A stretch of 64,000 bases of DNA from Minisyncoccota bacterium. GTDB lineage: Bacteria > Patescibacteriota > Minisyncoccia > Phycocordibacterales > WO2-35-19. The stretch is taken from contig JBAYKK010000003.1 in assembly GCA_041664625.1 (NCBI GenBank), forward strand, positions 4,331 to 68,330. The letters are read 5' to 3'. The notes beneath the pieces were generated by a model. It was not told the DNA's origin. It searched no databases and saw nothing but the letters and a program-made list of their open reading frames with translations. Position numbers and translations under genes: made by a program. Within the stretch, counting starts at the first letter, position 1, and each line of letters begins with the position of its first letter. This document shows, piece after piece, positions 1 through 64,000 of the stretch.

Positions 1-1058
1 GGTTGGTTTTTCAAACAAATAATCGTATTCATTTGCTTCCAAAATTTCGCTCACTTCGCTCCACCTATGAATTTTTTCTAATATTAATTTCATAAATTTT
101 TCCATGAAAATTTGGTCTTTTATTTTTTCATGACTCCCCCATCTGGTTTTTGAAATTTGGTTTTTGAAATTTGAAATTTTTTCTTCTTCCGGAAGTTTTT
201 TTATGTACTCTTTGTTTAGCCAGTCTAATTTTTCTATATTGAATATACCGCCCTTCTTTTGGACTTTTTTGATATCAAATATTTTGATGAGTTCTGCCAT
301 GCTGAAAATCTCTTGCTCTGTGCCGGGGTTCCAGCCAACCATGGCCAAAAAATTTATGACAGCTTCAGGTAGGTAGCCAGCTTTTTTGTAAAAAGAAACC
401 GAGACTTGTTCACCGTGTTTTCTTTTGGATAGTTTAGTCTGATCAGGAGCAAGCATCATAGGTAAGTGGGCATAGACAGGTCTTTGTGCTCCGATAGCTT
501 CTTGAATCAAGATTTGTCTGGGTGTGTTGGAGATGCCGTCGTCGCCTCTTATCACATGAGTGACTCCCATTTCAAAATCATCTATAATTACCGCCAAGTG
601 GTATATCGGTTCGTCTATACTTTTGGCTATGACAAAATCTTTGAGCTCAGTCGTATCAAATTCGATATCACCTCTAATGAGATCGTTAAATTTTATTTTT
701 TTGTTGGGATTTCTGAATCTGATTACTTCAGCTCTCTGGCCTTCTTCAGTCACTTCTTCTTTTGATAAATAAGCTTTGTCTTCGGCTATCAATTTTTCTA
801 TATATTTTTTGTAGATGCTAGCTCTTTCCGATTGTCTGACAGTGGTCGAAAAATCAGGCTCGATCTGAAGCCATTTTAAATTTTCTATTATGTCCTGGGC
901 GTATTCTTCTTTGGACCTTTCTTTGTCGGTATCTTCTAGTCTGAAAACGATTTGGCCGTCATTTTGTTTGGCAAAAAGATAATTGAAAAGAAAAGTGCGA
1001 GCGTTGCCTATATGGAATAGCCCCGTAGGACTGGGTGGGAATCTGACTATGACTTTTT
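1..1058 (-). CDS. gltX: glutamyl-tRNA synthetase (partial, C-terminus beyond window edge)
   Basis: Edge-truncated minus ORF absent from track; ATG at ~1056-1058; N-term MPNQKVIVRFPPSPTGLFHIGNARTF (HIGH motif) and KLSKR (KMSKS). Confidence 0.85.
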
Positions 1059-1100
1059 GATTTGGCATACCCCAATCTTATCAAAAATTAGGAGTTTTTT

Positions 1101-2234
1101 CTACCCCAATTCTTCGTGAGAAAATACAATAGAGAGAAGTTCCCTAGCGATTTGGTCGGCTGCTTCGGGTTTGAAAAAGTTTTTGGCACTGACTGTCATT
1201 TTTTCTATTATTTCTGGGCTTTCAATAATTCTTTTTATTTCTGCTAAAAGGATATGAGGTTTTAAATTTTCTTCTTGGATCACTGAGCATGCGCCCGCTT
1301 TGGCGTAAGCAAAAGCGTTTTTGGTCTGGTGATTTTCGTTGGAATTGGTGATGGGTATTATGATAGAAGGTTTGCCCCAAGAAGCTATCTCAAATATGGT
1401 AGAACCGGCACGACTTATCACCAAACTAGACACTCCCGCTGCCATACGCATTTCCAAACTATTTAAATAACCAAAAGGTTTGTATCTTTTTTTGTTGGAA
1501 TTTTCCAAGAGAATAGCCGAGGCTGATTCTTTGATCACCTCGATGTTTGCTCCCCCGGTTTGATGTATAACTTGAAAATTTTTGACCAAATCTGGCAGGA
1601 TATCTAAAATAATATTGTTTATTATCTCAGCTCCTTGTGAACCGCCCATAATAAATAGAGTTGGCACACTGTTATCAAAATCAAAAAACTCAGCTGCGCC
1701 ATTATCAAGAGGCGTTAATCTTTCTTGCAAAACTGGTTGCCCGGTGTAAGCGGTTTTTTCTTTGGGGAAATATTCGGCTGCTTCTTTGTATGAAAGGGCT
1801 ACCCGATTGGCAAATTTACCAGCCCATTTGTTGGCTCTCCCGGGGGCCGAGTCAGATTCATGAACAAAAACAGGGATACGCAAAAGTCTGGCCGCCAAAG
1901 TCACAGGGAAACTACCATAACCGCCTTTGCTGAAAACTACATCGGGGTAAATATCAAAAATATCCAAAAGAGCACCCAAGCTCCCCCAAAGGGTTTTGAA
2001 AAAATCAGTGAAATTTAGTATCGAAAAATATTTGCGCATTTTGCCGGCAGTGATTTTTTTGAATTCGATATTATGGTCATAGAGTAGGCCGGGGTTGTAA
2101 GGAGAGGGGGCAAAGAAAAACATTTCCGGTGGTAAAAACTTTTTTTCTTTGGCAATTTTTTGGATCGATTCAGCGACAGCTATGATCGGATAAAAATGGC
2201 CTCCTGTACCTCCGCCTGTAAAAATTATTTTCAT
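1101..2234 (-). CDS. murG: UDP-GlcNAc:lipid I N-acetylglucosaminyltransferase MurG
   Basis: 377 aa; N-term MKIIFTGGGTGGHFYPIIAVAE glycosyltransferase-28 signature; dcw synteny with ftsW/mraY. Confidence 0.9.
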   Translation of the reverse strand: MKIIFTGGGTGGHFYPIIAVAESIQKIAKEKKFLPPEMFFFAPSPYNPGLLYDHNIEFKKITAGKMRKYFSILNFTDFFKTLWGSLGALLDIFDIYPDVVFSKGGYGSFPVTLAARLLRIPVFVHESDSAPGRANKWAGKFANRVALSYKEAAEYFPKEKTAYTGQPVLQERLTPLDNGAAEFFDFDNSVPTLFIMGGSQGAEIINNIILDILPDLVKNFQVIHQTGGANIEVIKESASAILLENSNKKRYKPFGYLNSLEMRMAAGVSSLVISRAGSTIFEIASWGKPSIIIPITNSNENHQTKNAFAYAKAGACSVIQEENLKPHILLAEIKRIIESPEIIEKMTVSAKNFFKPEAADQIARELLSIVFSHEELG

Positions 2235-3370
2235 TTAGTTTCGCGAGTTATTTTTTTGTTACTTCTGGATATATTCATTATAAGTCCGGCTTCAGATAAA
2301 GTGATAAGCAGGGCTGTCCCACCATGGCTTATAAATGGCAAAGGTATGCCTGTCAAAGGTAGGACCCCGATCATCCCGCTTATGTTTATAAGCGCTTGGG
2401 ATATAATAAGTATAACAATTCCCAAAGCCAAAAGTCTACCGAAGTCATCGGGCGCTTTTGATGATATTTTTAAACCTTCTAAACTAAAAATAATGAAAAT
2501 GGCGATGATGCAAAAAGCTCCAACGAAACCAAATTCTTCGGCTGCTACCGCAAAAACTGAATCCCCAACTGGCTCTGGTAAGTAATGAAATTTTTGGATA
2601 CTTTGACCAAATCCCCTACCCCAGATTTGGCCGGAGCCGACGGCGATGAGCGATTGATTCAATTGGTAACCACTCGTCTGACTGTTTATGCTGGGGTGGA
2701 TCATCACGTCAATCCTCTGTTTGATGTAAGGTCTGGTGAAATAAAGAAGCGCCAACATTGTTATGCCTCCTATTACTATAATCAAAATGTGCCGCCACTT
2801 AGCTCCGGCTGTTATGTACATAGCCATAGATGCAAAAATAATAACGGCGTAAGTGTCAGTGTCTGGTTGAGCCAAAAGTAATATTCCCAATATGCCCATG
2901 AATATAGCAAATGGCCAAAACCCCCATGAGAGTGTCCCCACTTTTTCTTTTAACCTGGCTAGCCAAGCGGCGAAATAAACAATAAAAGCAATTTTCAAAA
3001 GCTCGGCTGGTTGAAAAGTTATAAAACCCAAATCAATCCAACGTTTGGCTCCTCCGTGCTCCATGCCTACACCGGGTATAAAAACTAGGAGAGTTAACAA
3101 AAATGAGCCTACAAAAAAAATAAAAGCGTATTTTTTCCAGATGTGGTAGTCAATTTTGGCAAAAAAGAGACAAGTCAAAGAGCCTAAAAATAAACCCCAA
3201 AAAAGTTGGGTTGAAGCTATGTTTGAAAATTTGATCTCGTCTCGAGCTAGTACTCCAAGTGAAGCCGAGCTAAAAATAAAAAAACCACCTACCGCAAGGA
3301 TAATAGTTAAAATCAAAAATGGTCTGCTTATTTTGCCGGTTTTTATAGTCATATGATTTAGCGAAATCAT
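2231..3370 (-). CDS. ftsW: SEDS family peptidoglycan polymerase / lipid II flippase FtsW-RodA
   Basis: 379 aa polytopic membrane protein, 4-nt overlap with murG, between mraY and murG. Confidence 0.85.
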   Translation of the reverse strand: MISLNHMTIKTGKISRPFLILTIILAVGGFFIFSSASLGVLARDEIKFSNIASTQLFWGLFLGSLTCLFFAKIDYHIWKKYAFIFFVGSFLLTLLVFIPGVGMEHGGAKRWIDLGFITFQPAELLKIAFIVYFAAWLARLKEKVGTLSWGFWPFAIFMGILGILLLAQPDTDTYAVIIFASMAMYITAGAKWRHILIIVIGGITMLALLYFTRPYIKQRIDVMIHPSINSQTSGYQLNQSLIAVGSGQIWGRGFGQSIQKFHYLPEPVGDSVFAVAAEEFGFVGAFCIIAIFIIFSLEGLKISSKAPDDFGRLLALGIVILIISQALINISGMIGVLPLTGIPLPFISHGGTALLITLSEAGLIMNISRSNKKITRETK

Positions 3371-3417
3371 GTCGCGTTAACGTCCATTGAAACGCGACCT
3401 TATTTTAACACAAAACA

Positions 3418-4500
3418 CTACCCGATCAGCGCCAAGGTGATGCCGAGAATGGCACAGATGACTGAGATGATCCAATAGCGCATGGTCACTTTGTAAGCCG
3501 GCCAACCGATAGCTTCAAAATGATGATGCAGTGGAGCTACCAAAAATAATTTTTTACCTCGATATTTTTTAGAAAGTACCTGGGTAATGTTAGAAAAAAC
3601 AGTGGCAACTAGAGGCAGAGCGATAATAGGTAAAACCAAAAATCCGTATCCCTCTCCCAATTTATCGGTCATAAAGGCTACGACGGTCAAAGTGATAGTG
3701 AGGCCCATGGTACCGGTTTCAGACATATAAAATCTAGCTGGCGGTATATTGAACCAAAGGAAGGCTAAAATACCACCTACTACCACGGTGCAAAAAGCAG
3801 CCAAGTCGATTTGTTGTTGGTAAAAAGCGATACCACCATAAGCGGCAAACATAGTGGCAAAAACTCCACCAGCCAAACCATCCAAACCGTCTATCACTCC
3901 CCCGGCATAAATGAAAAGTGCGGTAACCAAAAATAGTATTATAAAAAGTGGCCCTAGGAAAAACTCACCACTACCAAATAAAAATGGTAAGCCGATCCCA
4001 GCTACGCCCAGTTTAATATAAAACCAAAAAGCACAAGCCAAAGCGATAACCGATACGATAAGAAGGCGTTTTTTCAAAGAAAGACCGCCTTTACCCTTTT
4101 CTTTTCTTGAACCTTTTATTTCTAAATAATCGTCAATTAATCCGACTAAAGAACCTAATAGTAAAGTAGCCAGAGGTATCCAAGTTTGATTACGAGAAAC
4201 GAAATCTAATTTGAGGGTAGTTTCGCTTGGGAAAAAATAAGCCAAAAGCCAGATGAATATCATCACTCCCACTGAGCTAAACCAGATGATGATACCGCCC
4301 ATTCGGGGCGTGTTTATTTCTTTTTCTTTGTGGAGTTCATTGAAAATCTTGGCTTCAGTGCCGTCTAAGGCGGTCTTGCCAGCTTTGTGTTTCCACATCT
4401 GATGGGCGTATAAATAATTGGTTAAGATGGGCGTTATCAAAACTCCAAGTGCAAACGCTGCGATTGCTGGCAAAAATATTTTTACAATGTCTATTATCAT
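3418..4500 (-). CDS. mraY: phospho-N-acetylmuramoyl-pentapeptide transferase MraY
   Basis: 360 aa, 10 TM, HHHFE motif near C-terminus, DDxxD-like motifs. Confidence 0.9.
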   Translation of the reverse strand: MIIDIVKIFLPAIAAFALGVLITPILTNYLYAHQMWKHKAGKTALDGTEAKIFNELHKEKEINTPRMGGIIIWFSSVGVMIFIWLLAYFFPSETTLKLDFVSRNQTWIPLATLLLGSLVGLIDDYLEIKGSRKEKGKGGLSLKKRLLIVSVIALACAFWFYIKLGVAGIGLPFLFGSGEFFLGPLFIILFLVTALFIYAGGVIDGLDGLAGGVFATMFAAYGGIAFYQQQIDLAAFCTVVVGGILAFLWFNIPPARFYMSETGTMGLTITLTVVAFMTDKLGEGYGFLVLPIIALPLVATVFSNITQVLSKKYRGKKLFLVAPLHHHFEAIGWPAYKVTMRYWIISVICAILGITLALIG

Positions 4501-4511
4501 ATAATCAAAAA

Positions 4512-5444
4512 TTATTGATTAATGTATTCTACACTAGCTTGCATCAATTTTAAAACATCCGTAAACCTACCTTCTTCGCTAGAGCCTAAAACTGAAATAA
4601 TAATAGGCCGATTGAGGCCAGCATCAAAAGCCACTACCAAATTACCCCCAGCCAAATCAGTGTAGCCGGTTTTGGAAGCGATGATGTTTGGTATTTGGTC
4701 TATGATGGTGTTGGTATTTTCTGATGGATAAGTTTTTTGGCTACTTTCAAATTGTAAATTTTTGTAACGAGTGGCTTCTAAAATCTCAGGATAGTTTTTG
4801 AGAGTGTATTGAAAAAGTGTGGTCATGTCTCGAGCTGAGCCGTAAGCTCCGCCTCTATCTACTTGAGTATCTAAACCATGTTCATTAAAAAATTTACTAT
4901 TGGAAAGGCCGATTTTGCTAGCGATGTCGTTCATTTCTTTTATAAATGATGAGTCCCCTTTTACCCCAGCTACTGCCGCTAAAGCAAACGCTCCATCATT
5001 GGAAGAAGTAAGTAATGTAAAATCTCTGAGGTCTTGGGCTTCCCAAGTGTCCCCCACTACCAATTTTGAATCACCTTCTGGGAGCAAATCTCCACTCGTT
5101 ATTTTTATTTTTTGGTTGTTTTCTAATTTACCATTTAAAGTAACGGCCGTCATAACCTTGGTAAGTGAGGCCAAAGGCAAAGGAGTATCTGGATTTTTGG
5201 AAAATAATTCTCGGTTGTTTATCACATCCCAGACCATTACTGCTTTGGCTTCCAAACTTATGTCTTGGAAAAAGTCTGGATTTTGGACTGTCTCCGCCTT
5301 CACTTCTTTATTCAAAGCATTCTCGCCTATGATCATCAAACTAAAAATCAAAATGGAGAAAATAAATAAATAAGAAAGTACATGGACGAAGTATTTTGTC
5401 CTGTTTTCTTTGTTAAATATTTTTTTGAAATTATTCGGTGGCAT
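4512..5444 (-). CDS. D-alanyl-D-alanine carboxypeptidase (peptidase S11, PBP5-like)
   Basis: N-terminal TM anchor; SxxK (ASLTK), SxN (SSND), KTG (KTGYT) motifs. Confidence 0.75.
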   Translation of the reverse strand: MPPNNFKKIFNKENRTKYFVHVLSYLFIFSILIFSLMIIGENALNKEVKAETVQNPDFFQDISLEAKAVMVWDVINNRELFSKNPDTPLPLASLTKVMTAVTLNGKLENNQKIKITSGDLLPEGDSKLVVGDTWEAQDLRDFTLLTSSNDGAFALAAVAGVKGDSSFIKEMNDIASKIGLSNSKFFNEHGLDTQVDRGGAYGSARDMTTLFQYTLKNYPEILEATRYKNLQFESSQKTYPSENTNTIIDQIPNIIASKTGYTDLAGGNLVVAFDAGLNRPIIISVLGSSEEGRFTDVLKLMQASVEYINQ

Positions 5445-5973
5445 TTTGGGTATCTTCGGTTGCTTTTATTTTACTTTTAAACATTTCAAATTCTGGCAAT
5501 TCTTCTACTTTTTTTATTCCTAAATGAGCCAAAAGGTTTAAACTGCTCCTATATCTAAAAACCCGCAGATCTTTGGTATCTGCCTCTTTTTCTACTAAAC
5601 CGCGCACACAGAGGTTTCTCAATATAAAGGTAGAATTGACCCCCCTTATAAAATCAACCTCTCTACGGCTGACTGGCCCATTATATAGCACAATGGCCAA
5701 GGTTTCGAGGCCGGCTTTGCCTATCTCTCGGCTCATTTCGTCTTTGGCTATTTTTTCTATTAAGTCTTTAGTTTCTGATGATGTCGCCAAGCTCACTTCT
5801 TTTTCGGTCTGGACCAAACATAAACCTCGGCCAGCCAAAGACTCCGAGAGTTTTTGCAAAGACTCTTTTATTTCTCCTTCTTTTGTTTCCAAAAGTTCTG
5901 CCAATTTTTTGATTTCGATTGGCTCGTTTTTATAAAAAAGTATGGCTTCTATTTGATTTTCAATTGTGATCAT
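5431..5973 (-). CDS. scpB: segregation and condensation protein B
   Basis: 180 aa, ScpB winged-helix pattern, immediately downstream of scpA. Confidence 0.8.
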   Translation of the reverse strand: MITIENQIEAILFYKNEPIEIKKLAELLETKEGEIKESLQKLSESLAGRGLCLVQTEKEVSLATSSETKDLIEKIAKDEMSREIGKAGLETLAIVLYNGPVSRREVDFIRGVNSTFILRNLCVRGLVEKEADTKDLRVFRYRSSLNLLAHLGIKKVEELPEFEMFKSKIKATEDTQNATE

Positions 5974-5987
5974 GTTTTTTTCTTTCT

Positions 5988-6055
5988 CCCCTCTCCTGCA
6001 TCTAGGCGATTCACCAGAATCGAACAGGCGATGAAGAGGGGTTGGGGGTGAGGTT
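5988..6055. repeat. inverted-repeat copy A (54-nt core 5988-6041), reverse complement of copy B
   Basis: core cccctctcctgcatctaggcgattcaccagaatcgaacaggcgatgaagagggg is the exact reverse complement of 6832-6885; extension ggttgggggtgaggtt overlaps the scpA stop codon. Confidence 0.9.
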
Positions 6056-6791
6056 AATAATAAGTGGGTACTCCTGTGCTTTCACTTTCGATTTCAATAT
6101 CGGCAAAATGTTTGTTTTGATTGACTCGAACCGATCCTTGTTTAACCAATTCTAGCATAGCCAAGAAGCTTACTATAACATTCACCTTTTCTGCTTTGCC
6201 CATACCAGAGAAATCGGAGAAGCTGGTTTTTAGGCTGGTCTTGATACGCTCGGTTAGTTTATCAACCATCTCTTCCAAACTGATTATTTTGCCCACTACC
6301 ACTTTGGGTAACTGCTCTACTTTTTGGGGCATATTTTGCAATACCTCGTGCAAGGCATTTTGCAAAGAAATCAAAGTGATATCAGGAGTCGGTGAAAAAA
6401 TCACTTTTTGGATTTTACTGTCTCTTGCGAAATACAAAAAGTTGCCAAACATATCCCCCAAACCTATCGACAATTCTTTGTATTTTTTATAACTCGTCAG
6501 TCGGTTTTCTAGATCTTCGATACTACCCTGCTCTTCTTCGGTGAGAGGTAAGTTTGGCAAAAGCGATTTGGATTTGATGAGTAGAAGCGTTGAAGCGACC
6601 AAAATAAAATCAGCCGAGTCAGACATCGGGAATTCTTCAAAAGATTTGATATGTTCAATAAACTCGTCGGCGACTTGAGAGAGCGAGATGTCGCTTATGT
6701 GAAGTTTCCTTTTTTCTATGAGCTCTAGTATGAGCTCTAATGGGCCTTCTACCTCCCCTACTTTGACTTTAAAATCTTCTGGCATAAGCAT
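6054..6791 (-). CDS. scpA: segregation and condensation protein A
   Basis: 245 aa; LELILELIEKRKLHISDISLSQVADEF ScpA N-terminal signature. Confidence 0.8.
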   Translation of the reverse strand: MLMPEDFKVKVGEVEGPLELILELIEKRKLHISDISLSQVADEFIEHIKSFEEFPMSDSADFILVASTLLLIKSKSLLPNLPLTEEEQGSIEDLENRLTSYKKYKELSIGLGDMFGNFLYFARDSKIQKVIFSPTPDITLISLQNALHEVLQNMPQKVEQLPKVVVGKIISLEEMVDKLTERIKTSLKTSFSDFSGMGKAEKVNVIVSFLAMLELVKQGSVRVNQNKHFADIEIESESTGVPTYY

Positions 6792-6801
6792 ATTTTAACA
6801 C

Positions 6802-6885
6802 AACCTCACCCCGTTTGCCTTTGGCAAACTGCCCCTCTTCATCGCCTGTTCGATTCTGGTGAATCGCCTAGATGCAGGAGAGGGG
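6802..6885. repeat. inverted-repeat copy B (54-nt core 6832-6885) with extra 20-bp internal hairpin
   Basis: Perfect reverse complement of 5988-6041; left extension aacctcacccc shared; contains gtttgcc-aaa-ggcaaac hairpin absent from copy A. Confidence 0.9.
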
Positions 6886-6946
6886 AAAAATAATGTTTGC
6901 ATTTTAAAACAGAGTATGCTATAATATAAGACAGGAGAGTATAAAC

Positions 6947-7201
6947 ATGGCTAATGTTTGTCCTAACTTGGGCTGTTCAAGTACAAGTGGTGAACCGGGG
7001 TTTTGCTACCGATGCGGTAGCCTAATGATCCCGATGCCGTCGTGCAAATGGTGCAGAAAAGAACTCTGGCCTCATGAACTTTTCTGTCATCGTTGTGGTC
7101 GAGGTCGTCATGAGGCGATCAATGGCAAACCGGAGAAGGAGAAGGAGAAGGAGAAAAAGAAGAATTGGATTCAAAGAATCATTTCCAAAATCATTCACTG
7201 A
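6947..7201 (+). CDS. small double zinc-ribbon protein with EK-repeat tail (hypothetical)
   Basis: 84 aa; CPNLGC...CYRCG...CKWC...CHRCG; (EK)4 repeat; TATAAT at ~6921; RBS aggagag; GC ~52% against ~36% background. Confidence 0.5.
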   Translation: MANVCPNLGCSSTSGEPGFCYRCGSLMIPMPSCKWCRKELWPHELFCHRCGRGRHEAINGKPEKEKEKEKKKNWIQRIISKIIH

Positions 7202-7216
7202 TCTCGTCGTCATCCG

Positions 7217-7259
7217 TCCCCTCTGGCTCTCGTAAGAGAGCCGGTGGGGCGATTTTTTT
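7217..7259 (+). terminator. rho-independent terminator
   Basis: cccctctggctctc-gtaa-gagagccggtgggg stem followed by a T7 run. Confidence 0.6.
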
Positions 7260-7333
7260 ATTTTAATTTCATTACGCAACAAAAATTATCATATGTAAGT
7301 TGTACAATAGTTTTAGAGTAATATACTTAAAGG

Positions 7334-7460
7334 TGAGGAATTGTCAGACAGGTCGATCGGAGCCACTATCCGATGTCGTTAGGCTTCGTCCCCTTTCGAA
7401 CTTTTCTCTAAATTTCTCACGCATGTCCCCCTTGTTTAGGCAAGTGGGGGCATTTTTTAT
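7334..7460 (+). ncRNA. candidate small RNA (unknown family) with own promoter and terminator
   Basis: TTGTAC-16-TATACT at 7300-7327; no ORF >13 aa; internal 9-bp stem cgaucgga/uccgaug; GC-rich terminator 7422-7453 plus T6. Confidence 0.3.
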
Positions 7461-7522
7461 ATAATTATTTATAGCGATATATCGCATGAAATAGAATTTT
7501 TAAATTCAGGGCGTTATTCTTT

Positions 7523-8920
7523 TTATTTGCTTTTCTCTCTGATTTTTATGTGGAGTTCGCGGAGTTGAGCTTCGGAAATTTCAGAAGGGGCGTTCATCAT
7601 AAGGTCCTTACCTTCGCCAGTTTTAGGGAAAGCAATAACTTCTCGGATGTTAGGTTCATTTTGTAAGAGCATCACAGTACGATCAATACCTGGAGCGAAA
7701 CCACCATGTGGCGGTGCGCCGTAAGTGAAAGCCTCCAACATATGACCAAATTTCTTTTGAGTATCTTCGTCAGAAATATTGAGCAGTTTGAAAACTTGTT
7801 TTTGTTCGGCTTGATCATGGATCCTGATAGAGCCCGAAGAAAGTTCATAACCATTTAGAACTAAATCGTAAGAATTAGCTCTAATAGAAAACAAATCTTC
7901 GCCTTTCATAAATTTTTGTTTGTCTTCAGGTTTAATAGAACAAAATGGATGGTGGGCAGCGGCGATAGAACCATCATCTTTTTTCTCAAACATAGGGAAA
8001 TCGGTAATCCAAGCGAAAGCTAGTTCATCTGGATCGTTTTTGTCTTTTCTTAAATCTGGTTTGTCAGTGCCGTATTTTTCCATCACTTGAGCAAAAGTAA
8101 AACGAGGGAAAGGTGTTGCGGTAAACTTTTTTTGGGGGTAAAGAGTTTTTACAAGTTCAATAAACATAGCCTCAGTGTATGAAAGGACGTCTTCTTGTTC
8201 AACAAATGACATTTCAAAGTCTAGTTGAGTAAATTCGGGCTGTCTGTCCCCTCTTGAGTCTTCGTCACGCATACATCTAGCAATCTGAAAATATCTTTCA
8301 AATCCGGCTACCATAGAGAGTTGTTTGAATTGTTGAGGTGATTGCGGTAGGACATAAAATTTGCCGTGGTAAAGTCTTGATGGTACTACATATTCACGAG
8401 AACCTTCCGGAGTTCCTTTCATCATGATTGGAGTTTCAATTTCGACGAAATCATTTTTGTGCATATAATCACGAAAGAAAGAAATTATTTTATCTCTCAT
8501 TCTAATATTATTTTGCATCCTTTGGCTTCGTAGATCTAAGTATCTGTATTTTAATCTAGAGTCTTCGTTTATTTCTTTGGTATCTTCAGAAATATCAAAA
8601 GGTAGAGTTTCGGCTTTGTTCAAAACTTCTATATTTTTGACTTCTAGTTCAATATCGCCGTTCAAAACTCCAGCTTTGATGTTTTTTTCTGGTCTTTTGT
8701 TTACGACGCCAGTGACCGCCAAAACCCATTCGGTACGCATTTCTTTAGCAGTTTCAATCGCGAGACTTGCAGGTAGGACTACACATTGGACCAAGCCAGT
8801 CATATCACGCATATCCATAAAAACCATCTTGCCTTGGTCTCGTCTCACATTGACCCAGCCTTTTATAACCACCTCTTCGCCAACCTTTTCTTTCAAATCT
8901 TTTAAGTATGTTCTTTTCAT
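7523..8920 (-). CDS. aspS: aspartyl-tRNA synthetase, short type without GAD insertion, possibly non-discriminating
   Basis: 465 aa; motif 2 FERYFQIARCMRDEDSRGDRQPEFTQLDFE matches the AspRS FRDEDLRADRQPEFTQ signature. Confidence 0.8.
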   Translation of the reverse strand: MKRTYLKDLKEKVGEEVVIKGWVNVRRDQGKMVFMDMRDMTGLVQCVVLPASLAIETAKEMRTEWVLAVTGVVNKRPEKNIKAGVLNGDIELEVKNIEVLNKAETLPFDISEDTKEINEDSRLKYRYLDLRSQRMQNNIRMRDKIISFFRDYMHKNDFVEIETPIMMKGTPEGSREYVVPSRLYHGKFYVLPQSPQQFKQLSMVAGFERYFQIARCMRDEDSRGDRQPEFTQLDFEMSFVEQEDVLSYTEAMFIELVKTLYPQKKFTATPFPRFTFAQVMEKYGTDKPDLRKDKNDPDELAFAWITDFPMFEKKDDGSIAAAHHPFCSIKPEDKQKFMKGEDLFSIRANSYDLVLNGYELSSGSIRIHDQAEQKQVFKLLNISDEDTQKKFGHMLEAFTYGAPPHGGFAPGIDRTVMLLQNEPNIREVIAFPKTGEGKDLMMNAPSEISEAQLRELHIKIREKSK

Positions 8921-8935
8921 ATAATTTATCGAATC

Positions 8936-9889
8936 TTATAAAACTCCTATGGCTTTTTTAACTTGTAACATTTTTTGACTAGCGACTGCCCTGGCTTGTT
9001 CTTTGCCTTCGGCTAAAATCTTGTTTACAAAATCTAAATCTTGGGCGATCTCGGCTCTCCTCTCTCTTAAAGGTCCAATGAAATTTTTCAAATCTTCAAT
9101 CAAAATATCTTTCAAGACTTTGTATTTGCCTTTATTTTCGGCGTAAATTTTTTGTAATTCTTCTTCCGGTCTAAAAAGTTTGTGAATGGCAAAAACATTT
9201 TTGGGTACTTCCCCATCAGAGTCGGTGACGATGCTCATCACCGCTTTTTCAATCTCGGAGTCAGTGGCAAAAAGCGGGATGGTGTTGTTGTAACTCTTGC
9301 TCATTTTTTGGCCATCAACACCGGGTACAGTTTCTACGTCTTTGATGATGTAAGCCTCGGGTAATTTAAAAGTATCACTAAAAATCCTATTGAATTTTAG
9401 AGCGGTATCACGAGTGAATTCAATATGTTGTTTTTGGTCTTGGCCTACTGGCACAATGTCGGTATCGTAAAGCAAAATATCAGCAGCCATGAGCATAGGG
9501 TAAGTGAATGTGCCGGCGCTGACGTCTTCTTCACTGCCTTTGGCTACTGCGTCTTTATAAGCGTGAGCTCTTTTCAAATATGGCACAGTGGTGATGGTGT
9601 CAAAAATCCAAGCCAACTCGGTGTGTTCAGTAACTTCTGATTGTTTGAAAATCACCGATTTTTGTGGATCCAAACCAATAGCCAAAAAATCGATAGCTAC
9701 GTCCAAACTGAGTTGACGCATTTCTGTAGCATTTTGGACTAGATTCAAGGCGTGGTAATCAACGATTGAAAAATAATTAGTACCGCCTGTGTTTTCATTT
9801 TGCAAATTAACAAACTGGCGCATAGCCCCAAAATAGTTGCCTATATGTGGTCTGCCTGTTGGCTTTACTCCTGAAAATATGGTCTTCAT
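8936..9889 (-). CDS. trpS: tryptophanyl-tRNA synthetase
   Basis: 317 aa; GVKPTGRPHIGNY (HIGH), KMSKS; TrpRS length. Confidence 0.9.
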   Translation of the reverse strand: MKTIFSGVKPTGRPHIGNYFGAMRQFVNLQNENTGGTNYFSIVDYHALNLVQNATEMRQLSLDVAIDFLAIGLDPQKSVIFKQSEVTEHTELAWIFDTITTVPYLKRAHAYKDAVAKGSEEDVSAGTFTYPMLMAADILLYDTDIVPVGQDQKQHIEFTRDTALKFNRIFSDTFKLPEAYIIKDVETVPGVDGQKMSKSYNNTIPLFATDSEIEKAVMSIVTDSDGEVPKNVFAIHKLFRPEEELQKIYAENKGKYKVLKDILIEDLKNFIGPLRERRAEIAQDLDFVNKILAEGKEQARAVASQKMLQVKKAIGVL

Positions 9890-9965
9890 ATCTTAATAGT
9901 AGCAAATATGCCTATAAATTAAAACTGGGTAAAAATTTCATAGTTTATGAATTAAAATCTTTGTG

Positions 9966-9993
9966 TTGACAATTTTTGCATATGTGCTATATT
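9966..9993 (+). promoter_or_regulatory. sigma70-like promoter TTGACA-16-TATATT
   Basis: Near-consensus hexamers ~25 nt upstream of the RBS aaaggtg of the 10017 gene. Confidence 0.45.
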
Positions 9994-10016
9994 CTTTAAA
10001 GAAAAGAAAGGTGTGC

Positions 10017-10607
10017 ATGAAATTATTGATTTTGTTTTCTCTCTATCTTTCTTCGGTCTTTGCCCAAGAAGGGGTGAAGCTGAAGGACGTCACCATGTCT
10101 TACGGGGATTCGGCGTTTACGTCAGGGCTCAATATCGCCACGACGTTCTCACTGAAACCAAATCGGGATCTGGAGCTGGTCGGCAACAGTGAGCGGTTTT
10201 ACACTACTGTGAACTTCAAGACGGCTAGCAATAAGCTTTCGCTCGATGCGACCGCTGGAGCTTTCAAAAAGTTGCCGTGGGTAGGGCCACGAGTGGTCTA
10301 CACTCCGGTCAAGCAAGTGATGGCGATGTACTGGAGTGGGGTTTCGGCCGGACGGGTTGAGGCGATCAGGGCTGAGCCCAAATCGTTCTTTCAACAGCTC
10401 AGCTTTTATGTGTATCCGATTGAGGGGGTCTCTCTGGGGTACACAGCAATCAAAATGGATGTGTACAAAGCCACCATGTTGCCTGAGGTGGCTTACAAGT
10501 TCAAGCTGATGAAAGATCTCAAGATGGGCGTAAGCGCGACCTACGACACGGTCGCCAAGAAGCCGCTTTTTTGCGTCTTCTTGTCATACAGTCCTCCTCA
10601 AAAATAG
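10017..10607 (+). CDS. secreted beta-strand-rich protein with signal peptide (OMP-like), GC-rich, probable HGT
   Basis: MKLLILFSLYLSSVFAQE signal peptide; alternating hydrophobic pattern; GC ~53%; strong terminator downstream. Confidence 0.55.
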   Translation: MKLLILFSLYLSSVFAQEGVKLKDVTMSYGDSAFTSGLNIATTFSLKPNRDLELVGNSERFYTTVNFKTASNKLSLDATAGAFKKLPWVGPRVVYTPVKQVMAMYWSGVSAGRVEAIRAEPKSFFQQLSFYVYPIEGVSLGYTAIKMDVYKATMLPEVAYKFKLMKDLKMGVSATYDTVAKKPLFCVFLSYSPPQK

Positions 10608-10621
10608 TTTGGACAGGTTTC

Positions 10622-10665
10622 GGCCCCGCACTTCAGATGAAGTGTGGGGCCTCGTTTTTATATTT
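10622..10665 (+). terminator. rho-independent terminator
   Basis: ggccccgcacttc-agatgaa-gtgtggggcc stem plus T-run. Confidence 0.7.
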
Positions 10666-10676
10666 TTGAATGCTTT

Positions 10677-10958
10677 TTATTGCTCGTTTTCTGCGTCTTT
10701 CTTTTCATTCAAATGAGCGGATAGTTTCCTTAAAAGGTTAGGTATATCTCCGACTGGAGTTTCTGGAGATATGTCTCCATTTGTTAAAAAATATTCTATT
10801 AAATCAGCCGCGTTTTCTGCACTCAAAACATCATCTTTCAAATCGTCTTCTATCTTAGCTATTTCTTGTGCTATTTCTTCATCTTTTGGAGTTGCTCTTT
10901 CAATTTCTTCACCAATTGCATTTATTTTTCTGTTTATATTTTCATCTTCTAGATTCAT
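10677..10958 (-). CDS. small acidic hypothetical protein
   Basis: 93 aa, highly acidic, helical; no recognisable domain. Confidence 0.4.
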   Translation of the reverse strand: MNLEDENINRKINAIGEEIERATPKDEEIAQEIAKIEDDLKDDVLSAENAADLIEYFLTNGDISPETPVGDIPNLLRKLSAHLNEKKDAENEQ

Positions 10959-10968
10959 GTTTTTTAAA

Positions 10969-11928
10969 TTAATATTTGTAATTTATCCAAATGGCAAAAA
11001 TGGACATGGGCAAAAGTTTTAAATTTTGCTGATTGATAGCTAATTCACCGACCTCGATATTACCCCGCCCGCCATTGCTACGCTCAGGCGTTAGCGGGCA
11101 GGCTCCTAAGTCCTTAGTTATTTCAGAAAGTAAATTGGCTACAGAAATTGATGAAAGCTCAGTTGAATACATATTGAAAATTATAAAGAGTGGGTTTTCA
11201 CTCAAAATGGCTCGGCAAGCTTGCAGGAGTTCTGGTAGTTGTTCTTCTATTTTCCAGACCTCGTCTTTGGGTCCTTTGCCGTAACTTGGCGGATCCATGA
11301 TGATCGCATCGTATTTTTTGCCGTTTTTTGCTTCTTTTTTTATAAATTTGATAACGTCATCTACGATCCATCTGATCGGCGCGTCTTGGAGGCCTGAGAG
11401 TTTTTGGTTTTCTCTTGCCCAATCCACTGATGGTTTGGAAGCATCTACATGAGTGACTTTGGCTCCCCACTTCGCTGAAGCTTCGCGGGACAGGCCCGCT
11501 TTGGCGGCAACTAAACTTGCAATTCCGGTGTAGCCAAATAGATTTAAAATATTTAATTCTTTTTTTTCTTTCCCCTCCTTTTCATTCATACTTCTTAATT
11601 CATAATTCATAATTCTCTCCTCTATCCATTTCCATTGTGGGAATTGCTCTGGGAAAATGCCGATATGTTTGGAAGTATTTTTGAATTTAATTTTGGCTTT
11701 GATTCCCCCAATTCCAATATCTACTACTGTTTCCAGTTCTTTTTTGCATAATTCATGATTCCATATTCTTGCGTCATTTTTCTGCCACCAAGCTCTAGGC
11801 TCATTCCTCACGATTTTGACGCCGTTAATTTCTTCTAGTTTTTGCTTGTTGCCCGAGTCCAATAGTTTGTAACCTCCCATCTCCCCTGTCCATATTTTTA
11901 TATCTTTCATGATTTTACAATACCACAA
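10969..11928 (-). CDS. class I SAM-dependent RNA methyltransferase (RlmI/RlmK-like)
   Basis: LNLFGYTGIASLVAAKAG...VTHVDAS...DPPSY motifs; carries a ~16-aa insert MNYELRSMNEKEGKEK. Confidence 0.6.
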   Translation of the reverse strand: MWYCKIMKDIKIWTGEMGGYKLLDSGNKQKLEEINGVKIVRNEPRAWWQKNDARIWNHELCKKELETVVDIGIGGIKAKIKFKNTSKHIGIFPEQFPQWKWIEERIMNYELRSMNEKEGKEKKELNILNLFGYTGIASLVAAKAGLSREASAKWGAKVTHVDASKPSVDWARENQKLSGLQDAPIRWIVDDVIKFIKKEAKNGKKYDAIIMDPPSYGKGPKDEVWKIEEQLPELLQACRAILSENPLFIIFNMYSTELSSISVANLLSEITKDLGACPLTPERSNGGRGNIEVGELAINQQNLKLLPMSIFAIWINYKY

Positions 11929-11955
11929 AATTTCAAACTATGGTATTGTTATATT

Positions 11956-12506
11956 ATGAAAACTGAATTCGAGACTAGATTTTTGGAAATAGATAAGGAG
12001 AAGCTTATTGCTAAATTAAAAAACTCGGAGCATTTGATGGTGGGGAGACCAGATTGGATGAAGAAATATTTTATGACCAGAAATTGGACTGGCTGAATCA
12101 AAATAAATTTGTAAGACTCAGAAAAAAAGAAGATAAGGTAATACTCACCTATAAACATAATTCTAAACAGAAAGTAGACAGTGCTCAAGAGATTGAATTT
12201 GAAATATTAAATATAAATGCAGCTAGACTTTTTTTGGAAGCTTTAGATTTGATTAGGTACAGACAAATTCAAAAGTACAGACATACTTTCAAATTGGATG
12301 GGGTGACTTTTGATATAGATACTTGGCCCAAAATCCCTGTGTATGTTGAATTAGAAGGAGATTCGGTCGAAGAAATAAAAGTGGTTGCTGAAAAGGTTGG
12401 CTTTGATTGGGAAAAGAGATTTGATAAAGATGCCAGGTATGTTTTTAAGCATTATGGTTACGATTTTGATAAATTAAAAAATGTGACTTTTGATAAATTT
12501 GAATAG
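11956..12506 (+). CDS. CYTH-domain protein (triphosphate tunnel metalloenzyme), interrupted by an apparent -1 frameshift at ~12018-12024
   Basis: Frame-0 N-term MKTEFETRFLEIDKEKL (ExExK motif) stops at 12094; frame-2 IKKLGAFDGG...EIEFEI...YVELEGD continues to 12506; frames join at tta-aaa-aac. Confidence 0.5.
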
Positions 12507-12507
12507 A

Positions 12508-12999
12508 ATGGAAAATATAAGAAATAATCAAGAAGAAAGGAAGCAAATAGAGACTATAAATGAGCCTGAAAATCTAGCTGTGGTGGTTATAAAACCTGAT
12601 GCGGTAGATAGAGCAGATGAAGTCGTCAGAAGATTGGAACATGAAGGATTTTCAATTCAAAAAAGGGTAAGAAAAATATTGCCAGAAAAATTTGTTGATT
12701 CAAGATCAGAAAACTTTCCTCTCGACATCCAAAAAGAAACTGGCAAGTATTTGACCACTGCATCTTCAGAAATAATCTTACTCAAAGGCGGTGATGATAT
12801 TGTGGAAAAACTCAAGTTTGTCACTGGAGAAAATACGAATCCTGGCAAATCTGATAAAGGCAGTATCAGGGCTATTTTTGGGGAACACTTCCCCAGGAAA
12901 ACTGATGATGGGAATGATTTTTTTAGAAATGCCATACATCGCCCAGCAAACGAAGAAGAAAGAAAATCAGATCTCGAGCAATTTAGAGATATTTTATAA
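12508..12999 (+). CDS. ndk: nucleoside diphosphate kinase family protein (divergent)
   Basis: VVVIKPDAV, GFSI, TGENTNPGKSDKGSIRAIFG match the NDK core; His-loop reads NAIHRP instead of NxxHGSD. Confidence 0.5.
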   Translation: MENIRNNQEERKQIETINEPENLAVVVIKPDAVDRADEVVRRLEHEGFSIQKRVRKILPEKFVDSRSENFPLDIQKETGKYLTTASSEIILLKGGDDIVEKLKFVTGENTNPGKSDKGSIRAIFGEHFPRKTDDGNDFFRNAIHRPANEEERKSDLEQFRDIL

Positions 13000-13049
13000 A
13001 CAAAAATCTCGTCGTCTACATTAGACCCTGGGCATCTAGTATAAATTAT

Positions 13050-14693
13050 TTACAAAAATAAGCGGACGAGGCGGAGGTCTTCGTAGGAGTATTTGGCACC
13101 GAGGATTTCTTTGACTGGAGCCAGTCTGTAGCCCTCGCCTTCACCTATGCCGATTTTGCGGAAAGCGTTATAAATCTCTTTAAACTTATTTTTGGTCAAG
13201 TTGTCTCTGAGATTGTAGATATTATAATTTGGGTCTTTCTCTTTTATTTTTTCTATATGATCTAAAATACTGCCGAGCTTGAGTCCCCTCTCTTTGGCTA
13301 TCTCTTTGAGACTTTTGCCATCATCTAGCATTTTTTTGGTTTCGCTCACTGTGTCTAACTTCTTTTCTTTTTTATTTTTACTTTCACCGCTTACTTTTTT
13401 AGCAAAAGTCTCATGCATTTCGGATAGTTTTTTGTCGCCCATAGTTTTGATATGAAAAGCGGATGTTTCTGAAAGTTCTCTAAATTTTTTATCAAATTCC
13501 AAAACCTCTTCGTTCACTTTCAAAGCCATCTCGTTCAAACCTTTGAGGAAAAGCCCTGCTAGTGAGCGTACCCGAGAAAGGGCGACATAACCCATACCTC
13601 TCTCAAAAGAGGCTGATAAGTCGATCTCAGCTGAGTCCAATGACATTCCTTGGCTTTTGTGGACAGTGATTGCCCAAGCCAAACGTAGGGGGTATTGAGT
13701 TATTTCTGCTTTACTCTTACCTTCTTCCTCTATGCGCCAACTTTCTTGTTCTACTTCGATTACTTTGCCAGAGACAGTTTTCACGTGTATTTCATCATGA
13801 GTACATTTCACTACTACCCCCAAAGTGCCGTTGACGAAACCTTCTTCAAAATTATTTTTTACAAACATTATTTTAGCGCCAACTTTTAGACGCAAAATTT
13901 TGGGAGCCAAACAACTTTTTTGTAAATTCTCTATCATGTATGGTCGGCCTTTTTCTTGCATTTCGTATTCAAAAACTTTACCTGAAATTTTTTCAAGTTC
14001 GGTTTCGTTTTCACTGTTCACATCTCGGTTGTGTGAATAGAGTTTGGTCGGTTCAAATTCTGGTTTTTTGTTAAATCGAGTGTTTAAGATTTCTAAAATT
14101 TCATTTGAAACTTTGGCATCTCTAACTGCGTTTAATATTTTCAAATATTCCAAATCATTTTGCCTGTGTTGTTCAGAAAGGTAGCAGATTTTGAGGTCAA
14201 GCTTTTTCCAAGTCTCTGAATGATAAGCAAAGAAAACTTCTGGTTCAAAAGACTTCCTAACTGGTGGTAACTGAAAAAAATCTCCACAAAAAACCACTTG
14301 CATGCCACCAAAAGGTTCGTCTGAATTTTTTATTTTTTTTATTATTTTTTCTATCAGATCTAGTCGGAAATGATGCAACATTGATATCTCGTCTATCACC
14401 AAAACTTTTGCTTCAGAGATGTTTTTCTTTATGTGTTTTTTTTCAGCTATTTCTTCTATATCGCTTTTACTCAAATTGTCTCTGATACCAACTCCACTCC
14501 AAGAGTGGATAGTGGTCCCGCCCATATGAGTCGCGGCTATGCCGGTTGAAGCTGTAATGCCGATCTGGGCATTGAGGTCTCGCAGATAGTTTATGTATTC
14601 TCTTAAAATATGAGTTTTGCCACTACCAGCAGCACCAGTCAAAAATACATTTCGGCCAGTCTTCAATATATTCAAAGCTTCTTTTTGGGTCAT
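13050..14693 (-). CDS. RecD/Pif1-family ATP-dependent DNA helicase
   Basis: 547 aa; Walker A GAAGSGKTH, VLVIDEISM, C-terminal HTH-like extension. Confidence 0.8.
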   Translation of the reverse strand: MTQKEALNILKTGRNVFLTGAAGSGKTHILREYINYLRDLNAQIGITASTGIAATHMGGTTIHSWSGVGIRDNLSKSDIEEIAEKKHIKKNISEAKVLVIDEISMLHHFRLDLIEKIIKKIKNSDEPFGGMQVVFCGDFFQLPPVRKSFEPEVFFAYHSETWKKLDLKICYLSEQHRQNDLEYLKILNAVRDAKVSNEILEILNTRFNKKPEFEPTKLYSHNRDVNSENETELEKISGKVFEYEMQEKGRPYMIENLQKSCLAPKILRLKVGAKIMFVKNNFEEGFVNGTLGVVVKCTHDEIHVKTVSGKVIEVEQESWRIEEEGKSKAEITQYPLRLAWAITVHKSQGMSLDSAEIDLSASFERGMGYVALSRVRSLAGLFLKGLNEMALKVNEEVLEFDKKFRELSETSAFHIKTMGDKKLSEMHETFAKKVSGESKNKKEKKLDTVSETKKMLDDGKSLKEIAKERGLKLGSILDHIEKIKEKDPNYNIYNLRDNLTKNKFKEIYNAFRKIGIGEGEGYRLAPVKEILGAKYSYEDLRLVRLFL

Positions 14694-14695
14694 CC

Positions 14696-14762
14696 CGTAG
14701 TAGATTTTGGCAATGTTATTTAATAACCAATTCCGTAGGAATTATTGCCAAAATTCACTACG
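14696..14762. promoter_or_regulatory. 67-bp nested palindrome (candidate operator) in the divergent helicase/HNH promoter region
   Basis: cgtagt-ag-attttggcaat-[gttatttaataacc]-aattcc-gta-ggaatt-attgccaaaat-tc-actacg; 11-bp perfect arms plus inner aattcc/ggaatt. Confidence 0.5.
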
Positions 14763-14854
14763 GGATCATAGGGACATTCTAGCAGATTTTTACACATTTC
14801 CTTTTTTTAAATATGGGAGTATGCTGTTGATAGAAAAAGAAAGAGAGGTGGTTT

Positions 14855-15343
14855 TTGAGAAGAAAAAAGAGCCCACCTGGTTTCAATATACACCACCGCA
14901 AACCTCGGAGGTTTGGTGGTCAGACTACTGAAGAAAATATCTCGGTAGTGCGTCGGGTCGAGCATAAGGCCTGGAACATTCTCTTTGACAATCTCCCAGC
15001 TCATGATGTGGTCAGATTATTCAGGGAATATTGGGAAATATTTGGAAACGAATCTCGAGTAACCCATGAGATTCGGCAGATCGGTCTTTCGGTACTTGGG
15101 GAAATGGAAAATTTCCAAAAATACAAAGACTTGCTCTCTGAAGCGGAACTGAATCGCATCAAGAGAACTTTGAGTACGGAAAGGTCTAAACTGAGAAAGA
15201 GCCGAGCCTGGGGGGTGCTCTTTAGTGGCCTTTCTTTGGAGCAGATATTAGTCAAAATCAACGGGGTCTGGATTGATCCAGATTACAAGTTGGTTGCTGA
15301 AGTCACCCAAGCCACTAACGTAAAGTTAGAGGCGAGATTTTAA
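14855..15343 (+). CDS. HNH-like endonuclease domain protein (Cys-less variant)
   Basis: TTG start with RBS agaggtgg; NIHHRKPRRFGGQTTEENISVVRRVEHKAWN fits the HNH core HH..P..GG...N...H. Confidence 0.5.
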   Translation: MRRKKSPPGFNIHHRKPRRFGGQTTEENISVVRRVEHKAWNILFDNLPAHDVVRLFREYWEIFGNESRVTHEIRQIGLSVLGEMENFQKYKDLLSEAELNRIKRTLSTERSKLRKSRAWGVLFSGLSLEQILVKINGVWIDPDYKLVAEVTQATNVKLEARF

Positions 15344-15360
15344 AGAAGTATCTACAAAAA

Positions 15361-15386
15361 AGGAGCGCTGGGGTGAGGCGCTTCTT
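15361..15386. terminator. bidirectional terminator between convergent HNH and histidine kinase genes
   Basis: aggagcgc-tggggtgag-gcgcttct hairpin with T-runs on both strands. Confidence 0.6.
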
Positions 15387-15412
15387 TTCATTTTACCTAA
15401 ATGCTTTTTAGT

Positions 15413-17146
15413 TTAGTTAGTTTTGGGTAGTTCAATGATAAATGTAGTGCCTTTGCCCACACCTTCGGAAGAAACTTTTATATCACCACCATGAGCCTCT
15501 ACCATTTTTTTGGCAATATAAAGACCTAGGCCGGTACCAGTAACATTGGTCTTGCCTGCATCTTTGGTCCTAGAAAATTTTTCAAAAAGTTTATTCATTT
15601 CGCTTGGGTCGATGCCAACTCCAGTGTCTTTGACGGCAATCTTTACTTTGCCCGCCGTAGCTTCATGTGAGGACTGAGCTTTGTCTATTTCGTTTGATAC
15701 GGAGATTTTCAAACTACCTTTGAGAGTATATTTGAGAGAATTATCAATGATGTTACCGATCACTTGTTTTATTTTGTTTCGGTCGGCGTTAATTTTTGTG
15801 TCTAAGCCCTGAGGTATGTCAACTTCCAAATTCAATCCCGAGTTTTCAATATTTGGTTTTAATTCGTTGATGACTTCTAAGGTTAATTCAGCTAAATCAA
15901 AATTACTTTTTTCGTATACCATCCGACCTTGTTCAATACGGGAAATATTTAAAAAGTCAGCCACTATGTTTATCAAATTTTGGCAAGATTTCATAATGGT
16001 CTGGACTGAGTCGGTTGCTTTTTGAGGCAAGACTCCAAAATCCCCTTCTAAAAGCATTGAGGAATAGCCCTTGATAGCCGTAAGTGGCGCTCGTATCTGA
16101 TGACTGGCTAACGACAAAAATTCTGACTTCATTTGGTCCAGTTCTTTTAACTTCTCATTGGACTCGGCCAAATCTTGCGCCAACCTTTCAATCTCCTCTC
16201 TTTGGGCAACTTCTTTTTTTACTGAGCGGATGAGAAATACTCCAAATACTATTGATGATACTAGCGTGATGCCAGTGAGTATTTGGTTTGTATTTGTTTT
16301 GATGAAGAAAAATTGAGAACCGATTAAGATCATTAATCCCATCATAAGGATTTGAGCACCAAAAATTTTGATCTTAAAGGTTTTGTATTTCACTATTACA
16401 TAAGTCAGAAATACTAAAAAGATTGGAATACCAAAAATACCATATTGCCCCACTGTCCAACTATAATCTCCAAATATCGAATTAGCATCAAACAAACTGC
16501 CGATTACATTCCCAAAAGAGAAAGCAATAAGGAACCCTAAACTTCCAAAAGTAATTAACGCTATTTTTGGGCGTTTTTCTTTTAATTTATTTTTTATGTA
16601 ACTTTTGATGGCAAAGAAAAGCATCCAGAGTATGAATATACATTCAATAAAATAGCCATAGTATACGAGAGGCCCTTCTACTGCATCCCTATCGCAGTTT
16701 GATATATCGTAGCCCAATAATGTAAATTTGGTGGAAGCCAAGATTACAGTGGGCGTCAATAGTGTAATGATGATTGCCTTTTTTATAAAAGATATATCTT
16801 TTTCGTCAATAAATAAATAAAGAAAATAAAGTAAGCCCGCATAGACCATCGGTTCAACCATATTTATAATTGTCCAAACATACATAGTGACTGAGGGTTT
16901 GTCGGTAGCCCAAAGTATTAAATCCCCCAAAAGCCATATACCTAAAGTAAATACGGTGGCTAAAAGTATTTTTGTGGCTGGAGTTTTATTGCTTTTGACA
17001 TACAAAAATATCACTAAAATAAGGGAAGATATCAAAGGGAAAAGGTGTGAATAGTAAATAATCGGGTCAAAAACATTAGTAGAAAAAATCAAAAATTTAC
17101 TTGATCCCCATTCGCAGGCCGAAATTAAATTTTGTATCTCGTTCAT
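15413..17146 (-). CDS. sensor histidine kinase with N-terminal ~8-TM sensing domain (no adjacent response regulator)
   Basis: 577 aa; H-box SHQIRAPLTAIKGYSSML; HATPase N/G boxes; polytopic N-terminus. Confidence 0.8.
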   Translation of the reverse strand: MNEIQNLISACEWGSSKFLIFSTNVFDPIIYYSHLFPLISSLILVIFLYVKSNKTPATKILLATVFTLGIWLLGDLILWATDKPSVTMYVWTIINMVEPMVYAGLLYFLYLFIDEKDISFIKKAIIITLLTPTVILASTKFTLLGYDISNCDRDAVEGPLVYYGYFIECIFILWMLFFAIKSYIKNKLKEKRPKIALITFGSLGFLIAFSFGNVIGSLFDANSIFGDYSWTVGQYGIFGIPIFLVFLTYVIVKYKTFKIKIFGAQILMMGLMILIGSQFFFIKTNTNQILTGITLVSSIVFGVFLIRSVKKEVAQREEIERLAQDLAESNEKLKELDQMKSEFLSLASHQIRAPLTAIKGYSSMLLEGDFGVLPQKATDSVQTIMKSCQNLINIVADFLNISRIEQGRMVYEKSNFDLAELTLEVINELKPNIENSGLNLEVDIPQGLDTKINADRNKIKQVIGNIIDNSLKYTLKGSLKISVSNEIDKAQSSHEATAGKVKIAVKDTGVGIDPSEMNKLFEKFSRTKDAGKTNVTGTGLGLYIAKKMVEAHGGDIKVSSEGVGKGTTFIIELPKTN

Positions 17147-17363
17147 TATATTTTGGTAAAAATATTTTTTATAGGGTCAAAACTACCGGGAATGTTTTCT
17201 GGGTCAGTGAAAAAGTTTATATCCTCTAAATATATATATTTATAAAAAGAAAAAGATATAGAAAATAATATCAATAAAATAAAACACACAAACAAAACTT
17301 TAGACTTTTTGTCCATATTGGTATTATAACATATTTTATTTTGTAGTTTGTTAAATAAGAAAT

Positions 17364-17386
17364 CCCCCCGCGCGAATCGCAGGGGG
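17364..17386 (-). terminator. terminator of small peptide gene 1
   Basis: ccccccgcg-cgaat-cgcaggggg hairpin followed on the minus strand by a T-rich run. Confidence 0.6.
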
Positions 17387-17397
17387 ACTCTGGTTGC

Positions 17398-17523
17398 TTA
17401 GTTGTCCTTGTCGTCGCTGTCAGCATCGCTATCAGCGTCGTAATTACCGGACACAACAGAATCGTCGTCGCCACAACGGTAGATGATACAACGATCGTCT
17501 GGCACAGTGGAATCACCGTACAT
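17398..17523 (-). CDS. small acidic peptide, paralog 1 (41 aa) MYGDSTVPDDRCIIYRCGDDDSVVSGNYDADSDADSDDKDN
   Basis: Below track size cutoff; RBS aggaaaggag 6 nt before ATG; own terminator; conserved core PDxRCI(I/V)(Y/F)RxG(D/S)DD shared with 18948-19067; ~50% GC. Confidence 0.55.
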   Translation of the reverse strand: MYGDSTVPDDRCIIYRCGDDDSVVSGNYDADSDADSDDKDN

Positions 17524-17628
17524 ATTTTTCTCCTTTCCTCAAGAAGAGCCTAGCTAGCTGCTCTCCCATCCAAAGTACTGGGTTTGCCTGTCTGTGTTTA
17601 GTATGGTCTTAAAATACTTTTTGTCAAT
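17524..17628 (-). promoter_or_regulatory. conserved promoter plus ~70-nt 5' leader of peptide gene 1 (copy 1 of 2)
   Basis: ~85% nt identity to 19068-19172; TTGACA-16/17-cATAcT; leader hairpin GAGAGC...GCUCUU. Confidence 0.6.
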
Positions 17629-17648
17629 AGTGTGGTATTCTTAGGGGT

Positions 17649-18896
17649 ATGTTATTCCCTGAAATAAAAATTGAAAAAAATACAATTAATGGTGCTATTG
17701 TGTATAAACTTTATAAAAAAGATGCTCCTTTGGCCATAAGGTTTACTTTTTTTGCTGGTTCTCGTTTTGATGAAAAACCCGGAGTGGCTCATTGTCTAGA
17801 ACATTTATTTGTAGCTTCTACTTCTTTTTTTAAATCAAAAGATCAGATAGCTAAATATTTGGAACAATTTGGTGGAAATTTTTCAGCGACAACAGGTAAT
17901 GATGTTTTAAGAGTAAATATTGAAATTTCTGATAAAGAAGATATTGAAAAAGCTCTTTTGTTAATGAAAAGTTTTTTAGATAGAAGAATATTTGATAATA
18001 ATGTTTTTGAAAATGAAAGGAAATCTATTTTGTCAGAATTTCTAGAAAAGAAAAGTAATCCGTCTAAATTTGTTTGGGAATTACGAAGGAAAAATTCTTT
18101 TGCAGGAACACCTCTAGAGAACTCTATAATTGGTACAGAACAGGAGGTATTAAATATAACTGTTGACGATGTGATTAAACATCATGATAAAAATATAACA
18201 TCAGGAAAACTAAACATAGTAATTGCTGGAGATTTTGAAGAAAATATTGTTGATAACATAAAACAAAATTTACCTGAAATAAAAATTGAAAAATACTTAG
18301 GTCTGGATAATATTTTTTTTCCAAAAATGTTGCCAAATAAAAATCGCAATAAAATAATTGAAAAAAATATAGCCGACGGAAAACAGGCGTACACCGTTTG
18401 TAGTTTGGCTATATTTGACAAATTATCTGTAAAAGAAAAAATAGCTTTAAAGATATTCAATAATATATTTGGAGTGGGTCGCGGTTCTGTTTTGTTATCA
18501 AACCTTAGATACAAAGAGTCTTTTGTATATTCAGCTTTTTCATCGTTAAATGGGGGCTATGATTGGAGTATTTTTGATATTTATTTTTCTTCAAATTATC
18601 AAGACATTAATAAGTGTATTGAGATAATAAAGCAACAAGTAATAGAAATAAAAAATGGTAAAATCAGTAAAGAAGAATTTGAAAATGAAAAAAATAGAAT
18701 TATTAAAAATTTAAAAAGAGAATTGCAGACAACAAATGATCTGGTCAATTTTTGTGAACAGCTTTTTATATTTGAAGAAAATCTTAGTCTTAAAATGTAT
18801 AAAGACGCATTCGATGATTTAAAATTGGAGGATTTCTTGATTGTTATTAATAAATTTGTTAAAGAAGATCAATTTAACGTTGCAATTTGTAGATAA
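17649..18896 (+). CDS. M16 family zinc metallopeptidase (pitrilysin/insulinase-like)
   Basis: 415 aa; inverted zincin HxxEH motif (AHCLEHLF); M16 N/C domain lengths. Confidence 0.7.
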   Translation: MLFPEIKIEKNTINGAIVYKLYKKDAPLAIRFTFFAGSRFDEKPGVAHCLEHLFVASTSFFKSKDQIAKYLEQFGGNFSATTGNDVLRVNIEISDKEDIEKALLLMKSFLDRRIFDNNVFENERKSILSEFLEKKSNPSKFVWELRRKNSFAGTPLENSIIGTEQEVLNITVDDVIKHHDKNITSGKLNIVIAGDFEENIVDNIKQNLPEIKIEKYLGLDNIFFPKMLPNKNRNKIIEKNIADGKQAYTVCSLAIFDKLSVKEKIALKIFNNIFGVGRGSVLLSNLRYKESFVYSAFSSLNGGYDWSIFDIYFSSNYQDINKCIEIIKQQVIEIKNGKISKEEFENEKNRIIKNLKRELQTTNDLVNFCEQLFIFEENLSLKMYKDAFDDLKLEDFLIVINKFVKEDQFNVAICR

Positions 18897-18901
18897 TTAA
18901 G

Positions 18902-18928
18902 GAAGCCCCTCAAACTGCAAGGGGCTTC
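18902..18928. terminator. bidirectional terminator between M16 peptidase and peptide gene 2
   Basis: gaagcccct-caaactgca-aggggcttc perfect 9-bp stem. Confidence 0.65.
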
Positions 18929-18947
18929 TGTTGGGTTATTTCGGCAA

Positions 18948-19067
18948 TTAGTCGTCCCCGTCCTCGTCGTCGTCGCATGGTTCGTCTGGGTAATCATCGC
19001 TTCCCGCACGAAAAACAATACAACGATAATCGGGAATAGGTTCCTGGATTTTTTCCAGTGTTTGCAT
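18948..19067 (-). CDS. small acidic peptide, paralog 2 (39 aa) MQTLEKIQEPIPDYRCIVFRAGSDDYPDEPCDDDEDGDD
   Basis: RBS gaggaaaggg; conserved core with 17398-17523; synonymous-type nt differences in the core (gac/gat, atc/att, ggc/gga). Confidence 0.55.
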   Translation of the reverse strand: MQTLEKIQEPIPDYRCIVFRAGSDDYPDEPCDDDEDGDD

Positions 19068-19172
19068 GGTATTATCCCTTTCCTCAAGGAAAGCTCAGCT
19101 GGTGCTCTCCTATCTAAAGTACAGGGGGTTGCCTGTCTGTGTTTAGTATGGTATTAAAATATTTTTTGTCAA
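19068..19172 (-). promoter_or_regulatory. conserved promoter plus 5' leader of peptide gene 2 (copy 2 of 2)
   Basis: Near-identical to 17524-17628, including TTGACA, the -10 and the leader hairpin (GAGAGC...GCUUUC, stem kept by G:U/G:C swaps). Confidence 0.6.
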
Positions 19173-19667
19173 CTATGTATACTCTGGTTTTATTTTGTGG
19201 TTTTTGAGGTATAAGGTCCTAAAGTAAGTTGGTATGTATGGAAAATAACGAGAAAATTGTTTAGTTGGCAAAAATTGAATAGATTTGATTATTTTTCGGC
19301 AATTTTTTTCTCCACAAGCGCATTTCATGGACCATAATTGATCAGCTTCTATTATAGAATAATCAGTGGTTGTCTCGTCACCTTTTTTGATATCTTTTAG
19401 AGCAACAACTTCGACTTTTCCTTTTATACCGCAATTTGGATTGCAAGAATGATTTAAATATTTATAGGGTGGGATAGGGTCAACCCAATTATTCATCTTG
19501 AAACCAACCCAGTCAGGATGTGATAGTGCGTCTTTTTTGCCGTTGTTTACCTTAAACATTCTAGGGCCTTTTATTATAAAAACAATCTCTCCTTTCGCTA
19601 TATCTCTAGTTGCAAATATTCCTTTGCCATGAATTCCGCTTTTACTAACCGTTACTTTAGTCGACAT
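19173..19667 (-). CDS. SET-domain protein lysine methyltransferase
   Basis: 164 aa; GKGIFATRDIAKGEIV, NHSCNPN, TTTDYS, post-SET CACGEKNCR. Confidence 0.75.
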   Translation of the reverse strand: MSTKVTVSKSGIHGKGIFATRDIAKGEIVFIIKGPRMFKVNNGKKDALSHPDWVGFKMNNWVDPIPPYKYLNHSCNPNCGIKGKVEVVALKDIKKGDETTTDYSIIEADQLWSMKCACGEKNCRKIIKSIQFLPTKQFSRYFPYIPTYFRTLYLKNHKIKPEYT

Positions 19668-19671
19668 AAAT

Positions 19672-20250
19672 TTATTTTTTTATATTAATTTTTCTAAATA
19701 AAAGTCCTGTTATTACCCCGTCTATTAGGAATGTGTAGACTGGGTATATTATAACACCAAATATAATCTTGTCAATCGCAAACAAATTAAACAAATTACC
19801 GGTCTGGGTGAGTGACCAAGCGAAACGGTCCTCTTCTTCTGGGGTGGTCCATGATTTTTTTATTGTAGGTATGGCCGCAAAAAAATCTATAGCCAAATTA
19901 GCGACCAGAGCTACCACTGGTGAGCCAAAAACCCACCAAAGAACCAGGCTGAATAAAGCTCCTACGAAGGCAATGATGTCTATTTTTTCAGTTCCACCCA
20001 CGCCGTATTTTATGGCAAGCAAGGCGATGATCGTAGGTGCGATCGCTTCACTAACCGCTACCCAAATAGTATCTTCGGCACCGGAAGCTCGGTAGCTTAT
20101 AGCCAAGATGATGCCGATTATGGCCCAAATGAACCAAGTGGCTCGGCTGGGTTTGGTTTTGCCTTTGAGTATTGCGACTATATAAAATAAATAAGCAGAG
20201 AAAGAAAGTATCCCGGCCATTATTCCAAAAATTCCAGTAAAGCCAAACAT
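19672..20250 (-). CDS. 6-TM integral membrane protein (hypothetical), likely co-transcribed with the SET gene
   Basis: 192 aa, six hydrophobic helices, 4-nt gap to SET gene start. Confidence 0.5.
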   Translation of the reverse strand: MFGFTGIFGIMAGILSFSAYLFYIVAILKGKTKPSRATWFIWAIIGIILAISYRASGAEDTIWVAVSEAIAPTIIALLAIKYGVGGTEKIDIIAFVGALFSLVLWWVFGSPVVALVANLAIDFFAAIPTIKKSWTTPEEEDRFAWSLTQTGNLFNLFAIDKIIFGVIIYPVYTFLIDGVITGLLFRKINIKK

Positions 20251-20285
20251 GGTGTGATTATACTACAAATTTTGAAATACAAATA

Positions 20286-21392
20286 TTAAATGCCCTCTTC
20301 GCGGAGTTTGGTGATAGCTTCACGAGCAGATTTGGAAAGTTTTTTGGGTAAAGCCACTTTGATATGGATCAAGATGTCACCTCGGCTTCGGTTTTGATCA
20401 GGCACCCCTTTACCCTTAATCTGTAAAATATCGCCAGTATTTATACCTTCTGGAATATTGAGAGTAGAAAGTCCGTCCAAAGTTTGGATGTCTATTTTGG
20501 CCCCCAGTAAAGCGTCTGACAATTTAACGTCTAATTTCATTATCAAATTGTTACCTTCTTTGCTGAAAGTTTTGTGTTTTTTGACATGGGTTTTGATATA
20601 AAGATCGCCCGATGCCCCGCCCTTTACGGCTTCACCTCCACCAGAGAGACGGATCATTTCACCGTTTTCTATGCCGGCGGGGATTTTTATTTTTATTTCC
20701 TCTTCTTTTTTGAGGACTCCTAAGCCATCACAAAAATTGCATTTTTCTTTGGGTATTTTGCCAGTGCCTGCACAAGTTTCGCAAGTTTTGGAAACTTCAA
20801 TGGAACCAAAAATAGTCCTTTTCATTTCTCTGATCTTGCCTTTGCCGTTGCAGGTTTGGCAGTTTATGTTTTCAGTCCCTTTTTTGCCACCAGTGCCATT
20901 ACAAACTTGGCAAACTGATATTTTGTTTAAAAGAATATTTCGATCTACTCCGAAAACTGCCTCTTCAAAATTAAGCTCTATGTCGATGGATATGTCGCGA
21001 CCCCTTTTGGCTTTACTTCCACGGTTACCGCCAAAGAATTCACCAAAAATATCTCCCAAATCAAAACCTTCGGCTCCAAAATCAAAACCGTTTTGACCGG
21101 CAAAATCTTGCCAATTACCTTGAAAACCATTGAATCCTTGACCAGGGTTTGCTCCAGCAAAATTTTGACCATACATATCGTACTGAGCTCTTTTTTGATC
21201 GTCAGAAAGTACGCTATAAGCCTCGCTAGCTTCTTTGAATTTTTCAGCGTTTCCGCCTTTTTTGTCTGGGTGGTATTTGTGAGCTAACGCTCTAAAAGCC
21301 TTCTTTATATCGTCTTTTGAGGCTTTTTTGTCTATACCAAGTATGTCGTAGTAGTTTTTCATGGCGTGATACCAATATACGAATTCATTCAA
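20286..21392 (-). CDS. dnaJ: chaperone DnaJ
   Basis: J-domain HPD motif, G/F-rich region, four CxxCxGxG zinc-finger repeats. Confidence 0.9.
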
Positions 21393-21442
21393 ATGATGCG
21401 AATGACTACGAATATTGAATTTAACTCAATTATATCAGAAAT

Positions 21443-23338
21443 TTAGCTCTTTGTCTCGCCTGTATTTTCTCCAGAATTTTCTTCTTTTGGTTCTTCTGGT
21501 TTCTTTTTCTCACTACTTGATGCTGACTGCTGGCTACTATTCTTCTGCATATACTCCCCTATTTTTTGAATTTCTTTGGAAAGGTTTTCGGTTGCGGTTT
21601 TTATTGCACTCATGTCGTCTTTATCTTTTACTTCTTTTAGTTCTTTCACTTTTTCTTCTACCCCTTTTTTGATTTCGTCTGAGATTTTACCTTCTGCATC
21701 TTTTAGGGCTTTTTCGGTAGTGTAAATGATTTGCTCGGCTAGGTTTTTGGTCTCCAATAATTCTTTTTTCTTGGCGTCGTCGCTAGCGTGAGTTTCAGCG
21801 TCTTTTTGCATTTTTTCAATTTCTTCTTTTGAAAGACCACTTGAACCTTCTATCTTGATAGATTGTTCTTTGCCCGATGATTTATCTTTGGCTTTGACAC
21901 TCAAAATACCGTTGGCGTCTATGTCAAAAGTAACTTCAATCTGAGGTACTCCTCTTGATGCTGGAGGGATGCCGTCCAAAATAAACCGACCGAGAGTGCG
22001 GTTGTCTGTTACCAATGCTCTTTCGCCTTGAACTACATGTATCTCTACACTAGTCTGATTATCAGCGGCAGTTGAAAAGGTCTGAGATTTGGAAGATGGG
22101 ATCGTGGTGTTGCGATCAATGAGTTTGGTGGCTACTCCACCCATAGTTTCTATACCAAGAGAAAGTGGTATGACATCCAAAAGCAAAATATCTTTGACAT
22201 CGCCACCGATGATACCGCCCTGGATGGCCGCACCGAGAGCCACCACTTCGTCTGGGTTGATACTCTTATTTGGTTCTTTGCCAAAAAACTTTTTGACTTC
22301 TTCGATTATTTTTGGCATACGAGTTTGGCCACCGACCAATACGATTTCTTCTATCTCATTAACTTTGAAAGGTGAAGATTCTATGGCACGTTTGGTGATC
22401 TCCATCGCTCTTTGGATGAATTCATCAGAGAGTTCTTCCAATTTGGCGCGGTTCATTTTGATAAGTAAATGGCGAGGGCCAGAAGAGTCAGAAGTGATGA
22501 AAGGGATGTTTACTTCAGTGTCGGTAGCTGTAGAGAGCTCAATCTTGGCTTTTTCAGCGGCTTCATCCAATCTTTGTAATGCCAATGAATCTTTGGTGAT
22601 ATCTATACCCGATTCTTTTTTAAATTCGTTAGCCAACCAATGTATAATCTTTTGATCAATGTCTTTACCGCCCAAGTGTGAATCTCCATCAGTAGCTTTG
22701 ACTTCAACTACGTCATCCCCTACTTCCAAAATAGAGATATCAAAAGTTCCGCCTCCAAAATCGAAGACCGCTATTTGTTCGTTTTTCTTTTTGTTGAATC
22801 CATAAGCGAGAGCGGCGGCTGTCGGTTCGTTTATGATTCTCAAAACATCCAAACCAGCGATTTGACCAGCGTCTTTGGTGGCTTTCCTTTGGGCGTCGTT
22901 GAAATAAGCTGGGACGGTGATGATGGCTTGAGTCACTTTTTCGCCCAATTTGGCTTCAGCGTCAGCTTTGAGTTTAGAAAGTATCATAGCCGATATTTCT
23001 TCTGGTCGGTAAATATGATCGTTCATTTTGACTTGGACACTGCCAGTCGAGGATGCTGAAATTTCAAAAGGCACTGTGTCTTTATCTTTTTGGACTGCTT
23101 CTTCTTTGAAATCGTGACCGATAAATCTTTTGATACCAAAAACTGTGTTGGTTGGGTTGGTGACGGCTTGTCTCCTTGCCAAAAGTCCCACTAGTCTTTC
23201 GCCGGTTTTTGAAATAGCTACGATAGAAGGTGTGGTCCTTGCCCCCTCGATGTTTTCGATTATTTTAGGGTTTCCACTCTCCATGACAGCGACAGCGCAG
23301 TTGGTAGTTCCTAAATCTATTCCTATGATTTTTGACAT
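21443..23338 (-). CDS. dnaK: chaperone DnaK (Hsp70)
   Basis: 631 aa; [22 protein letters not shown] Hsp70 signatures. Confidence 0.95.
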
Positions 23339-23434
23339 AAGTTTGAAAGTTAAATAATAAAAGTTTTAATTTCGCGTCCCCAATTATACATCCGCTCCTC
23401 TCTTTTGTGCACTTGACAAAAATAGTTTTAGCTT

Positions 23435-24022
23435 TTATTTGTCAGACTTACCTACTTTGACTTTAGGTGCTCTGATTATTTTGTTTTGCAATTTGTAGCC
23501 GACACTTAGGACTTCAACTATTTTACCGTCTTCTTTTTCATTTTCAATTGCTACATTTTCTATAGCATCATCACGATTAGGATCAAACGCTTCACCAAGT
23601 GGGTTTATGACTGAAACTCCATGGTTAGCTAAGACGTTTATAAGTTGGGCATGGATGTACTCTACTCCTTTGCGCCAATTTGCATCAACTTTCTCCCAAG
23701 CTTCTTTGTTTTTGAAAGCCGAATCAAATGAATCTAATACGGTTATGATCTCGGTAGCGATGTCTTCTTTGGCGAATTTGGCAAAATCCTTTTTTTCTTC
23801 TTCCAATCTTTTCCTCAAATTTACCCCGTCGGCTCTCTCTTTTTGCCAACCTGTCAAATATTCCTGATTTTTTTCTGTCAATTCTTTTATTTTTGCTCGT
23901 AGTTTTTTGACCAATCCGGCTTGATTGGTTTGCCCTTCTTCATCTATCTCTTCATCAAAAGAGACTTCATCAGTCTCTTCTAATTCCTCATTTTTGTTTT
24001 CGTCCTCGTTCATAGGGCTCAT
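23435..24022 (-). CDS. grpE: nucleotide exchange factor GrpE
   Basis: 195 aa, acidic N-term, GrpE C-terminal beta-domain pattern, upstream of dnaK. Confidence 0.85.
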   Translation of the reverse strand: MSPMNEDENKNEELEETDEVSFDEEIDEEGQTNQAGLVKKLRAKIKELTEKNQEYLTGWQKERADGVNLRKRLEEEKKDFAKFAKEDIATEIITVLDSFDSAFKNKEAWEKVDANWRKGVEYIHAQLINVLANHGVSVINPLGEAFDPNRDDAIENVAIENEKEDGKIVEVLSVGYKLQNKIIRAPKVKVGKSDK

Positions 24023-24093
24023 TATAGTGATTTTTGAGGAAAAATCAATAATTTAATAAAAGAAAAGGGCGAAGGAAAATCCATCGCACCTTT

Positions 24094-24786
24094 TTATAAA
24101 TAGATCTTATCGAGGACGCCTTCGTGGTTTTTTTCGATCCAGAAAGGCAGATCATCGATGGACCGCAGTATGTTGCCGAGCTTTATGGGGTATTGATTCA
24201 CATGCTCGATCATATACGGACCAGTCTGGACCACTAGTGTCTCCAATCCGGCCGCGTGACCGGCTTGAGTGTCACTCGGAGTATCTCCAACGAAAATACA
24301 ATTTTCCTTGGCGATCCCCAACTCCTCGAGGCGCTCTAGAGCATACCTGAAAACTCTTGGGTCCGGTTTGTGGTGCGGGCAATCCTCTTTGGCCGTTATC
24401 ACTTCGAACTTGTTTAACAGGTCGATCTCGTCTAGAAGCTCGGTGAGCCACTTTTTGTGTCTTGAAGTGATGAGAGCCAGCTTAAACTTGTTATGTCTAA
24501 GCCACAGCAATACTTCACGAGCACCCGGTATGAGTTGCGGCCTTTGAGAAGTGTCTAGGGTTTCCCATACTCGATTCATTTCTTTTGCCAGCGATTGATT
24601 CACTCCCAAACAATGCGTTAGAAGTTCAATGGCTGGCATGCCCCAAGCGTTGGTAAGTTTGGTGCGAGTTTCTCGACCGTACGGTACCTCATGCATGGCG
24701 CAGAGTATGTGTATTTTTTGAAGACCGCTCCGGAATGTATCCAGGAGGACTCCATCGAGATCACACAGAACCGCTTTAACTATCAC
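24094..24786 (-). CDS. HAD-superfamily hydrolase (beta-phosphoglucomutase/phosphatase subfamily)
   Basis: DLDGVLLDT motif I, HAD motifs II-IV; GC ~50%, atypical for the locus. Confidence 0.7.
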   Translation of the reverse strand: MIVKAVLCDLDGVLLDTFRSGLQKIHILCAMHEVPYGRETRTKLTNAWGMPAIELLTHCLGVNQSLAKEMNRVWETLDTSQRPQLIPGAREVLLWLRHNKFKLALITSRHKKWLTELLDEIDLLNKFEVITAKEDCPHHKPDPRVFRYALERLEELGIAKENCIFVGDTPSDTQAGHAAGLETLVVQTGPYMIEHVNQYPIKLGNILRSIDDLPFWIEKNHEGVLDKIYL

Positions 24787-24895
24787 AAGCCCTCCTTTCT
24801 AGGATTTTCGGTCTGCCACATTTATACACCAAACAAAACCCTTTGTAAAGCTTTACAAAAGATTTTGTTAATTGTGTAAATTTAATGAGAAATCC

Positions 24896-25330
24896 CTACC
24901 TCTTGCTCCATTGTGGAGATTTGCGGGCTTTTTTGAGGCCGAATTTACGTCTTTCTTTGGAGCGAGGGTCGCGCTTCAAGAAGCCGGCGGTTTTCATTTT
25001 GGTTTTGGTGGAATCATCGTATTTAACCAAAGTTCTGGCTATGCCATGACGGACAGCTTCTGCCTGAGAATGTATGCCGCCCCCTTTGACGTGTATAGTA
25101 ATTTCAAAAGTGCCCTCTTTCAATTTGGCAGTGGCTTCTTCTACGATCTTGCGAAGTTCTGCGGTTGGGAAATATGAGGCCAAATCTCGGCCATTTACTT
25201 TGAAACTATTTTTGGAAGCCGGAGTGATGCGTACTCTAGCTGATGCAGTTTTTCTTCGGCCGACGGCTTCGGTGTATCTCCCATCATTTTTTTCGGTTTT
25301 TTCTTTTGTGACTGGCATTTTAGTTTCCAT
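24896..25330 (-). CDS. rpsI: 30S ribosomal protein S9
   Basis: C-terminal ...KARKSPQWSKR S9 signature. Confidence 0.9.
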   Translation of the reverse strand: METKMPVTKEKTEKNDGRYTEAVGRRKTASARVRITPASKNSFKVNGRDLASYFPTAELRKIVEEATAKLKEGTFEITIHVKGGGIHSQAEAVRHGIARTLVKYDDSTKTKMKTAGFLKRDPRSKERRKFGLKKARKSPQWSKR

Positions 25331-25674
25331 TATTTCGTAATTAATAAATTTTTCATCATTCGGTCTCTTAATTTGTTTTTTGGCAACATACCTTTGATGG
25401 CAATCCTCAAAACCTCTTTCATACCAAAATCTTCTACCACTTTTTTCATGGTTCTTTCTCTCAAACCACCTGGATAGCCAGAATAATTTTTGTAAACTTT
25501 TTCCAACATTTTTTTGTTGCTGGTCTCTATTTTGGAAGAATTTGTTATTTTCAATTTTACTTCTGGGATAGCGTTCCGCACAAAATCAACTCTATTTTTG
25601 CCCATCAAGATAGTTGCCGCTTCCGATGCGAGTCTACCTAATTTTTTACCTTGTGCGTCTATAATGTATTCCAT
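25330..25674 (-). CDS. rplM: 50S ribosomal protein L13
   Basis: 114 aa L13 pattern, directly upstream of rpsI. Confidence 0.85.
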   Translation of the reverse strand: MEYIIDAQGKKLGRLASEAATILMGKNRVDFVRNAIPEVKLKITNSSKIETSNKKMLEKVYKNYSGYPGGLRERTMKKVVEDFGMKEVLRIAIKGMLPKNKLRDRMMKNLLITK

Positions 25675-25679
25675 AAATT

Positions 25680-26030
25680 TTATTTTACAAATTCAATAAT
25701 TGCCATTTTACTGCCGTCTGACATTCTTCTTCCTGATTTTATGATCCTAGTGAATCCGCCTTTTCGGTTTTCGTATTTTTTTGAAAGTGTGTCAACCAAA
25801 ATTTTTGAAGCTTTGGGGCCGATTTTTTCGCTCACTGATCTTCTGGCTGCCACAGTTTGCAACTTGCCTTTGGTTATGAGTTTTTCTATGAAAGGTCTCA
25901 ATTCTTTGGCTTTTGGTTCGGTAGTTTCCATTTTTTCATGCAATACCAAAGATCGAGCTAGAGAATTAATCAAAGCTTTTCTAACTTTAGTCACTCTGCC
26001 AAATTTTCTGTTGTGGTTGTTGTGTCTCAT
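25680..26030 (-). CDS. rplQ: 50S ribosomal protein L17
   Basis: 116 aa, MRHNNHNRKFGRVTKVRKAL L17 N-terminus, downstream of rpoA. Confidence 0.85.
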   Translation of the reverse strand: MRHNNHNRKFGRVTKVRKALINSLARSLVLHEKMETTEPKAKELRPFIEKLITKGKLQTVAARRSVSEKIGPKASKILVDTLSKKYENRKGGFTRIIKSGRRMSDGSKMAIIEFVK

Positions 26031-26031
26031 C

Positions 26032-27015
26032 TTACTTCAATGTTATACCATGTTCTCCTAAAACTCTTTTGATTTCGGCTACACCTTTAGCTCCAAGGCC
26101 TTCTACTTCCAAGATGTCTTTTTCTTTCTTTCGGGCCAAACCACCGATGGTTCTGATATTGGCACTTGATAAGGCGTTTAGGGTTCTGGCTGAAAGGTTT
26201 AGGTTTTCGATACGAGTTTTGAGGAATTCTGGGTCTAATTTTTGGTTTTCTTCATTGTTTTCTCCTTGCATTTCTTCATCTGAAATATTTGAGTCTACTG
26301 AGCTCTCTTTTTCTTCAAAACCGGTTATAGCTTTCAATTGGCCGATCATTATGTTGATAGATTTTTCAAGAGATTCTTTTGGGCTCAGGCTGCCATCGGT
26401 TTCTATAAGGATTCTTAGACGATTAAAATCAGTTCGGTCACCAACTCGCATGTTTTCTACTTCGTAACTAACTCTTCTGATTGGGGTGAAATTGGCGTCC
26501 AAAACAATAGTACCAATATCAACTTTGTTTTTACCAAGACTGTCTCGGCTCACGAATCCCAAACCTTTTTCTACTGTCATTTCGATATTTAGATTTGAAT
26601 CTTTATCTGTAAGGGTGGCGATGACTAACTCTGGGTTTATGACTTCTACTTGGCCAGGAGTCTCGATATCTTTTGCGGTTACTGTCTTTACACCTTTGGT
26701 TTTGATAGTCAAAATCTGAGGTTCGTCAGAAAGTATTTTGAGTCTTAATCTTTTGATATTAAGCATTATCATTACTACATCTTCTTTGACTCCTTTGATT
26801 GAAGAAAATTCGTGCTCTACACCGTCAATTTTGACTGAGGTTATAGCTGCTCCAGGCAAGGAAGATAAAATAATGCGACGTAAACTATTGCCTATAGTAA
26901 ATCCGTAGCCAGGATAAAACCCGTCAATTTCATAAACACCTCTGTTGCCTTCTTCGGAGACTATCCTAGGTTTTGAAGGTAATACGATTGTTTTATCAAA
27001 ATTTTCCATTGTCAT
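26032..27015 (-). CDS. rpoA: DNA-directed RNA polymerase alpha subunit
   Basis: Start chosen at MTMENFDK (27015) to avoid overlap with rpsD; alpha NTD/CTD pattern. Confidence 0.9.
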   Translation of the reverse strand: MTMENFDKTIVLPSKPRIVSEEGNRGVYEIDGFYPGYGFTIGNSLRRIILSSLPGAAITSVKIDGVEHEFSSIKGVKEDVVMIMLNIKRLRLKILSDEPQILTIKTKGVKTVTAKDIETPGQVEVINPELVIATLTDKDSNLNIEMTVEKGLGFVSRDSLGKNKVDIGTIVLDANFTPIRRVSYEVENMRVGDRTDFNRLRILIETDGSLSPKESLEKSINIMIGQLKAITGFEEKESSVDSNISDEEMQGENNEENQKLDPEFLKTRIENLNLSARTLNALSSANIRTIGGLARKKEKDILEVEGLGAKGVAEIKRVLGEHGITLK

Positions 27016-27052
27016 AATATTAAAAGTTAGAATTAAATTTTTTTGTATAAAA

Positions 27053-27661
27053 TTATCTTTGGTAATATTCAATAACTTGACCAAGATCAAACATCAAATC
27101 AGATTTTTCAGCGAAAGAGCTGTTTTTTATGGTAAGCTCTTTGGTTTGGCTGTTCCACGCGATCCATTCTGGTGATTTGGTTTCTATTATTTTATTATCT
27201 AATTCGGTAAACATTTTGCTGTTTTTGCTACCTTCTCTGATTGTGATTTTATCGCCAGCTTTTACATTAAAAGAAGGCACGTAAACTTTTTTGTTGTTTA
27301 CCAAAAAGTGGCCGTGACTGACTGCTTGTCTGGCGTAAAGGTGGGTTGGCAAAATGCCTGCTCTCCAAATAACATTATCAAGACGGTGTTCTAAAGATTT
27401 CAGAAGAGTTGTTTTTGGGGAATCTGTTTTTCTTTCTAGAGCTTGTCTTACATATTTGGCAAATTGTTTTTCAGTAACGCAATAAAACATCCTAGCTTTT
27501 TGTTTTTCATTCAATTGAATACCAAAATCAGTCTTGGGTTTATTAAAAGATTTCTTATTTTTTTTGCGGTCTTCTCGAAGTGCATATTTTTGAGTTTGGG
27601 TTTTTTCAAAAATTGGAGCTTTGAGACGACGTGCTATTTTGTATTTTGAGCCTATTTTCAT
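27053..27661 (-). CDS. rpsD: 30S ribosomal protein S4
   Basis: 202 aa S4 N-terminal pattern and S4 domain. Confidence 0.9.
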   Translation of the reverse strand: MKIGSKYKIARRLKAPIFEKTQTQKYALREDRKKNKKSFNKPKTDFGIQLNEKQKARMFYCVTEKQFAKYVRQALERKTDSPKTTLLKSLEHRLDNVIWRAGILPTHLYARQAVSHGHFLVNNKKVYVPSFNVKAGDKITIREGSKNSKMFTELDNKIIETKSPEWIAWNSQTKELTIKNSSFAEKSDLMFDLGQVIEYYQR

Positions 27662-27673
27662 ATATTTTTAAAA

Positions 27674-28108
27674 TTATACTCTTCTTGGTTTTTTGGGTTT
27701 TGGACCGTTATGTGGTACTGGTGTTGCGTCTTTTATAGAAGTTATGTTTACCCCTTTGGATATAAAACCTCTTATACCCGACTCTCTACCTGAACCTACT
27801 CCTTTGACCACGACTGACACTTCTTTGACTCCCAAGGTCTGGGCTTTGATAGCCAAGGTTTCGCCCACTTTGGCAGCTGCGAATGGAGTACCTTTTTTGG
27901 CGCCCTTGAAACCTAGTTTACCGCTTGATTCAACTGCCATGACGTTACCTTTTTTGTCGGTCAATATTAATTCGGTGTTGTTGTATGTTGAACGAACAAA
28001 AAGTATGCCAGCGTCTAATCTTTTTCTATTAGAAATATTCTCTGTGTTTGTTTTGACACCTTCTGCTTTTGTCTCATCTTCTGTTTTTACAATTCTTTTT
28101 TTACCCAT
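27674..28108 (-). CDS. rpsK: 30S ribosomal protein S11
   Basis: 144 aa, S11 signature, alpha-operon synteny. Confidence 0.9.
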   Translation of the reverse strand: MGKKRIVKTEDETKAEGVKTNTENISNRKRLDAGILFVRSTYNNTELILTDKKGNVMAVESSGKLGFKGAKKGTPFAAAKVGETLAIKAQTLGVKEVSVVVKGVGSGRESGIRGFISKGVNITSIKDATPVPHNGPKPKKPRRV

Positions 28109-28133
28109 TTTTGATATTTAAATATTTAAAATT

Positions 28134-28514
28134 TTATTTCTTTTCTACTGCTCTCCTGCCTGTACCCATAGTCTTCCTGGTGTTACCTCTGCGTGTTCGG
28201 GAATTGGTTTTGGTCCGCTGACCTCTGACCGGTAATGATCTGCTGTGTCTGACTCCTCGATAGCATTTGATATCTTTGAGCCTTTTTATGTTACCAGAAA
28301 CCTCTCTTTTCAAATCCCCCTCGATTTTTAATGCTTCTATGATTTTCTTTATTTCGTTTTCTTTTTCTGGGCTTAAGTTTTCTGCGGTAGTAGCCCAATC
28401 CACTTTGGCTTTATCTAAAATCTTTTGAGCGCGTGATCTACCAACACCAAAAAGGAAAGTCAGCCCGATTTCGAGTCTCTTTTTTTCTGGTATTGTAATG
28501 CCTAAAATTCTCAT
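28134..28514 (-). CDS. rpsM: 30S ribosomal protein S13
   Basis: 126 aa, basic C-terminal tail. Confidence 0.9.
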   Translation of the reverse strand: MRILGITIPEKKRLEIGLTFLFGVGRSRAQKILDKAKVDWATTAENLSPEKENEIKKIIEALKIEGDLKREVSGNIKRLKDIKCYRGVRHSRSLPVRGQRTKTNSRTRRGNTRKTMGTGRRAVEKK

Positions 28515-28537
28515 TTTATTATTTTTTATTTATATAT

Positions 28538-28654
28538 TTATCCTTGTCTTTGTTTGTGTTTTGGGTTTCCACTGCAAACCACAAATAAAACGCCTCCTCG
28601 TCGGACCATTTTACATTTTGGGCACATTGTTTTTATTGAAGCTTTTACTTTCAT
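28538..28654 (-). CDS. rpmJ: 50S ribosomal protein L36
   Basis: Not in ORF track (38 aa): [38 protein letters not shown], CxxC...C...H zinc ribbon, between infA and rpsM. Confidence 0.85.
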
Positions 28655-28663
28655 TTTTTCTAT

Positions 28664-28894
28664 TTATATTGTTTTTCTACTATCCAGTCTTCGGATGATT
28701 CGGCCCTTGCCCCCATATGGATCAAGCACTACTTCCACAGAATCACCAATGATGACTTTGATTCTGTTTAATCGCATCTTGCCCGATAAATAGGCCAACA
28801 ACTCTTCATCTTTTAATTTGACACGAAAAAACGCATTCGGAAGCGCTTCCGTTATCAGACCAATTTTTGTTTCCAACCTCTCTTTATCTGTCAT
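28664..28894 (-). CDS. infA: translation initiation factor IF-1
   Basis: 76 aa S1-like fold, ...HISGKMR.N.I...GD.V pattern. Confidence 0.85.
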   Translation of the reverse strand: MTDKERLETKIGLITEALPNAFFRVKLKDEELLAYLSGKMRLNRIKVIIGDSVEVVLDPYGGKGRIIRRLDSRKTI

Positions 28895-28941
28895 TTGAAC
28901 AATAGGAAAAGGTTAGCATATAAGCCGTATAAGTGTCAAGT

Positions 28942-30363
28942 TTATTTATGGGTGACGGTTTGCACGTAGATTTTGGAAGGACTGGTTGGGAAAGATTGCT
29001 TCCAAATAGGTTTTATAATAGATGTTATACCCGAAATACCATTGTACTCTTTGATAAGTTGGGCAGCGTCTTTTTTGGGAGCGCCTAGTAATCTGGTTTT
29101 TATGGCATCTGTATCAATATCAGCTATGACTTCTGCTGGACCGATTATTTCAAGATTTAACCTTGTATTGTTATCAAAATTTTGAGGAGGGGTTTTTATT
29201 TTTAAAAGAGAGAAGTCGCTCACTATAGATCTGATATTTTGCCAATCAGGAGATTTGGAAATGTATTGTTCGGTTATTATTTTTGATAAATCTTGTTTAT
29301 TTAACATTATTGCGTAAGCTGTTATTTCTTTGCCTACCACTACTGATGAAGATTCGTCTTTGGTTGCTAACTCTTTGGAATTGAACACGATAGAACCTTC
29401 TATCACTGTAAGCCCTTCAGGTATTTTAGCAGTTAAACTTTTTTTGAGGTTGATTTGAGCTTCGGAATCTATATTGGTCAAAGCGGCTTGTTTCGCGGTT
29501 GGATCAGCGATTTTCTTTTTGCCTATAAAACCGCCAGTCATGTCGGTAGTGGATTTGGCATAAAACTTTTTGAAACGTGTAGCATCGCTTTTAAAACCTG
29601 GGATAGTGAAATCAGTCTTTTTGATATTATATTTTTCTCCGGCTTCATCGGCAAAGATCTCTACCTCGATGCTTCCTGGGGTCTCAACCCCCGCTTTGAT
29701 AGTTTTACCTGGAATGATGACGGATTCTGCTATTCTGAAAATAAAACCATCTGGATTTTCAAATCTAGTGCGAACTATAAGTCTTTGTGGTTCGGCAGAA
29801 AAATCATTGTAAATTATGATTTTGCCCGAAGCTTTTAATTCCACGGCTTGTTCGTCAGTAGTAGGTATTGATGCGGTTTTTGATTCTGATAATTTGAGGA
29901 TTTCGTATCTCACTGTGTTTTCTGCCAGCTCCCCTGCCACTCCCACTATCTGTGTATCTACTTCAACAGTTTGAGATTTGGGAGTTATACTTATGGTTGC
30001 TGAAGCAAAAACCGTCATCATCAAAACAACAAAAACCCCTACCAGAGCGACGGTCAGTGCTCCAAAAAATAAAGGTTTTTTGGATTTTTTAGGAAAATTG
30101 TCGATTTGTTTGGGTTCAGTTTTTTCCTTTGGGTAGTAATACTCGTATGGGCCTGTCTCTGTGCTATCAACTGGTTTAATCTGTTCTGGTTCTTTCTGAA
30201 AAACTGGCTCAATTTTGGTTATGTTTATTGATCCAGGTTTATTGACCGGAGTTGGGACTTTCCTTTTGCCACTATTTGGGATAGGAATATCGCGGATACT
30301 TCTTCTGTTGTCGGGTGGAGTGACATCGCTAAATTGTATTCTAGGCATACATATATTATACAC
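28942..30363 (-). CDS. membrane-anchored hypothetical protein (cytoplasmic N-term, single TM, large extracytoplasmic domain)
   Basis: 473 aa; TM at ~aa 95-120; no recognisable domain. Confidence 0.5.
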   Translation of the reverse strand: MYNICMPRIQFSDVTPPDNRRSIRDIPIPNSGKRKVPTPVNKPGSINITKIEPVFQKEPEQIKPVDSTETGPYEYYYPKEKTEPKQIDNFPKKSKKPLFFGALTVALVGVFVVLMMTVFASATISITPKSQTVEVDTQIVGVAGELAENTVRYEILKLSESKTASIPTTDEQAVELKASGKIIIYNDFSAEPQRLIVRTRFENPDGFIFRIAESVIIPGKTIKAGVETPGSIEVEIFADEAGEKYNIKKTDFTIPGFKSDATRFKKFYAKSTTDMTGGFIGKKKIADPTAKQAALTNIDSEAQINLKKSLTAKIPEGLTVIEGSIVFNSKELATKDESSSVVVGKEITAYAIMLNKQDLSKIITEQYISKSPDWQNIRSIVSDFSLLKIKTPPQNFDNNTRLNLEIIGPAEVIADIDTDAIKTRLLGAPKKDAAQLIKEYNGISGITSIIKPIWKQSFPTSPSKIYVQTVTHK

Positions 30364-30408
30364 CTACTCTTTGCATTTTGCGCAAGAAATATGTGGAAAA
30401 ATGGGTTA

Positions 30409-32253
30409 TTATTGGAGTACAGCTTTTATGCGGCGGACGCCGGCCGAGACCGCTTCTTCTTTTATTATTTTGAAAACTCTTTTTTTACTCTTATCCCTTG
30501 GGTTCTCCTCTGGACCTTCAATACTGGCTAAGTCGCCAGTATTTACGGCATGAGGTCCACCACAAAACTCTCGACTGAAAGGAGATCCTGAGGTATCCGA
30601 AGGGTTTGGACCAATTACATAAATACTTACTTCATCGCCATACTTATCACCAAAAGCATGTACTGCTCCAGTTTTTTCGGCATCAATTTTTTTCATCACT
30701 AGTTTGATCACTGGTAGTTTCTCGGCAATTTTTTGATTGACTAGGTCCTCTACTTTTTGTTTTTGTTCATCAGTGAGTTTGCTGTCGTGGTTGAAATCAA
30801 ACCTTAGTCGTTCAGCGGTGATGTTGCTACCCTTTTGCATGACTTTTTCTCCCAAGACAATTTCTAGGGCTTGACGCAAAAGATGAGTAGCGGTGTGGAG
30901 TTTTTTGGTTTCTTCACCAGCGTCTGATAGCCCACCTTTAAACATACCACTACCTGCGGTGCGAGAAAGTTCTTGGTGTTTTTTTAGTTCTTCATTAAAT
31001 TTGTTTTCGTCTATCTCGGTCCCATTTTCTTTGGCTAATTCTTTTGTTAATTCTAGAGGAAAACCGTAAGAAGTGAAAAGAGTGAACGGGTCGACACCTT
31101 TCTCAAATTCTTTCAGACCATTCTCCAAAGTTTTTTCAAATTTTTCTTCTTCTTGTTGCAAGTTATTAAAAATAAAATCTTGGTTCCTTTCTAATTCTGG
31201 ATAAACTGTTTTGTATATTTCTATCACCACTTTTGTTATTTCTTTGGTGAAATTTTTAATACCTAGTTGTTTGCCGTACCTAACCGCCCTACGGATAAGT
31301 CTACGCAAAACATAACCCTGACCGGTGTTGCTTGGAGCGATACCCTTTTCGTCTCCCAAAATAAAGACGCTCGCTTTCAAATGGTCAGCGATGATACGCA
31401 TAGCTTTCAAATTTTCTTCATATTTTTTGCCCGAAAGTTCTTCTACTTTTTTTATAATTGGCCAAAAGAGCTCGGTTTTGTAATTGTCGTCTAAACCGTT
31501 TATGACGGCGAGAGTGCGTTCAAGTCCCATACCAGTATCTACATTTTTTTGGGTGAGTGGTACAAATTTGCTCTCGGCTGTTTTGTTGTATTGCATGAAA
31601 ACATCGTTCCAGATTTCCAACCATTTTGAATTATCGTCATTGAAACTTTCTGGGGTTTCTTTGGGGTCGCCCGTCCAATAAAACATCTCGGTATCTGGTC
31701 CGCAAGGTCCGGTCTCACCGGCAGGTCCCCACCAATTATTTTTCTTTGGTAATTTAGCTATTCTTTTTTCTGAAATTCCAAGAGATTGCCATTTTGCAAA
31801 AGCTTCTTTGTCTTCGTTAGCATCTTCATCTCCTATAAATATAGAGACAGCTAGTCGGTCTTTGTCGAGGTCTAGCCACTCTTTGGAAGTTAAAAATTCA
31901 AAGCTATATTCAATGGCTTCTTTTTTGAAATACCCGCCTAGCGTCGACGAGTCTCCGTTAGTCGAGGCTGGACCTCCCAGAGACCAGTTGCCGAGCATTT
32001 CAAAAAAAGTATGATGGCAATAATCCCCCACTTCATCTATGTCTCCCGTGCGGATACATTTTTGAACATTGGTCAGTCTGGAACCTAATGGGTGTTTTTC
32101 ACCAAGTAAGTAAGGTACCAACGGGTGCATCCCCGCCGTAGTGAAAAGTACCGAAGGATCGTTTTCGGGTATGAGCGAAGCGCTCGGCATCACCTTATGC
32201 CCTTTGCTCTCAAAAAATGCCAAATATTTTTTTCTAATTTCGTTTGAGGTCAT
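30409..32253 (-). CDS. alaS: alanyl-tRNA synthetase, short form lacking C-Ala domain
   Basis: 614 aa; class II catalytic core plus editing-domain HxxxH/CxxxH (HTATHLL...CGGPH). Confidence 0.9.
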   Translation of the reverse strand: MTSNEIRKKYLAFFESKGHKVMPSASLIPENDPSVLFTTAGMHPLVPYLLGEKHPLGSRLTNVQKCIRTGDIDEVGDYCHHTFFEMLGNWSLGGPASTNGDSSTLGGYFKKEAIEYSFEFLTSKEWLDLDKDRLAVSIFIGDEDANEDKEAFAKWQSLGISEKRIAKLPKKNNWWGPAGETGPCGPDTEMFYWTGDPKETPESFNDDNSKWLEIWNDVFMQYNKTAESKFVPLTQKNVDTGMGLERTLAVINGLDDNYKTELFWPIIKKVEELSGKKYEENLKAMRIIADHLKASVFILGDEKGIAPSNTGQGYVLRRLIRRAVRYGKQLGIKNFTKEITKVVIEIYKTVYPELERNQDFIFNNLQQEEEKFEKTLENGLKEFEKGVDPFTLFTSYGFPLELTKELAKENGTEIDENKFNEELKKHQELSRTAGSGMFKGGLSDAGEETKKLHTATHLLRQALEIVLGEKVMQKGSNITAERLRFDFNHDSKLTDEQKQKVEDLVNQKIAEKLPVIKLVMKKIDAEKTGAVHAFGDKYGDEVSIYVIGPNPSDTSGSPFSREFCGGPHAVNTGDLASIEGPEENPRDKSKKRVFKIIKEEAVSAGVRRIKAVLQ

Positions 32254-32289
32254 ATATATAAATTAACATATTTAATCACTATTTTGGAC

Positions 32290-32317
32290 TTGACATAATC
32301 TGTAGATTTGCTATACT
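32290..32317 (+). promoter_or_regulatory. near-consensus sigma70 promoter TTGACA-16-TATACT
   Basis: Divergent from alaS; drives a short transcript ending at the 32370-32399 terminator. Confidence 0.45.
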
Positions 32318-32323
32318 TATGAC

Positions 32324-32399
32324 ATAAGTGCCTTCGGGCTCGCCTCCGCAAGGGGTCAAAAAGACAAAAACCATCAAAGATTTATTTTGATGGTTTTTG
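32324..32399 (+). ncRNA. candidate ~75-nt small RNA
   Basis: No ORF; internal GC hairpins; terminator accatcaaa-gatttat-tttgatggt plus T5. Confidence 0.3.
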
Positions 32400-32556
32400 T
32401 TATCTTGTTAAAAATATCTTTATCCAAAAAACCTAAATAAAGTTTACTTTCTCCATTTTCGTGGATTATTTTTTTATTTTTATTCCAACTATCAAAATCC
32501 TTTTGCATTTTGTTCAAAATCTAAAAATAGTGGTGCGTAACATCAACTCCATATTG

Positions 32557-33072
32557 TTATTTTATATATTTTTCTTTGTTAAGTATTTTAGCGAAGGCAA
32601 TTTGAATTGCTTGCGAAAGAATATCTTCTCTTTTAATCATTCCTCCAGAAAAATATTTTCCAGTATCTTTTTCGGAGTCACCAGATAATCTTTTGGTTAT
32701 TTCTCCACCTTCTGTGTCTCTTTCTTTTATTTCCTCTATTACCCAATCTGGTATAGAAATCCCTGAGCTAAAAGTTATGGATTCATCATTCGCTTTCGTT
32801 TTGATATAAATACAAGCAATATCAAAATAATTTCCCTCAATTTCAACTAATCCATTTTCTATACCGACTGTAAAATCTGAGCTCGTTTCGTCGAGAGCTT
32901 GTTGTGCTCTGTTTTTGGCCCCTATTATCATTTCTCCATAACCGAATGGCTGTTTTGATATACCAGAGTCAGCCTTTACAGGTAAAACATTGGCTTCTAT
33001 TTGGATATTATCAAGAGCATTTTTCAACGCCCGCACTTTTAATCCACTTGTTGTACCTACGGCAATTTTCAT
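32557..33072 (-). CDS. non-canonical purine NTP phosphatase (inosine/xanthosine triphosphatase, YjjX-like)
   Basis: SGISKQPFG and GAKNRA match the YjjX motifs SGVPEQPFG / RAGARNR. Confidence 0.6.
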   Translation of the reverse strand: MKIAVGTTSGLKVRALKNALDNIQIEANVLPVKADSGISKQPFGYGEMIIGAKNRAQQALDETSSDFTVGIENGLVEIEGNYFDIACIYIKTKANDESITFSSGISIPDWVIEEIKERDTEGGEITKRLSGDSEKDTGKYFSGGMIKREDILSQAIQIAFAKILNKEKYIK

Positions 33073-33509
33073 TTTGTTTGATTTTTAATATTTTCTAAAT
33101 CTCCATGAAGGCAAATTGGGTCCATTGCTATTATTTCATCAGAATAGCTCAAATCCATCGGTATGTCATTAAACAAAAAAATCTTTTTATCGTTTACAAA
33201 CGCTTGACCCATTTCTATTAAAACATTTCCACCAATATAATTTTTTATGTCTTTTTTCTCATTATTTATAACAAGAATAGCATCACTTTCCAGTATATTT
33301 TTATAATGGGCTCGGAAGTAGTCGTTCTTTCTTCTATGTTCTGAATCGTCCCCTGGATTAATAGTTTCAACAAAAGCTAATTTTTCTCCTCTGACATGAG
33401 CTTCATAATCTGGGTGTATGTGGCCTTCATATCCTAGTTTGCACAAAAGGTTTTTGGATTCAACCATATGATTTACAAAACTATTGCTTCCTAAGACATA
33501 TATTTTCAT
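33069..33509 (-). CDS. nucleoside 2-deoxyribosyltransferase-like protein
   Basis: MKIYVLGSNSF N-term (YLAGPFF-like), conserved Glu in ...LIEMGQAF; 4-nt overlap with the YjjX gene. Confidence 0.4.
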   Translation of the reverse strand: MKIYVLGSNSFVNHMVESKNLLCKLGYEGHIHPDYEAHVRGEKLAFVETINPGDDSEHRRKNDYFRAHYKNILESDAILVINNEKKDIKNYIGGNVLIEMGQAFVNDKKIFLFNDIPMDLSYSDEIIAMDPICLHGDLENIKNQTK

Positions 33510-33603
33510 TCATCCATTTTACAACAAAGAAGGTTGGTTTCCAATTTGATTTTAGGGGAATTTAAGGTTATATTTGTGGAACTATTACTTTAAATTTATA
33601 AAA

Positions 33604-34872
33604 ATGAATTACAAAAAAAAGGTCTTAAAAAATGGTTTGCGGGTTATAGCTGTGCCGATCAAAGGCTCACCTTCAGTCACAGTGATGAGTTTGGTAGAAG
33701 CTGGCTCAAAATATGAAAACAAACAAAACAATGGTATCTCCCATTTTTTGGAGCATATGTGTTTTAAGGGTACAAACAAAAGACTTAAGGCTATAGATAT
33801 TTCTAGAGAGTTTGATGCTATGGGTGCTCAAAACAACGCTTTCACTTCTGAGGAAGTGACGGGTTATTGGGGCAAAGCTTCCAATAAACACACTGATAAA
33901 CTTTTGGACATTATTGCTGATATGTATTTGAACCCAACTTTGCCGGCTGATGATTTGGAAATTGAAAAAGGCGTGATCATAGAAGAAATAAATATGTATG
34001 AAGATTTGCCTCAAAGATTGGTGCAAGAAGTTTTTAATGGGCTCTTATACGGTGATCAGCCAGCTGGTTGGTCTGTGGCCGGCACCAAAGAAAATGTGCG
34101 CGGTTTTAAACGTGAGGATTTTGTAAATTATAGAAAACAAAATTACGTAGCTTCGGCCACTACTATCGTCATAGCTGGAGACGTTGAAGCTTCTGATATT
34201 TTCAAAAAAGTAGCAAAAGCTTTTGCTGGTATACCGACTACCAAAAAATTGGCTAAGAAAAAAGTGATAGAAAAGCAAAGTGAACCGCAAGTTAAATTGA
34301 AATTTAAAGAAACCGATCAAACTCATTTGGTTATTGGGGTGAGAAGTTTTGATTTGTATGACAAAAGAGCACCAGCTTTGAGATTGCTTTCAGTGGTGCT
34401 TGGTAATGGCATGAGTTCTCGACTTTTCCAAAAAATGAGAGAGGAACTTGGTATTTGTTATTACGTGAGATGTTCGGCTGATAGTCTGACTGATCATGGA
34501 GTGTTTGCAATCTCAGCCGGAGTTGATTCAAATAGAGTAGAGCAAGGTATCAAAGGTATTTTGGAAGAGCTTATAAGAATCAGAGATGAAAAAATACCAG
34601 AAGCAGAGTTGCGCAAAGCCAAAGATTATTTGATTGGTAATATGTATTTGGGTTTGGAGTCCTCCGATGCGCAGGCCAACTTTTTTGGTTTTCAAGAAAT
34701 AATGAAAGAAAAAATAAAAACTCCTAAAGAAATAGAAAAAGAAATTGAAAAAATCACGGCTTCTGATATTGCCAAATTAGCCAAACAAATTATCGTAAAC
34801 AAAAATCTCAATATGGCGATCGTCGGCAAGTATCAAGACGATTCTCGTTTCAAAAATATCTTGAAGGTTTAA
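33604..34872 (+). CDS. M16 family zinc metallopeptidase
   Basis: HFLEHMCFKGT (HxxEH) plus downstream Glu; ~420 aa two-domain M16. Confidence 0.7.
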   Translation: MNYKKKVLKNGLRVIAVPIKGSPSVTVMSLVEAGSKYENKQNNGISHFLEHMCFKGTNKRLKAIDISREFDAMGAQNNAFTSEEVTGYWGKASNKHTDKLLDIIADMYLNPTLPADDLEIEKGVIIEEINMYEDLPQRLVQEVFNGLLYGDQPAGWSVAGTKENVRGFKREDFVNYRKQNYVASATTIVIAGDVEASDIFKKVAKAFAGIPTTKKLAKKKVIEKQSEPQVKLKFKETDQTHLVIGVRSFDLYDKRAPALRLLSVVLGNGMSSRLFQKMREELGICYYVRCSADSLTDHGVFAISAGVDSNRVEQGIKGILEELIRIRDEKIPEAELRKAKDYLIGNMYLGLESSDAQANFFGFQEIMKEKIKTPKEIEKEIEKITASDIAKLAKQIIVNKNLNMAIVGKYQDDSRFKNILKV

Positions 34873-35502
34873 TTACAAATCTTTCAAAATTTCAAAGTCG
34901 GCTTTGAGGATGTCTAAAGTGTGAGAGTTGTAGACGGCTACACAAGGGTGGTAGAGCGGTATCACTTTTATTTCACGATTTTTCCATCCCCACTTCGCTA
35001 AAGCTTCGTGGGGCATAGCAAAAACTCGGCCGTGCATTTTGCCTATCGGAAGTAGCTCTGACTCCAAACCGAGTTTTGGCATGATATAACTCATGGCGTA
35101 GCGACCGAGAGTGGCTATCACTTGCGGTTGGACTATTTCAATTTGCCTATCCAAAAATGGTCCGTAAATTTCTATTTCTTCGGGTAGTGGGTCTCGGTTT
35201 TTGGGTGGGCGATCTTTGACTATGTTGGTGATGTAAATCTCTTCTCTTTTTAAACCAGTAGAATTTAAAAGTTCGTCCAATATTTGCCCTGCCCGACCGC
35301 AAAAAGGTCGACCGGTCTTGGCTTCGTTTTTACCGGGAGCTTCACCTATAAACATTATTTTGGCGGAGTGGCTACCATCACCGATGACTGGTAGATTTTT
35401 ATTTTCAATCCTGAATTTATAAAGTGGCGAATTTTTCAAGGCCACCACTTCATCTTTTATTTGCCTCATCATTTCTTTTCGCTCATCTATATCTCGTGAC
35501 AT
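34873..35502 (-). CDS. uracil-DNA glycosylase, family 4
   Basis: MFIGEAPGKNEAKTGRPFCGRAGQILD = family-4 UDG GEAPG / FxGxAG motifs. Confidence 0.8.
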   Translation of the reverse strand: MSRDIDERKEMMRQIKDEVVALKNSPLYKFRIENKNLPVIGDGSHSAKIMFIGEAPGKNEAKTGRPFCGRAGQILDELLNSTGLKREEIYITNIVKDRPPKNRDPLPEEIEIYGPFLDRQIEIVQPQVIATLGRYAMSYIMPKLGLESELLPIGKMHGRVFAMPHEALAKWGWKNREIKVIPLYHPCVAVYNSHTLDILKADFEILKDL

Positions 35503-35586
35503 AAGGCAATAATATCACAGAGCTGACTGGTTACTTAATCTTGTTTTATATCAAATATTTATTATAATACGAAACTGGGAGTTGCT

Positions 35587-35880
35587 ATGAGAAATGAATT
35601 GTTAGTAGCCCTAGTTAGAGCGGATGCGTCTCTGTATCATGATGCCAAAAGAGGGCTCGCAGTGCCGAAGACCAAACCCTGCAGGCTCCTTGCGTATGAA
35701 ATCAGATTTTCCAACAAGAAAAATCATAGATTTACTGCGAGGAGTGACCAAGAAGCTCGGTTTTTCGCCAAGGATATCATGGGTATCAACAACAATTTAA
35801 CGGTGGAAAAATTCCACAAAAAAGGTGGTGTCGCTATCTTTTGTGGCGATAGACAGATTTTCCCACCGTTGAGGAAATAA
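35587..35880 (+). CDS. hypothetical protein
   Basis: 97 aa ORF, slightly GC-enriched, terminator follows; no domain recognised. Confidence 0.35.
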   Translation: MRNELLVALVRADASLYHDAKRGLAVPKTKPCRLLAYEIRFSNKKNHRFTARSDQEARFFAKDIMGINNNLTVEKFHKKGGVAIFCGDRQIFPPLRK

Positions 35881-35902
35881 AAACAGAAACAGAATAAGAA
35901 TT

Positions 35903-35930
35903 AAAACAGAAATTGTTTTGAGGCGGGGGC
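35903..35930. terminator. GC-rich hairpin terminator
   Basis: gcggggg-cctt-cccccgc followed by a T-run. Confidence 0.65.
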
Positions 35931-35943
35931 CTTCCCCCGCTTT

Positions 35944-36684
35944 TCATTTTATAGAATTATTGATGGAATTTATGTATTTACAATAATCGCAATTAGGAGA
36001 AGATTTGGGTAAGTCGTCCGAGTCCAAACACTTTTTCATATCGTGCAAAGTTTTTTCTACCCACTTGTCTGAGCCGGTATAAGGAATTATTTTTATATCA
36101 AATTCAAGTTTGCCGTCAAAAGCTTCCCTATCTCTCTTGCCATTACAATAAACAAAATAACCAGTATCAGAAACTTTTAAATCATTGTGACGCAGGAGCC
36201 ACTGGTACACTTCCATCTGTCTTTTGTAACCGTTTTGCCATTCTGCGTCCAGACTTACCTCTTCGTCTTTGCTGGTGGCTTTGTAGTCTACTACTACCAG
36301 TTCACCATCTGAAGTTTGCCAAATATCATCAACTGCTCCAAAAACAATGAAGTTGGTTGGTTCGTGAAAAGCTTCTACACCGGTGAAATTTTCTCGCCAT
36401 TTTTCCATTCGCGGATCGTCAAATGGCACAGCTTCTATGCCGTATGAGTCCATCAAAGGGTGTGGAGTTTTTTGTTTGCGATGGACATCAAATTCTTTTT
36501 TGAGCAAAAGGTCTACTGCACTGTTTAAGTTGAAGGGGAAACCTTGAGGTCGTGAGACCCCTACTCGCCTATCCAAATAAAAACAGCGTGGGCATTCTAC
36601 AAACAAATCTATTTTGGATCTGCTGACTTTGAAAGCCTCCTCTGCTTTTGGGTCGTATAATTTTTTGCGGTAAAAAGCCGTCAT
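35944..36684 (-). CDS. Cas4/RecB-like PD-(D/E)xK nuclease with Fe-S cluster cysteines (no CRISPR context)
   Basis: N-term CPRC, VVVDYKAT (D-x-K), C-term C...CDYC cysteine cluster. Confidence 0.65.
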   Translation of the reverse strand: MTAFYRKKLYDPKAEEAFKVSRSKIDLFVECPRCFYLDRRVGVSRPQGFPFNLNSAVDLLLKKEFDVHRKQKTPHPLMDSYGIEAVPFDDPRMEKWRENFTGVEAFHEPTNFIVFGAVDDIWQTSDGELVVVDYKATSKDEEVSLDAEWQNGYKRQMEVYQWLLRHNDLKVSDTGYFVYCNGKRDREAFDGKLEFDIKIIPYTGSDKWVEKTLHDMKKCLDSDDLPKSSPNCDYCKYINSINNSIK

Positions 36685-36694
36685 AGTTTATAAA

Positions 36695-37531
36695 TTAGGA
36701 TTTTTGAATCAAATCTATTTCGGCTAACATATCGGCGATTTTTTCATCTGAGAGGCCGGCTTGTTTCAAAATATCTGGATTTTCGCGAGCTTGACGACAG
36801 AGCACGATGCCAGCTTGCATCAAAAGTCTTTCGTCGCTAGGAGTGCTTGAGTTGAGACAAGTGATGGGGTGCAAATGAGCTGCTTCAATCAAATCTTGCA
36901 AATTGCCTTGCTCGGGATAGTTCCAACCAACCAATTTCATATTGCGACATTTGGCATAATTTATAGCTGACTCAGAAAATTTGGTATTGGTCACTAGCCA
37001 ACCCTCATCAAGTTTGCGTTCTTTACCAAAATCAAAAATACTGTTAATCAAATCGTCCCATCTGGCTTTGACATAAAGAGCCACTTTCAAATCAGATTTG
37101 ATACCAAGTTCATTATGGAATTTGGCTTCTACCATTATGAGTTTTTCTGTATTCCAAGCAACTATATCTACTTCGTGTTCGGCGCATTCACCTTGAGCGA
37201 TGAAGTCGGTAGTAGTTTCAAAACCTTTGGCGCGGAAAATTTCAGCCACGAATTGTTCAAATGGAAATCCGGTAGGTCCTAACTCCATCACTGCTCTACG
37301 AAGCGAGTATCTAGCTGCGGCTGGTATTTCTTCTTTGCCTAAAAGCATGAAGGCTCGACGATAAATGTCTTTAGTTGTGTCCCCTTCTTTAAGTTCATCT
37401 TCTATTTGGCTGATTACTTTTTCTGATGATTCTATACTTGCGCCAGCTCTAGCCAAAGATTCTCTTAATTTTTGGGGATTGAATTCCTCTTTTTCGCCGG
37501 TCGCTTTGATTATATAAATTTGTTTTTGCAT
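36695..37531 (-). CDS. ATP-cone domain fused to Mrr-like restriction endonuclease (PD-(D/E)xK) domain
   Basis: N-term IIKATGEKEEFNPQKL...ARYSLRR (ATP-cone incl. Y..YR-like end); GFPFEQFVAEIFRAKGF...VDIVAW...MVEAKF (Mrr_cat). Confidence 0.65.
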   Translation of the reverse strand: MQKQIYIIKATGEKEEFNPQKLRESLARAGASIESSEKVISQIEDELKEGDTTKDIYRRAFMLLGKEEIPAAARYSLRRAVMELGPTGFPFEQFVAEIFRAKGFETTTDFIAQGECAEHEVDIVAWNTEKLIMVEAKFHNELGIKSDLKVALYVKARWDDLINSIFDFGKERKLDEGWLVTNTKFSESAINYAKCRNMKLVGWNYPEQGNLQDLIEAAHLHPITCLNSSTPSDERLLMQAGIVLCRQARENPDILKQAGLSDEKIADMLAEIDLIQKS

Positions 37532-37570
37532 ATTCCTATTTTATACTAGATGCTTGTTGCTGGCTACTTA

Positions 37571-38740
37571 CTACTTGATAATGCCACCACCGAGGCAAGT
37601 CTCGCCATCACCTGCCTTGCCGGCAGGCAGGTATAAAACCAAAGATTGACCAGGCGCTACACCGTTTTGAGGTTTGTCAAAAGTCACTGATATTTGGTTA
37701 TTTTCTTTTGAAATACGACAAGCGATTTTTTCTTGACGGTATCTCACTCGGCATTGAATCTTTTTGTTTGGGATTTCGCCACTAAGATTTACATCAGTGA
37801 GAATTACTTTTTGTGGAGTATCACTAGTGCTACGGAACTTCTCGGCAACTGTTATAGTATTTTTTTTGATATCTTTAGCTATCACATACACAGGGCTACC
37901 CTGTGCGGTTTTTTGAAGTATGGTGAAGCCGTGGCGTTCGCCAATAGTAAAAAATAAAGCACCATTATGAAAACCTATTATTTCTCCTTTTTCATTCAAG
38001 ACTTTCCCTTCTTTTTGAGGCATGTAGCGAGATAAAAATTCTTTCATATCGACTTTACCCAAGAAGCAAAGGCCTTGGCTATCTTTGCGAGTTTCTTGTG
38101 GCAGGCCAAATTTACCCGCCAATTTACGGACTTCTGATTTTTGCAGATGACCTATGGGGAATAAAACATGTTTGAGCTGATCTTGGTTTAGGGTCCAGAG
38201 GAAGTAGCTTTGATCCTTGTTCGGATCAGCTCCTTCCTTAAGTAGCCAGTAGTTAGTAGCCAGTAGCCAGGGTTCTAAATTTGTTTTTTTATTTTTACTA
38301 GATGCTAGATGCTTACTACTAACTACTTTTTTACAAGCGTAGTGTCCAGTAGCGACAAAATCAGCACCATTTTTTAAAGCAAATTTCAAGAAGTGACCAA
38401 ACTTGATTTCTTTGTTGCACATCACATCTGGGTTGGGAGTGCGACCGATTTTGTATTCAGCTATCATATAATCCACTACTTCTTTTTTGTATTCTTTTTC
38501 TAGGTCCAAGGTGATAAAAGGAATATCCAAAATAGCCGCTACTCTCATAGCGCTTCGGCGGTCTTCTTTCCAGGTACAAGGATAACCTTCGGGTGTCCAA
38601 GCTTTGATGAATACCCCAGTTACCTCGAAGCCTTCTTTTTGAAGCAAGGCAGCGCTCACCGCACTATCTACCCCACCCGAAAGCCCGACAAATACTTTTT
38701 GGCTGTTTGTTTTTTTGTTTTTTATGTTTTTCACTTTCAA
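37571..38740 (-). CDS. mnmA: tRNA-specific 2-thiouridylase MnmA
   Basis: PP-loop SGGVDSAVSA; catalytic Cys pair; carries a ~20-aa low-complexity insert (SSKHLASSKNKKTNLEPWLLATNYWLL). Confidence 0.85.
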   Translation of the reverse strand: MKVKNIKNKKTNSQKVFVGLSGGVDSAVSAALLQKEGFEVTGVFIKAWTPEGYPCTWKEDRRSAMRVAAILDIPFITLDLEKEYKKEVVDYMIAEYKIGRTPNPDVMCNKEIKFGHFLKFALKNGADFVATGHYACKKVVSSKHLASSKNKKTNLEPWLLATNYWLLKEGADPNKDQSYFLWTLNQDQLKHVLFPIGHLQKSEVRKLAGKFGLPQETRKDSQGLCFLGKVDMKEFLSRYMPQKEGKVLNEKGEIIGFHNGALFFTIGERHGFTILQKTAQGSPVYVIAKDIKKNTITVAEKFRSTSDTPQKVILTDVNLSGEIPNKKIQCRVRYRQEKIACRISKENNQISVTFDKPQNGVAPGQSLVLYLPAGKAGDGETCLGGGIIK

Positions 38741-38760
38741 ACCTTACAACATTTTTGGTT

Positions 38761-39834
38761 TTACCTCAAATACGCTTCTCGGTTGGTTTGGTGGCCTTCG
38801 AAATTTTTGGCGTAATACATATTGCCGGATTTATCAGACATAAAATATAAATATTCGGTTGGAGTGGGAGTGATGGCGGCGCGGATCGAGTCTATCCCTG
38901 GGTTAGTGATAGCGGTTGGTGGTAAACCTTTGTTAAGGTAGGTGTTGTATTCGTGGTCTTGTTTCAGATCTTCTTTGGTTAAAGTGTAAGAATTTTTACC
39001 ATTGTAATATTGAAAAGGCGCATCGACTTGTAAAGGCATTTTCATACGCAACCTTTTCCACAAAATTCCTGACACAATTCTTTTGGATTCCAAAGTCCTG
39101 TTGGCCTCATCTTCAATTATGGAAGCCATAATGATTATTTCGTTGAGAGGTTTTTGGAATTTTATAATATCGGCTTCATAAGGTTTGGTTTGTCTGGTGA
39201 AGTTTTCGCGCATCATTAGTATCACATCGCTTGCTTTGACGTTTGGAGTCAAAAAATAAGTATCAGGAAACAAAAATCCCTCGTAATTATTATCAGCCAC
39301 TTCTTTTTTGAAATCTTCAGCATTGAAATTTGGTAATTGTTTTTTTAAAATTTCAGCCATCTCTATCGAAGAAGAACCTTCTGGCAAAGTGACTCTCAAA
39401 GCGATCAGACCGAATTCGCCTTTGTGGATCATTTTTGCCACTCTGAAAATGTTGGTAGCAGTTGGGAAATAATAATCGCCGGCAACTACTCTCTTTTCAC
39501 CACCTAAAATAACGATAAAAGTTTTGAGCCAAAAATCCGAACGGATGATGTTTTTTTGTTTGAAAGAATTGGCTACTTGAGTCAAAGACTCACCCCTCTC
39601 GATAGTGATCAGGGCTTGTTCTGGGAAAGGACTCGGTGCTCGCCAACTAAAAATATAAAAAATACTAAATAAAAACAAAACCAGAGCAACTATCGCTGTT
39701 ATTCGTAAAATATGATTGTCCAAAAAAATTAAAACTTTGGTTATCCGGTCTCGCCAAGCCATAAGTCTTATGTGTTGAGATTCACGCTCAAGTAAATCCG
39801 CTACCTTTTTTTTAAAGTTTAACCAAAAATTCAT
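38761..39834 (-). CDS. mltG: endolytic murein transglycosylase MltG (YceG family)
   Basis: N-terminal TM, YceG domain length and motifs. Confidence 0.8.
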   Translation of the reverse strand: MNFWLNFKKKVADLLERESQHIRLMAWRDRITKVLIFLDNHILRITAIVALVLFLFSIFYIFSWRAPSPFPEQALITIERGESLTQVANSFKQKNIIRSDFWLKTFIVILGGEKRVVAGDYYFPTATNIFRVAKMIHKGEFGLIALRVTLPEGSSSIEMAEILKKQLPNFNAEDFKKEVADNNYEGFLFPDTYFLTPNVKASDVILMMRENFTRQTKPYEADIIKFQKPLNEIIIMASIIEDEANRTLESKRIVSGILWKRLRMKMPLQVDAPFQYYNGKNSYTLTKEDLKQDHEYNTYLNKGLPPTAITNPGIDSIRAAITPTPTEYLYFMSDKSGNMYYAKNFEGHQTNREAYLR

Positions 39835-39839
39835 AAGGG

Positions 39840-41081
39840 TTATATAGGTAAGTTAGCCGGAGCTTTAGATTTAAGTGAAGGTACTCTTTCAAATGTTGGA
39901 GTAGAAGCGACTGATCCAGGGAAGTGGAAAATAGTGGCCAATTCTTCGACATTCAAAACGAAAGGTTTGGTATAAAACTTTTTGCCTATGTAGGGCGAAT
40001 AAAAATATCGACGGAGTTTGTATTCCTCCAAAATTTTTGGTTTCAATTTTTCTTTTTTACTACCCCATTCTTGCCAAGGGTAATCAAAAATACCAAACCA
40101 ACCGGCCGGTTTGAAACCGTTTAAATTGAGTGAGCCGTATTGTTTGAAACAGCCACCGATACCACCACCGCCGTTGCCCGAGTTGAATTTATCTTTGTCA
40201 GCTATGTAGATACCGCGAATGCCGACGTCAAAAGGTATTTTGGAAACGCTACGCTCTAACGCAGCTATCATATCAGCTTCACCTTTGCTTGGTATCCTAG
40301 GGAAACCACCTTCTTCTTTGGCCACTTTCAAATCTTTTAAGATTTTTTCTTTGGCGGCTTTGGCTTCATCTGTCCAAGAATCTTCTTTTTCACTAAAAAC
40401 GTCGGCCACTCTTCTTTTTTTGTGAGCACGGATAAGTATTTGGATCCAAGCGTTGTGGCCAGAAGTAAGTGAGCCCAAAAATTCTATAAGCGGGGTCATT
40501 GGGTCGATTTTGAATTCTTCTTTGGGGTCCTTATCAAGTCCATAATCTATGTAAGTTTTGATTGGGAAAGGGTCAGCTTTGGTCAAAGCAAATTCACAAC
40601 CCCAAAGCCCGTATTTTTCAGGATCGTAATAAAAAGGTTTGGTGTAATCTTCGGCTTCATAAATCTCTACCCCTGGGTATTGAGAATAAATTTGTGATTC
40701 TATAATGTTGCGATGTTTGGGTTTGGTCCAGATAAAAAATTTGATATTACCGCCGATCGAAACTATCTCCAAAGAAAACCAACTACGAGTTTGGCCATTC
40801 CAAATGCGGTCTACCCAAGTACCTTCGCCACCAGGTTGATGCAAAGCGTTCAAAACTATTTCCATCGCTACTGGTGATTTGGTGATTTCTCGAGGTAGCC
40901 TTATTTCCAGAAGTACTGAACCTTCTTTTTGCCAAAATTTGGTGCGTTGGTAATAAAGCCAAGCATTAAAAAGCGCCACCAAAAAGGCGACTGGCAACCA
41001 TATAGGCATTCCCAAATAAACATATTTGAATGCCAAGAGTAAACCATCCCAAACTTCAGTAGGTATAAAACCAAAAACCAT
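39840..41081 (-). CDS. hypothetical membrane protein
   Basis: 413 aa, N-terminal TM helices, Gly-rich segment GNGGGGIGG; no domain recognised. Confidence 0.45.
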   Translation of the reverse strand: MVFGFIPTEVWDGLLLAFKYVYLGMPIWLPVAFLVALFNAWLYYQRTKFWQKEGSVLLEIRLPREITKSPVAMEIVLNALHQPGGEGTWVDRIWNGQTRSWFSLEIVSIGGNIKFFIWTKPKHRNIIESQIYSQYPGVEIYEAEDYTKPFYYDPEKYGLWGCEFALTKADPFPIKTYIDYGLDKDPKEEFKIDPMTPLIEFLGSLTSGHNAWIQILIRAHKKRRVADVFSEKEDSWTDEAKAAKEKILKDLKVAKEEGGFPRIPSKGEADMIAALERSVSKIPFDVGIRGIYIADKDKFNSGNGGGGIGGCFKQYGSLNLNGFKPAGWFGIFDYPWQEWGSKKEKLKPKILEEYKLRRYFYSPYIGKKFYTKPFVLNVEELATIFHFPGSVASTPTFERVPSLKSKAPANLPI

Positions 41082-41142
41082 ATCAATATTTTATCATTAC
41101 TATTATAAAAAAGAAAACTGATTTTTGAACAACAAAAAATGG

Positions 41143-41165
41143 CCAGAGTGGGCCATTTTTTGTTT
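41143..41165. terminator. bidirectional terminator
   Basis: aatggcc-agagt-gggccatt with A/T runs on both sides. Confidence 0.6.
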
Positions 41166-41180
41166 AGTTGATTTTTTTGT

Positions 41181-42269
41181 TTAAGCGGCTGTGTATAGTC
41201 CTTGTTTGTTTTTCTTGAAGAACTTTGGATTTTGTAAGTTGACCATCACGGTGTTGGCTTTGACGTAACGTTCTTTCATCACTTTTTCTAAAACTTGTTC
41301 TTTGGAAAGTGGGCCATCTTTTTTGATAATTTCAGCGATCACATCTCGGACTACGCCAGTTGAATAACCCCATTCTTTCAAAGCATAAAGACCACGACCA
41401 ACCAAAACGAAACGAGGGTCTTTGATGAGTTCGTTGTGAGTGGTAGCGACATGGGCTTTTTTCTTGAAAACTTCACCTATGAGTTTGGCTACTTCTCTGA
41501 AGTGGATTGGTGAACCATGTTTGCGTAAAATCAAATATGCGTAATCACGAACTCCTTTGGTCTTGATATTTGAAGATTTAGATTTGCCCCATTCGCCCAA
41601 TGGATTTTTGGAAATATTTTTGGAAATAGAGAGCCAACGAGTGAGTATCTCATCTTGTTTGTATTCGTCGGAAACATTTTTTAAATGTTCCAAAAAGGAA
41701 TTAACAATTTCAGCTTCTGGGATTATTTCATCATCGCCCAAACCGATATAGAGTTTGCGTAAAGCCTCGTGGATTTTTTCGGCTAAGCTGCCGTCTACGT
41801 GCCAACGATGTTTGAATTCTATGTCTTCTTTGATTTTGCTGAAATCATCACCAACTACCAAAAGGAAATGGATGTATTTTTTGGTGACTGTGTCTTTACC
41901 CAAATGATTTAGCAAATCATCTTCAGAAACTACACCACCCATTTGGTTCATTATATTTTTTAATTCATCAAAAACGGCTCGCTCTTTTTCATAAGTATCA
42001 GCTTTCCTGATGTGGTTTATGGCGTAATTTTCAATCTGACGGACTCTCTCTCTGGTGATACCGTATTTTTTGCCTATTGCTTCAAGAGTCATTTCTTCGC
42101 CATTTTGATTCAAGCCAAAACGGCCCACGATCACATCTTGAGCTCGGTCTGGGAGAGAACCAAAAAGTCTCTTAACCACTTGCTTGGGGTTAAAAGAAAG
42201 GACGAATATTTTGTTTTTTGAAGCTTCTTTTATCATATAATTTATTAAATTAATTATACCCGCCCGCAA
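41181..42269 (-). CDS. sigma-70 region-4-like HTH protein with a long C-terminal extension (putative transcription factor)
   Basis: N-terminal LPDRAQDVIVGRFGL...EEMTLEAIGKKYGITRERVRQIENYAINHIRK matches sigma70 region 4, here placed at the N-terminus. Confidence 0.5.
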   Translation of the reverse strand: MRAGIINLINYMIKEASKNKIFVLSFNPKQVVKRLFGSLPDRAQDVIVGRFGLNQNGEEMTLEAIGKKYGITRERVRQIENYAINHIRKADTYEKERAVFDELKNIMNQMGGVVSEDDLLNHLGKDTVTKKYIHFLLVVGDDFSKIKEDIEFKHRWHVDGSLAEKIHEALRKLYIGLGDDEIIPEAEIVNSFLEHLKNVSDEYKQDEILTRWLSISKNISKNPLGEWGKSKSSNIKTKGVRDYAYLILRKHGSPIHFREVAKLIGEVFKKKAHVATTHNELIKDPRFVLVGRGLYALKEWGYSTGVVRDVIAEIIKKDGPLSKEQVLEKVMKERYVKANTVMVNLQNPKFFKKNKQGLYTAA

Positions 42270-42272
42270 CGA

Positions 42273-42320
42273 TTCGCAAACTCATCTTGCGATTCGGGCG
42301 GGCCACATTATTATAACACA
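42273..42320 (-). terminator. long imperfect hairpin (probable leuS terminator)
   Basis: cccgcccg/cgggcggg outer stem with inner cgattcgcaa/ttgcgattcg stem. Confidence 0.5.
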
Positions 42321-42368
42321 TTTGACACTCTCTACAATATCACATCACACTTTTTTGTCAAATCTTGA

Positions 42369-44828
42369 TTAGATCACGAAGTTTATTATCTTGTTTGGAA
42401 TAAAAATGATTTTTTTGGGCTCTTTCCCTTCTAGCCATTTTTGGGTCTCTGGCAGGCTTAAAGCCTTTGTTTTGGCCTCATTTTCGGATATGCCCACCTC
42501 TGCTTCAAATTGAGATCTGATCTTGCCGTTTATCTGCACTACTATAACAGTATTTGTTTCTTTGATTTTTGAACTATCAAAAATAGGCCATTCTTCCAAA
42601 TGAATTGAAGAGTCATGCCCCAGGTTAGACCAAATTTCTTCTGTCATATGTGGTGCAAAAGGTGCTAATAACTTCAAAAATGTCTCAAAGTTTTCTTTAG
42701 CTACTAGCTGCTGGTTGCTGGCTACTTCCTTTTCGAGTTCATTTAGCAAAATCATCATGGCCGAAATAGCAGTATTGAATTTATAATTTTCAATATCCTC
42801 GGTTACTTTCTTTATAGTTTTATGTAATAGATTTTCAAGTTTTTGGTTTGGTTTTTTTGCGTCTGATTTTTCTTCAATTAATTCATGATTCATACTTCTT
42901 AATTCATTTCCCATTTTCCACACTCTTTCCAAAAATCTTTTTATGCCCACTACCCCACCTATGTCCCACGGATACTGACCAGTCTCATTGTATGGTCCGA
43001 TAAAAGCGAGGTACATCTTGACTGTATCTCCGCCAACTTTTTCTACTAATTCATCTGGGTCTATCACGTTGCCTTTACTCTTGCTCATCTTTTGACCGTC
43101 AGGTCCCAAGATCAATCCTCTGTTCATTCTTTCTGTGAATGGTTCGGCTTCGTTTACCAATCCCATATCAAAAAGAGCTTTGTGGAAAAATCTGGAATAC
43201 AAAAGATGCATATTGGTATGTTCGGCACCACCCGAATATCTGGCAACTGGCATCCAGTTTTTCATTTTTGCTTTGTTGGCGAATTCTTTTGAGTTGGTTG
43301 GGTCGGTGTAGCGGTTGAAATACCAAGAAGAATCTACGAATGTGTCCATTGTGTCGTATTCAGGTGTCCAACCTTTGCCAAATATTTTTTCTACTCGGTT
43401 TTTTAATTCTTTGGAAGTAGTGAGCGGTGAATCCCCTTTTGGGCTAAAATCTACATCTTCGGGTAAAAGCCAAGGTAAGTGCTTATCGGGAATCATGTAA
43501 GCTTGACCTTGTGGATCATAAACTACCGGTATAGGGCAACCCCAGTATCTCTGGCGACTCAAGAGCCAATCACGTAATTTAAATTTAGTTACTTTTTGGC
43601 CAAACTTTTCTGTGATTTTCTCTCGCGCTTCTCCACTCGACATTCCATTAAGCTCACCAGAATTTGTGTTAATTCCCTCATCAATAAAAGCTTTATTAGA
43701 AATGTCACCACCGCTTATTACTTCAACTATTGGTAGGTTGTATTTTTTGGCAAATTCAAAATCGCGGTCGTCATGAGCGGGCACAGCCATCACTGCGCCG
43801 GTACCATAATTACCCAGCACATAATCAGCTACGAAAACTGGCACTTCCTCTTTGTTGGCTGGGTTTATAGCGGTCACTCCTTCCAATTTTACTCCCGTCT
43901 TTTCCTTCTTGGCGTCAGTCCTTTCTATTTCTGTTCTATTTTTTGTTTTTTCTGCGTATTCTTTGACTTTTTCATAATTCCTAATTCCTAATTCATGATT
44001 CAATATTTTCTTTACTATTTCGTGTTCGGGGGCTACCACTAAATAAGTAACACCAAAAAGCGTATCGGCTCTTGTGGTGAAGACTTCTATTTTTTCCCTT
44101 ACTACTGTCTGCTTACTGCTTACTACTTCAAATTCCAATTCCGTCCCTTCTGACTTCCCTATCCAATTTCTTTGCGCCGTCTTTATTTCTTCCGGCCACT
44201 TCAAATCTTTCATATCAGAAATCAATCTCTCGGCGTAATCAGTAATTTTGAAAAACCATTGTTCCAAGTCTTTTTGAATAACTTCGCTATCACATCTCTC
44301 GCACTTGCCATCTTTGACTTGTTCGTTGGCCAGCACAGTTTGGCACGAAGGGCACCAATTAACAGAGGCCTTTTTTTTGTAAGCTAAATCTTTTTTATAA
44401 AATTGTAAGAATAACCATTGGGTCCATTTATAGTATTCAGGGTCGGCGGTGATGATTTTGCGGGACCAATCAAAAGAGTTGCCCATACTTTGGAGTTGTT
44501 TTTCCATGTAGGTAATATTTTCGTAAGTCCATTTTTTGGGATCCAAACCTCTTTTGATGGCAGCATTTTCGGCCGGTAGCCCAAAGGCGTCAAAACCGAT
44601 TGGCAGCATGACATTGTAGCCTTGCATTCTTTTGGTACGCGCAAAAATATCTGGCAGAGCAAAAGCGTACCAATGGCCGATGTGTAAATTGCCAGATGGA
44701 TAAGGGAATTCCATCAAAGCAAAAATATTTTTTTTACCAGGCACCTCGTCGGCAGTTTTGTATAAATTATCTTTTTGCCATTTTTCCTGCCACTTTTTTT
44801 CTATTTCTTTATGATTGTATGATTCCAT
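42369..44828 (-). CDS. leuS: leucyl-tRNA synthetase
   Basis: 819 aa; HIGH (PYPSGNLHIGH) and KMSKS motifs, CP1 editing domain. Confidence 0.95.
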   Translation of the reverse strand: MESYNHKEIEKKWQEKWQKDNLYKTADEVPGKKNIFALMEFPYPSGNLHIGHWYAFALPDIFARTKRMQGYNVMLPIGFDAFGLPAENAAIKRGLDPKKWTYENITYMEKQLQSMGNSFDWSRKIITADPEYYKWTQWLFLQFYKKDLAYKKKASVNWCPSCQTVLANEQVKDGKCERCDSEVIQKDLEQWFFKITDYAERLISDMKDLKWPEEIKTAQRNWIGKSEGTELEFEVVSSKQTVVREKIEVFTTRADTLFGVTYLVVAPEHEIVKKILNHELGIRNYEKVKEYAEKTKNRTEIERTDAKKEKTGVKLEGVTAINPANKEEVPVFVADYVLGNYGTGAVMAVPAHDDRDFEFAKKYNLPIVEVISGGDISNKAFIDEGINTNSGELNGMSSGEAREKITEKFGQKVTKFKLRDWLLSRQRYWGCPIPVVYDPQGQAYMIPDKHLPWLLPEDVDFSPKGDSPLTTSKELKNRVEKIFGKGWTPEYDTMDTFVDSSWYFNRYTDPTNSKEFANKAKMKNWMPVARYSGGAEHTNMHLLYSRFFHKALFDMGLVNEAEPFTERMNRGLILGPDGQKMSKSKGNVIDPDELVEKVGGDTVKMYLAFIGPYNETGQYPWDIGGVVGIKRFLERVWKMGNELRSMNHELIEEKSDAKKPNQKLENLLHKTIKKVTEDIENYKFNTAISAMMILLNELEKEVASNQQLVAKENFETFLKLLAPFAPHMTEEIWSNLGHDSSIHLEEWPIFDSSKIKETNTVIVVQINGKIRSQFEAEVGISENEAKTKALSLPETQKWLEGKEPKKIIFIPNKIINFVI

Positions 44829-44875
44829 TTTTCCTGTTTACCCAGCGTAGCTTTAGCGAAGTTGGGCATAATAAA

Positions 44876-45835
44876 TTACCCTCTCACCTGTGTTGGGTAT
44901 GTGACTGGGTCAATGACGCGAGTGAAGCACTGCCTGCCCATCTTGTGGTTCCAGTTGTCGTTTTCAATCGTTCCGATTTTGCCTGGGTAAGTGACTTGCA
45001 TCATACCTTGGTATTGATTTTGGCTCATCATGTTTTCTTTATTGAAGTTAGTGCATATTTCAAAAGTCATTTCTTTAGTTTTTTTGTATTCGTAATCGGC
45101 CATGTTGATACCAGTCAAACAATAATTTTGAACACAATAAGTCTCTAATGCGGGTTGAGATTGTGGCAACATACCGTTCATCTGCCAATAACTTATGACT
45201 TGCCACTGGATATTTTGCAGGTCAGTTATTTTTTGATTGTCTGCACGTATAAGCCTCTGGGTTTGAGGTGAGCCGAGTACTACAAAGCCCCAAATTATAG
45301 TTGCCAAAATGATAACGCTTACCACTATTGGTCTCGTCTTCATACATTTAGCTGAGACTCTGTCGCGAATATCTTGGAGATAATGAGCAAAAATAGCTCC
45401 GGCTACCAAAAGTACAGCTAGCGCTTTGAGCAAGAAGGCTGCGGTCAAATCTTGGCCATCTAAAAATTTATAGAGCACTGTTACCAAATCCCCTGCCAAA
45501 AGTAGGCCAGCTACGAAAAGAGTGATGTAAGTTAGCCATTTGCGGATACCCAAATCTTTTTTAACTGGGTTTTCGATGTAAATTTTGTTTACGAAATAAG
45601 ATAAGAGGATAAACAAAGGGAAAAAAATAATGAGGGTAGCTACCGGCATACTGATTTCGGATCCACCACCCCAATTATAAATATTTTGAGCGACTTCAGG
45701 GAAAGCCTTATTTATTATTTTGAAAATTAGATTTAAGAAACTGACGGTGGCGGTATATAAAGCCACCATCGCTCCCAAATGCAAAAAGAAATCTTTAGCT
45801 GTGGTTTTTTGTTCCATGTGATTTTGCGAAATCAT
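44876..45835 (-). CDS. hypothetical polytopic membrane protein
   Basis: 319 aa, ~6 TM helices then a Cys-containing extracytoplasmic tail; start could be the internal ATG at ~45817. Confidence 0.45.
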   Translation of the reverse strand: MISQNHMEQKTTAKDFFLHLGAMVALYTATVSFLNLIFKIINKAFPEVAQNIYNWGGGSEISMPVATLIIFFPLFILLSYFVNKIYIENPVKKDLGIRKWLTYITLFVAGLLLAGDLVTVLYKFLDGQDLTAAFLLKALAVLLVAGAIFAHYLQDIRDRVSAKCMKTRPIVVSVIILATIIWGFVVLGSPQTQRLIRADNQKITDLQNIQWQVISYWQMNGMLPQSQPALETYCVQNYCLTGINMADYEYKKTKEMTFEICTNFNKENMMSQNQYQGMMQVTYPGKIGTIENDNWNHKMGRQCFTRVIDPVTYPTQVRG

Positions 45836-45904
45836 GCCGTCCCAACGTCCATTAAGGGGCGGCTAATCCCAATTAGTATTAATAATCTAATTATACCATA
45901 AAAA

Positions 45905-46909
45905 TCAGATTTTAAACTCTAAAATGTCGCCATCTTTTACGATGTATTCTTTGCCTTCGGTACGGAGGAGGCCCTTTTCACGAGCGGCACCATATGAGCC
46001 GACTTCAAGTAGTTTGTCCCATTCTATAACTTCGGCTCGTATAAATTTATCTTTGAAATCAGTGTGTATGGCCATACCCGCGACAGGTGCTGTCGAGCCT
46101 CTCTTCACGGTCCAACCACGAGTCTCGTCTTCACCGGTAGTGAAATAAGTGATGAGGTCCAAAGTTTCGTAAGCTTTTTGGATCAAATCGTTCAGACCTT
46201 TTTCAAAAATCGGGTCAACTTCAACATAAGGGCCTGGCAAATTTTTTTCAATTCCAGTCTGATTTTCGGAAACTTCAGAAGTATTCAAAACATATAAAAC
46301 TGGCTTCATAGTCAAAAGTTGCATATTTTTAACAAATATTTTTTCTTCTTTTTCTAATTCTTCAAATATTTTTGATGCAAAATTTTCAGCCTCTAGAGTT
46401 TTGCTGACTTTTTCTAAAGCACTTTTTTCAATCAAGGCTTCCTTCACTCCTTTTTTGACATCTTTTTCTAGGCTACCTAGTCTTTTGTTTACGGTTTGTA
46501 GGTCTGCCAAAATTAATTCTAAATTTATAGTTTCAATATCCGAAAGTGGGTCCACTCGACCCTCAACATGCAAAATTTCTTTGTCTTCAAATATGCGCAC
46601 TACTTGCGCGATGGCGTCGCATTCTCTTATATGTTGCAAAAAAGCGTTGCCCTTGCCCTCGCCTTTGGATGCGCCTTTGACTAGACCCGCGATATCGACG
46701 AATTCTACTACTGCCGGTACTTTTTTTTTGGACTTAGAAAATTCATTGAGTTTTTCGAGCCGTTCGTCCGGCACAGGGATGATCCCTATGCTCGGGTCTA
46801 TAGTACAAAATGGGTAATTTTCGGCCGGTACACTTTTTTTGGTAAGTGCGTTGAATAGTGTGGACTTGCCCACGTTTGGTAGCCCGACGATACCGATACT
46901 TAAACTCAT
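45905..46909 (-). CDS. ychF: ribosome-binding ATPase YchF (Obg family)
   Basis: GIVGLPNVGKSTLFNALT Walker A, C-terminal TGS domain; strong similarity to YchF N-terminus. Confidence 0.9.
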   Translation of the reverse strand: MSLSIGIVGLPNVGKSTLFNALTKKSVPAENYPFCTIDPSIGIIPVPDERLEKLNEFSKSKKKVPAVVEFVDIAGLVKGASKGEGKGNAFLQHIRECDAIAQVVRIFEDKEILHVEGRVDPLSDIETINLELILADLQTVNKRLGSLEKDVKKGVKEALIEKSALEKVSKTLEAENFASKIFEELEKEEKIFVKNMQLLTMKPVLYVLNTSEVSENQTGIEKNLPGPYVEVDPIFEKGLNDLIQKAYETLDLITYFTTGEDETRGWTVKRGSTAPVAGMAIHTDFKDKFIRAEVIEWDKLLEVGSYGAAREKGLLRTEGKEYIVKDGDILEFKI

Positions 46910-46935
46910 ACTCTATTTATAACACAAAAACTCCC

Positions 46936-46962
46936 CGTGAGGGGAGTTTTTGGAGACAAATT
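46936..46962. terminator. perfect 10-bp hairpin, bidirectional terminator
   Basis: aaaactcccc-gtga-ggggagtttt. Confidence 0.65.
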
Positions 46963-46968
46963 TATTTT

Positions 46969-47148
46969 TTAATATTCAGAATATATTTGTCGATGCGAAG
47001 AAACTTGTCGCTTCATGCGACGAGCAGCTTTGCGTAGATAATGTTGGATGTCTAATCGTCGTGGCATTGAATCCACCGTCCTGCCATCACCATACATCAC
47101 CCAATTCTTGTCCCTTGCGACATTTATGTCGCGTGTTTGTGTGCTCAT
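46969..47148 (-). CDS. possible small basic protein (59 aa), uncertain
   Basis: Minus ORF MSTQTRDINVARDKNWVMYGDGRTVDSMPRRLDIQHYLRK... ending at the hairpin terminator; weak RBS; region is GC-enriched with palindromes. Confidence 0.25.
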   Translation of the reverse strand: MSTQTRDINVARDKNWVMYGDGRTVDSMPRRLDIQHYLRKAARRMKRQVSSHRQIYSEY

Positions 47149-47214
47149 GATATTAATTGTTAGTTATTAATACACCTTTATTTTTTATGAACTAATTTGT
47201 TTTGCCTTTGAGTT

Positions 47215-47400
47215 TTATCTGATATTGCCCGTCAGAAGAGAACTATTTTCAGGGTAAGTGACATTGGTATCGCTTGTTACAGATGAATTTTCAGTTGATA
47301 ATGTCTGGACAGAAGTAACATTTTTTTTGATAAACAAAGAAACGATTAAAATAATTGGTAATATCACAATCATTCCTAACATGGCGATATTTTTGTTCAT
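47215..47400 (-). CDS. small membrane-anchored protein
   Basis: 61 aa, single N-terminal TM, ATGA overlap with the upstream PAS gene (translational coupling). Confidence 0.35.
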   Translation of the reverse strand: MNKNIAMLGMIVILPIILIVSLFIKKNVTSVQTLSTENSSVTSDTNVTYPENSSLLTGNIR

Positions 47401-47978
47401 ATTATTTTTTTTAGTCCATTAATCTCTTTTTCTAATTTTTCGATATAAACTTCCAGTTTGTTTGCTCTCTGAGCCATCGTTTCTTCAAATTGCTTGGTGT
47501 GACGAGCCAGCATTTCTGCTACATCCATCATTTCGGTGACGTCTTCCATGGCTAGTAGTATGATGGGCGGGAATGACGCCGAGCCGGTCTCTCCTTGGAT
47601 ATAAATTTGCCGAGCGTTGAGGATCATTATTTTATTTCCAATAAGCGGAAACTCGTGAGTAACTTCGAAACCTTTGAAAAAGGTGTCTTTTGATAATATG
47701 TCTTCCAGCAATTTTTTGAGCGAAGGAATGTTCCATTGGCCGTTTCCTAGTTGGTACACGATTTTGTTTTCGGTGTCTTTGGGTTTTACTTTGAAAGTCA
47801 GATAAAAAGGTTCATTGGCTACCATAACTCTGAAGTCTTTATCAAGAATCAAGACTGGCTCCCGTACAACATCTACTACGCTTTTGATGTATGTCCAACT
47901 TTTTTCCCATAGATGATCAACAAAACTGCTGTTAACAGATCTAAGAATTTGTTTTGCTTTATTTTTTGTTATTTCCAT
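47397..47978 (-). CDS. PAS-domain protein with C-terminal coiled coil
   Basis: 193 aa; PAS-like core (VLILDKDFRVMVANEPFYLTF...); heptad-repeat C-terminus. Confidence 0.5.
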   Translation of the reverse strand: MEITKNKAKQILRSVNSSFVDHLWEKSWTYIKSVVDVVREPVLILDKDFRVMVANEPFYLTFKVKPKDTENKIVYQLGNGQWNIPSLKKLLEDILSKDTFFKGFEVTHEFPLIGNKIMILNARQIYIQGETGSASFPPIILLAMEDVTEMMDVAEMLARHTKQFEETMAQRANKLEVYIEKLEKEINGLKKII

Positions 47979-48005
47979 ATAAATAAAACCGTTTGGAAAT
48001 CAAAA

Positions 48006-48227
48006 TTATTGCAAAACAAGGTTAGATTCTGTTTCGTATTGAGCTTGATCTTGCTCCATACATGCTAAACATTCTGTGAAATGCACAGGCACTTCTACCT
48101 CATCATTTTGGTCGAGGTATTTGGGTCTTTCAAGATGCCACGAATTTTTATAATAAAAGGTTAAGCATTTTTTACACATGGTTAAGCCTTTAAAATTTCG
48201 TCCGATAGATAATATTTTTTTAAACAT
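48006..48227 (-). CDS. small zinc-ribbon protein
   Basis: 73 aa; CKKC...CLAC pairs. Confidence 0.4.
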   Translation of the reverse strand: MFKKILSIGRNFKGLTMCKKCLTFYYKNSWHLERPKYLDQNDEVEVPVHFTECLACMEQDQAQYETESNLVLQ

Positions 48228-48233
48228 ATATTT

Positions 48234-48269
48234 TTTTTAATTATTAATATTATATTAAACTTAATATAA
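48234..48269. promoter_or_regulatory. perfect 16-bp inverted repeat (candidate operator)
   Basis: attaatattatattaa-ac-ttaatataatattaat immediately upstream of the Zn-ribbon/PAS operon. Confidence 0.4.
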
Positions 48270-48381
48270 TATTAATATTGTATTATCAAAAAAACATAAG
48301 TCAATACAAAATATACCTATATTGTATGAATAAGGTGTTTATAATCTGTTAGTAATTTAATGTAAGCTTAATATACGGAGT

Positions 48382-49620
48382 TTACACCTTATTTACTGGT
48401 AAAATAACACTAAAAACACTTCCTTTGTTTTTTATACTTTTTACGTTGACTTTGCCTCCATGAGCTTCCGCTACCCATTTCACGATGGATAATCCCAGAC
48501 CCGTATTTTCATGACGACCATGAGATTTATCTGCCATATAAAATCTTTCAAATATACGAGGTAAATCTTCTTTTGCAATACCGATACCATTATCGGTTAC
48601 GTTTATTATGATAAATTTGCCTGACTGTTTGGCTGAAATTTCAGTGTGTCCTCCGATCTTGCCGTAAGTGACAGAATTTTTGGTGAGATTGGTTAGCATC
48701 TTTTCCAAATACGTCTCATCTCCCCAAATCGTAATGTTTGGTATTTTTTTTACGATTATGGAAATTTTTTTCTTATAAGAAATTGTTTTAGATTTTTCAG
48801 CAACATGATTAATCAAAGATTTTAAATTTACTTCTTTAAAAATGATTTGGTCTTTCAAATTTTCGGCTCCTGAGGTTAGTATACTCAAATCGGAAATTAT
48901 TTGAGATAAATGTTTTATCTCGTGGTCAATAGAGTGCAAAGCACGCTCAGGTTTTATTTTTTTAAAACCACTTTTGAGGGCTAGATCTACGTTGCCTTTT
49001 ATTATGGCGATTGGGGTACGGAGTTCATGAGTGGCATTAGCGATGAATTCCGTTTTTATCTTTTCTTGCTGGAGAAGTTTCCATGTGTATTTAAACATCT
49101 CCGTTCTTTTGAGGTTATCGTATTCTTTTTGGGTAAAATCGCGGATAGTGATAGCTTGGGCTGTGATGTTACCCAACGAAATAGACAATTCTTTGTCGCC
49201 TTCAGTGAAGATATGTTTTTGTTTGTAGCATAAAATCAAATTGCCATATAAGTATTTGTTGTATGTAATAGGTATTATCACATAACTTTTCATATAGGGA
49301 CTGACATCATATTTTTTTTCATAATTTTCTTTTTTTACATTTTCGACAAATATCGGAGTTCTGTTTTTCATAGCCTCAAAGTTACCACCTCTTTCTCTTG
49401 GTAATTGGGGAATGTATGGCAGATCGGCACTTTTATAAGCTAAGTGATACTCCTCGTTTTCAGTTGAAGTTTTCCACCAAGCAAAACCAAAATCTGCTTC
49501 AAAAATTTTTAAGCCGACTTCAGTAAATTTCTCAATGATTTTTAGATTATCCAATTCTGTCAATGAGTCCAACATTGTTTGATTCAGAAGAGTGATTTTT
49601 TTTAGTATTATTTGATCCAT
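48382..49620 (-). CDS. cytoplasmic sensor histidine kinase
   Basis: H-box ATHELRTPIAIIKGNVDLAL, HATPase_c; ~190-aa N-terminal sensor (GAF/PAS-like); no TM. Confidence 0.8.
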   Translation of the reverse strand: MDQIILKKITLLNQTMLDSLTELDNLKIIEKFTEVGLKIFEADFGFAWWKTSTENEEYHLAYKSADLPYIPQLPRERGGNFEAMKNRTPIFVENVKKENYEKKYDVSPYMKSYVIIPITYNKYLYGNLILCYKQKHIFTEGDKELSISLGNITAQAITIRDFTQKEYDNLKRTEMFKYTWKLLQQEKIKTEFIANATHELRTPIAIIKGNVDLALKSGFKKIKPERALHSIDHEIKHLSQIISDLSILTSGAENLKDQIIFKEVNLKSLINHVAEKSKTISYKKKISIIVKKIPNITIWGDETYLEKMLTNLTKNSVTYGKIGGHTEISAKQSGKFIIINVTDNGIGIAKEDLPRIFERFYMADKSHGRHENTGLGLSIVKWVAEAHGGKVNVKSIKNKGSVFSVILPVNKV

Positions 49621-49647
49621 ATACTACAAAATAACAAAAACTGTACC

Positions 49648-50316
49648 TTACTCTTTTAAAGTGAAACCTACACCTCTGATAGTGTAGATTAGGGGTTTGT
49701 TTTTTTCCCCGTCAATTTTGCGACGAAGGTATCTGATATGAACATTGAGTTCATGATTTGGTTCTTTAAAATTTGGCCCCCATGCGTAATCAATCAATCT
49801 CTTTCTGTTTATAGCTTCTCCTTGATTGGATATTAGTATATCCAAAAGTTTGTATTCTTTTGGAGAAAGAGAAATGATTTTGCCAGCTCGGGTAACTTCG
49901 TGCTTCTTTTTGTCCATTATCAAATCAGCTATTTTAACAATGTCTGAATCGGTTTTTTTACGACGACGCAAAACGGCGCGGATCCGAGCAGATAACTCTT
50001 TTAGGTCAAAAGGTTTTATAAGATAGTCGTCAGCACCAGCATCAAATCCAGCTACCCGCTCTCCTATACTATCCATGGCAGTGATCATGATAATTGGAGT
50101 GTGGATTTGGTGTTCTCTAAGTTCTTTACAGACAACAAGACCATCCTTTTTGGGGAGCATTATATCCAAGAGGATCATACTGTAATTGTTGGTCATGGCT
50201 TTTTGCAAACCGTCTTCTCCGTCGTAAGAGACATCGACAGAATAGCGCTCATTTTTTAGCGCCCTTTTTAATATATCTACCAACTTCTTTTCGTCTTCAA
50301 TGATTAATATTGCCAT
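49648..50316 (-). CDS. OmpR-family response regulator
   Basis: REC domain (D...D...K) plus C-terminal winged-helix trans_reg_C. Confidence 0.85.
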   Translation of the reverse strand: MAILIIEDEKKLVDILKRALKNERYSVDVSYDGEDGLQKAMTNNYSMILLDIMLPKKDGLVVCKELREHQIHTPIIMITAMDSIGERVAGFDAGADDYLIKPFDLKELSARIRAVLRRRKKTDSDIVKIADLIMDKKKHEVTRAGKIISLSPKEYKLLDILISNQGEAINRKRLIDYAWGPNFKEPNHELNVHIRYLRRKIDGEKNKPLIYTIRGVGFTLKE

Positions 50317-50427
50317 AGGTTTAACAGTAGTGTAGCGCTTGTGGTGGAATTTGCAAGATATATTAACATAATATTAAATTATACACAATTTATAAACAAC
50401 TTACAAACATTGTAGCGCAATGTTTAT

Positions 50428-50456
50428 TTGACATTGATTAATTGTGAGATTAATAT
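50428..50456 (+). promoter_or_regulatory. consensus-like sigma70 promoter TTGACA-17-TAATAT, preceded by 7-bp palindrome aacattg-tagcg-caatgtt (50405-50425)
   Basis: Hexamers and spacing read directly from the sequence, upstream of the ECF sigma gene. Confidence 0.45.
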
Positions 50457-50512
50457 TATTAAATTATTATTAAATTCTGTAATAAGCCCATAATATTAAT
50501 AGCTTATAATCT

Positions 50513-51049
50513 ATGACTCAAAAAAAAGAAGCTCAACTAAATGCAGTATTGACCAATGCACACCGTGAATATGGCACAGGGCTTAATGCTTATGCTTTTT
50601 CCAAAGTTCATAATCAAGGAATGAGCGATGATTTAGTTCAAGATACTTTTATAAAAACTTGGCGTTTCCTTGTCAAAAAAGGCAAAGTGCATATGATGAA
50701 AGCTTTCCTTTATCACGTTTTGAACAGGTTGGTGATTGATGAATACCGGAAACGCAAGATCGCTTCTCTTGATGTCCTTACAGAAAAAGGCTTTGAACCA
50801 AGTATTGATGATTTAGAACAACATTTTGATGTTTTGGATGGGAAAATACTAATAACATTGATTGATTATTTACCAGAAAAATATCAAAAAGTCATGAAGA
50901 TGCGGTATATAAAAATGTTTTCACTCAAAGAAATATCTCTTATTACTGGAGAAACCAAAAATACCATTGCTGTACAGATACACCGAGGACTTAAGAAACT
51001 CAAATTTTTATATGATAATTCCCTCTCCTCTGAAGTGGCCTCCAAGTAA
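50513..51049 (+). CDS. ECF-type RNA polymerase sigma factor
   Basis: Region 2 (DLVQDTFIKTWR) and region 4 HTH (LKEISLITGETKNTIAVQIHRGLKKLK). Confidence 0.75.
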   Translation: MTQKKEAQLNAVLTNAHREYGTGLNAYAFSKVHNQGMSDDLVQDTFIKTWRFLVKKGKVHMMKAFLYHVLNRLVIDEYRKRKIASLDVLTEKGFEPSIDDLEQHFDVLDGKILITLIDYLPEKYQKVMKMRYIKMFSLKEISLITGETKNTIAVQIHRGLKKLKFLYDNSLSSEVASK

Positions 51050-51106
51050 TTATTTTTTGTCTATCTTGGTCTGAAGGATCCTCTCGAGTATTCAAGGTAT
51101 TTCTTA

Positions 51107-51679
51107 TCATTTTTTGGATTTGTTTTCACTTAGCTCACCAGTTATGGGGTTAAACTGGATCCAAACACTTTTGCCAACCGAAGGCGAAACTGTCATGGGC
51201 TCACTGACTCCGCGTTCGGCGAAATTGGCTACCGCTTGGCCATCTATTATATTTATATTTTGAGGGGCTATACGATCACCCAAAAATAAAGCGCTGGTAC
51301 CTTTGTATATACCGTTATAATTTATAGCTTCAACTACATAAAAAAACGTACCACTACCGCCAGTTTGTCGAGTAATAAACATTACTGCGTCTTCCAATTT
51401 GTCGCCCGTGAGATCTCCGTAAACCGGTTCCCCAAAAACTCTGACTACTTCTTTTGAGACTGAACCGGGGGCTCCCGGTTTTTGCACTTCACCATTTTTA
51501 AAAGTATAAATTTGTCCGTCGATGGTGAAAGAAATATTTAGTGGATCATTTTTAATGACTTTTTCTTCGGTTTGGCGCAATATAAAATTGACCAAAGGGT
51601 TTACCCAATATTTTTGAGTGAATATTAGTCCGAGCCCAATAATAATAAGTATGAGTAATATGATCTGGATAGTTTTCAT
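51107..51679 (-). CDS. membrane-anchored/secreted hypothetical protein
   Basis: Start at MKTIQIILLILIIIGL (signal/anchor); beta-rich; convergent with the ECF sigma gene. Confidence 0.45.
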   Translation of the reverse strand: MKTIQIILLILIIIGLGLIFTQKYWVNPLVNFILRQTEEKVIKNDPLNISFTIDGQIYTFKNGEVQKPGAPGSVSKEVVRVFGEPVYGDLTGDKLEDAVMFITRQTGGSGTFFYVVEAINYNGIYKGTSALFLGDRIAPQNINIIDGQAVANFAERGVSEPMTVSPSVGKSVWIQFNPITGELSENKSKK

Positions 51680-51774
51680 TTGATTAGTCTTAGTAAAATA
51701 GGTAAAAGAAAAATTAAAAATAATTATACCACTGTTTGTAGATTTAAACATTCTACTTGTGTTAATATATTTGT

Positions 51775-52422
51775 ATGAAATATTTTATCTCTACTTTGCC
51801 TAAAAATATTGCCAAAAGTTTTAGGGGTAAAAATCTTTATTGGCACATTTTGGCTATCATTGCTACGGCCCTGATCGTCACTTCTGGTTTTGATTGGTAT
51901 TACTTTGTGGAAACCCGAGGTTTTTATTTGGAAAAGTTTTTTTCACCCGCTATCGCTATTGGTGCCATCTTGCCTATGTTTGGATTACCTATTTTGCTCT
52001 TGATTGGCTGGATTACAAAAAACAAACAGACAAGAATATTGGCTTGGGTTTTGGGTCAGGCCGCTTTCGCTGGGTGGTTCGTTTCTTCTGCTTATAAAGC
52101 TTTGACTGGGCGTATCCAACCCCCAACTTCAACTCTTTTGGATATTAGTCGTCAATTTAATTTTGGTTTTTTTAAAGAAGGGGTTTTTTGGGGTTGGCCA
52201 TCGTCGCATACTACGGTTGCTTTCGCTATGGCTTTTGCTTTGATCACTCTTTATCCTAAAAATAAAGTAGTGGTAGTATCGGCTGTTCTTTATGCTCTGT
52301 ATATAGGTATTGGCATCTCTTTTGATATTCATTGGTTTTCCGAATTTATAGCCGGTGCTATCATCGGTACTGTTATTGGTATAGTAGTGGGTAAAAATTT
52401 TGACTCTAAAACTTTTAGTTAA
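51775..52422 (+). CDS. PAP2-family phosphatase (membrane)
   Basis: GWPSSHT (PSGH motif), SFDIHWFSEF (SR...H...D motif); 5-6 TM. Confidence 0.7.
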   Translation: MKYFISTLPKNIAKSFRGKNLYWHILAIIATALIVTSGFDWYYFVETRGFYLEKFFSPAIAIGAILPMFGLPILLLIGWITKNKQTRILAWVLGQAAFAGWFVSSAYKALTGRIQPPTSTLLDISRQFNFGFFKEGVFWGWPSSHTTVAFAMAFALITLYPKNKVVVVSAVLYALYIGIGISFDIHWFSEFIAGAIIGTVIGIVVGKNFDSKTFS

Positions 52423-53200
52423 TATCTTTCAAATAAGCGAGTGCGCCGTAGAGCCCACCAAAATCGCCAAGCTCTGATTTTTTGATGAGTGGCAATTCGG
52501 GGAAAATTTTTAAAATTTCTTTCAAATAATTTTCAGTTTTATCTAGAGGTATAGCTGGATTGCCAGTGATCATCGAACCACCCAAAACGATACAATCTGG
52601 TGACCACTCTACTATTATATTGTTTAATCCTATTGCCAAAAATTTAGCATGTTCTGTCCAAACATCTTGGTCAGTGATTTCTTTTGGGTGTTTGCCTGTC
52701 TTTTTTTGTAAAGCTTTACCAGAAATCATTTCTTCTAAAGTTTTGTTTACTCCGTTTTCAATATCTATGATTTGGTGCCCAGGTTCAAAACCAATAGCTC
52801 TTTCGTCTATTTTGCCATTTACAATCCTTACTCCACCAACACCAGTCGAAACCGTGATGTAAGCTACTATTTCAAAACCCTTACCAGCGCCCCAACTAGC
52901 TTCGCCCAGACCAACTATAGCCGAATCGTTTTCTATAAAAACATCGCCACCCAATCTTTTACTTAAGTCTTCTTTTAATTTTTGCTCGTTCCAATCGGCG
53001 ATACTGCGACTCATACCACCCACTATTTTTTTGATTTCTCGGCCTTGAGCTAAATCTTGTGCGGTAGCTACAAACAAACTCACAATCTCTTCATAATTTT
53101 GGACAGTAGTAAAAACTTTGGGTTCTTCAAAAGTTTCGCCATCTGCTGAAAAAGCTATTCTGGTTTTAGTCGCTCCGATATCAAAGAGGATTGAGTTCAT
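52415..53200 (-). CDS. BadF/ROK-type sugar kinase (putative glucokinase/GlcNAc kinase)
   Basis: N-terminal LFDIGATKTRIA phosphate-1 motif, ASKHA-fold length; downstream of pgi. Confidence 0.55.
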   Translation of the reverse strand: MNSILFDIGATKTRIAFSADGETFEEPKVFTTVQNYEEIVSLFVATAQDLAQGREIKKIVGGMSRSIADWNEQKLKEDLSKRLGGDVFIENDSAIVGLGEASWGAGKGFEIVAYITVSTGVGGVRIVNGKIDERAIGFEPGHQIIDIENGVNKTLEEMISGKALQKKTGKHPKEITDQDVWTEHAKFLAIGLNNIIVEWSPDCIVLGGSMITGNPAIPLDKTENYLKEILKIFPELPLIKKSELGDFGGLYGALAYLKDIN

Positions 53201-53204
53201 ATTT

Positions 53205-54221
53205 TTATTGTGATTTGCTAATATTTTTTTTGTATTCTTCTACTGCGGGCTGATCGTAGGGATTAATCTCAAGTAGTTTGGCCAACTCCAAAGTCACGTT
53301 TATCATAAAAGCCATAAAAATCCCCAATTCTCTTTCGGTTATTTTGTCCATCTCATATTTCATAAATGGTAAACCGGCTTTGTCATAAGCTTCAGAAACA
53401 TTTTTGTAAGCCACTGCGCTTATACTTCCCTCGATTTCATTTTTGGATTCTATAAAGACAGTGAATCTATTTTTGGGCCCACCCAAATAAAGCTCGAGCA
53501 TTGAATGTAAATCAGTAGGGCCGATAGAAACTGTCGGAGTGATGAGCGACAAACTTTCGGCAATGAGTTGGCGGCACCACTTACCCAAATCTTCGAGTTC
53601 AGAATTGAAAATAAAAAAATCTAAAATATTTAAACCTTGTTTGTAGTTATCAAAAATATTTTGAGCAAGTTTTTCTTGCTCGTCCCGCGAAGCTTCAGCG
53701 GAGTGAGACCCTTCTATAAAATCTTCAATATTTAAACCCGCAATAGAGAGTACGGTAGTATGAGCTATAGTAAAAGCGCTGAAACGTCCACCCACTTCAC
53801 CTTCCCCGCCTGCTATGCCAGCTTGGCGGGCAGGCCATTCCTTTTTTTCAATTTCTTTTTCTTCGGCTATTTGCCAAAGCGGACTATTTTTGGTTGTTAT
53901 GATAAGGGTTTGATTTTTTATTAATTCATCAAATTTTTGGTATAAAATATCAAAAATCTTTTTAAAAGTTTCTAGAGTCTCTACGGTTTGGCCAGATTTG
54001 CTGATCGCTATTAAAACTATTTCTGACAAATCGTTTATTTCATTTTTGACAATGCTCTCTATTTCTTCATATTCACGTGTATCGGGAGATTCGAGGAAAA
54101 ATAATTTTTTGTCGACTTCGGGTTTGTGCAAAGTCATCGCGTTCCATACCGCTTTGGAAGCCAAATCAGATCCACCGATACCAACTACAAATATAAATTT
54201 AGAATTTTTGTATTTTTCCAT
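53205..54221 (-). CDS. pgi: glucose-6-phosphate isomerase, short SIS-type (PGI/PMI)
   Basis: GIGGSDLASKAV and EVGGRFSAFT PGI signatures. Confidence 0.7.
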   Translation of the reverse strand: MEKYKNSKFIFVVGIGGSDLASKAVWNAMTLHKPEVDKKLFFLESPDTREYEEIESIVKNEINDLSEIVLIAISKSGQTVETLETFKKIFDILYQKFDELIKNQTLIITTKNSPLWQIAEEKEIEKKEWPARQAGIAGGEGEVGGRFSAFTIAHTTVLSIAGLNIEDFIEGSHSAEASRDEQEKLAQNIFDNYKQGLNILDFFIFNSELEDLGKWCRQLIAESLSLITPTVSIGPTDLHSMLELYLGGPKNRFTVFIESKNEIEGSISAVAYKNVSEAYDKAGLPFMKYEMDKITERELGIFMAFMINVTLELAKLLEINPYDQPAVEEYKKNISKSQ

Positions 54222-54277
54222 ATAGTTTATAATAACTCACCCTATCATCTCTTACAACCAGAGCGGGAAAAATGAAA

Positions 54278-54301
54278 GGGCCGTCGCGTTAGCGACGGCC
54301 C
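54278..54301 (-). terminator. perfect 10-bp GC hairpin terminator
   Basis: gggccgtcgc-gtta-gcgacggccc followed on the minus strand by TTTCATTTTT. Confidence 0.65.
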
Positions 54302-54512
54302 ACGGATTATGCCCTTGTATCTACTTGTTTTCCTCTCCTTTTTTGGGAGGCGAAGTTTTTTGCACGTCATCATCCGACGATGCCTGGGTTTTCGGAAATG
54401 CACTCGGCAAGTCCTGGACCCTGGTGGTCTTAATGGGGGTCGTTCTTGCCCCCCAAAACACACTGAAACTCGGCGGACTTTGCAATGAGCCTTTCATCTT
54501 CTCTTTTCCTTT

Positions 54513-54980
54513 CTAGTGAACACTCGAGGTGGAAACCTCGAAAAATTCGAGCTTGCCAGTCTTTGGCCGGTTCTTGATGACGATCACCTTCTCGCTCACG
54601 ATCGGGCAATAGAAGAAGATCTTGAAGCTCAACCCCAAGTTTGGGAAGCGCTTCCTCAGGGCGTTGTGAATCGTATTATTGACCGATTCCTGCTCGCCTC
54701 TGTTCGTTATGCCCGGACAGAACAAGATTAGGGGCTGACCCTTCTTGTTCTCGGACAAGAACATCCGGAAGATGTCTCCCATACTGATCTCCCTCCGGTG
54801 GTTGACCACCTTCGGGACGACGGCGACCACCTCCGGCTTGAACGCCGGCAACTTGGTGGACGACCTCAAGGTCGCTCTTGAAATACCCGCTGTAAAAGTT
54901 GACACTACTCTTACCTCTTGTTTGGAATAGAACAGAACCTGAAATAAAATATTACACTCATTAAAATAGAAGTCAAGCAA
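54513..54980 (-). CDS. hypothetical protein in GC-rich island (probable horizontally acquired gene or gene remnant)
   Basis: ~52-55% GC; strong G/C bias at codon third positions over ~54513-54900 in this frame; no domain recognised; AT-rich N-terminal part may not belong. Confidence 0.35.
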   Translation of the reverse strand: MLDFYFNECNILFQVLFYSKQEVRVVSTFTAGISRATLRSSTKLPAFKPEVVAVVPKVVNHRREISMGDIFRMFLSENKKGQPLILFCPGITNRGEQESVNNTIHNALRKRFPNLGLSFKIFFYCPIVSEKVIVIKNRPKTGKLEFFEVSTSSVH

Positions 54981-55086
54981 GGCAAACTGGGGATTACCCA
55001 GTAGTAGATTTTGGTATTATGCTTCGCATTTGCACAAAGTGCGATACCAAAATTCACTACTGGGATTACTCAGGCTTAATTTGGGG

Positions 55087-55692
55087 CTATTTTTTGTATT
55101 GCATGATGCCGGCTCCCTTGATCTCAGTTTGGCCCGCTTTGCGTATAAATTTTTTATTGACTTCGGGTACGAAATTGAAATGCGGTGAACTGTCCAAAGC
55201 CTCGGCAATTTCATCCAAATCTTGTTCGGCTGTCACCCAAGCTGTGCCAAATTTTTTCCAAATATCAAATGGTTTGGAAAAAGATTTCAAAGTTTTTTCA
55301 CCCGAATCTAAAAAATATTCATGATAAAAAGACAAAGCTAGTTCGCGAGGATTTTGGTAAATCGGATCACGGAAACGCAAGACTGAGTGATTGGTTTTGG
55401 AAATCGCTCCCCAAAATCCATTTATTTTGAAAACACACAAAACATGGTCGTAATCTTTTTTTAAATCCTTAACTTTCAAGTCTAGCAAATAGTTTTCTAT
55501 TTTATTTTGTTGTAAACACAGGCAAGCCAAAATAGCTCCTTCAAAGCAGTGCATCCTTCCTGCTTCCAAAACTCGCTTGGGCGACATATAAGTCTCTCCC
55601 CTTTTTTCAAAATTGAAAGGGGTTTTGTCCAAAAAATCCTGCACCTTGGCCGGCGTGTTGAGTTTTTTTATTATTTTTGGCAGTTTTTTCAT
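55087..55692 (-). CDS. transglutaminase-like cysteine peptidase fold protein (putative)
   Basis: Start at MKKLPK; GRMHCFEGAILACLCL fits the GxCxxFAxxL catalytic-Cys motif, later DHVLCVF (His) segment. Confidence 0.4.
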   Translation of the reverse strand: MKKLPKIIKKLNTPAKVQDFLDKTPFNFEKRGETYMSPKRVLEAGRMHCFEGAILACLCLQQNKIENYLLDLKVKDLKKDYDHVLCVFKINGFWGAISKTNHSVLRFRDPIYQNPRELALSFYHEYFLDSGEKTLKSFSKPFDIWKKFGTAWVTAEQDLDEIAEALDSSPHFNFVPEVNKKFIRKAGQTEIKGAGIMQYKK

Positions 55693-55698
55693 GTTTGT

Positions 55699-55743
55699 CC
55701 TCACCCCTTATCCCCTCTCCTTGGCAAGGAGAGGGGGCGAGCA
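55699..55743 (-). repeat. promoter-hairpin-RBS cassette, copy 1
   Basis: cctcaccccttatcccctctccttgGcaaggagaggggGcgagca; 2 mismatches vs 56521-56565; supplies a GGTGAGGA Shine-Dalgarno 5 nt before the ATG. Confidence 0.8.
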
Positions 55744-55744
55744 C

Positions 55745-56161
55745 TTATCGCATTATTTCAGGTATTTTATTACGAGGAATTTTTCTTACTTTAATTTTAT
55801 TGTGACCCCCAAGGTAAAGCTTTGCTAGGCGATGCAATCCATCAAGAATACGCCATCTACCTTTATTCTCCATAATATCAATTGGATGGTTTATATCTGC
55901 CTCTTGTATTTTACGAAAGTGAGTTGGTTCATTTTCCGGGTATTTTATAACTTCCCAGGGCGTTAAATTAAATTCTGTTAAATTAAATTTATTTTTGCCT
56001 CCCCTGTCCCAAAATGGAATATCAAAATGCCAGATTAATTCCTGAATATCTATTTCCGTCACCGGTTCATTAAGTTTCCAAACTTTCTTTGGATTCCAAG
56101 CGGTGCCGATACCAACATCTTTTATTATTTGTGGTATTTTGTTGTTTTTATTGTTTTCCAT
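55745..56161 (-). CDS. ParB/sulfiredoxin-like nuclease-fold domain protein (putative)
   Basis: 138 aa; GRWRILDGLHRLAKL resembles the ParB-like DGxHR motif. Confidence 0.4.
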   Translation of the reverse strand: MENNKNNKIPQIIKDVGIGTAWNPKKVWKLNEPVTEIDIQELIWHFDIPFWDRGGKNKFNLTEFNLTPWEVIKYPENEPTHFRKIQEADINHPIDIMENKGRWRILDGLHRLAKLYLGGHNKIKVRKIPRNKIPEIMR

Positions 56162-56513
56162 TATTTATTTCATTATAAATCTTTTTCAATACTTTTTCTA
56201 TGTCATTTTCTACCTCCTCATTTAAAAATCTAATTGTTGTGTATTCAAGTTCTTTAAAAAATTTGTCTCTCACCGCATCGTATTCTTTTGCTTCTTTGGT
56301 ATTATGTATTTCTCCATCAAGCTCAATGATTAATTTTTTCTTGGCGCAATAAAAATCCAAAATATAACCACCGATGCTGTATTGTCTTTTAAATCTAAAA
56401 CCTAGTTTTTGATTTCTTAATTTCTCCCACAGCAATTTTTCTTGAGGGGTAGCTCTTTTGCGTAATTCTTGTCTCCTGTCTCCTAATTCAAATATGTTGT
56501 GAATTAATCTCAT
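56148..56513 (-). CDS. DUF559 / Vsr-like PD-(D/E)xK endonuclease domain protein
   Basis: GGYILDFYC...LIIELDGEIH core typical of DUF559; start taken at the internal ATG (MRLIHN). Confidence 0.6.
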   Translation of the reverse strand: MRLIHNIFELGDRRQELRKRATPQEKLLWEKLRNQKLGFRFKRQYSIGGYILDFYCAKKKLIIELDGEIHNTKEAKEYDAVRDKFFKELEYTTIRFLNEEVENDIEKVLKKIYNEINNGKQ

Positions 56514-56520
56514 AAAAATC

Positions 56521-56602
56521 CTCACCCCTTATCCCCTCTCCTTGACAAGGAGAGGGGACGAGCAGTATCTACATTATACTAAAATCTAGATTGGGGTGAG
56601 GA
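56521..56602 (-). repeat. promoter-hairpin-RBS cassette, copy 2, with distal inverted ggggtgagg partner
   Basis: cctcacccc(56521)...cccctctccttgacaaggagagggg hairpin...TATAAT (as tacattatac on +)...ggggtgagg(56594). Confidence 0.8.
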
Positions 56603-56638
56603 CTTTTTGGAGTAAAATTATATGTTATATTATACACA

Positions 56639-57673
56639 ATGTTATATCAAAAAATCCTAAAACCTCTGCTTTTTAAGTTTGATCCGGAAAAGGTCCATGA
56701 TTTTTTTGTTTATGTCGGCGAAGCTCTTAGTAAGTTTGGATTCTCTAGGAATTTGGTGGCTCTTTCTTTTAGATATAAAGGCAAAGATATTTCCAAAACC
56801 GTAGATGGTTTGACTTACCAGACTCCTTTTTTGCTTTCAGCTGGGTTTGATTATAATGGTCAATTAATTAATATTTTGCCAGAAATTTCATTTGGTGGAG
56901 TAGAAGTGGGCTCGGTCACGGCTCGGGTCTGTAGCGGTAATCTGAAACCGCGTCTCACCCGCCTGCCCAAGTCGCACAGCATCATAGTCAACAAAGGTCT
57001 GCGTAATGATGGGGTGGAAGTTGTTATTGAGCGATTGAAAAAATATCCCGAAAAGAAAAATTTTGTCGTAGGAGTTTCTATCGCTCGCACTAATGATATA
57101 AAATGTGTTTCGGTGGAAGAAGGTATAGCTGATTATTTTCAGAGTTTCAAAAGATTGAATGAAGAAAATGTAGGTGACTACTATACTTTGAATATTTCTT
57201 GCCCCAACGCTTTTGGTGGCGAAACTTTTGCCAATCCGGAGAGGCTGGAGTCTTTGCTTACCAAAATTTCTGAAATCAAGTGTGATAAGCCGGTTTATAT
57301 CAAGATGCCTATCAATTTGGAGTGGTATGAGTTTGATGGTTTACTCAAAGTGATAAAAAACTTTCTTTTAGTTAAAGGTGTGATCATTGGTAATTTAAAT
57401 AAAAATTATAATGATCTGGATTATAGAGATGAAGCACCGGGAGAGTACGCTGGTGGTTTAAGTGGCAGGCCTTGCTTTGAACTTTCTAATCAGTTGATCA
57501 AAAAAACTCGAGAAAATTACGGCACAAGATTCACTATCATTGGTTGTGGCGGTGTGATGTCGGTCCAAGATTCTCGAGCAAAATTTGCAATGGGAGCAGA
57601 TTTGGTTATGCTTATAACGGGCATGATTTTTAATGGCCCAGGTTTTATAAAAGAATTAGCTAAATCAGTATGA
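56639..57673 (+). CDS. pyrD: dihydroorotate dehydrogenase (quinone), class 2
   Basis: LNISCPN, GGLSG, IIGCGGV motifs; collinear with E. coli PyrD. Confidence 0.8.
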   Translation: MLYQKILKPLLFKFDPEKVHDFFVYVGEALSKFGFSRNLVALSFRYKGKDISKTVDGLTYQTPFLLSAGFDYNGQLINILPEISFGGVEVGSVTARVCSGNLKPRLTRLPKSHSIIVNKGLRNDGVEVVIERLKKYPEKKNFVVGVSIARTNDIKCVSVEEGIADYFQSFKRLNEENVGDYYTLNISCPNAFGGETFANPERLESLLTKISEIKCDKPVYIKMPINLEWYEFDGLLKVIKNFLLVKGVIIGNLNKNYNDLDYRDEAPGEYAGGLSGRPCFELSNQLIKKTRENYGTRFTIIGCGGVMSVQDSRAKFAMGADLVMLITGMIFNGPGFIKELAKSV

Positions 57674-58425
57674 ATAAAAAAATAATGCTAGTGTCTGGGA
57701 TTTTAGTGGTTATTTTGGGTGTTTTTTTGGTTGTAAAAAATGTTTCTTTGGCACCAACGCCCGAAGAAAATCAAAGCAATTCTCAATCTTCCTCCACTGA
57801 AAATTCATTGGGTAAAATAAAAATTGATCCAGTCGTGAATACGCAGACTTTGCCATTTTCTGATAGTCCCAAAGATGTTGCTTGGGCGGTTTTTTCAAAA
57901 TATCTGGCTTTCAATAAAGAGCAAAATTTGGCAGGAGTCAAAAGTGTAGTTTATAAAATCAATCCGGTTTGCGCTGACGAGATCACAAGTGTTGATTGCA
58001 AAGCGCGGATGGATTCGGCCTATTCTTATGGTAGTGCTTTAAAAAAAGCAGATTTTGTAAATATTTGGAGTGACGAAAAGCAAATGATTTTGACTACTGA
58101 TTTTTGGTTAGAATCATCCAAAGAAATGGATCAGTACGGCCGGTTCAGAGGCATTATATTTTTTGTGAAAGGCGAGGCAGGTTGGAAACTTTTGAGTTTT
58201 TCTCCAACTAAAGGTGGTGCTACCAATAAAGGGTTGGCCAGTCAAGAAGAAATCGATACTCGAATCATCCGCTACACTGAAGACCAAGACTTTGATGGGT
58301 TAGCTGATTATGAAGAAGAGTGTTTGAACAAGCCCAACGATAATACTTGTATCAAAACCTCTCCCAAACTCCGCGACACCAATGGCAATGGCCTCTGGGA
58401 TGGTGTAGAAGCTTTGATGAAATAA
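57670..58425 (+). CDS. membrane-anchored extracytoplasmic hypothetical protein with C-terminal Ca-binding-like DxDGDG motif
   Basis: N-terminal TM; DTNGNGLWDG near C-terminus; ATGA overlap with pyrD. Confidence 0.45.
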   Translation: MNKKIMLVSGILVVILGVFLVVKNVSLAPTPEENQSNSQSSSTENSLGKIKIDPVVNTQTLPFSDSPKDVAWAVFSKYLAFNKEQNLAGVKSVVYKINPVCADEITSVDCKARMDSAYSYGSALKKADFVNIWSDEKQMILTTDFWLESSKEMDQYGRFRGIIFFVKGEAGWKLLSFSPTKGGATNKGLASQEEIDTRIIRYTEDQDFDGLADYEEECLNKPNDNTCIKTSPKLRDTNGNGLWDGVEALMK

Positions 58426-58433
58426 CGTTTTGC

Positions 58434-58463
58434 TTGACAAAGTAGGGTGTTTGGGTGTATAAT
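58434..58463 (+). promoter_or_regulatory. consensus sigma70 promoter TTGACA-18-TATAAT
   Basis: Both hexamers perfect; 32 nt upstream of the 58496 ATG. Confidence 0.5.
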
Positions 58464-58495
58464 GTACACAGGAAATATACAAAGGAGTTTTTACA

Positions 58496-58630
58496 ATGTG
58501 GCAGAGACTTGGAAACTACGAGTATGAATGCGAAGGACACACCTACACCGGTTGGTGCAGGTGTGTCAATGGCCAGATGGCCAATGGTCACTGGCCCGAA
58601 TTCAACTACCGCACGGGTGAGCAAAGATAA
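58496..58630 (+). CDS. small Cys/Trp/Tyr-rich peptide (44 aa) MWQRLGNYEYECEGHTYTGWCRCVNGQMANGHWPEFNYRTGEQR
   Basis: Below track cutoff; RBS aaaggag 8 nt before ATG; consensus promoter; GC ~55%. Confidence 0.4.
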   Translation: MWQRLGNYEYECEGHTYTGWCRCVNGQMANGHWPEFNYRTGEQR

Positions 58631-58723
58631 TCACTTTCCGCCACCCGGATAGCCGTCGCTCCTCCAACTACGCCGCAAGGCTTCGCTGGGCGAGCTGGGC
58701 GGCTTTCTTTTTGTAAAAAAATC

Positions 58724-58750
58724 ACAATTACAATGGCCGTCATTGTAATT
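58724..58750 (-). terminator. typA terminator
   Basis: caattacaatg-gccgt-cattgtaattt followed on the minus strand by a T7 run. Confidence 0.6.
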
Positions 58751-58775
58751 TTAAGTGTGGTGTAATTTGAAGTAT

Positions 58776-60554
58776 TTATTTCTTCCCTGCTTTGGAGCGT
58801 TCGAGTTCGGTTAGGAGTTTTTTGCGCAAACGAGCAGATTTGGGAGTGATTTCTAGATATTCATCTTCGGCCATTATTTCCAAACCACTTTCAATGCTGA
58901 TAGGAGTAGGTGGTGCCAAATATATTTTGTCATCTGAGCCGGAAGCTCGCATGTTGGTCAATTGTTTGCCTTTGGTTGGGTTCACGGTCATATCATCCCC
59001 TTTTGATGTGTTGCCGATAACCATACCCTCATAAACTTCGATAGCGGGGCCGATATAAAGTGTGCCTCGAGTTTGTAAGTTGTCCAAAGAGAAAGCCAGA
59101 ACTTTGCCAGATGCCATAGCGATCATTGAACCAGTTGGTTTCTTTTGGATTTCACCGGCGTAAGGTTTGAAACCGATCACTCGACTGGCAAAAACTCCTT
59201 CACCTTTGGTGTCAACAACGAATTGATTGCGGTAACCCAAAAGTCCACGAGTTGGTCCTTCAAAAATAAATCGTAAGTGATTGTTGTGAGATTTGGTGCT
59301 AATCATTTGAGCTCCTCTTTTACCCAATTTTTCGATGACTACTCCTTGCATTTCAGATGGCACGTCGATAGTGATTTCTTCAAAAGGTTCACTCTTTTTA
59401 CCGTCTATTTCTTTTATGATGACTTGAGGTTGTGACACCTGCATTTCAAAACCTTCTCTTCTCATATTTTCCAAAAGGATAGCGATATGCAATTCTCCTC
59501 GGCCAAAAACTTTCATGTTGTCGCCGTCAAAATCTACTTTGAGTCCGACGTTCACTTCCAATTCTTTGACCAATCGGTCTCTGATTTGTCGGCCAGTGAC
59601 AAATTTACCTTCACGGCCAGCAAATGGTGAATTGTTAACCAAAAAATCCAAAGCGATAGTCGGTTCATCTACTTCGATGATAGGCAAACTCTCGGTGTCT
59701 TTGTCATCCGTTATGGTGTCTCCAATATAAATATTTGGTAAGCCGGCGATCATCACGATGTCTCCAGCTTGTGCCTCAGCTATTTCTTTGCGAGCGATAC
59801 CTTCGAAGGTGAATATTTTGGTGATCTTGCCTTCTTCGATACCACCTCCGGTTTTTTTGACGTAAACTTTTTGTCCATCTTTGAGACTGCCTTCATAAAC
59901 CCGAGCGATCGCCATACGACCCAGAAAGTTGTCGTAAGCCAAATTGAAAGGCTGAGCTTTTAGAGGTAATTCGATATTTTGTTTGGCTGGCGATACTTTT
60001 TCCAAAATAGTATCAAGTAGTGGAGTGAGATCAGTGCTTTCATCGCCCAAATTTTTCATCGCCACACCATTTTTGGCGATAGCATAAACGGTGGTGAAAT
60101 CGAGCTGTTCTTCGGTGGCGCCAAGATCAAAAAATAATTCAAAAATTTCATCGTGAGCTTTTTTGGGATCAGCCGCTTTTTTGTCTATTTTATTTAAAAC
60201 TACGATTGGTTTGTGGCCGATCTCCAAAGATTTTTTCAAAACGAAACGAGTTTGAGGCATCGGACCTTCTTGAGCGTCAACTACCAAAAGTACCGAATCA
60301 ATAGAACGCAAAATACGTTCTACTTCTGAACCGAAATCGGCGTGCCCTGGGGTGTCTACGATATTGATTTTGGTGTCTTTGTATAAAACACTCGCATTTT
60401 TGGAATAAATAGTAATACCACGCTCTTTTTCGAGCGCGTTAGAATCCATGGAGACTCCTTCTTTTTCAAAACCGGTTTGACGCAAAATAGCGTCTGTCAG
60501 CGCTGTTTTGCCATGGTCCACATGGGCTATGATTGCTATATTGCGTATTTCCAT
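58776..60554 (-). CDS. typA: translational GTPase TypA/BipA
   Basis: [14 protein letters not shown]1, DTPGHADF G3, EF-G-like domain order, 592 aa. Confidence 0.9.
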
Positions 60555-60631
60555 CCTCTTAAAATTTTACGAATTAAAAATCCCCTAGGGGAAGTTCCTT
60601 AACTATACACTATTTTTTAAATAAAACAAAT

Positions 60632-61099
60632 TTAATACTCAATCGTAAATGAGAAAGAAATAGAGGCGTCGTTTTCGGGCAGGCCGGAGGGATTGTCTTT
60701 GTGCAAAACTAAAGTGGCGGGGCCGATATAGGTCTGCGGTATCTTGATGAGAGCCTTGAAGGGCACGAAATTTTCGGTCATCCAGTTGATTTCGCCGGTT
60801 TGGGGGTCAGGCTCCGCTTGAGCTATGCCTTTGGCCAAAACTTGGCCTTTTTCATCCAATACCTCTATAGGGAAAGAAGCTTCAAAAAACCAAAATCCAC
60901 GAGCCTGCCCTATTACACTAAATTCTTTGCCAGTGACAGCTCCAGGGAAAGGTAATTCTACTTTTATCAAATCGACAGTCGCATTTTTATAGGTGATGGC
61001 TTGGGCGGGTGCTTTTGGACTGTTTGAAGTAAAACGTATCGCGAATATTATGGCGATGAGAATTAGTAACATTATACTTATTAAATATACTTTTTTCAT
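60632..61099 (-). CDS. secreted hypothetical protein (Ig-like/Gmad2-like fold suspected)
   Basis: Signal/anchor MKKVYLISIMLLILIAIIFA; beta-rich. Confidence 0.45.
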   Translation of the reverse strand: MKKVYLISIMLLILIAIIFAIRFTSNSPKAPAQAITYKNATVDLIKVELPFPGAVTGKEFSVIGQARGFWFFEASFPIEVLDEKGQVLAKGIAQAEPDPQTGEINWMTENFVPFKALIKIPQTYIGPATLVLHKDNPSGLPENDASISFSFTIEY

Positions 61100-61111
61100 T
61101 ACTTCATTTTA

Positions 61112-61158
61112 ACACAAAACAAAACCCCACGTCTGAAGTGGAGTCTTGTTTTGAATTT
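61112..61158 (-). terminator. terminator after the SWIB gene
   Basis: ~14-bp imperfect stem caaaacaaaaccccac/gtggagtcttgttttg plus T-rich tail on the minus strand. Confidence 0.5.
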
Positions 61159-61170
61159 AAAAAATTTAAA

Positions 61171-61425
61171 TTAGGAAAGGTGTTTGGAGAGGTGTCCGGC
61201 CATTTTCATCATGTGGACCACTTTTTCACCGTTGAAAACTTTCAAAAGCTTTTCATCTGAATTGATGAGTCTTTTGTCTTTTGGATCTTGAAGATTGTTA
61301 GCTTTGATATATACCCACATTTTAGAAACTACTTCTGATCTAGGCATTGGGCCTTTACCTACGACTGCTTCTAATTCGGGGCTTACATTCATCGGCTTCA
61401 TAAAAGCGGAATTTGTTTTTGCCAT
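61171..61425 (-). CDS. SWIB/MDM2 domain protein
   Basis: 84 aa; KMWVYIKANNLQDPKDKRLINSDEKLLKVF matches the SWIB core. Confidence 0.7.
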   Translation of the reverse strand: MAKTNSAFMKPMNVSPELEAVVGKGPMPRSEVVSKMWVYIKANNLQDPKDKRLINSDEKLLKVFNGEKVVHMMKMAGHLSKHLS

Positions 61426-61572
61426 GTTTTTTATTTATCTCGAATTTAATTTATCGAGTGGTTATTAATAAATACTTGGTAATTATATCATTAAATTAAA
61501 ATAATAGCTACAACAAAAAACCATCATTTTTGAGGTGATGGCTTTTTGTTGTTTTTTCTAAAATTTTTAGAA

Positions 61573-61779
61573 TTAAGCACGAGCGACGTTTACAGCTGAT
61601 GGGCCTTTGCCACCCTCTTCAGCTTCTTTGGTTTCAAAAGATACAGAGTCTCCTTCTCTCAATTCTTCAAAAGTGACACCTACTAGTGCGCTTTTGTGAA
61701 AAAAGAGATCACCGCTTTGACCTTCTTGACTGATGAAGCCAAAACCTCTCTCGTTCAATTTTTTTATTGTTCCTGTCAT
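61573..61779 (-). CDS. cold-shock protein (CspA family)
   Basis: 68 aa; GFGFI RNP1 motif, FFHKS RNP2-like. Confidence 0.85.
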   Translation of the reverse strand: MTGTIKKLNERGFGFISQEGQSGDLFFHKSALVGVTFEELREGDSVSFETKEAEEGGKGPSAVNVARA

Positions 61780-61874
61780 GATATTATTTTTTTGCTTATT
61801 TTATTTAATGTATAGATAGAACCTCGACTTTATTTGTCTTCTTCTAATACCCATCTATTATACCTTATCCAAGC

Positions 61875-63155
61875 TTAGTTTACAAACGTCAAAGCTTTGC
61901 CGAGTTTACCTGCTCTGCCGGTCCGGCCGATACGATGGACGTAATCGTCGTGAGTGGCTGGTATGTCGTAATTTATAACGTGGGAGACATCAGCGATATC
62001 CAGTCCCCTAGCCGCGACGTCGGTGGCTACTAGTATTTTTACGTTGTTTTCTTTGAATAATTTCAAAGCTTGTTGACGTCTGGCGTGATTTTTGTCGCCA
62101 TGGATTGATTCGGCTTTGAATCCTCTTTTGCTCAAAACTTGAGAAAGTTTTTCTACGCCGTGTTTGGTGCGTCCAAAAATCAGAACTTTGGTTAGTTCTT
62201 TTTGGTTCAACAAATCATGCAAGGTGTCTATTTTTTCGCTACCCATTTTGACTCGGACGATATCTTGGTCTACGTTTTTGGAGGTGTCAGAAGTTTTGAC
62301 GGAAATACGAATTGGTGAACGCAAAAATTCACTGATTAGTTTTTCAACTTCAGGCGAAAGTGTAGCTGAGAAAAATAAAGTCTGACGACTTTTGGGCATG
62401 CCGGCCATGACTGCGCGCATGTCATTTACGAAACCCATATCGAGCATACGATCAGCTTCATCCAATACGATTGTGTTAAATTCAGAAAGAATAATGAGTT
62501 TGCGATCAATCAAATCTTTCAATCTCCCAGGTGTACCGATGATGAAGTTGTATTGATATTTCAAATCTTTTATTTGTTTGCCGATCGGTGCACCACCAAC
62601 ACAACAAACCGAGAATATTTTCATACCTTGAGCAAATTCTTTGAGCTCGCTGTCTATTTGGATAGCGAGTTCGCGAGTTGGGACTATCACCATCACTTGT
62701 TCTTTGCGATTTTGCAAGATCTTGTGCAAGAGTGGCAAAAGGAAAGCGGCAGTTTTGCCGGTCCCGGTGTTGGCGATACCCACTAGGTCGTTACCCAAAA
62801 GTACTTGAGGGATAGCTTTGTCTTGTATCGGAGTTGGCAAAACGTAACCCTTGGCGATGATAGAAGTTTTTAATCTTTCGTCTATCAAAAAATCTTCAAA
62901 TTTATTTGTGGGTACGAAATGTGCCACTTCTTCAGTCACTGTAACTTTGTTTATAAAACGTGATATATCTATCCTTTCGCTTTTTCCGCGTCTGCCTGCG
63001 CCGGCAGATCTGCCTCCTCCTCGGCTTCCACCAAAGCTTGGCCTTCGACTATTAAATGAACCACGGCTAAAACTCCCTGTTCGAGGGCTACTGTTTGGTC
63101 GCGCACCAAAGCGCGACGGTGTTCGTGTTTTTGTATACATACTATAAAAGGCCAA
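61875..63155 (-). CDS. DEAD-box ATP-dependent RNA helicase with RG-rich N-terminal tail
   Basis: Q-motif, GTGKTAAF (motif I), DEAD, SAT, HRIGRTGR; R/G/S-rich N-terminus. Confidence 0.85.
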   Translation of the reverse strand: MAFYSMYTKTRTPSRFGARPNSSPRTGSFSRGSFNSRRPSFGGSRGGGRSAGAGRRGKSERIDISRFINKVTVTEEVAHFVPTNKFEDFLIDERLKTSIIAKGYVLPTPIQDKAIPQVLLGNDLVGIANTGTGKTAAFLLPLLHKILQNRKEQVMVIVPTRELAIQIDSELKEFAQGMKIFSVCCVGGAPIGKQIKDLKYQYNFIIGTPGRLKDLIDRKLIILSEFNTIVLDEADRMLDMGFVNDMRAVMAGMPKSRQTLFFSATLSPEVEKLISEFLRSPIRISVKTSDTSKNVDQDIVRVKMGSEKIDTLHDLLNQKELTKVLIFGRTKHGVEKLSQVLSKRGFKAESIHGDKNHARRQQALKLFKENNVKILVATDVAARGLDIADVSHVINYDIPATHDDYVHRIGRTGRAGKLGKALTFVN

Positions 63156-63308
63156 AAGCCTATAACTTTTGGTCTTTATATCCCGATTATATTAAGGGAG
63201 GGGCGACCAATGCGTCCCAAGTAGTGAATGTAAAACAAAAACTAGTGAGATCAGAGTTATAATATAAGTATATACCAAAACCAATATCTTGTCAAGAAAA
63301 AATATATA

Positions 63309-63331
63309 AAGAAAAAGCGGCCCCAATTGCA
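63309..63331 (-). terminator. terminator of the ABC transporter gene
   Basis: gcggcccca-attgca-tggggccgc; T-run on the minus strand. Confidence 0.6.
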
Positions 63332-63351
63332 TGGGGCCGCCCGGAATCGGA

Positions 63352-64000
63352 TTACACAAAGATCTGCTTGCGGGTCAGGCGCTGATAGATCTCGCAACTT
63401 GTCGCGAGTTCTTCGTGGGTGCCTTGACCCACGATCTTGCCCTTGTCGAAAACGATCACTTTGTCCACGTTTCGGATCGTGCTGAAACGATGGGCAATGA
63501 TGATGGTCGTCCGACCACGAGAGGCTCTCTCGATGGACTCTTGGATGAGACTCTCGTTCTCGGAGTCGAGGCTACTGGTCGCCTCGTCAAAGATCAGGAT
63601 GTCTGGTTCTTTGATAAGCGCTCGAGCGATACCGACTCGTTGCCGTTCGCCACCACTGAGCTTCACTCCCCGCTCGCCGATATGGGTGTCAAACCCCTTT
63701 TCCAGCCGACCAAAAAATCGGTCGATGCAGGACATCTCAGCGATTCTGTGAAGTTCCCTGTCGCTGATTTCGGTCGCTCGGCCATTGAGACCGTAAGTCA
63801 TGTTGTAGCGCAATGACTGATCAAAAAGCGCTACGTCTTGATCCACGATCCCGATCGATGATCGGAAATGCTTGAGATCAAGCAACCGCAGGTCATTGCC
63901 GTCTACGATGATTTGGCCAATCTCCGGATCTTGCGCCCGGATGATAGCTTTGACCAAAGTAGACTTACCGGCACCGGACTCGCCCACGAAGGCGACGGTC
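63352..64000 (-). CDS. ABC transporter ATP-binding domain (exporter type; N-terminal part beyond window end)
   Basis: Walker A GESGAGKST at the window edge, LSGGERQR signature, Walker B ILIFDEATS, H-loop; GC ~55% (foreign-looking). Confidence 0.8.
   Translation of the reverse strand, partial: TVAFVGESGAGKSTLVKAIIRAQDPEIGQIIVDGNDLRLLDLKHFRSSIGIVDQDVALFDQSLRYNMTYGLNGRATEISDRELHRIAEMSCIDRFFGRLEKGFDTHIGERGVKLSGGERQRVGIARALIKEPDILIFDEATSSLDSENESLIQESIERASRGRTTIIIAHRFSTIRNVDKVIVFDKGKIVGQGTHEELATSCEIYQRLTRKQIFV

Follow-up and report, generated by a model that had tools for sequence, protein, structure and literature searches.

The scpA-scpB locus and its flanking repeat

The window, by which we mean the whole 64-kb stretch of DNA analysed here, carries scpA and scpB side by side on the minus strand, with a divergent neighbouring promoter at 6896-6925 and one copy of a small structured element on either side of scpA. 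The main features of the locus are as follows.

5431..5973, minus strand: scpB, the next gene after scpA (PF04079, E=1e-36)
5974..6053, plus strand: element copy A, filling all 80 nt from the scpA stop to the scpB start
6054..6785, minus strand: scpA, 243 aa from the ATG at 6785, with a longer reading from 6791 (PF02616, E=5e-20)
6792..6803, minus strand: extended -10-like box TTGTGTTAAAAT, 6 nt upstream of the scpA ATG, its position kept in all relatives
6804..6895, minus strand: element copy B, inverted relative to copy A and lying between the extended -10 box of scpA and the -35 of the divergent promoter

The original prediction of a 54-bp inverted repeat flanking scpA is borne out by re-inspection, as positions 5988-6041 are the exact reverse complement of 6832-6885, the plus strand of the first matching the minus strand of the second over 54 nt with 0 mismatches. 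No such match arose in 100 shuffles, and no further match to the 54-mer with up to 3 mismatches occurs in the 64-kb window. A repeat search lengthens the arms to 5980-6041 and 6832-6893 (62 nt at 97%), with 790 nt in between. Past the core both arms also share GGGGTGAGGTT, at 6045-6055 and as its reverse complement at 6802-6812, and their sole difference there is the linker, which reads TTG in copy A and CAGTTTGCCAAAGGCAAAC in copy B. The claim that the arms abut scpA holds for copy A, in which GGGGTGAGG touches the stop codon; on the other side, CCTCACCCC of copy B (6804-6812) lies 12 nt from the first in-frame ATG at 6791 and 18 nt from the start at 6785, the one that NCBI uses and the relatives support. 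Repeats can cause mis-joins in assemblies of metagenome-assembled genomes (MAGs). However, the same structure is present in an NCBI MAG contig (L001) and in an ENA MEGAHIT contig (L002), each more than 99.98% identical to the window although the two may share reads, and all relatives show matching gene order. An assembly artefact is unlikely because the arms are shorter than ordinary reads, and we regard an artefact or a chimera as the least credible account of this locus.

Six related lineages were compared (L003, L004/5, L126, L127, L129/130 and L131/132), in which ScpA is 81-86% identical and scpA is a syntenic housekeeping gene, not a passenger of the repeat. In these lineages the scpA stop is followed by only 4-13 nt and the scpB ATG, as TAA-aatt-ATG or an equivalent, in contrast to the 80-nt spacer formed by copy A in the window. 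Because the spacers are short and the element is absent from both positions in all six relatives, we consider copies A and B to be lineage-specific insertions. Copy B ends right at TTGTGTTAAAAT, and the conserved position of this box implies, as far as sequence can tell, that the scpA mRNA is apparently leaderless and has its start downstream of copy B, which should therefore be missing from the normal scpA transcript. This bears directly on the suggestion that co-transcribed arms might pair as a long-range RNA duplex of about -124 kcal/mol that loops out scpA and acts as an RNase III substrate or a translation block. The arms would indeed pair over 59 bp, and read-through is conceivable, as no terminator-like site is seen on the minus strand from aspS to copy B. 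Against this, with the conserved -10 box only 6 nt from the ATG, scpA transcription would start on the gene side of copy B, a divergent gene with its promoter separates aspS from scpA, and each arm folds stably alone, all of which makes such a duplex very unlikely.

Architecture of the element and its relation to BoxC/PIT/TM_ECO motifs

Each arm of the repeat is one copy of an element of 80-92 bp, whose parts are listed below; those of copy B are given as read on the plus strand.

5974-5987, copy A: complement of the tail, AGAAAGAAAAAAAC on the minus strand, directly before the scpB ATG at 5971-5973
5988-5996, plus strand, copy A: C-rich stem block Y, CCCCTCTCC
5997-6032, plus strand, copy A: loop-1 insert of 36 nt, holding the hairpin CGATTC-ACCA-GAATCG at 6007-6022
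6033-6041, plus strand, copy A: G-rich stem block R, GAAGAGGGG
6042-6044, plus strand, copy A: loop 2, TTG
6045-6053, plus strand, copy A: mirror block H, GGGGTGAGG, abutting the scpA stop codon at 6054-6056
6804-6812, copy B: complement of H, CCTCACCCC
6813-6831, copy B: loop-2 insert of 19 nt, with the hairpin GTTTGCC-TTT-GGCAAAC
6832-6840, copy B: stem block, CCCCTCTTC
6841-6876, copy B: loop-1 insert of 36 nt
6877-6885, copy B: stem block, GGAGAGGGG
6886-6895, copy B: tail, AAAAATAATG

The internal hairpin and the CCCCTCT/AGAGGGG pairing are present as first described, and the extra palindrome of copy B lies inside its loop-2 insert. What these parts mean is a different matter, since what was taken for weak terminal inverted repeats, CCCCTCT...AGAGGGG, is the Watson-Crick stem of a BoxC/PIT/TM_ECO motif, and the supposed end motif cctcacccc is its mirror, or third-strand, block; neither is a transposon end. 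In both copies a C-rich block of about 9 nt faces a complementary G-rich block within the one mismatch allowed, CCCCTCTCC pairing with GAAGAGGGG at 8/9 positions, and this stem forms the base of each element in the computed Watson-Crick fold. In both copies, too, a second G-rich block follows, GGGGTGAGG, whose comparison with GAAGAGGGG gives 8/9 allowed triads (G*G-C and A/T*A-T, one mismatch tolerated). The loops are another matter: published motifs are defined by a loop 1 of 3-6 nt and a loop 2 of about 3 nt (1-6 nt for ITxF), whereas loop 1 here carries a nested hairpin of 36 nt in both copies and loop 2, although 3 nt in copy A, is a 19-nt hairpin in copy B. With loops of this size, triplex formation by copies A and B is a conjecture.

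The BoxC/PIT/TM_ECO consensus is CCCTCNCCC-N3-6-GGGNGAGGG-N3-GGGNGAGGG (Holder et al. 2015, NAR 43:10126, PMC4666352); BoxC in E. coli dates from the 1990s, and the work of Maher and co-workers from 2000 (both as cited in PMC4666352). Thousands of BoxC/PIT/TM elements occur in bacterial genomes without an established function, origin or copying mechanism; the published triplex motifs are intergenic, often form close inverted pairs and are tied to local variability, and even with the canonical motif Holder et al. detected no stable triplex in vivo (PMC4666352). Judged by its sequence, the element flanking scpA is an unusual variant of this known kind of intrastrand triplex motif. It shares with BoxC/PIT/TM_ECO a 9-nt C-rich stem, a complementary G-rich stem, a mirror G-rich block and a T facing an A-T pair, as well as an intergenic location, inverted pairing, locus variability and the lack of a known function or transposase, and its words CCCCTCTCC, GGAGAGGGG and GGGGTGAGG are nearly identical to CCCTCTCCC, GGGAGAGGG and GGGTGAGGG of E. 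coli. It does not match the published consensus, the register being moved by one base relative to TM_ECO (CCCCTCTCC...), and in the 64-kb window CCCTCACCC is absent while CCCTCTCCC has a single coding occurrence. The variant differs from TM_ECO further in its 36-nt loop 1 with nested hairpins (3-6 nt in TM_ECO), in the 19-nt loop 2 of copy B (3 nt in TM_ECO), in having an A-rich tail that ends at a start codon, and in carrying one mismatch in the stem and one in the triad set, whereas both E. coli TM_ECO and a second family in the window, described below, show 9/9 pairs and 9/9 triads. In addition, the members of the scpA pair have an entire essential gene between them, those of E. coli pairs only tens of nucleotides, and the host is a Paceibacterota genome of 38% GC whereas the TM_ECO census covers Proteobacteria.

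Several other identities were considered and set aside. Rfam gave nothing for the element at gathering thresholds, a relaxed scan yielded just noise (E > 1), and ARAGORN gave no match, so a known RNA family or a tRNA-like origin was dropped. An intrinsic terminator or a promoter within the element is ruled out by the absence of a T-run behind either hairpin and of a promoter-like site within either copy. Nor is GGGGTGAGG a Shine-Dalgarno sequence of the host, as 55 of the 59 gene starts inspected are AT-rich upstream, frequently having a -10-like box at 6-9 nt from the ATG, and have no G-rich motif of that kind; the remaining four belong to genes adjoining these elements.

The copies might nevertheless have been exapted as cis-regulatory DNA or RNA structures and kept for tuning scpA and scpB expression, copy B serving as a supercoil-sensitive structure between divergent promoters and copy A as a hairpin between the cistrons that fixes the ScpA:ScpB ratio or makes the mRNA more stable. 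In favour of this, copy B occupies precisely the interval from the extended -10 of scpA to the -35 of the divergent promoter, and copy A has an RNA fold of -26 kcal/mol (z = -2.7) directly 3' of the scpA stop codon. Two copies only 790 bp apart, nearer each other than random insertion predicts, are unlikely to be the result of such insertion, and other triplex motifs lie upstream of scpA in relatives L126 and L131, so that some triplex motif is present there in three of the seven lineages compared (that of the window and these two of the six relatives). Given this closeness and this recurrence, a site preference at scpA or selection, which would mean a function, is possible. However, such a motif is missing in four of the six related lineages, and all six keep scpA and scpB tightly coupled. 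Neither hairpin is followed by a terminator-like T-run, elements of this kind also adjoin unrelated genes, and PIT/TM elements have neither promoter nor terminator activity in E. coli (PMC4666352). On balance, a regulatory role is improbable.

Further copies and the association with DUF559 genes

As for further copies, the 26-nt core of the scpA variant has 0 matches in GTDB representatives and JGI metagenomes, a stem-anchored gapped pattern gave two matches that are both due to chance within GC-rich coding DNA, and the 3.7 kb of L002 past the window holds no copy. The exact variant is therefore known from only two copies in the window, the GTDB representatives, the JGI metagenomes and these 3.7 kb, but related modules do exist. 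A contig of a close relative (L255) has elements at a different locus that carry the same loop-2 hairpin module, as CAGTTTTCC..GGAAAAC and ATCTGCC..GGCAGAT against GTTTGCC..GGCAAAC, with both partners of three pairs altered and the pairing intact throughout, and their tail matches as well (AGAAAGAAAAAATAATG vs AGAAAGAAAAAAACATG). The presence of the same loop-2 module and tail elsewhere points to a propagating family. More widely, the pattern CCTCACCCC..CCCCTCT..AGAGGGG is found in GTDB genomes at no fewer than 120 loci and in at least 155 instances from at least 10 phyla; among the matches listed, the stem exceeds the specified pairs by at least 2 in 86% of instances, 9% have long loop-1 inserts and 5% have loop-2 hairpins.

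A sequence-agnostic detector of the three blocks Y, R and H picks out just four sites in the 64 kb, all of them intergenic, and zero sites in 20 shuffles. Besides copies A and B, these are two motifs of a second family, family 2, which flank a DUF559 gene.

55698..55743, minus strand: canonical short-loop motif of family 2, CCCCCTCTCCTTG-CC-AAGGAGAGGGG-ATAA-GGGGTGAGG, ending 6 nt before the ATG of a 201-aa gene
56148..56513, minus strand: DUF559 endonuclease gene (Vsr-like, E-x-D-G-x-x-H...D motif), a candidate partner of the motifs
56519-56564 (whole 56519..56601), minus strand: second motif of family 2, ending 5 nt before the DUF559 ATG

The second of these motifs has an extra complementary arm, GGGGTGAGG at 56593-56601, and the whole folds at -53 kcal/mol (z = -8.4); a 138-aa neighbour of the DUF559 gene has no Pfam match. 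In a sample of 39 DUF559 loci from seven phyla and unclassified viral contigs, many of the viral-contig loci being mutually orthologous, the density of triplex-type motifs in the 250 nt next to a DUF559 gene is about 7-11 times that found elsewhere. A candidate lies within this distance in 24 of 27 loci, and on both sides in 14 (4.33/kb against 0.38/kb elsewhere), and the flanking inverted repeat exceeds the 95th percentile of controls in 20 of 26. The association was replicated in 10 of 12 plasmid or chromid loci of cultured bacteria (4.0 against 0.56/kb), and in E. coli TM_ECO no. 9 lies 167 nt downstream of ycjD. The sequences of the flanking motifs vary by lineage while the three-block logic is kept; a fixed geometry is ruled out, as the mirror arm may point inward or outward. 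The association is seen only when starting from DUF559 genes, as arbitrary motifs show no DUF559 enrichment, with two DUF559 ORFs among the 120 genome loci listed and one weak DUF559 match among the 120 viral loci listed. In the motif-rich contigs, 39 inverted pairs are 301-1500 nt apart and only two of these hold DUF559, so the bracketing of a gene other than DUF559 is not unique to scpA.

We found no published report of a link between triplex motifs and DUF559, and the link described here is correlative. Caulobacter VsrA, the one DUF559 protein that has been studied, has a proposed role in mismatch repair. We infer that elements of the scpA type may depend on or derive from DUF559 nuclease cassettes, which have the same kind of motif on their flanks in this genome and across phyla. 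A stronger proposal, which we put forward tentatively, is that BoxC/PIT/triplex repeats would serve DUF559 cassettes as non-autonomous partners, terminal repeats or homing targets in a pan-bacterial selfish system, and that the resident DUF559 gene at 56148-56513 would have generated the scpA pair.

DUF559 genes are also 14-fold enriched among predicted targets of programmed inversion (PMC9881135), and their flanking repeats are of the same kind, which lends some weight to the alternative that the segment around scpA is invertible, recombination between the arms flipping scpA with its promoter and thereby switching scpB and the downstream cell-wall genes. An inverted repeat of 54-62 bp is long enough for homologous recombination and, as in invertons, it surrounds a promoter-bearing segment. 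Unlike invertons, however, this locus has no adjacent invertase, with no recombinase or invertase gene in about 10 kb upstream and 6 kb downstream, its arms are copies of a dispersed repeat, and the segment holds an essential gene. All three assemblies have the same orientation, inversion would uncouple an essential operon by leaving scpB and the genes behind it without the scpA promoter, and recent copying explains the perfect identity of the arms equally well. We therefore consider a programmed switch quite unlikely, although occasional RecA-type inversion across the 54-bp identity may occur.

Proposed origin of the scpA pair and its implications

The reading we favour with some confidence is that each arm is a copy of a BoxC/PIT-class repeat that was inserted in this lineage and is most likely selfish or neutral, with a putative origin in DUF559 cassettes. 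One copy would have entered a 4-nt scpA-scpB spacer after the split from the sampled relatives, and the other would have entered in inverse orientation between the -10 box of scpA and the promoter of the divergent neighbour. Such elements are probably selfish or neutral DNA rather than a device specific to scpA, and their presence may have side effects: 80 nt with a stable hairpin would now part scpB from scpA, GC-rich and structure-prone DNA would lie between two divergent promoters, and the exact 54-bp repeat (62 nt at 97%) could allow occasional inversion or instability.

Copying by way of DUF559 cassettes would parallel the relations of REP sequences to RAYT genes or of MITEs to their parent elements. 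Like REPs and REPINs, the scpA-type elements are short, structured intergenic palindromes that often form inverted pairs, and, if the DUF559 link holds, the likeness to REP/REPIN-RAYT systems extends to a few protein genes flanked by a repeat that is scattered elsewhere. They differ from REPs in having a third, mirror-symmetric block, and from RAYT systems in that the associated protein would be a PD-(D/E)XK Vsr-like nuclease rather than an HUH Y1 transposase and in that mobilisation is only putative; the Y1 (IS200/IS605-like) RAYT Pfam family is absent from the genes around scpA (about 10 kb upstream, 6 kb downstream). With MITEs such as Correia, ERIC, RUP and Nezha they share small size, non-coding structured sequence, insertion at gene boundaries, possible co-transcription and the capacity to alter the expression of neighbours, and the scpA locus shows a MITE-type insertion polymorphism, both copies being missing in the six relatives. 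Unlike MITEs, however, the element has no transposon-type terminal inverted repeats, its ends (the tail AGAAAG... and CCTCACCCC) not being inverted repeats of one another, no target-site duplication visible at either insertion junction and no related IS. Thus, of the original proposal of a MITE-like element with oppositely oriented insertions flanking scpA, the small repeat and its two insertions stand, but the MITE identity is not supported, neither a transposase nor a target-site duplication having been found.

The locus offers a clean insertion polymorphism, with empty sites in six relatives, in a small AT-rich genome of the CPR in which GC-rich elements are conspicuous, and it indicates that a BoxC-type architecture tolerates large nested inserts. 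For the organism, a perfect inverted repeat of 54 bp that encloses an essential segregation gene may give rise to inversion or instability. For the family, the flanking of DUF559 genes by these motifs provides a testable candidate for the missing protein partner of BoxC/PIT/TM elements and may account for the enrichment of DUF559 among predicted inversion targets. If the DUF559 proposal is true, a pan-bacterial system of DUF559 genes and motifs would so far have escaped recognition, and it would be defined in cis by the conservation of a three-block architecture of hairpin and mirror arm, not of a sequence.

Insertions at both boundaries of scpA

The exact inverted repeat described in the original prediction stands on re-inspection: the 54-mer at 5988-6041 is the perfect reverse complement of 6832-6885, and its claim that such a match lies beyond chance agrees with 100 dinucleotide-preserving shuffles, none of which gave a match. 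The extended arms (5980-6041 and 6832-6893; 62 nt, 97% complementary, spaced by 790 nt) form the longest inverted repeat of the 64-kb window, within which no third copy of the 54-mer is found at up to 3 mismatches. Between the arms lies scpA (PF02616), with scpB (PF04079) next downstream, both on the minus strand. ScpA, starting with the ATG at 6785, is identical to an NCBI protein from a Candidatus Paceibacterota MAG (GCA_041663065.1), and an ENA MEGAHIT contig with 99.99% identity to the window carries the repeat structure unchanged.

Features around scpA
5974-6053 (+): copy A, the entire 80 nt from the scpA stop codon (6054-6056) to the scpB ATG (5971-5973)
6804-6895 (-): copy B, one end directly at TTGTGTTAAAAT (6792-6803), the other adjoining the -35 of a divergent promoter-like site
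6896-6925: the promoter-like site, facing an 84-aa zinc-ribbon ORF

The scpA locus was compared in six related lineages with 81-86% identical ScpA (L003, L004/5, L126, L127/8, L129/130, L131/2). All six keep the order aspS, scpA, scpB, dacA-like, mraY; only 4-13 nt separate the scpA stop from the scpB ATG in every one of them (e.g. TAA-aatt-ATG), and the 54-mer and the element are absent from all six scpA loci. These empty sites bear out the earlier reading of a small element inserted on both sides of scpA in opposite orientations. The sequence comparison demonstrates that both copies are insertions, lineage-specific and of one element variant, oppositely oriented at the two boundaries of the gene. 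Their perfect 54-bp identity probably reflects recent copying or gene conversion; occasional RecA-mediated inversion between the arms might also take place. Other triplex-type motifs occupy the aspS-scpA spacer in L126 and in L131, which makes it a recurrent landing or retention site. What the spacer holds upstream of scpA in these relatives are purine-rich mirror repeats or triplex motifs of other sequence (L131 1400-1460, L126 1110-1200), among them a perfect mirror repeat, GGGGGAGGAAAGGAGGGGG, in L131 and CTCACCCC-TA-CCCCTCTCT-taaatt-AAGAGAGGGG in L126, the latter oriented opposite to copy B.

In the window and in all six lineages the scpA ATG is preceded, at exactly 6 nt, by a -10-like box (TGnTAAAAT or close variants), a spacing that suggests the geometry of a leaderless mRNA. 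The normal scpA transcript would thus lack copy B, while copy A would be transcribed between scpA and scpB and form its hairpin there; scpB would then have to initiate independently, or after the terminating ribosome opens that hairpin. As single-stranded RNA, each copy is predicted to fold into a compound hairpin (A, -26; B, -36 to -38 kcal/mol), and neither matches an Rfam family or a tRNA. Of 59 gene starts inspected in the window, 55 follow AT-rich sequence devoid of a Shine-Dalgarno-like motif. At the other four (scpA, scpB, the 201-aa gene, the DUF559 gene) the upstream sequence is G-rich and derives from the elements. Since only these four element-adjoining genes have it, the G-rich ends are ruled out as a host ribosome-binding signal. 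A regulatory role of the scpA elements seems improbable to us, and they are presumably selfish or neutral.

A TGnTAAAAT/TATAAT box precedes the ATG of many window genes by 6-9 nt (e.g. 6792-6803; upstream of 60632-61099 and 2231-3370), which suggests that leaderless mRNAs are widespread in the window, and several genes have the word TTGTGTTAAAAT in their upstream sequence. A 48-nt direct repeat, 94% identical (17580-17627 and 19125-19172), brackets a 415-aa gene (17649-18896), both copies ending in a TAAAAT-containing stretch. The 24-nt inverted repeat CACTTCGCTGAAGCTTCGCGGGAC (96%; 11468-11491 and 53682-53705, 42 kb between copies), with a similar word upstream of gene 42369-44828, may be another small dispersed repeat.

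A known triplex-motif class and a probable scpA subfamily

Modules of the scpA copies, both aligned in one orientation
Tail: A-rich
Stem Y (C-rich): CCCCTCTCC, both copies
Loop 1: 36-nt insert with nested hairpins including CGATTC-ACCA-GAATCG, both copies
Stem R (complementary, G-rich): GAAGAGGGG, both copies
Loop 2: linker unlike between copies; TTG in A, CAGTTTGCCAAAGGCAAAC with a 7-bp hairpin in B
Block H (mirror-symmetric third block): GGGGTGAGG, both copies

The internal CGATTC hairpin recorded earlier thus falls inside the loop-1 insert in both copies. A second, shorter pair (family 2) at 55698 and 56519, TCCTCACCCC-TTAT-CCCCTCTCCTTG-nn-CAAGGAGAGGGG, has end words in common with the scpA copies. 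The G/C-rich intrastrand triplex motif TM_ECO, equivalent to BoxC and PIT elements, follows the pattern CCCTCNCCC-N3-6-GGGNGAGGG-N3-GGGNGAGGG; it was counted 3610 times in 262 proteobacterial genomes, is intergenic without exception, and is frequent in close inverted pairs (10/23 copies in K-12) (Holder et al. 2015, PMC4666352). It lacks promoter or terminator activity, forms a triplex in vitro that is not detectable in vivo, and is associated with local genome variability, with neither a function nor a mobilising protein known for it (PMC4666352). Family 2 is the same motif with a one-base shift (9/9 Watson-Crick pairs, 9/9 allowed triads), compared with 8/9 and 8/9 for the scpA copies. A sequence-agnostic Y-R-H detector, allowing one mismatch at most in each 8-nt block, picks out four sites and no more in the 64-kb window, the two scpA copies and the family-2 pair; 20 shuffles gave none. 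These results demonstrate that the scpA element is built on the same three-block plan as a known class of repeats. The kind of repeat is therefore already known; new here are the expanded loops, the CPR host, the pair bracketing an essential gene and the clean empty-site evidence. The loop of a terminator-like hairpin (15356-15385, GGAGCGC-tggggtgag-GCGCTTC + TTTTC) after gene 14855-15343 carries GGGGTGAG, probably by coincidence.

The pattern CCTCACCCC-N1-25-CCCCTCT-N10-40-AGAGGGG, in the window's register, occurs at 120 or more loci in GTDB species representatives, with hosts including Chloroflexota, Cyanobacteria, Acidobacteriota, Bacteroidota, Planctomycetota, Proteobacteria, Gemmatimonadota and a Nomurabacteria CPR genome, and at no fewer than 120 loci in IMG/VR contigs. 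Among the matches listed, 155 genome instances have stems at least 2 pairs longer than specified in 86% (chance about 6%), loop lengths clustering at 2-7 nt, long inner inserts in 9% and a copy-B-like small loop-2 hairpin in 5%. The motif is abundant on IMG/VR contigs (L135-L254), with 15 copies on one of 43.5 kb (IMGVR_UViG_3300020057_000061 = L141, L144, L170, L180, L208, L238) and 7 inside a 12-kb stretch of another (L199); for the E. coli motif, Holder et al. reported no finds on phages or plasmids (PMC4666352).

L255, a close relative's contig whose 201-aa protein is 89% identical to that of window 55087-55692, has two elements with a short loop 1 and modules otherwise as in the scpA copies, flanking a DUF559 gene. 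Their loop-2 hairpins (CAGTTTTCC-gcaa-GGAAAAC and ATCTGCC-ttc-GGCAGAT) differ from that of copy B (GTTTGCC-ttt-GGCAAAC) by 3/7 pairs altered on both sides and none broken, and the tails read AGAAAGAAAAAATA-ATG in L255, AGAAAGAAAAAAAC-ATG in copy A and AAAAATAATG in copy B. On the viral contig L266 (host unknown), GTTTGCC-tcc-GGCAAAC occupies the same position of another motif, upstream of a DUF559 gene. The family may thus be propagating in the window's lineage. The scpA copies most plausibly form a derived subfamily, distinguished by the 36-nt loop-1 insert, which predates their duplication because it is common to both; GTDB representatives and JGI metagenomes gave no further occurrence with the 26-nt core, nor did a stem-anchored pattern. 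A 19-nt tandem duplication, GGGGTGAGGTAGTTTATAA, across an element end and the adjoining -10-like box (L255 1660-1700) might have been left by slippage or by the insertion itself.

Association with DUF559 genes

The window's own DUF559 gene (56148-56513; PF04480, E=4e-35) is flanked, together with a 138-aa gene, by the family-2 motifs. These copies (55698-56601) are direct, 86% identical and 821 nt apart; a third complementary GGGGTGAGG arm lies at the locus, and the 138-aa ORF has no Pfam match. The slot between the DHODH-like and 201-aa genes varies from relative to relative, holding DUF559 alone in L255, msrA+msrB in L256 and other genes in L257. DUF559 ORFs occur at only two of the 120 motif-selected genome loci listed, L090 (Bacteroidota) and L020 (Beijerinckiaceae), each with an inverted motif pair on both sides within 24-52 nt. 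Downstream of E. coli K-12 ycjD (DUF559), TM_ECO no. 9 lies at 167 nt, and a motif-like hairpin over the stop codon encodes the YcjD C-terminus (...RRSPSP); a partial duplicate of the ycjD 3' end lies between ycjD and TM_ECO no. 9 (L259 2321-2480; fabI-ycjD). Scanning IMG/VR for DUF559 genes yielded 22 loci, many of the viral ones orthologous to one another, which were pooled with the loci already named.

Motifs at DUF559 genes (GC-rich DNA gives the triplex detector some background)
Flanking inverted repeat above the control 95th percentile: DUF559, 20/26 loci, median score 31; control, 723 random intervals of the same loci, median 10
Triplex candidate within 250 nt: DUF559, 24/27 loci, 14 on both sides, 4.33 per kb; rest of these loci, 0.38 per kb
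Replication, 12 plasmid/chromid loci: DUF559, 10/12, 4.0 per kb; control, 0.56 per kb

Cultured bacteria supplied the replication set: Synechocystis, Deinococcus (two species), Photobacterium, Picosynechococcus, Pseudanabaena (two) and Sphingobium, with Azospirillum, Sinorhizobium, Neisseria gonorrhoeae and Methylobacterium; its two misses have visible shorter-stem versions, e.g. CCCCC-gattc-GGGGG-cta-GGGGG. Stems at DUF559 loci vary by lineage (CCGCCCCC, TCCTCCCC, CCTCCCTT, CCCCTCTC and others), with the hairpin-plus-mirror-block logic kept throughout and the loop-2 hairpin often kept too. Motif-flanked DUF559 genes occur in seven phyla and on unclassified viral contigs (L260-L293, L020, L090, L255, L259), often with motifs on both sides and inverted, and the cassettes are often lodged between operon genes (hpa in two Deinococcus species, BREX in cyanobacteria, a carboxylase operon in Sphingobium). 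Taking arbitrary motifs as the starting point, no DUF559 enrichment is seen around them (120 genome and 120 viral loci among the matches listed), and inverted pairs in motif-rich contigs bracket many non-DUF559 genes. The association, drawn from sequence, is correlative only.

In the literature searched, no link between DUF559 and BoxC/PIT/TM was found. DUF559 is 14-fold enriched among predicted programmed-inversion targets (Milman et al. 2023), and Caulobacter VsrA is a DUF559 protein and SOS-induced nuclease. Copying of the element would depend on structure-prone single-stranded DNA, and possibly also on the resident DUF559 nuclease. The wider importance of these findings could rest more on the DUF559 association than on the repeat itself.

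Follow-up and report, generated by a model that had tools for sequence, protein, structure and literature searches.

A covarying 5′ leader RNA shared by micro-protein genes of Patescibacteria, and two acidic peptide genes that carry it

Introduction

Bacterial mRNAs carry various regulatory modules in their 5′ untranslated regions, including protective 5′-terminal hairpins such as those of ompA and aprE, STAB-SD elements, hairpins that sequester the Shine-Dalgarno (SD) sequence, and RNA thermometers. Another kind of RNA element is known from HIV-1, in which the dimerisation initiation site (DIS/SL1) hairpin has a stem of ~7 bp and a 9-nt loop whose 6-nt self-complementary sequence is preceded by two purines and followed by one; the palindrome differs between variants, with its self-complementarity kept. 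We know of no description of mRNA dimerisation as a control mechanism for bacterial leaders, and to our knowledge both regulation and small-protein biology are almost uncharacterised in the Patescibacteria, bacteria with tiny genomes.

Here we describe two mini-genes of a patescibacterial genome whose leader has features of both. Like the bacterial modules, it opens with a 5′-terminal hairpin, contains an SD-like AGGAG segment, and has a CU-rich anti-SD-like strand that can pair either with AGGAG, in a second hairpin termed P2, or with the true SD. It differs from them in that the SD stays unpaired in its default fold, in its self-complementary loop and the lack of a matching Rfam family, and in being common to many micro-protein genes rather than to one gene family. 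With HIV-1 DIS, P2 shares the ~7-bp stem and the loop geometry (AA-CAGCUG-A, AA-CUCGAG-A, GA-AAGCUU-G), dimerisation being here predicted from sequence; unlike DIS, it is located just upstream of the SD in a bacterial mRNA leader and not in a retroviral genome, has neither a packaging role nor sequence homology, and has lost the palindrome in some lineages.

Two Copies of One Expression Cassette

The first-pass annotation of the window (the whole 64-kb stretch of DNA analysed here) had described two small genes on the minus strand, encoding 41 and 39 aa, that share the core P-D-x-R-C-I-(I/V)-(Y/F)-R-x-G-x-D-D followed by acidic tails, each with its own ribosome-binding site and hairpin terminator. 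Both ORFs, the core and tails, and the accompanying sequence features are present as described, the two peptides being 44% identical. The predicted features are as follows.

17600..17627, minus strand: candidate promoter of copy 1 (TTGACA, 16-nt spacer, CATACT)
17530..17595, minus strand: predicted structured leader RNA of copy 1 (model R1; cmsearch 71.8 bits, E 2.6e-21)
17591-17587 with 17581-17577, minus strand: predicted helix P1 of the copy 1 leader, with one A.A mismatch
17567-17560 with 17549-17542, minus strand: predicted helix P2 of the copy 1 leader
17559-17550, minus strand: apical loop of copy 1 P2, AGCUAGCUAG, self-complementary
17535-17530, minus strand: predicted SD of copy 1, AAGGAG
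17398..17523, minus strand: ORF of copy 1, 41 aa, canonical (type A) acidic peptide MYGDSTVPDDRCIIYRCGDDDSVVSGNYDADSDADSDDKDN
17360..17390, minus strand: predicted intrinsic terminator hairpin of copy 1, 13 pairs followed by a U-rich tail
17649..18896, plus strand: gene of the M16 peptidase, a neighbour by position alone, in the convergent slot held elsewhere by a 190-aa HExxH gene
19145..19172, minus strand: candidate promoter of copy 2 (TTGACA, 16-nt spacer, CATACT)
19075..19140, minus strand: predicted structured leader RNA of copy 2 (cmsearch 75.2 bits, E 2e-22)
19136-19132 with 19125-19121, minus strand: predicted helix P1 of the copy 2 leader
19111-19104 with 19094-19087, minus strand: predicted helix P2 of the copy 2 leader
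19103-19095, minus strand: 9-nt loop of copy 2 P2, with the palindrome CAGCUG at 19101-19096
19085-19076, minus strand: predicted SD region of copy 2
18948..19067, minus strand: ORF of copy 2, 39 aa, divergent (type B-like) acidic peptide MQTLEKIQEPIPDYRCIVFRAGSDDYPDEPCDDDEDGDD
18902..18928, minus strand: predicted terminator hairpin of copy 2, located where the copy 2 and M16 genes converge, between their stop codons

The SD of copy 1 lies 6 nt ahead of the ATG, and in copy 2 the sequence GGAAAGGG precedes the ATG as SD. The analysis thus shows each copy to have the layout of a monocistronic unit, with a putative σ70-type promoter, a ~65-nt leader predicted to be structured, a short ORF and a putative intrinsic terminator; promoter use, transcript ends and translation are predicted for both. 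The first-pass annotation missed that the two copies resemble each other much more closely in promoter and leader, where 48 nt of promoter and 5′ leader are 94% identical, than in their ORFs. The peptide gene of a related locus, L001, is followed by a hairpin of nearly the same sequence as the copy 2 terminator.

A Leader RNA Shared by Unrelated Small Genes

The leader ahead of both genes is predicted to fold into a 5′-terminal hairpin, P1, and the second hairpin P2. It was found in 27 metagenome and 12 genome stretches, all of them Patescibacteria MAGs except for two weak, chance-like matches, with covariance-model scores of 58-84 bits across the family. The window holds exactly two matches, at 72-75 bits to one covariance model, and a filter-off search returned no further degenerate leader above 14.5 bits in it. 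Within the helices 96.5% of alignment cells are paired and double changes occur in 8 of the 13 pairs, a level that none of 500 shuffles reached, while slid controls were 39-62% paired. The alignment contains ~52 G.U cells vs 18 non-standard cells, an excess which supports an RNA on the strand of the genes. The compensatory changes show helices of the kind expected from a structured, putatively cis-acting RNA.

Of 50 distinct family members, 40 have a TTGAC[ATC] box that begins 32-34 nt ahead of the leader model; given this fixed distance, transcription would start at P1 or no more than ~3 nt from it. At this terminal position P1 would protect the mRNA from 5′-end-dependent decay. P2 would pair an SD-like arm, AGGAGAGC, with the CU-rich anti-SD-like arm; this fold has a median energy of −9.8 kcal/mol and leaves the true SD free, compared with −5.9 kcal/mol for the alternative hairpin between anti-SD and SD. 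In the minimum free energy structure of copy 2, GAGG of the SD region pairs with the conserved CUUUA linker, columns that are invariant in the alignment, although the search patterns fixed the linker and SD blocks and their apparent invariance is therefore partly circular. GGA motifs occur both in the linker (as GGAU) and at the SD; neither CsrA nor Hfq homologues were found in the window or in the related loci searched.

None of the 4227 Rfam families matched anywhere in the window at gathering thresholds, and a permissive search of 17200-19400 gave chance-level matches only (E 1.6-8.9) and no plausible family for the leaders. Viral contigs, searched for a phage origin of the cassette, yielded no match, and literature searches turned up no description of the leader motif or of the peptide family. 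The leader is a shared cis-acting RNA module, previously undescribed, and represents a conserved motif that Rfam lacks and whose covariation is unusually clean.

The same leader stands ahead of at least 12 unrelated families of small ORFs, nearly all of 28-78 aa and followed by a terminator. Among them are DUF397 proteins and, in locus L027, a Cys/Asp-rich peptide encoded beside a radical-SAM/SPASM enzyme; radical-SAM genes are also found near L003-L005 and L025/L054. In our reading, leaders and ORFs together form modular micro-protein expression cassettes, and the leader provides a sequence tag for small genes that are often missed by gene callers. A DUF397-like tblastn match in the window itself, at 37597-37752, was dismissed, being weak and contained in a 389-aa gene of the opposite strand. 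The explanation that we favour as a whole, and consider probable with some reserve, is that the two mini-genes are copies of a lineage-specific cassette of this kind, belonging to the Zambryskibacteria and related Parcubacteria.

A Family of Acidic Peptides

Translation and purifying selection had been claimed from the nucleotide differences between the two cores. Over 14 core codons, nine residues are identical and five of these show synonymous differences, and over the full pair pS is 0.72 and pN 0.41, values which are suggestive alone and become convincing evidence for translation when taken together with the family. In the databases there are nine homologues of 39-46 aa, from Zambryskibacteria/Parcubacteria MAGs, with the consensus MYxxS..DExI(I/V)YRCGDDD..DSVSSDDYSxDSDADSxExDN. 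Summed over 13 coding sequences of the family, pS is 0.80 and pN 0.31, and serine codons switch between TCN and AGY at conserved positions. Conservation confined to the leaders, which the first-pass annotation had named as grounds for abandoning the peptides, was not what we found: the leader is more conserved than the ORF and also precedes unrelated ORFs, and the ORF is conserved too. On these substitution patterns, both ORFs appear to be genuine and to belong to a single family of acidic peptides, ~40 aa long, that is both conserved and translated.

By the same kind of comparison copy 1 is the canonical member as judged from its sequence, with pN of 0.16-0.30 and pS of 0.63-0.87 against most relatives, and copy 2 a divergent paralogue, with pN of 0.39-0.53 against all of them. 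Copy 2 does not contain the DSVSSDDY..DSDADS block, and its N-terminal half is like the ..REPxVxCTVYRAGD.. subfamily of L002 and L029. The family is narrow, since only one further member came from searching 1.84 billion representatives exhaustively with a profile; a single-sequence peptide search had recovered one relative only. Neither peptide matches Pfam or NCBIfam, and no division into leader and core peptide, cleavage motif or export signal can be recognised. Type I toxin-antitoxin mRNAs were considered and rejected, as these encode hydrophobic, membrane-active peptides and both peptides here are strongly acidic and hydrophilic.

A 190-aa HExxH Enzyme as the Conserved Partner

About 15 other lineages were examined, and in almost every one the peptide gene converges on a gene for a 190-aa HExxH protein of the zincin fold; this rule covers loci outside the window with an intact peptide gene, where the 190-aa gene was present in every locus checked. 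Starting from divergent homologues of the enzyme (45-59% identity), a convergent acidic peptide gene was met again in L059 and L063, and L061 retains only a C-terminal peptide remnant beside such a homologue. The 190-aa gene is absent from the 64-kb window (tblastn), so the argument from the partner is not directly applicable to this genome, in which the locus lacks the enzyme gene and has the M16 gene in its place.

HExxH and His139 are invariant in the 190-aa family. The motif sits on a thermolysin-like/zincin catalytic fold; as third ligand the invariant candidate is His139, in place of the Glu found in gluzincins. No curated peptidase family, including M78 (ImmA/IrrE) and M1, scored above its cut-off; Peptidase_M78 came closest for one member only (E 0.008, 16.4 bits vs a 22-bit cut-off) and was rejected, as was alpha-KG-HExxH (IPR026337), for which there was no HMM match. 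PDB sequences gave no informative match. A 215-aa HExxH protein of L027 proved unrelated to the family (hhalign probability 1.6%).

Zincin/HExxH enzymes act on peptides, some by proteolysis and others by alpha-KG-dependent hydroxylation of Asp, His and Gln (PMC12636437). The acidic peptide is probably a substrate or a ligand of the 190-aa enzyme, the two forming a compact, uncharacterised two-gene module. As a substrate it would be cleaved or modified on its side chains in a RiPP-like manner; alternatively, it would be a tightly bound ligand. The first-pass annotation is borne out in part: the pairing of peptide and metalloenzyme holds for the family, and sibling cassettes lie in radical-SAM/SPASM clusters, while the proposed system of M16, SET, membrane protein and kinase went unsupported. 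Several features set the pair apart from known RiPP precursor/tailoring pairs. The 190-aa protein is about half the size of known alpha-KG HExxH members (IPR026337; PMC12636437) and has neither an alpha-KG-HExxH match nor a peptidase match above cut-off, peptide and enzyme genes are convergent and separately transcribed, maturase, exporter and immunity genes are not consistently present, and tailoring enzymes are absent from the window.

In a second reading, the peptides are finished small acidic proteins, for example acting as inhibitors, regulators or chaperones of the 190-aa enzyme, or binding metal cations or mimicking nucleic acids, so that the pairing reflects binding and not processing. 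Conservation extends along the whole peptide and is strongest at the C-terminal DSVSSDDYSxDSDADS, with neither a leader/core split nor an export signal; convergent, separate transcription is unusual for a precursor and its enzyme; and other leader-driven ORFs (DUF397, the MGKWTD.. family) resemble small proteins, not precursors. We nevertheless judge this reading rather unlikely, given that sibling cassettes occur in radical-SAM/SPASM clusters, that a radical-SAM gene lies beside the 190-aa gene in L003-L005, and that HExxH/zincin enzymes work on peptides.

The Self-Complementary Loop of P2

The 9-nt apical loop of P2 contains a 6-nt self-complementary sequence which varies between the copies and stays palindromic. 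A loop palindrome is present in 24 of 28 distinct hairpins; in 2000 shuffles the count averaged 1.8 and never exceeded 9. Across the leaders there are at least nine different palindromes, at a fixed offset in the 9-nt loop (2 nt in, 1 nt out); treated as pairs, 98.2% of their cells are complementary and 3/3 positions covary. P2 thus has the sequence properties of a DIS-like hairpin, namely a purine-flanked loop of ~9 nt and a 6-nt self-complementarity that is variable and kept.

Such a loop would mediate kissing dimerisation of the mRNA, which in turn would make its stability or translation depend on the concentration of the transcript or on a partner RNA. An extended homodimer is estimated thermodynamically to gain a median of −11.5 kcal/mol over two monomers, and a second copy of the palindrome, which would allow long-range intramolecular pairing, occurs in only 2 of 41 transcripts. 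Different palindromes occur within single contigs (L031, L024, L040 and this window), and that they commonly differ among the copies of one genome argues against a simple regulon-wide heterodimer network. The palindrome is missing in L002, which encodes an acidic peptide, and in L048, and L046 has an extended stem with a GAAA tetraloop instead, so that dimerisation appears dispensable in some lineages.

Tentatively, and with more doubt than confidence, we propose that in this clade of Patescibacteria a modular DIS-like leader dimerises the mRNAs of a whole set of micro-proteins and RiPP precursors and thereby controls their stability or translation, and that the acidic peptides are substrates of a minimal enzyme of the zincin fold. 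If true, control by mRNA dimerisation would be new for bacterial leaders, and the 190-aa protein would be a new minimal peptide-modifying enzyme.

The palindrome might instead be a site in the DNA, serving as operator for a dimeric DNA-binding protein or as a restriction/modification site, or have no function. Proteins classically bind at palindromes, and the loop sequences include several known restriction sites (AAGCTT, CAGCTG, CTCGAG, GAGCTC, CTGCAG). Their absence in L002 and L048 and the tetraloop of L046 would also fit. What makes this reading improbable is that the sequence changes freely with self-complementarity kept, through all the palindromes and covarying positions given above, which is the signature of base pairing and not of a fixed protein site. 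Moreover, unlike palindromes coexist within one contig, and the palindrome keeps a fixed loop offset on a covarying, G.U-rich RNA stem.

The M16 Peptidase and Other Neighbours

The M16 gene between the two mini-genes matches Pfam Peptidase_M16 and M16_C and carries HCLEH. Domain searches also bore out the SET protein near copy 2 and, beyond copy 1, the multi-TM histidine kinase (HisKA/HATPase_c) that the first-pass annotation had reported; a 192-aa neighbour protein, the putative 6-TM protein, matched no family. From this neighbourhood it had been proposed, by analogy to PqqA/PqqF, that the M16 enzyme processes both peptides, that the SET and 6-TM proteins modify or export them, and that the kinase senses the product.

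The arrangement does resemble PqqA/PqqF-type M16 systems in that a small peptide gene adjoins an M16 (HxxEH) gene, though in this genome alone. The gene lies exactly between both mini-genes, a bidirectional terminator serves it and copy 2 alike, and in all relatives a different metalloenzyme holds the convergent slot, so that non-orthologous replacement by another metallopeptidase is conceivable. In L027, too, a pair of orf56 and the kinase comes after a peptide gene driven by the leader. Against this, the co-occurrence of M16 or SET genes with the peptide, which the same annotation had put forward as a check, was not observed: tblastn with the window proteins found no homologue of M16, SET or the 6-TM protein in 62 related loci (378 kb), the adjacency thus not being conserved. 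L027 is the only relative in which the kinase adjoins such a gene, and its peptide is the unrelated Cys/Asp-rich one; the kinase homologue of L030 has no peptide neighbour.

In score the window M16 falls far under both the PqqF model (24.2 bits, cut-off 320) and the YfmF model (88 bits, cut-off 285). Unlike PqqA/PqqF-type systems, the window has no PqqE-like radical-SAM or other modifying enzyme: there was no tblastn match to the radical-SAM/SPASM enzyme of L027 and no plausible CxxxCxxC ORF, nor does a radical-SAM/SPASM maturase of the kind expected for SCIFF/ranthipeptide-like systems lie beside the window peptides. A separate promoter and terminator for each peptide gene further means that there is no operon link with M16. 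We therefore regard the M16 processing model as very doubtful, and it is unlikely that M16 has taken over the role of the 190-aa enzyme; for the original claim, the neighbourhood of M16, SET and kinase in a single genome proved misleading.

Relationship of the Two Copies

That the copies are alike merely through recent local duplication or gene conversion of a functionless leader, or are non-coding sRNAs with incidental ORFs, is hardly credible: the near-identical promoter spacer and 5′ leader do point to recent exchange within this genome, and the copy 2 ORF is strongly diverged, but these readings are strongly disfavoured by a leader with compensatory changes on dozens of contigs from different habitats, ahead of unrelated ORFs, by an acidic ORF conserved at the protein level with its synonymous sites saturated, and by L059, which keeps the ORF without the leader.

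The acidic mini-genes and their shared leader

The two minus-strand mini-genes that flank the M16 peptidase gene, here called copy 1 and copy 2, have the common core and acidic tails described in the first-pass annotation:

17398-17523, minus strand: copy 1 ORF, 41 aa, acidic-tailed, core PDxRCI(I/V)(Y/F)RxGxDD
18948-19067, minus strand: copy 2 ORF, 39 aa, acidic-tailed, core PDxRCI(I/V)(Y/F)RxGxDD

A TTGACA-16-CATACT promoter and a hairpin terminator were found at both, in agreement with the claim that each gene has its own terminator, and the neighbouring genes were confirmed: M16, with its HCLEH motif, lies between the copies, a gene for a SET-domain protein is upstream of copy 2, and the kinase downstream of copy 1 is a multi-TM HisKA/HATPase_c protein. 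A point not stressed earlier is that the two copies resemble each other far more closely in promoter and 5′ leader than in the ORF, a 48-nt upstream block being 94% identical while the ORFs share only 44% amino-acid identity.

Leader DNA was scanned for with a strict and then a relaxed pattern, and the taxonomic range obtained is a lower bound. The strict pattern matched at least 27 metagenome stretches and the relaxed one at least 14 genome stretches (12 from Zambryskibacteria/Parcubacteria/Patescibacteria MAGs, 2 weak and chance-like), with chance matches estimated by hand at ~0.5 and ~5, respectively; no match occurred in viral contigs. A covariance model of the ~65-nt leader (R1), built from 28 copies, has exactly two matches in the window (75.2 and 71.8 bits). 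Strong matches number 42 at 60-84 bits over the metagenome loci and the window; the genome loci add 13, and the loci reached by searching from the partner enzyme (see below) add 2.

The model comprises a 5′-terminal hairpin P1 (ACAGG/CCUGU) and a second hairpin P2 (AGGAGAGC/GCUYUYCU), in which 96.5% of cells are paired and both partners vary in 8 of 13 pairs; none of 500 shuffles reached the observed values, and slid controls were at most 39-62% paired. This covariation is not circular, because the helices lie outside the pattern-fixed positions or inside the N-gap of the pattern. The linker (GUACUUUGGAU) and the SD block owe part of their invariance to the pattern itself. The excess of G.U cells (~52, vs 18 non-standard cells) indicates an RNA on the leader strand. 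In 40 of 50 distinct copies a TTGAC[ATC] box precedes the model, its first base 32-34 nt upstream, a fixed distance that would put P1 right at the 5′ terminus of the transcript. Judged by sequence comparison, the leader is a structured RNA common to many genes. Truncated leaders in three related loci (L028:1098-1153, L011:6820-6875 and L044:4978-5013) consist of P1 and linker followed by AGGAG as SD, with no P2; the leader module is therefore composite, and the P2/palindrome unit looks like an insertable module.

A self-complementary loop and its possible action

Of the 28 distinct P2 hairpins, 24 have an apical loop with a perfect palindrome 6 nt long or longer, whereas in 2000 trials with shuffled loops the mean was 1.8 and the highest count 9. 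Most loops are 9 nt long and place the palindrome at offset 2, with varying sequence (AAGCUU, CAGCUG, UAGCUA, GAGCUC, CUCGAG, CUGCAG, UUGCAA, UGGCCA, CUAGCUAG); when each palindrome is treated as three base pairs, complementarity holds in 98.2% of cells and 3 of 3 positions covary. Since a 9-nt loop leaves no room for a 6-nt palindrome to pair with itself, and only 2 of 41 transcripts carry a second copy, the simplest reading is that it would mediate intermolecular loop-loop pairing. P2 geometry matches that of the HIV-1 DIS hairpin, which has a 7-8 bp stem and a loop RR-N6-R. Two loci, L002 and L048, have no palindrome, and both leaders of L046 (895-957 and 1900-1962) carry an extended stem and GAAA tetraloop instead of the 9-nt palindromic loop. 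Copies on the same contig have identical palindromes in L029, L036 and L041/42 and different ones in L031, L024, L040 and the window.

If the CU-rich 3′ arm of P2 paired with the true SD instead, the resulting hairpin would be less stable (-5.9 kcal/mol, against a median of -9.8 for P2), so the SD is expected to be open in the default state, and the extended leader homodimer has a predicted gain of ~-11.5 kcal/mol. On these grounds we propose a 5′-end-protecting, translation-competent leader whose P2 loop is predicted to allow transcripts to pair with each other. Such pairing could stabilise them, give a double-strand RNase a coaxial helix of ~20 bp to act on, or change ribosome access.

Genes driven by the leader

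The leader precedes ORFs of at least 12 unrelated families. With few exceptions these are 28-78 aa long and monocistronic, and a terminator hairpin comes after the ORF; they include acidic peptides, DUF397 proteins, an MGKWTD.. family, a MSDKWEDKGVCCN.. family and several Cys/Asp-rich peptides. Word-indexed and exhaustive profile searches define the acidic peptides as a small family of 39-46 aa (consensus MYxxS..DExI(I/V)YRCGDDD..DSVSSDDYSxDSDADSxExDN), extra members of which were recovered through DNA-based retrieval. Across 13 coding sequences, synonymous sites are saturated (summed pS 0.80), conserved Ser positions alternate between TCN and AGY codons, and copy 1 has low non-synonymous divergence from most relatives (pN 0.16-0.30), bearing out the translation and purifying selection previously claimed. 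By these coding signatures the acidic peptides are a real, translated family, with copy 1 a typical member. Copy 2 has diverged further (pN 0.39-0.53); it is similar to a ..REPxVxCTVYRAGD.. subfamily in the N-terminal half and has lost the DSVSSDDY/DSDADS block. Neither Cys is conserved throughout the 13-sequence alignment. The acidic peptide of L046 (Candidatus Zambryskiibacteriota PATE-6) has only 28 aa, without the YRCG core.

The conserved partner

In every non-window locus examined with an intact peptide gene, the latter is followed by a convergent gene for a 190-aa zincin-fold protein (frameshifted in L002). Reverse search from divergent homologues of this enzyme (45-59% identity) again led to a convergent acidic peptide gene in L059 and L063/64, and to a C-terminal peptide remnant only in L061, where a Pif1 helicase homologue adjoins the enzyme gene. 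The ORFs at L059:3568-4000 and L063:3607-3800 are absent from gene tables, having been missed by gene callers; in L059 the R1 leader is absent and two further small acidic ORFs lie directly upstream.

The enzyme family has invariant H109-E110-x-x-H113 and H139 and reached no threshold against curated family models. HExxH proteins can act either as proteases or, on RiPP precursors, as alpha-KG-dependent hydroxylases/cleavers (PMC12636437), so more than one chemistry is conceivable for this enzyme. Given the constant pairing of the peptide with a peptide-acting metalloenzyme fold, our best guess is that the peptide may be its substrate or ligand. In one lineage only (L003, 2355-5880), a MacB-like FtsX/ABC/periplasmic-adaptor exporter lies directly upstream of the peptide gene and a radical-SAM gene beyond the enzyme gene. 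Neither a homologue of the 190-aa enzyme nor a radical-SAM enzyme was found within the 64-kb window.

The first-pass annotation had combined the peptides with the M16, SET, 6-TM and kinase genes into a candidate RiPP- or pheromone-like system, which gene content in relatives does not support. The window M16, SET and 6-TM proteins have no tblastn match in 62 related loci (378 kb), and the expected co-occurrence of M16/SET with the peptides is not seen there. Several relatives' loci lie downstream of dnaJ, as in the window, so the M16 gene occupies the syntenic slot of the 190-aa gene; this is a positional fact and no evidence of function. The kinase, likewise proposed as a component, follows a leader-driven peptide gene together with orf56 (a neighbour of copy 1) only in L027, where the peptide is unrelated, and has no such neighbour in L030.

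L027 (Ga0172379_10071754, 1-2837) corresponds by synteny to the copy 1 site, with orf56 (75% identical) and then the kinase. Its R1 leader drives a Cys/Asp-rich 41-aa peptide (ACDNDCDSDCDTESDHGCDCYSG), preceded by a 215-aa HExxH protein and a radical-SAM/SPASM enzyme, an arrangement that looks like a compact RiPP-like cluster.

No match to leader, acidic peptide or 190-aa enzyme was found in Rfam, Pfam or NCBIfam, and no description in the literature. Each component is of a known kind (cis-acting leader RNA, kissing loop, small peptide paired with a tailoring enzyme); what appears new is the combination, a putative DIS-like loop in a bacterial mRNA leader that a group of micro-protein genes shares within a CPR clade.

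Other elements in the window

No tRNA or tmRNA gene was detected by ARAGORN in the entire window (1-64000). Between a Pif1-family helicase gene (13050-14693) and the kinase lies a 162-aa ORF (14855-15343, plus strand) whose HNH-like signature is weak (E 0.063, below cut-off). Two minus-strand genes (55087-55704, 205 aa; 56148-56525, 125 aa) have a 59-nt repeat over their 5′ ends (55698-55756 and 56519-56577, 86% identical). Within the repeat is a perfect hairpin, CCCCUCUCCUU-GCC-AAGGAGAGGGG, whose arms are anti-SD/SD-like; the repeat may represent another leader of the SD-sequestering kind that recurs in this genome. Finally, a 29-nt repeat with hairpin potential (TCCCCACTTCGCTGAAGCTTCGCGGGACA, 90% identical; 11464-11492 and 34987-35015) may be a common terminator or other small repeated element.

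Follow-up and report, generated by a model that had tools for sequence, protein, structure and literature searches.

Two short peptide genes in a 64,000-nt stretch of a contig of a Minisyncoccota bacterium (hereinafter, the window) are preceded by similar sequences, which raises the question of what this shared element is, and whether it acts as DNA or as RNA. A sequence-only reading of the window had estimated the identity of the two upstream stretches at ~85%; in a global alignment of 17524-17628 with 19068-19172 it is 82.2% (88 of 107 columns), and blastn yields 86.6% for a 97-nt core that begins with the -35 hexamer and ends with the Shine-Dalgarno sequence (SD). Both copies are on the minus strand, upstream of a 41-aa ORF (17398-17523) and a 39-aa ORF (18948-19067), respectively. 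The upstream stretches are indeed more alike than the coding regions, as had been observed, with 82-87% versus 58% nucleotide identity for the ORFs (43% at the amino acid level). The similarity extends no further than the -35 hexamer on one side and the SD on the other; the 60 nt preceding the hexamer are 52% identical, and the 3' regions, 50%. One 22-mer of the element is found at exactly two places in the window and in none of 100 shuffles; no further copies are found within the window with filters off, and the covariance model has two matches there, the next best scoring 12.7 bits.

Copies of the element were gathered via a pattern scan and then with a covariance model (R1). Exact pattern matches come from 15 metagenome and 9 genome contigs, and R1 identifies 33 distinct full-length copies scoring 57-86 bits, as well as two short variants. 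The search for further copies, proposed with the original observation, reveals these 33 distinct copies in other genomes, upstream of unrelated genes. Their hosts are Parcubacteria/Zambryskibacteria contigs, often with two or three copies per contig, while viral contigs have produced no matches. Both invariant boxes (see below) were part of the search pattern and only six copies were found independently of it, so the conservation of the boxes is partly by construction; still, GUACUUU is retained in copies that the model found without the pattern. Judging by sequence comparison, the leader is a conserved, multi-copy, modular RNA family of the ultra-small Parcubacteria (CPR), specific neither to the two peptide genes nor to the M16 locus between them. 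The elements of the window are as follows.

17622-17627, minus strand: -35 hexamer TTGACA of copy 1 (promoter scan, TTGACA-16-CATACT, 10 of 12 matches).
17600-17605, minus strand: -10 hexamer CATACT of copy 1 (promoter scan).
17527-17593, minus strand: structured leader RNA of copy 1 (covariance-model match, 73.5 bits).
17577-17591, minus strand: P1 of copy 1, the 5'-terminal hairpin ACAGG / CCAGU, with one A·A mismatch in this copy, seen in the model alignment.
17565-17578, minus strand: 5' conserved box of copy 1, GUACUUUGGAUGGG (invariant alignment columns).
17572-17575, minus strand: 5' strand of P3 of copy 1, CUUU, within the 5' box, beside the internal-loop bases G-GAU.
17542-17567, minus strand: P2 of copy 1, GGGAGAGC / GCUCUUCU, the hairpin named in the sequence-only reading (covariation).
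17550-17559, minus strand: P2 loop of copy 1, AGCUAGCUAG, 10 nt, with an 8-nt palindrome inside.
17530-17543, minus strand: 3' conserved box of copy 1, CUUGAGGAAAGG, plus SD; it includes the internal-loop bases UGA-GG.
17533-17536, minus strand: 3' strand of P3 of copy 1, AAAG, within the 3' box.
17530-17533, minus strand: SD of copy 1, GGAG, within the 3' box.
17398-17523, minus strand: peptide gene 1, 41 aa, acidic, MYGDS..CIIYRCGDDDSV.. (ORF list; homologues P0002, P0023 and others).
17360-17390, minus strand: terminator-like hairpin with a T-run, end of transcription unit 1 (terminator scan of the window).
19167-19172, minus strand: -35 hexamer TTGACA of copy 2 (promoter scan).
19145-19150, minus strand: -10 hexamer CATACT of copy 2 (promoter scan).
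19072-19138, minus strand: structured leader RNA of copy 2 (covariance-model match, 75.8 bits).
19121-19136, minus strand: P1 of copy 2 (model alignment).
19116-19119 / 19078-19081, minus strand: P3 of copy 2 (model alignment).
19087-19111, minus strand: P2 of copy 2 (model alignment).
19095-19103, minus strand: P2 loop of copy 2, ACCAGCUGA, with the palindrome CAGCUG inside (model alignment).
18948-19067, minus strand: peptide gene 2, 39 aa, acidic (ORF list).
18902-18928, minus strand: terminator-like hairpin, end of transcription unit 2, just past the convergent M16 gene.
17649-18896, plus strand: M16 (pitrilysin-family) peptidase gene between the two cassettes (Pfam PF00675/PF05193).

The TTGACA and the -10-like cATAcT reported earlier are confirmed by the promoter scan, with 16 nt between TTGACA and CATACT in both copies; the upstream end of the originally delimited stretch, 17628, is one base beyond the -35 hexamer. 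In nearly all copies, a TTGAC(A/T) -35 hexamer is located ~45 nt upstream; it is absent in L012 and L025, the former having a different sequence in place of its 5' part (P1 and the promoter), with an IS30-like ORF adjoining. The distance from the -10 hexamer to the start of the leader model, that is, to P1, is a constant 6-7 nt across copies, and hence the transcription start of copy 1 can be placed at approximately 17593. Start codons follow 6-13 nt past the 3' box in nearly all copies where the contig allows, and the copies point towards the adjoining start codon, with position and orientation fixed. Terminators follow both window ORFs, and a self-contained unit comprising promoter, leader, ORF and terminator has a length of ~270 nt. 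The stretch 17524-17628 and its twin at 19068-19172 thus probably combine a sigma-70-type promoter with a structured 5' untranslated leader, ~70 nt long, downstream of it. It had also been suggested that copy 1 overlaps the promoter region of the divergent M16 gene: any M16 promoter would have to overlap the element, since the M16 ATG (17649) is a mere 21 bp away from the -35 hexamer, but no plus-strand promoter is predicted at this place by the consensus scan.

The fold and covariation analysis over homologous loci recovers three helices, and RNAalifold finds all three unaided. P1 is a 5-bp hairpin beginning at nucleotide 3 of the inferred transcript; it is 98% paired over 33 sequences, with double changes in two of its five pairs, while its loop is free to vary and takes GNRA and UUCG tetraloops among other forms. 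P2 is an 8-bp covarying hairpin enclosed by P3, a 4-bp helix CUUU/AAAG that abuts the SD and shows no double compensatory change. The asymmetric internal loop between P3 and P2, G-GAU / UGA-GG, is invariant. P3 is kept both in the variant lacking the internal loop and in the variant lacking P2; in the short variant G/GG is kept, with P3 stacked on P2. Paired cells make up 97.3-97.8%, compared to 92% in shuffles and 29-68% with slid partners. Double-change cells number 19, 25 and 30 in three alignments versus 4.5, 6.5 and 8.2 in shuffles, the observed values being reached in none of 500 shuffles; in all, six pairs of P1 and P2 have double changes. Single-sequence folds of the window copies are no more stable than those of shuffles (z = +0.75 and -1.5), and the structure is visible only by comparison with other loci. 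P1, P3 and the palindromic P2 loop had not been noticed in the sequence-only reading.

Pairing of the hairpin that had been noticed, GAGAGC...GCUCUU in copy 1 and GAGAGC...GCUUUC in copy 2, is retained as claimed, but both differences are one-sided, C or U opposite G (G:C to G:U), and not double; double compensatory changes in P2 appear only when other loci join the two window copies. With these included, P2 is 96-97% paired and has double changes in four of its eight pairs, which supports the proposed regulatory element with a structure-kept hairpin. The outcome named in advance as refuting it, a recent duplication with no compensatory pattern, was looked for, and the opposite was found, that is, many loci and double compensatory changes in P2.

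The proposal had left open whether the element acts as RNA or DNA, and only the former is upheld. The 27 G·U cells of P2, which mark the sense RNA strand as the one that folds, become A·C on the other strand: 96.8% of P2 cells pair on the sense strand versus 85.2% on the antisense one, and for the whole structure the values are 97.6 and 90.2%. A DNA-level feature, be it a mobile repeat, a functionless recent segmental duplication, or an inverted-repeat operator to which a dimeric repressor binds, is largely refuted and retains a very small probability. The stems covary instead of being conserved and differ between copies of one genome, the copies keep a fixed place and direction with respect to the start codon, identity between the two window copies is no higher than background in the ORFs and flanks, and terminal inverted repeats are absent. 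In its favor are the near-palindrome that P2 and its loop form in DNA, and the gain and loss of copies between close relatives, for example, in L003, which lacks copy 2, and in L012 with its IS30-like ORF. Mobile repeats of the REP or MITE type were rejected, as all copies face the adjoining start codon and the similarity ends at the -35 hexamer and the SD. With covariation on the sense strand and a fixed place between promoter and start codon at several genes, the element therefore appears to be a structured cis-regulatory mRNA leader.

By prediction, the bases of the SD window are unpaired with a mean probability of 0.59 and those of the AUG with 0.64, which makes an open ribosome-binding site likely. 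This bears on the RNA thermometer, one of the options proposed originally, in which the U-rich strand of P3 would hide the SD at low temperature. CUUU does pair with AAAG beside the SD, and the window cassettes adjoin grpE-dnaK-dnaJ; but P3 covers only AAAG, the 5' edge of the SD, while the SD window and the AUG are ~60% unpaired at 37 C, the heat-shock neighborhood is absent from other loci, and the cargo genes are not chaperones. We thus consider this option highly improbable. A riboswitch, with the internal loop binding a metabolite or an ion and thereby altering ribosome access, is also improbable, though less so. Such a reading would agree with covarying helices framing invariant unpaired bases and with the presence of the element upstream of many unlinked genes, and the lack of an Rfam match would make it an orphan class. 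Yet the leader has a very small conserved core and lacks an alternative expression platform; neither a terminator nor a U-tract follows P2, the competing anti-SD hairpin reaches only 86.8% pairing, with disruptions wherever P2 covaries, DUF397 cargo is also served by the variant without the loop or P2, and the cargo genes encode neither transporters nor enzymes.

Two more specific structures were considered and rejected. A switch in which the pyrimidine arm of P2 alternates between the purine arm and the SD would need exactly this 86.8%-paired helix. A kink-turn consists of a C-stem, a 3-nt bulge, and tandem G·A / A·G pairs entering the NC-stem on the bulged strand. In the leader, the extra bases, one in the 5' strand and two in the 3' strand, are on the wrong side for a standard kink-turn, and the short variant, with its retained G/GG and stacking of P3 on P2, also rules this structure out. 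Tandem GA/GA pairs are possible in the internal loop.

A promoter plus folded mRNA leader of this type is previously undescribed. Rfam 15 (4227 models) yields nothing at the gathering threshold in the 64-kb window, and raising E to 10 adds just one overlapping match, a 12-bit one to Xist_exon1 that is due to chance; nothing in Rfam 15 overlaps the leaders of L009, L014 and L019, and literature searches on a CPR leader motif or on regulation of RiPPs in CPR returned nothing relevant. No tRNA or tmRNA is present in the window. The leader resembles orphan cis-regulatory 5'-UTR motifs (Rfam "Cis-reg; leader", ribosomal-protein leaders, orphan riboswitch candidates) in being a short structured RNA between promoter and SD that recurs upstream of several unlinked genes, with covarying stems and invariant unpaired bases. 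It differs from them in that its cargo is unrelated small ORFs, many of them resembling RiPP precursors, and not genes of one pathway.

The individual parts also have counterparts. Hairpins at the 5' end are known to stabilize bacterial mRNAs, e.g., in the ompA leader; P1 is similar, as it starts ~2 nt from the predicted 5' end and has a conserved helix with a free loop, but it is a part of a larger conserved module. Leaders regulated by CsrA/RsmA have GGA motifs in hairpin loops, one of them overlapping the SD, and the SELEX consensus is RUACARGGAUGU. In the leader, two invariant GGA motifs ~30 nt apart flank P2, the second one just upstream of the SD, and GUACUUUGGAUAGG resembles this consensus; unlike in CsrA targets, the GGA motifs are predicted in the internal loop and not in hairpin loops. 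A tblastn search of 284 kb, a small part of the genomes, with Hfq and approximate CsrA queries gave no match.

Based on these comparisons, we consider it probable that the leaders constitute a conserved family of cis-acting RNAs that stabilize mRNA and expose the internal loop to a putative trans-acting factor. P1 would shield the 5' end and thus act as the stabilizer, while P3, the internal loop and P2 would form a platform beside an otherwise open, A-rich ribosome-binding site, to be recognized by the putative factor, most likely a protein, possibly a small ligand. In this way, all mRNAs with the leader would have their stability or translation adjusted jointly, and the self-contained units would yield short precursor peptides in large, coordinated amounts; the self-complementary P2 loop may additionally let two leaders pair. 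The platform, at the same time, is not indispensable for a working leader, since two of the six pattern-independent copies lack either the internal loop or P2.

Most of these features could be explained without a regulator if the leader were a constitutive high-expression and insulator element, in which a consensus promoter, a stabilizer hairpin at the 5' end and a structured spacer keep the ribosome-binding site open and which involves neither a trans-acting factor nor regulation. The -35 hexamer is the consensus one, P1 is at the inferred 5' end, the SD and the AUG are mostly unpaired by prediction, and minimal variants with only P1 and P3 still precede intact genes. Moreover, in RiPP clusters the precursor peptide is generally made in excess over its enzymes, which such an element would provide. 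Nevertheless, we find this explanation rather unlikely: GUAC, G-GAU and UUGAGG are unpaired and invariant across species, which an open ribosome-binding site does not need; every position of the P2 stem and the P1 loop vary, unlike these bases; and the palindromic P2 loops are left unexplained.

The loops of P2 have a further feature, as palindromes of at least 6 nt (6-8 nt, varying in sequence) are found in 15 of the 20 distinct loops defined by the alignment, and in both window copies, AGCUAGCU in copy 1 and CAGCUG in copy 2. In a separate test on 23 greedy-trimmed loops, 15 were palindromic versus 1.65 expected, the maximum in 20,000 shuffles being seven. There are at least eight different palindromes, whose central four nucleotides are unable to pair in cis, and between the orthologous leaders L023 and L024 a double change turns CAGCUG into CUGCAG. 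The commonest loop is 9 nt long and consists of two nucleotides, a 6-nt palindrome and one purine; the 3' flank of 9-nt loops is A or G in all cases, and the 5' flank is AA, AG or GA in six and GU or AC in four. By computation, palindromic loops gain -10 to -16 kcal/mol in an extended dimer, compared to -2.6 and -3.0 for the two non-palindromic ones, these energies being nearest-neighbor duplex values that do not model the kissing topology.

This may indicate that P2 is a dimerization hairpin, whose self-complementary loops would kiss or form an extended duplex and thus couple the stability, translation or processing of matching mRNAs, a possibility we regard as tentative. Five of the 20 loops have no palindrome, one variant has no P2, and the outer palindrome positions may just lengthen the stem in cis. 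Most loops share an AGCU core, so part of the palindrome signal is shared ancestry. Furthermore, we know of no functional mRNA homodimer of this DIS-like kind in bacteria. In general, natural functional RNA oligomers are considered rare (PMC7357161). HIV-1 DIS has a 6-nt palindromic loop with conserved flanking purines, and P2 shares with it and with the kissing loop of the oskar 3'-UTR a 6-nt self-complementary loop that varies in sequence while keeping its symmetry (PMC7357161). Unlike these, P2 is located in the 5' UTR of a bacterial mRNA and not in a viral genome or a eukaryotic 3' UTR, a quarter of its loops are non-palindromic, some 5' flanks are not purine-only (GU, AC), and the dimerization is putative. 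That the shared parcubacterial module controls a regulon of RiPP-like and small proteins post-transcriptionally and, in addition, pairs matching mRNAs by a DIS-like kiss of P2 is more doubtful still. If true, it would be the first natural signal for mRNA-mRNA homodimerization in bacteria and would bring a mechanism of retroviral and Drosophila mRNA into bacterial mRNA control, and the differing palindromes of co-resident copies would serve as pairing "addresses".

The cargo of the leader family varies widely. The downstream ORFs belong to at least ten unrelated families, DUF397 being the only one known to Pfam. Several adjoin radical-SAM/SPASM enzymes or HExxH/M16 peptidases and, by virtue of these neighbors, look like RiPP precursors. 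RiPP precursor genes may have dedicated promoters and transcripts, e.g., lantibiotic structural genes. The leader-bearing units are similar in that a short precursor-like ORF is equipped with a strong promoter and a terminator of its own and is located beside radical-SAM/SPASM proteins and peptidases, and differ in that one conserved leader RNA is common to precursors of unrelated clusters and to DUF397, which does not look like a RiPP. For example, L017 is syntenic with copy 1 (a histidine kinase and a 56-aa gene at 78% identity, the leader being 92% identical), while its cargo is an unrelated Cys/Asp peptide and a radical-SAM/SPASM gene stands in place of M16. One cargo family, a 64-aa protein, has the leader at four of its seven loci.

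The M16 peptidase, which is context and not part of the element, is possibly a processing enzyme for the peptides. An acidic peptide also adjoins M16 orthologues of 84 and 49% identity. Searches for M16 orthologues gave only three useful loci. An obligate M16 link was ruled out, as most acidic-peptide loci have a ~190-aa HExxH protein in its place, and so was a heat-shock link, the dnaK neighborhood not being conserved at other loci. Protein searches with the peptides, by word index and by a full HMMER run against 1.84 billion representatives, returned only P0001, P0002 and P0023, and no ORF of at least 150 aa with the radical-SAM motif CxxxCxxC was found in the window.

Gene regulation in Patescibacteria/CPR has been described as virtually unknown (PMC11665869), and a conserved multi-copy leader RNA provides a concrete handle on it and, for the genetic systems now emerging in CPR bacteria, a ready native part for expression. 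The leader ties small genes to radical-SAM/peptidase clusters, and therefore its covariance model could be used to probe genomes for unannotated CPR precursor peptides. It also marks a set of putatively co-controlled small genes that are often missed or mis-started by gene callers; in L034, an 89-aa gene call starts inside the leader.

The element at 17524-17628, like its counterpart at 19068-19172 (both minus strand), is one of two copies in the window of a new leader RNA family, with a sigma-70-type promoter followed by a structured 5' untranslated RNA. Judged from sequence comparison, it is best described as a structured cis-regulatory mRNA leader that CPR bacteria attach to many small-peptide genes; Candidatus Paceibacterota (CPR/Parcubacteria) is the organism name given by NCBI for the M16 (pitrilysin-family) peptidase encoded in the window. 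No Rfam 15 model matches the leader, literature searches turned up no account of a comparable motif from CPR bacteria, and regulation in these bacteria has been called virtually unknown in a 2024 perspective (PMC11665869).

The two peptide genes are:
17398-17523, minus strand, peptide ORF 1, 41 aa
18948-19067, minus strand, peptide ORF 2, 39 aa

Identity between the two window cassettes
Copy 1 and copy 2, 105 nt delimited by the sequence-only reading: 82.2%
Copy 1 and copy 2, 97-nt core from the -35 hexamer to the Shine-Dalgarno sequence (SD): 86.6%
ORF 1 and ORF 2, nucleotide: 58%
ORF 1 and ORF 2, amino acid: 43%
3' regions: 50%
DNA upstream of the -35 hexamer: 52% (this and the 3' value are the background level for such alignment)

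Hence the upstream stretches are indeed far more alike than the coding regions (82.2% over 105 nt vs. 58%), as the sequence-only reading had it, and the promoter that it proposed is present in both copies as TTGACA–16 nt–CATACT. A terminator-like hairpin with a T-run follows each ORF, so that each cassette, having its own promoter and terminator-like hairpin, is a self-contained unit of approximately 270 nt. One 22-mer of the element has exactly two occurrences in the window, compared with none in shuffled sequence. Both cassettes (17340-17630 and 18900-19150) form islands of about 50% G+C within DNA of 20-30% G+C, and the ORFs use GAC/GCG-type codons, unlike the neighboring genes; the window is AT-rich, with G+C of about 27% around the locus. 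Any promoter of the divergent M16 gene would have to overlap copy 1, in line with the overlap noted by the sequence-only reading, as only 21 bp (17628-17648) separate the -35 hexamer from the M16 ATG. A promoter scan predicts no plus-strand promoter in this interval; M16 transcription must therefore originate inside the peptide cassette or pass through it, in antisense orientation relative to the leader.

Searches with the peptides were of limited help, with only two homologues (P0002 and P0023) among 5.8 and 1.8 billion proteins, but their loci in other genomes or metagenomes carry the same leader: L008, without M16 nearby, L009, and L003, where the M16 orthologue is 84% identical and the peptide is shortened to 26 aa. 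A search pattern that joins the invariant segments (GTACTNTNGATNGG, 12-36 nt, CTTGAGGAANGG) matched 15 metagenome contigs and 9 genome contigs, the latter labeled Zambryskibacteria, Parcubacteria or Patescibacteria, three with an automatic “Saccharibacteria” label. The covariance model of the leader identified 33 distinct full-length copies (57-86 bits) and two shortened variants; within the window it recovered just the two copies already described (75.8 and 73.5 bits; next best 12.7 bits with filters off). Both conserved boxes flanking the central hairpin are fixed by the search pattern, and independent support for their invariance comes from only six copies, found by the model or via protein homologues.

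Several single contigs contain two or three copies. The L009 contig begins and ends (1-16 and 4754-4769) with an identical 16-nt piece of the leader, inverted at one end relative to the other; short-read assemblies are evidently broken by the repeated leader, and each genome probably has more copies than are counted. Cassettes tend to lie together in islands: three in the same orientation within 2.7 kb in L019 (587-3251; DUF397-like, MGKWTD family, DUF397-like), and two divergent ones 800 nt apart in L008.

Three helices were predicted without guidance by RNAalifold on a MAFFT alignment:
P1, ACAGR/YCUGU, beginning at model nucleotide 3
P3, CUUU/AAAG
P2, 8 bp, inside P3, the hairpin noted by the sequence-only reading

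Pairing was counted on three alignments (24, 27, and 33 sequences) with agreeing results: 97.3-97.8% of cells are paired, compared to about 92% in shuffles and 29-68% with partners shifted by 1-3 columns. Double changes occur in six pairs (19, 25, and 30 cells in the three alignments vs. 4.5, 6.5, and 8.2 in shuffles), and none of 500 shuffles attained a covariation score as high as that observed. Among the eight P2 pairs, four show true compensatory changes, e.g., A-U replaced by U-A in 8-10 sequences and by G-C in two; its arms include GGAGAGC/GCUCUUC, GGGGUG/CACCCC, GGAGUGU/ACAUUCC, GGAAGAU/AUCUUCC, and GGAAUGC/GCAUUCC. The structure-preserving substitutions claimed for the window copies are present as C/U changes opposite G, which alone are weak evidence; genuine compensatory changes emerge only once the other loci are included. 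With 33 distinct full-length copies showing this pattern, a mere local duplication is not borne out.

The structure belongs to the sense RNA: P2 pairing drops from 96.8 to 85.2% when both partners are complemented, due to 27 G·U cells. This supports and extends the suggestion of an RNA-level element and largely refutes the idea that selection acts on a DNA operator or cruciform. A switch of the P2 pyrimidine arm to the SD is rejected, as no more than 86.8% of the alternative helix is paired and it is disrupted at the very positions where P2 covaries.

Covariation is silent on P3, which has no double change; it is kept in both shortened variants. One (L026, 4980-5016) has P1 and then CUUU-ACACAG-AAAGGAGG, without P2; the other (L023, 4509-4565) reads CUUUG–6-bp P2–GGAAAGG, having lost 5' GAU and 3' UGA together, which is consistent with the two triplets lying opposite one another (G·A, A·G, and U·U). 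P3 and this internal-loop geometry are thus model predictions, and a trans-acting factor would act at the internal loop. A CsrA-type leader is a possible reading, with P2 flanked by two invariant GGA motifs; no csrA was found in the 284 kb searched, a small part of these genomes. In L012 (358-440), P3, P2, and the SD are kept, but unrelated sequence stands in place of P1 and the promoter, and beside it a 322-aa ORF (460-1428) resembles, by eye, an IS30-family transposase.

In all copies the -10 hexamer ends 6-7 nt ahead of AGACAGG, and from this constant distance we infer transcript 5' ends at about 17593 and 19138, so P1 would start 2 nt from the end. A terminal helix with a freely variable loop is expected of a 5'-terminal stabilizer hairpin; the P1 loop varies freely, including GCAA, GUAA, and UUCG tetraloops, and P1 may play this role. 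In partition-function folding of 30 leaders, the mean unpaired probability is 0.59 across the SD window and 0.64 at the AUG; thus the ribosome-binding site is predicted to be open, with only AAAG at the 5' edge of the SD lying inside P3. This argues against simple SD masking and against the RNA thermometer that had been among the suggested options. The defining features of a thermometer, as well as of a riboswitch expression platform, a K-turn, and a mobile repeat, are absent.

Fifteen of the 20 distinct alignment-defined P2 loops contain a self-complementary run of 6-8 nt. For 23 greedy-trimmed loops, 15 are palindromic vs. 1.65 expected (maximum 7 in 20,000 shuffles). The distinct palindromes are AGCUAGCU/CUAGCUAG, UAGCUA, CAGCUG/CCAGCUGG, GAGCUC, CUCGAG, CUGCAG, UGGCCA, and UUGCAA/CUUGCAAG; they often differ between co-resident copies (AGCUAGCU and CAGCUG in the window), and a double change (CAGCUG to CUGCAG) distinguishes the orthologous L023 and L024 leaders. 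Outer positions might lengthen the stem by pairing in cis; such pairing inside the hairpin is not available to the four central bases, yet these are palindromic as AGCU, UCGA, UGCA, or GGCC. The commonest loop, 9 nt, comprises 2 nt, a 6-nt palindrome and one purine, similar to the HIV-1 DIS, whose loop has a 6-nt palindrome with conserved purine flanks (PMC7357161); in the 9-nt loops here, the 3' flank is always A or G, and the 5' flank is AA, AG or GA in six and GU or AC in four. Nearest-neighbor estimates for two hairpins forming an extended dimer are -10 to -16 kcal/mol with palindromic loops, compared to -2.6 and -3.0 for two non-palindromic ones. RNA–RNA pairing is regarded as the only explanation on the table for the loop symmetry, and the leaders may dimerize through P2 loops, although five of the 20 loops are not symmetrical and an AGCU core is common to much of the signal.

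In nearly all copies, where the contig allows, a start codon lies 6-13 nt past the 3' box, and the downstream ORFs are mutually unrelated:
acidic MYGDS..C(I/T)(I/V)YRCGDDDSVSSDDY..DSDADSG peptides, the family of window peptide 1
DUF397 proteins, the sole Pfam-known family
a 64-aa MSEKW.DKGVCCNA family
a 70-aa MGKWTD family
a 56-aa MNA.VEDEQ family
several Cys/Asp- or Cys/Thr-rich peptides

The clearest example is L017 (1-2837), the same chromosomal locus as copy 1 (window 16826-17627), with matching histidine kinase and 56-aa membrane protein (77.6% nucleotide identity). Its promoter and leader are 92% identical to copy 1 over 102 nt, and the cargo is exchanged: the leader precedes a 41-aa Cys/Asp-rich peptide unrelated to window peptide 1, and the position of M16 is occupied by a radical-SAM/SPASM gene together with a 195-aa HExxH gene. 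Moreover, the 64-aa family occurs with the leader (L020, L027, L034, L039) and without it (L003, L037, L038). Because of these two observations, the leader is considered a module combined with varied cargo.

Outside the window lineage, the acidic peptide is always adjoined by an approximately 190-aa HExxH protein without a Pfam match:
L008, 10178-10750
L009, 245-814
L011, 1459-2031
L013, 748-1317
L014, 166-735
L026, 4317-4886
L027, 183-761

M16 takes its place in the window, L003, and L006, which suggests a peptide–peptidase pair. Radical-SAM proteins are encoded within a few kb of leaders in L014/L022, L015, L017, and L023, two with SPASM domains; given this gene context, a good part of the cargo resembles RiPP precursors.

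Intact leaders also precede a 26-aa peptide remnant without the CIIYRCG core (L003, 2140-2220, minus strand), a 14-aa stub of a DUF397-like gene (L021, after 797), a 12-aa ORF (L024, after 9248), and no ORF (L025, after 7727); this cargo may have decayed only recently, or else the leader RNA serves some function independently of it. L006 (1472-1655, minus strand) has a convergent 53-aa acidic peptide (MSRPYENELIVPLFCGGGGDGDDSD...) at an M16 orthologue 49% identical, with CTGAGAAAGGAGG just before it, where the contig ends. The leader can also cause gene mis-annotation: in L034 (6922-7191) the 89-aa product of the gene caller is started from an ATG within the promoter/leader, so its reading frame runs across the RNA structure; the true start of this 64-aa-family protein is probably the GTG after the SD.
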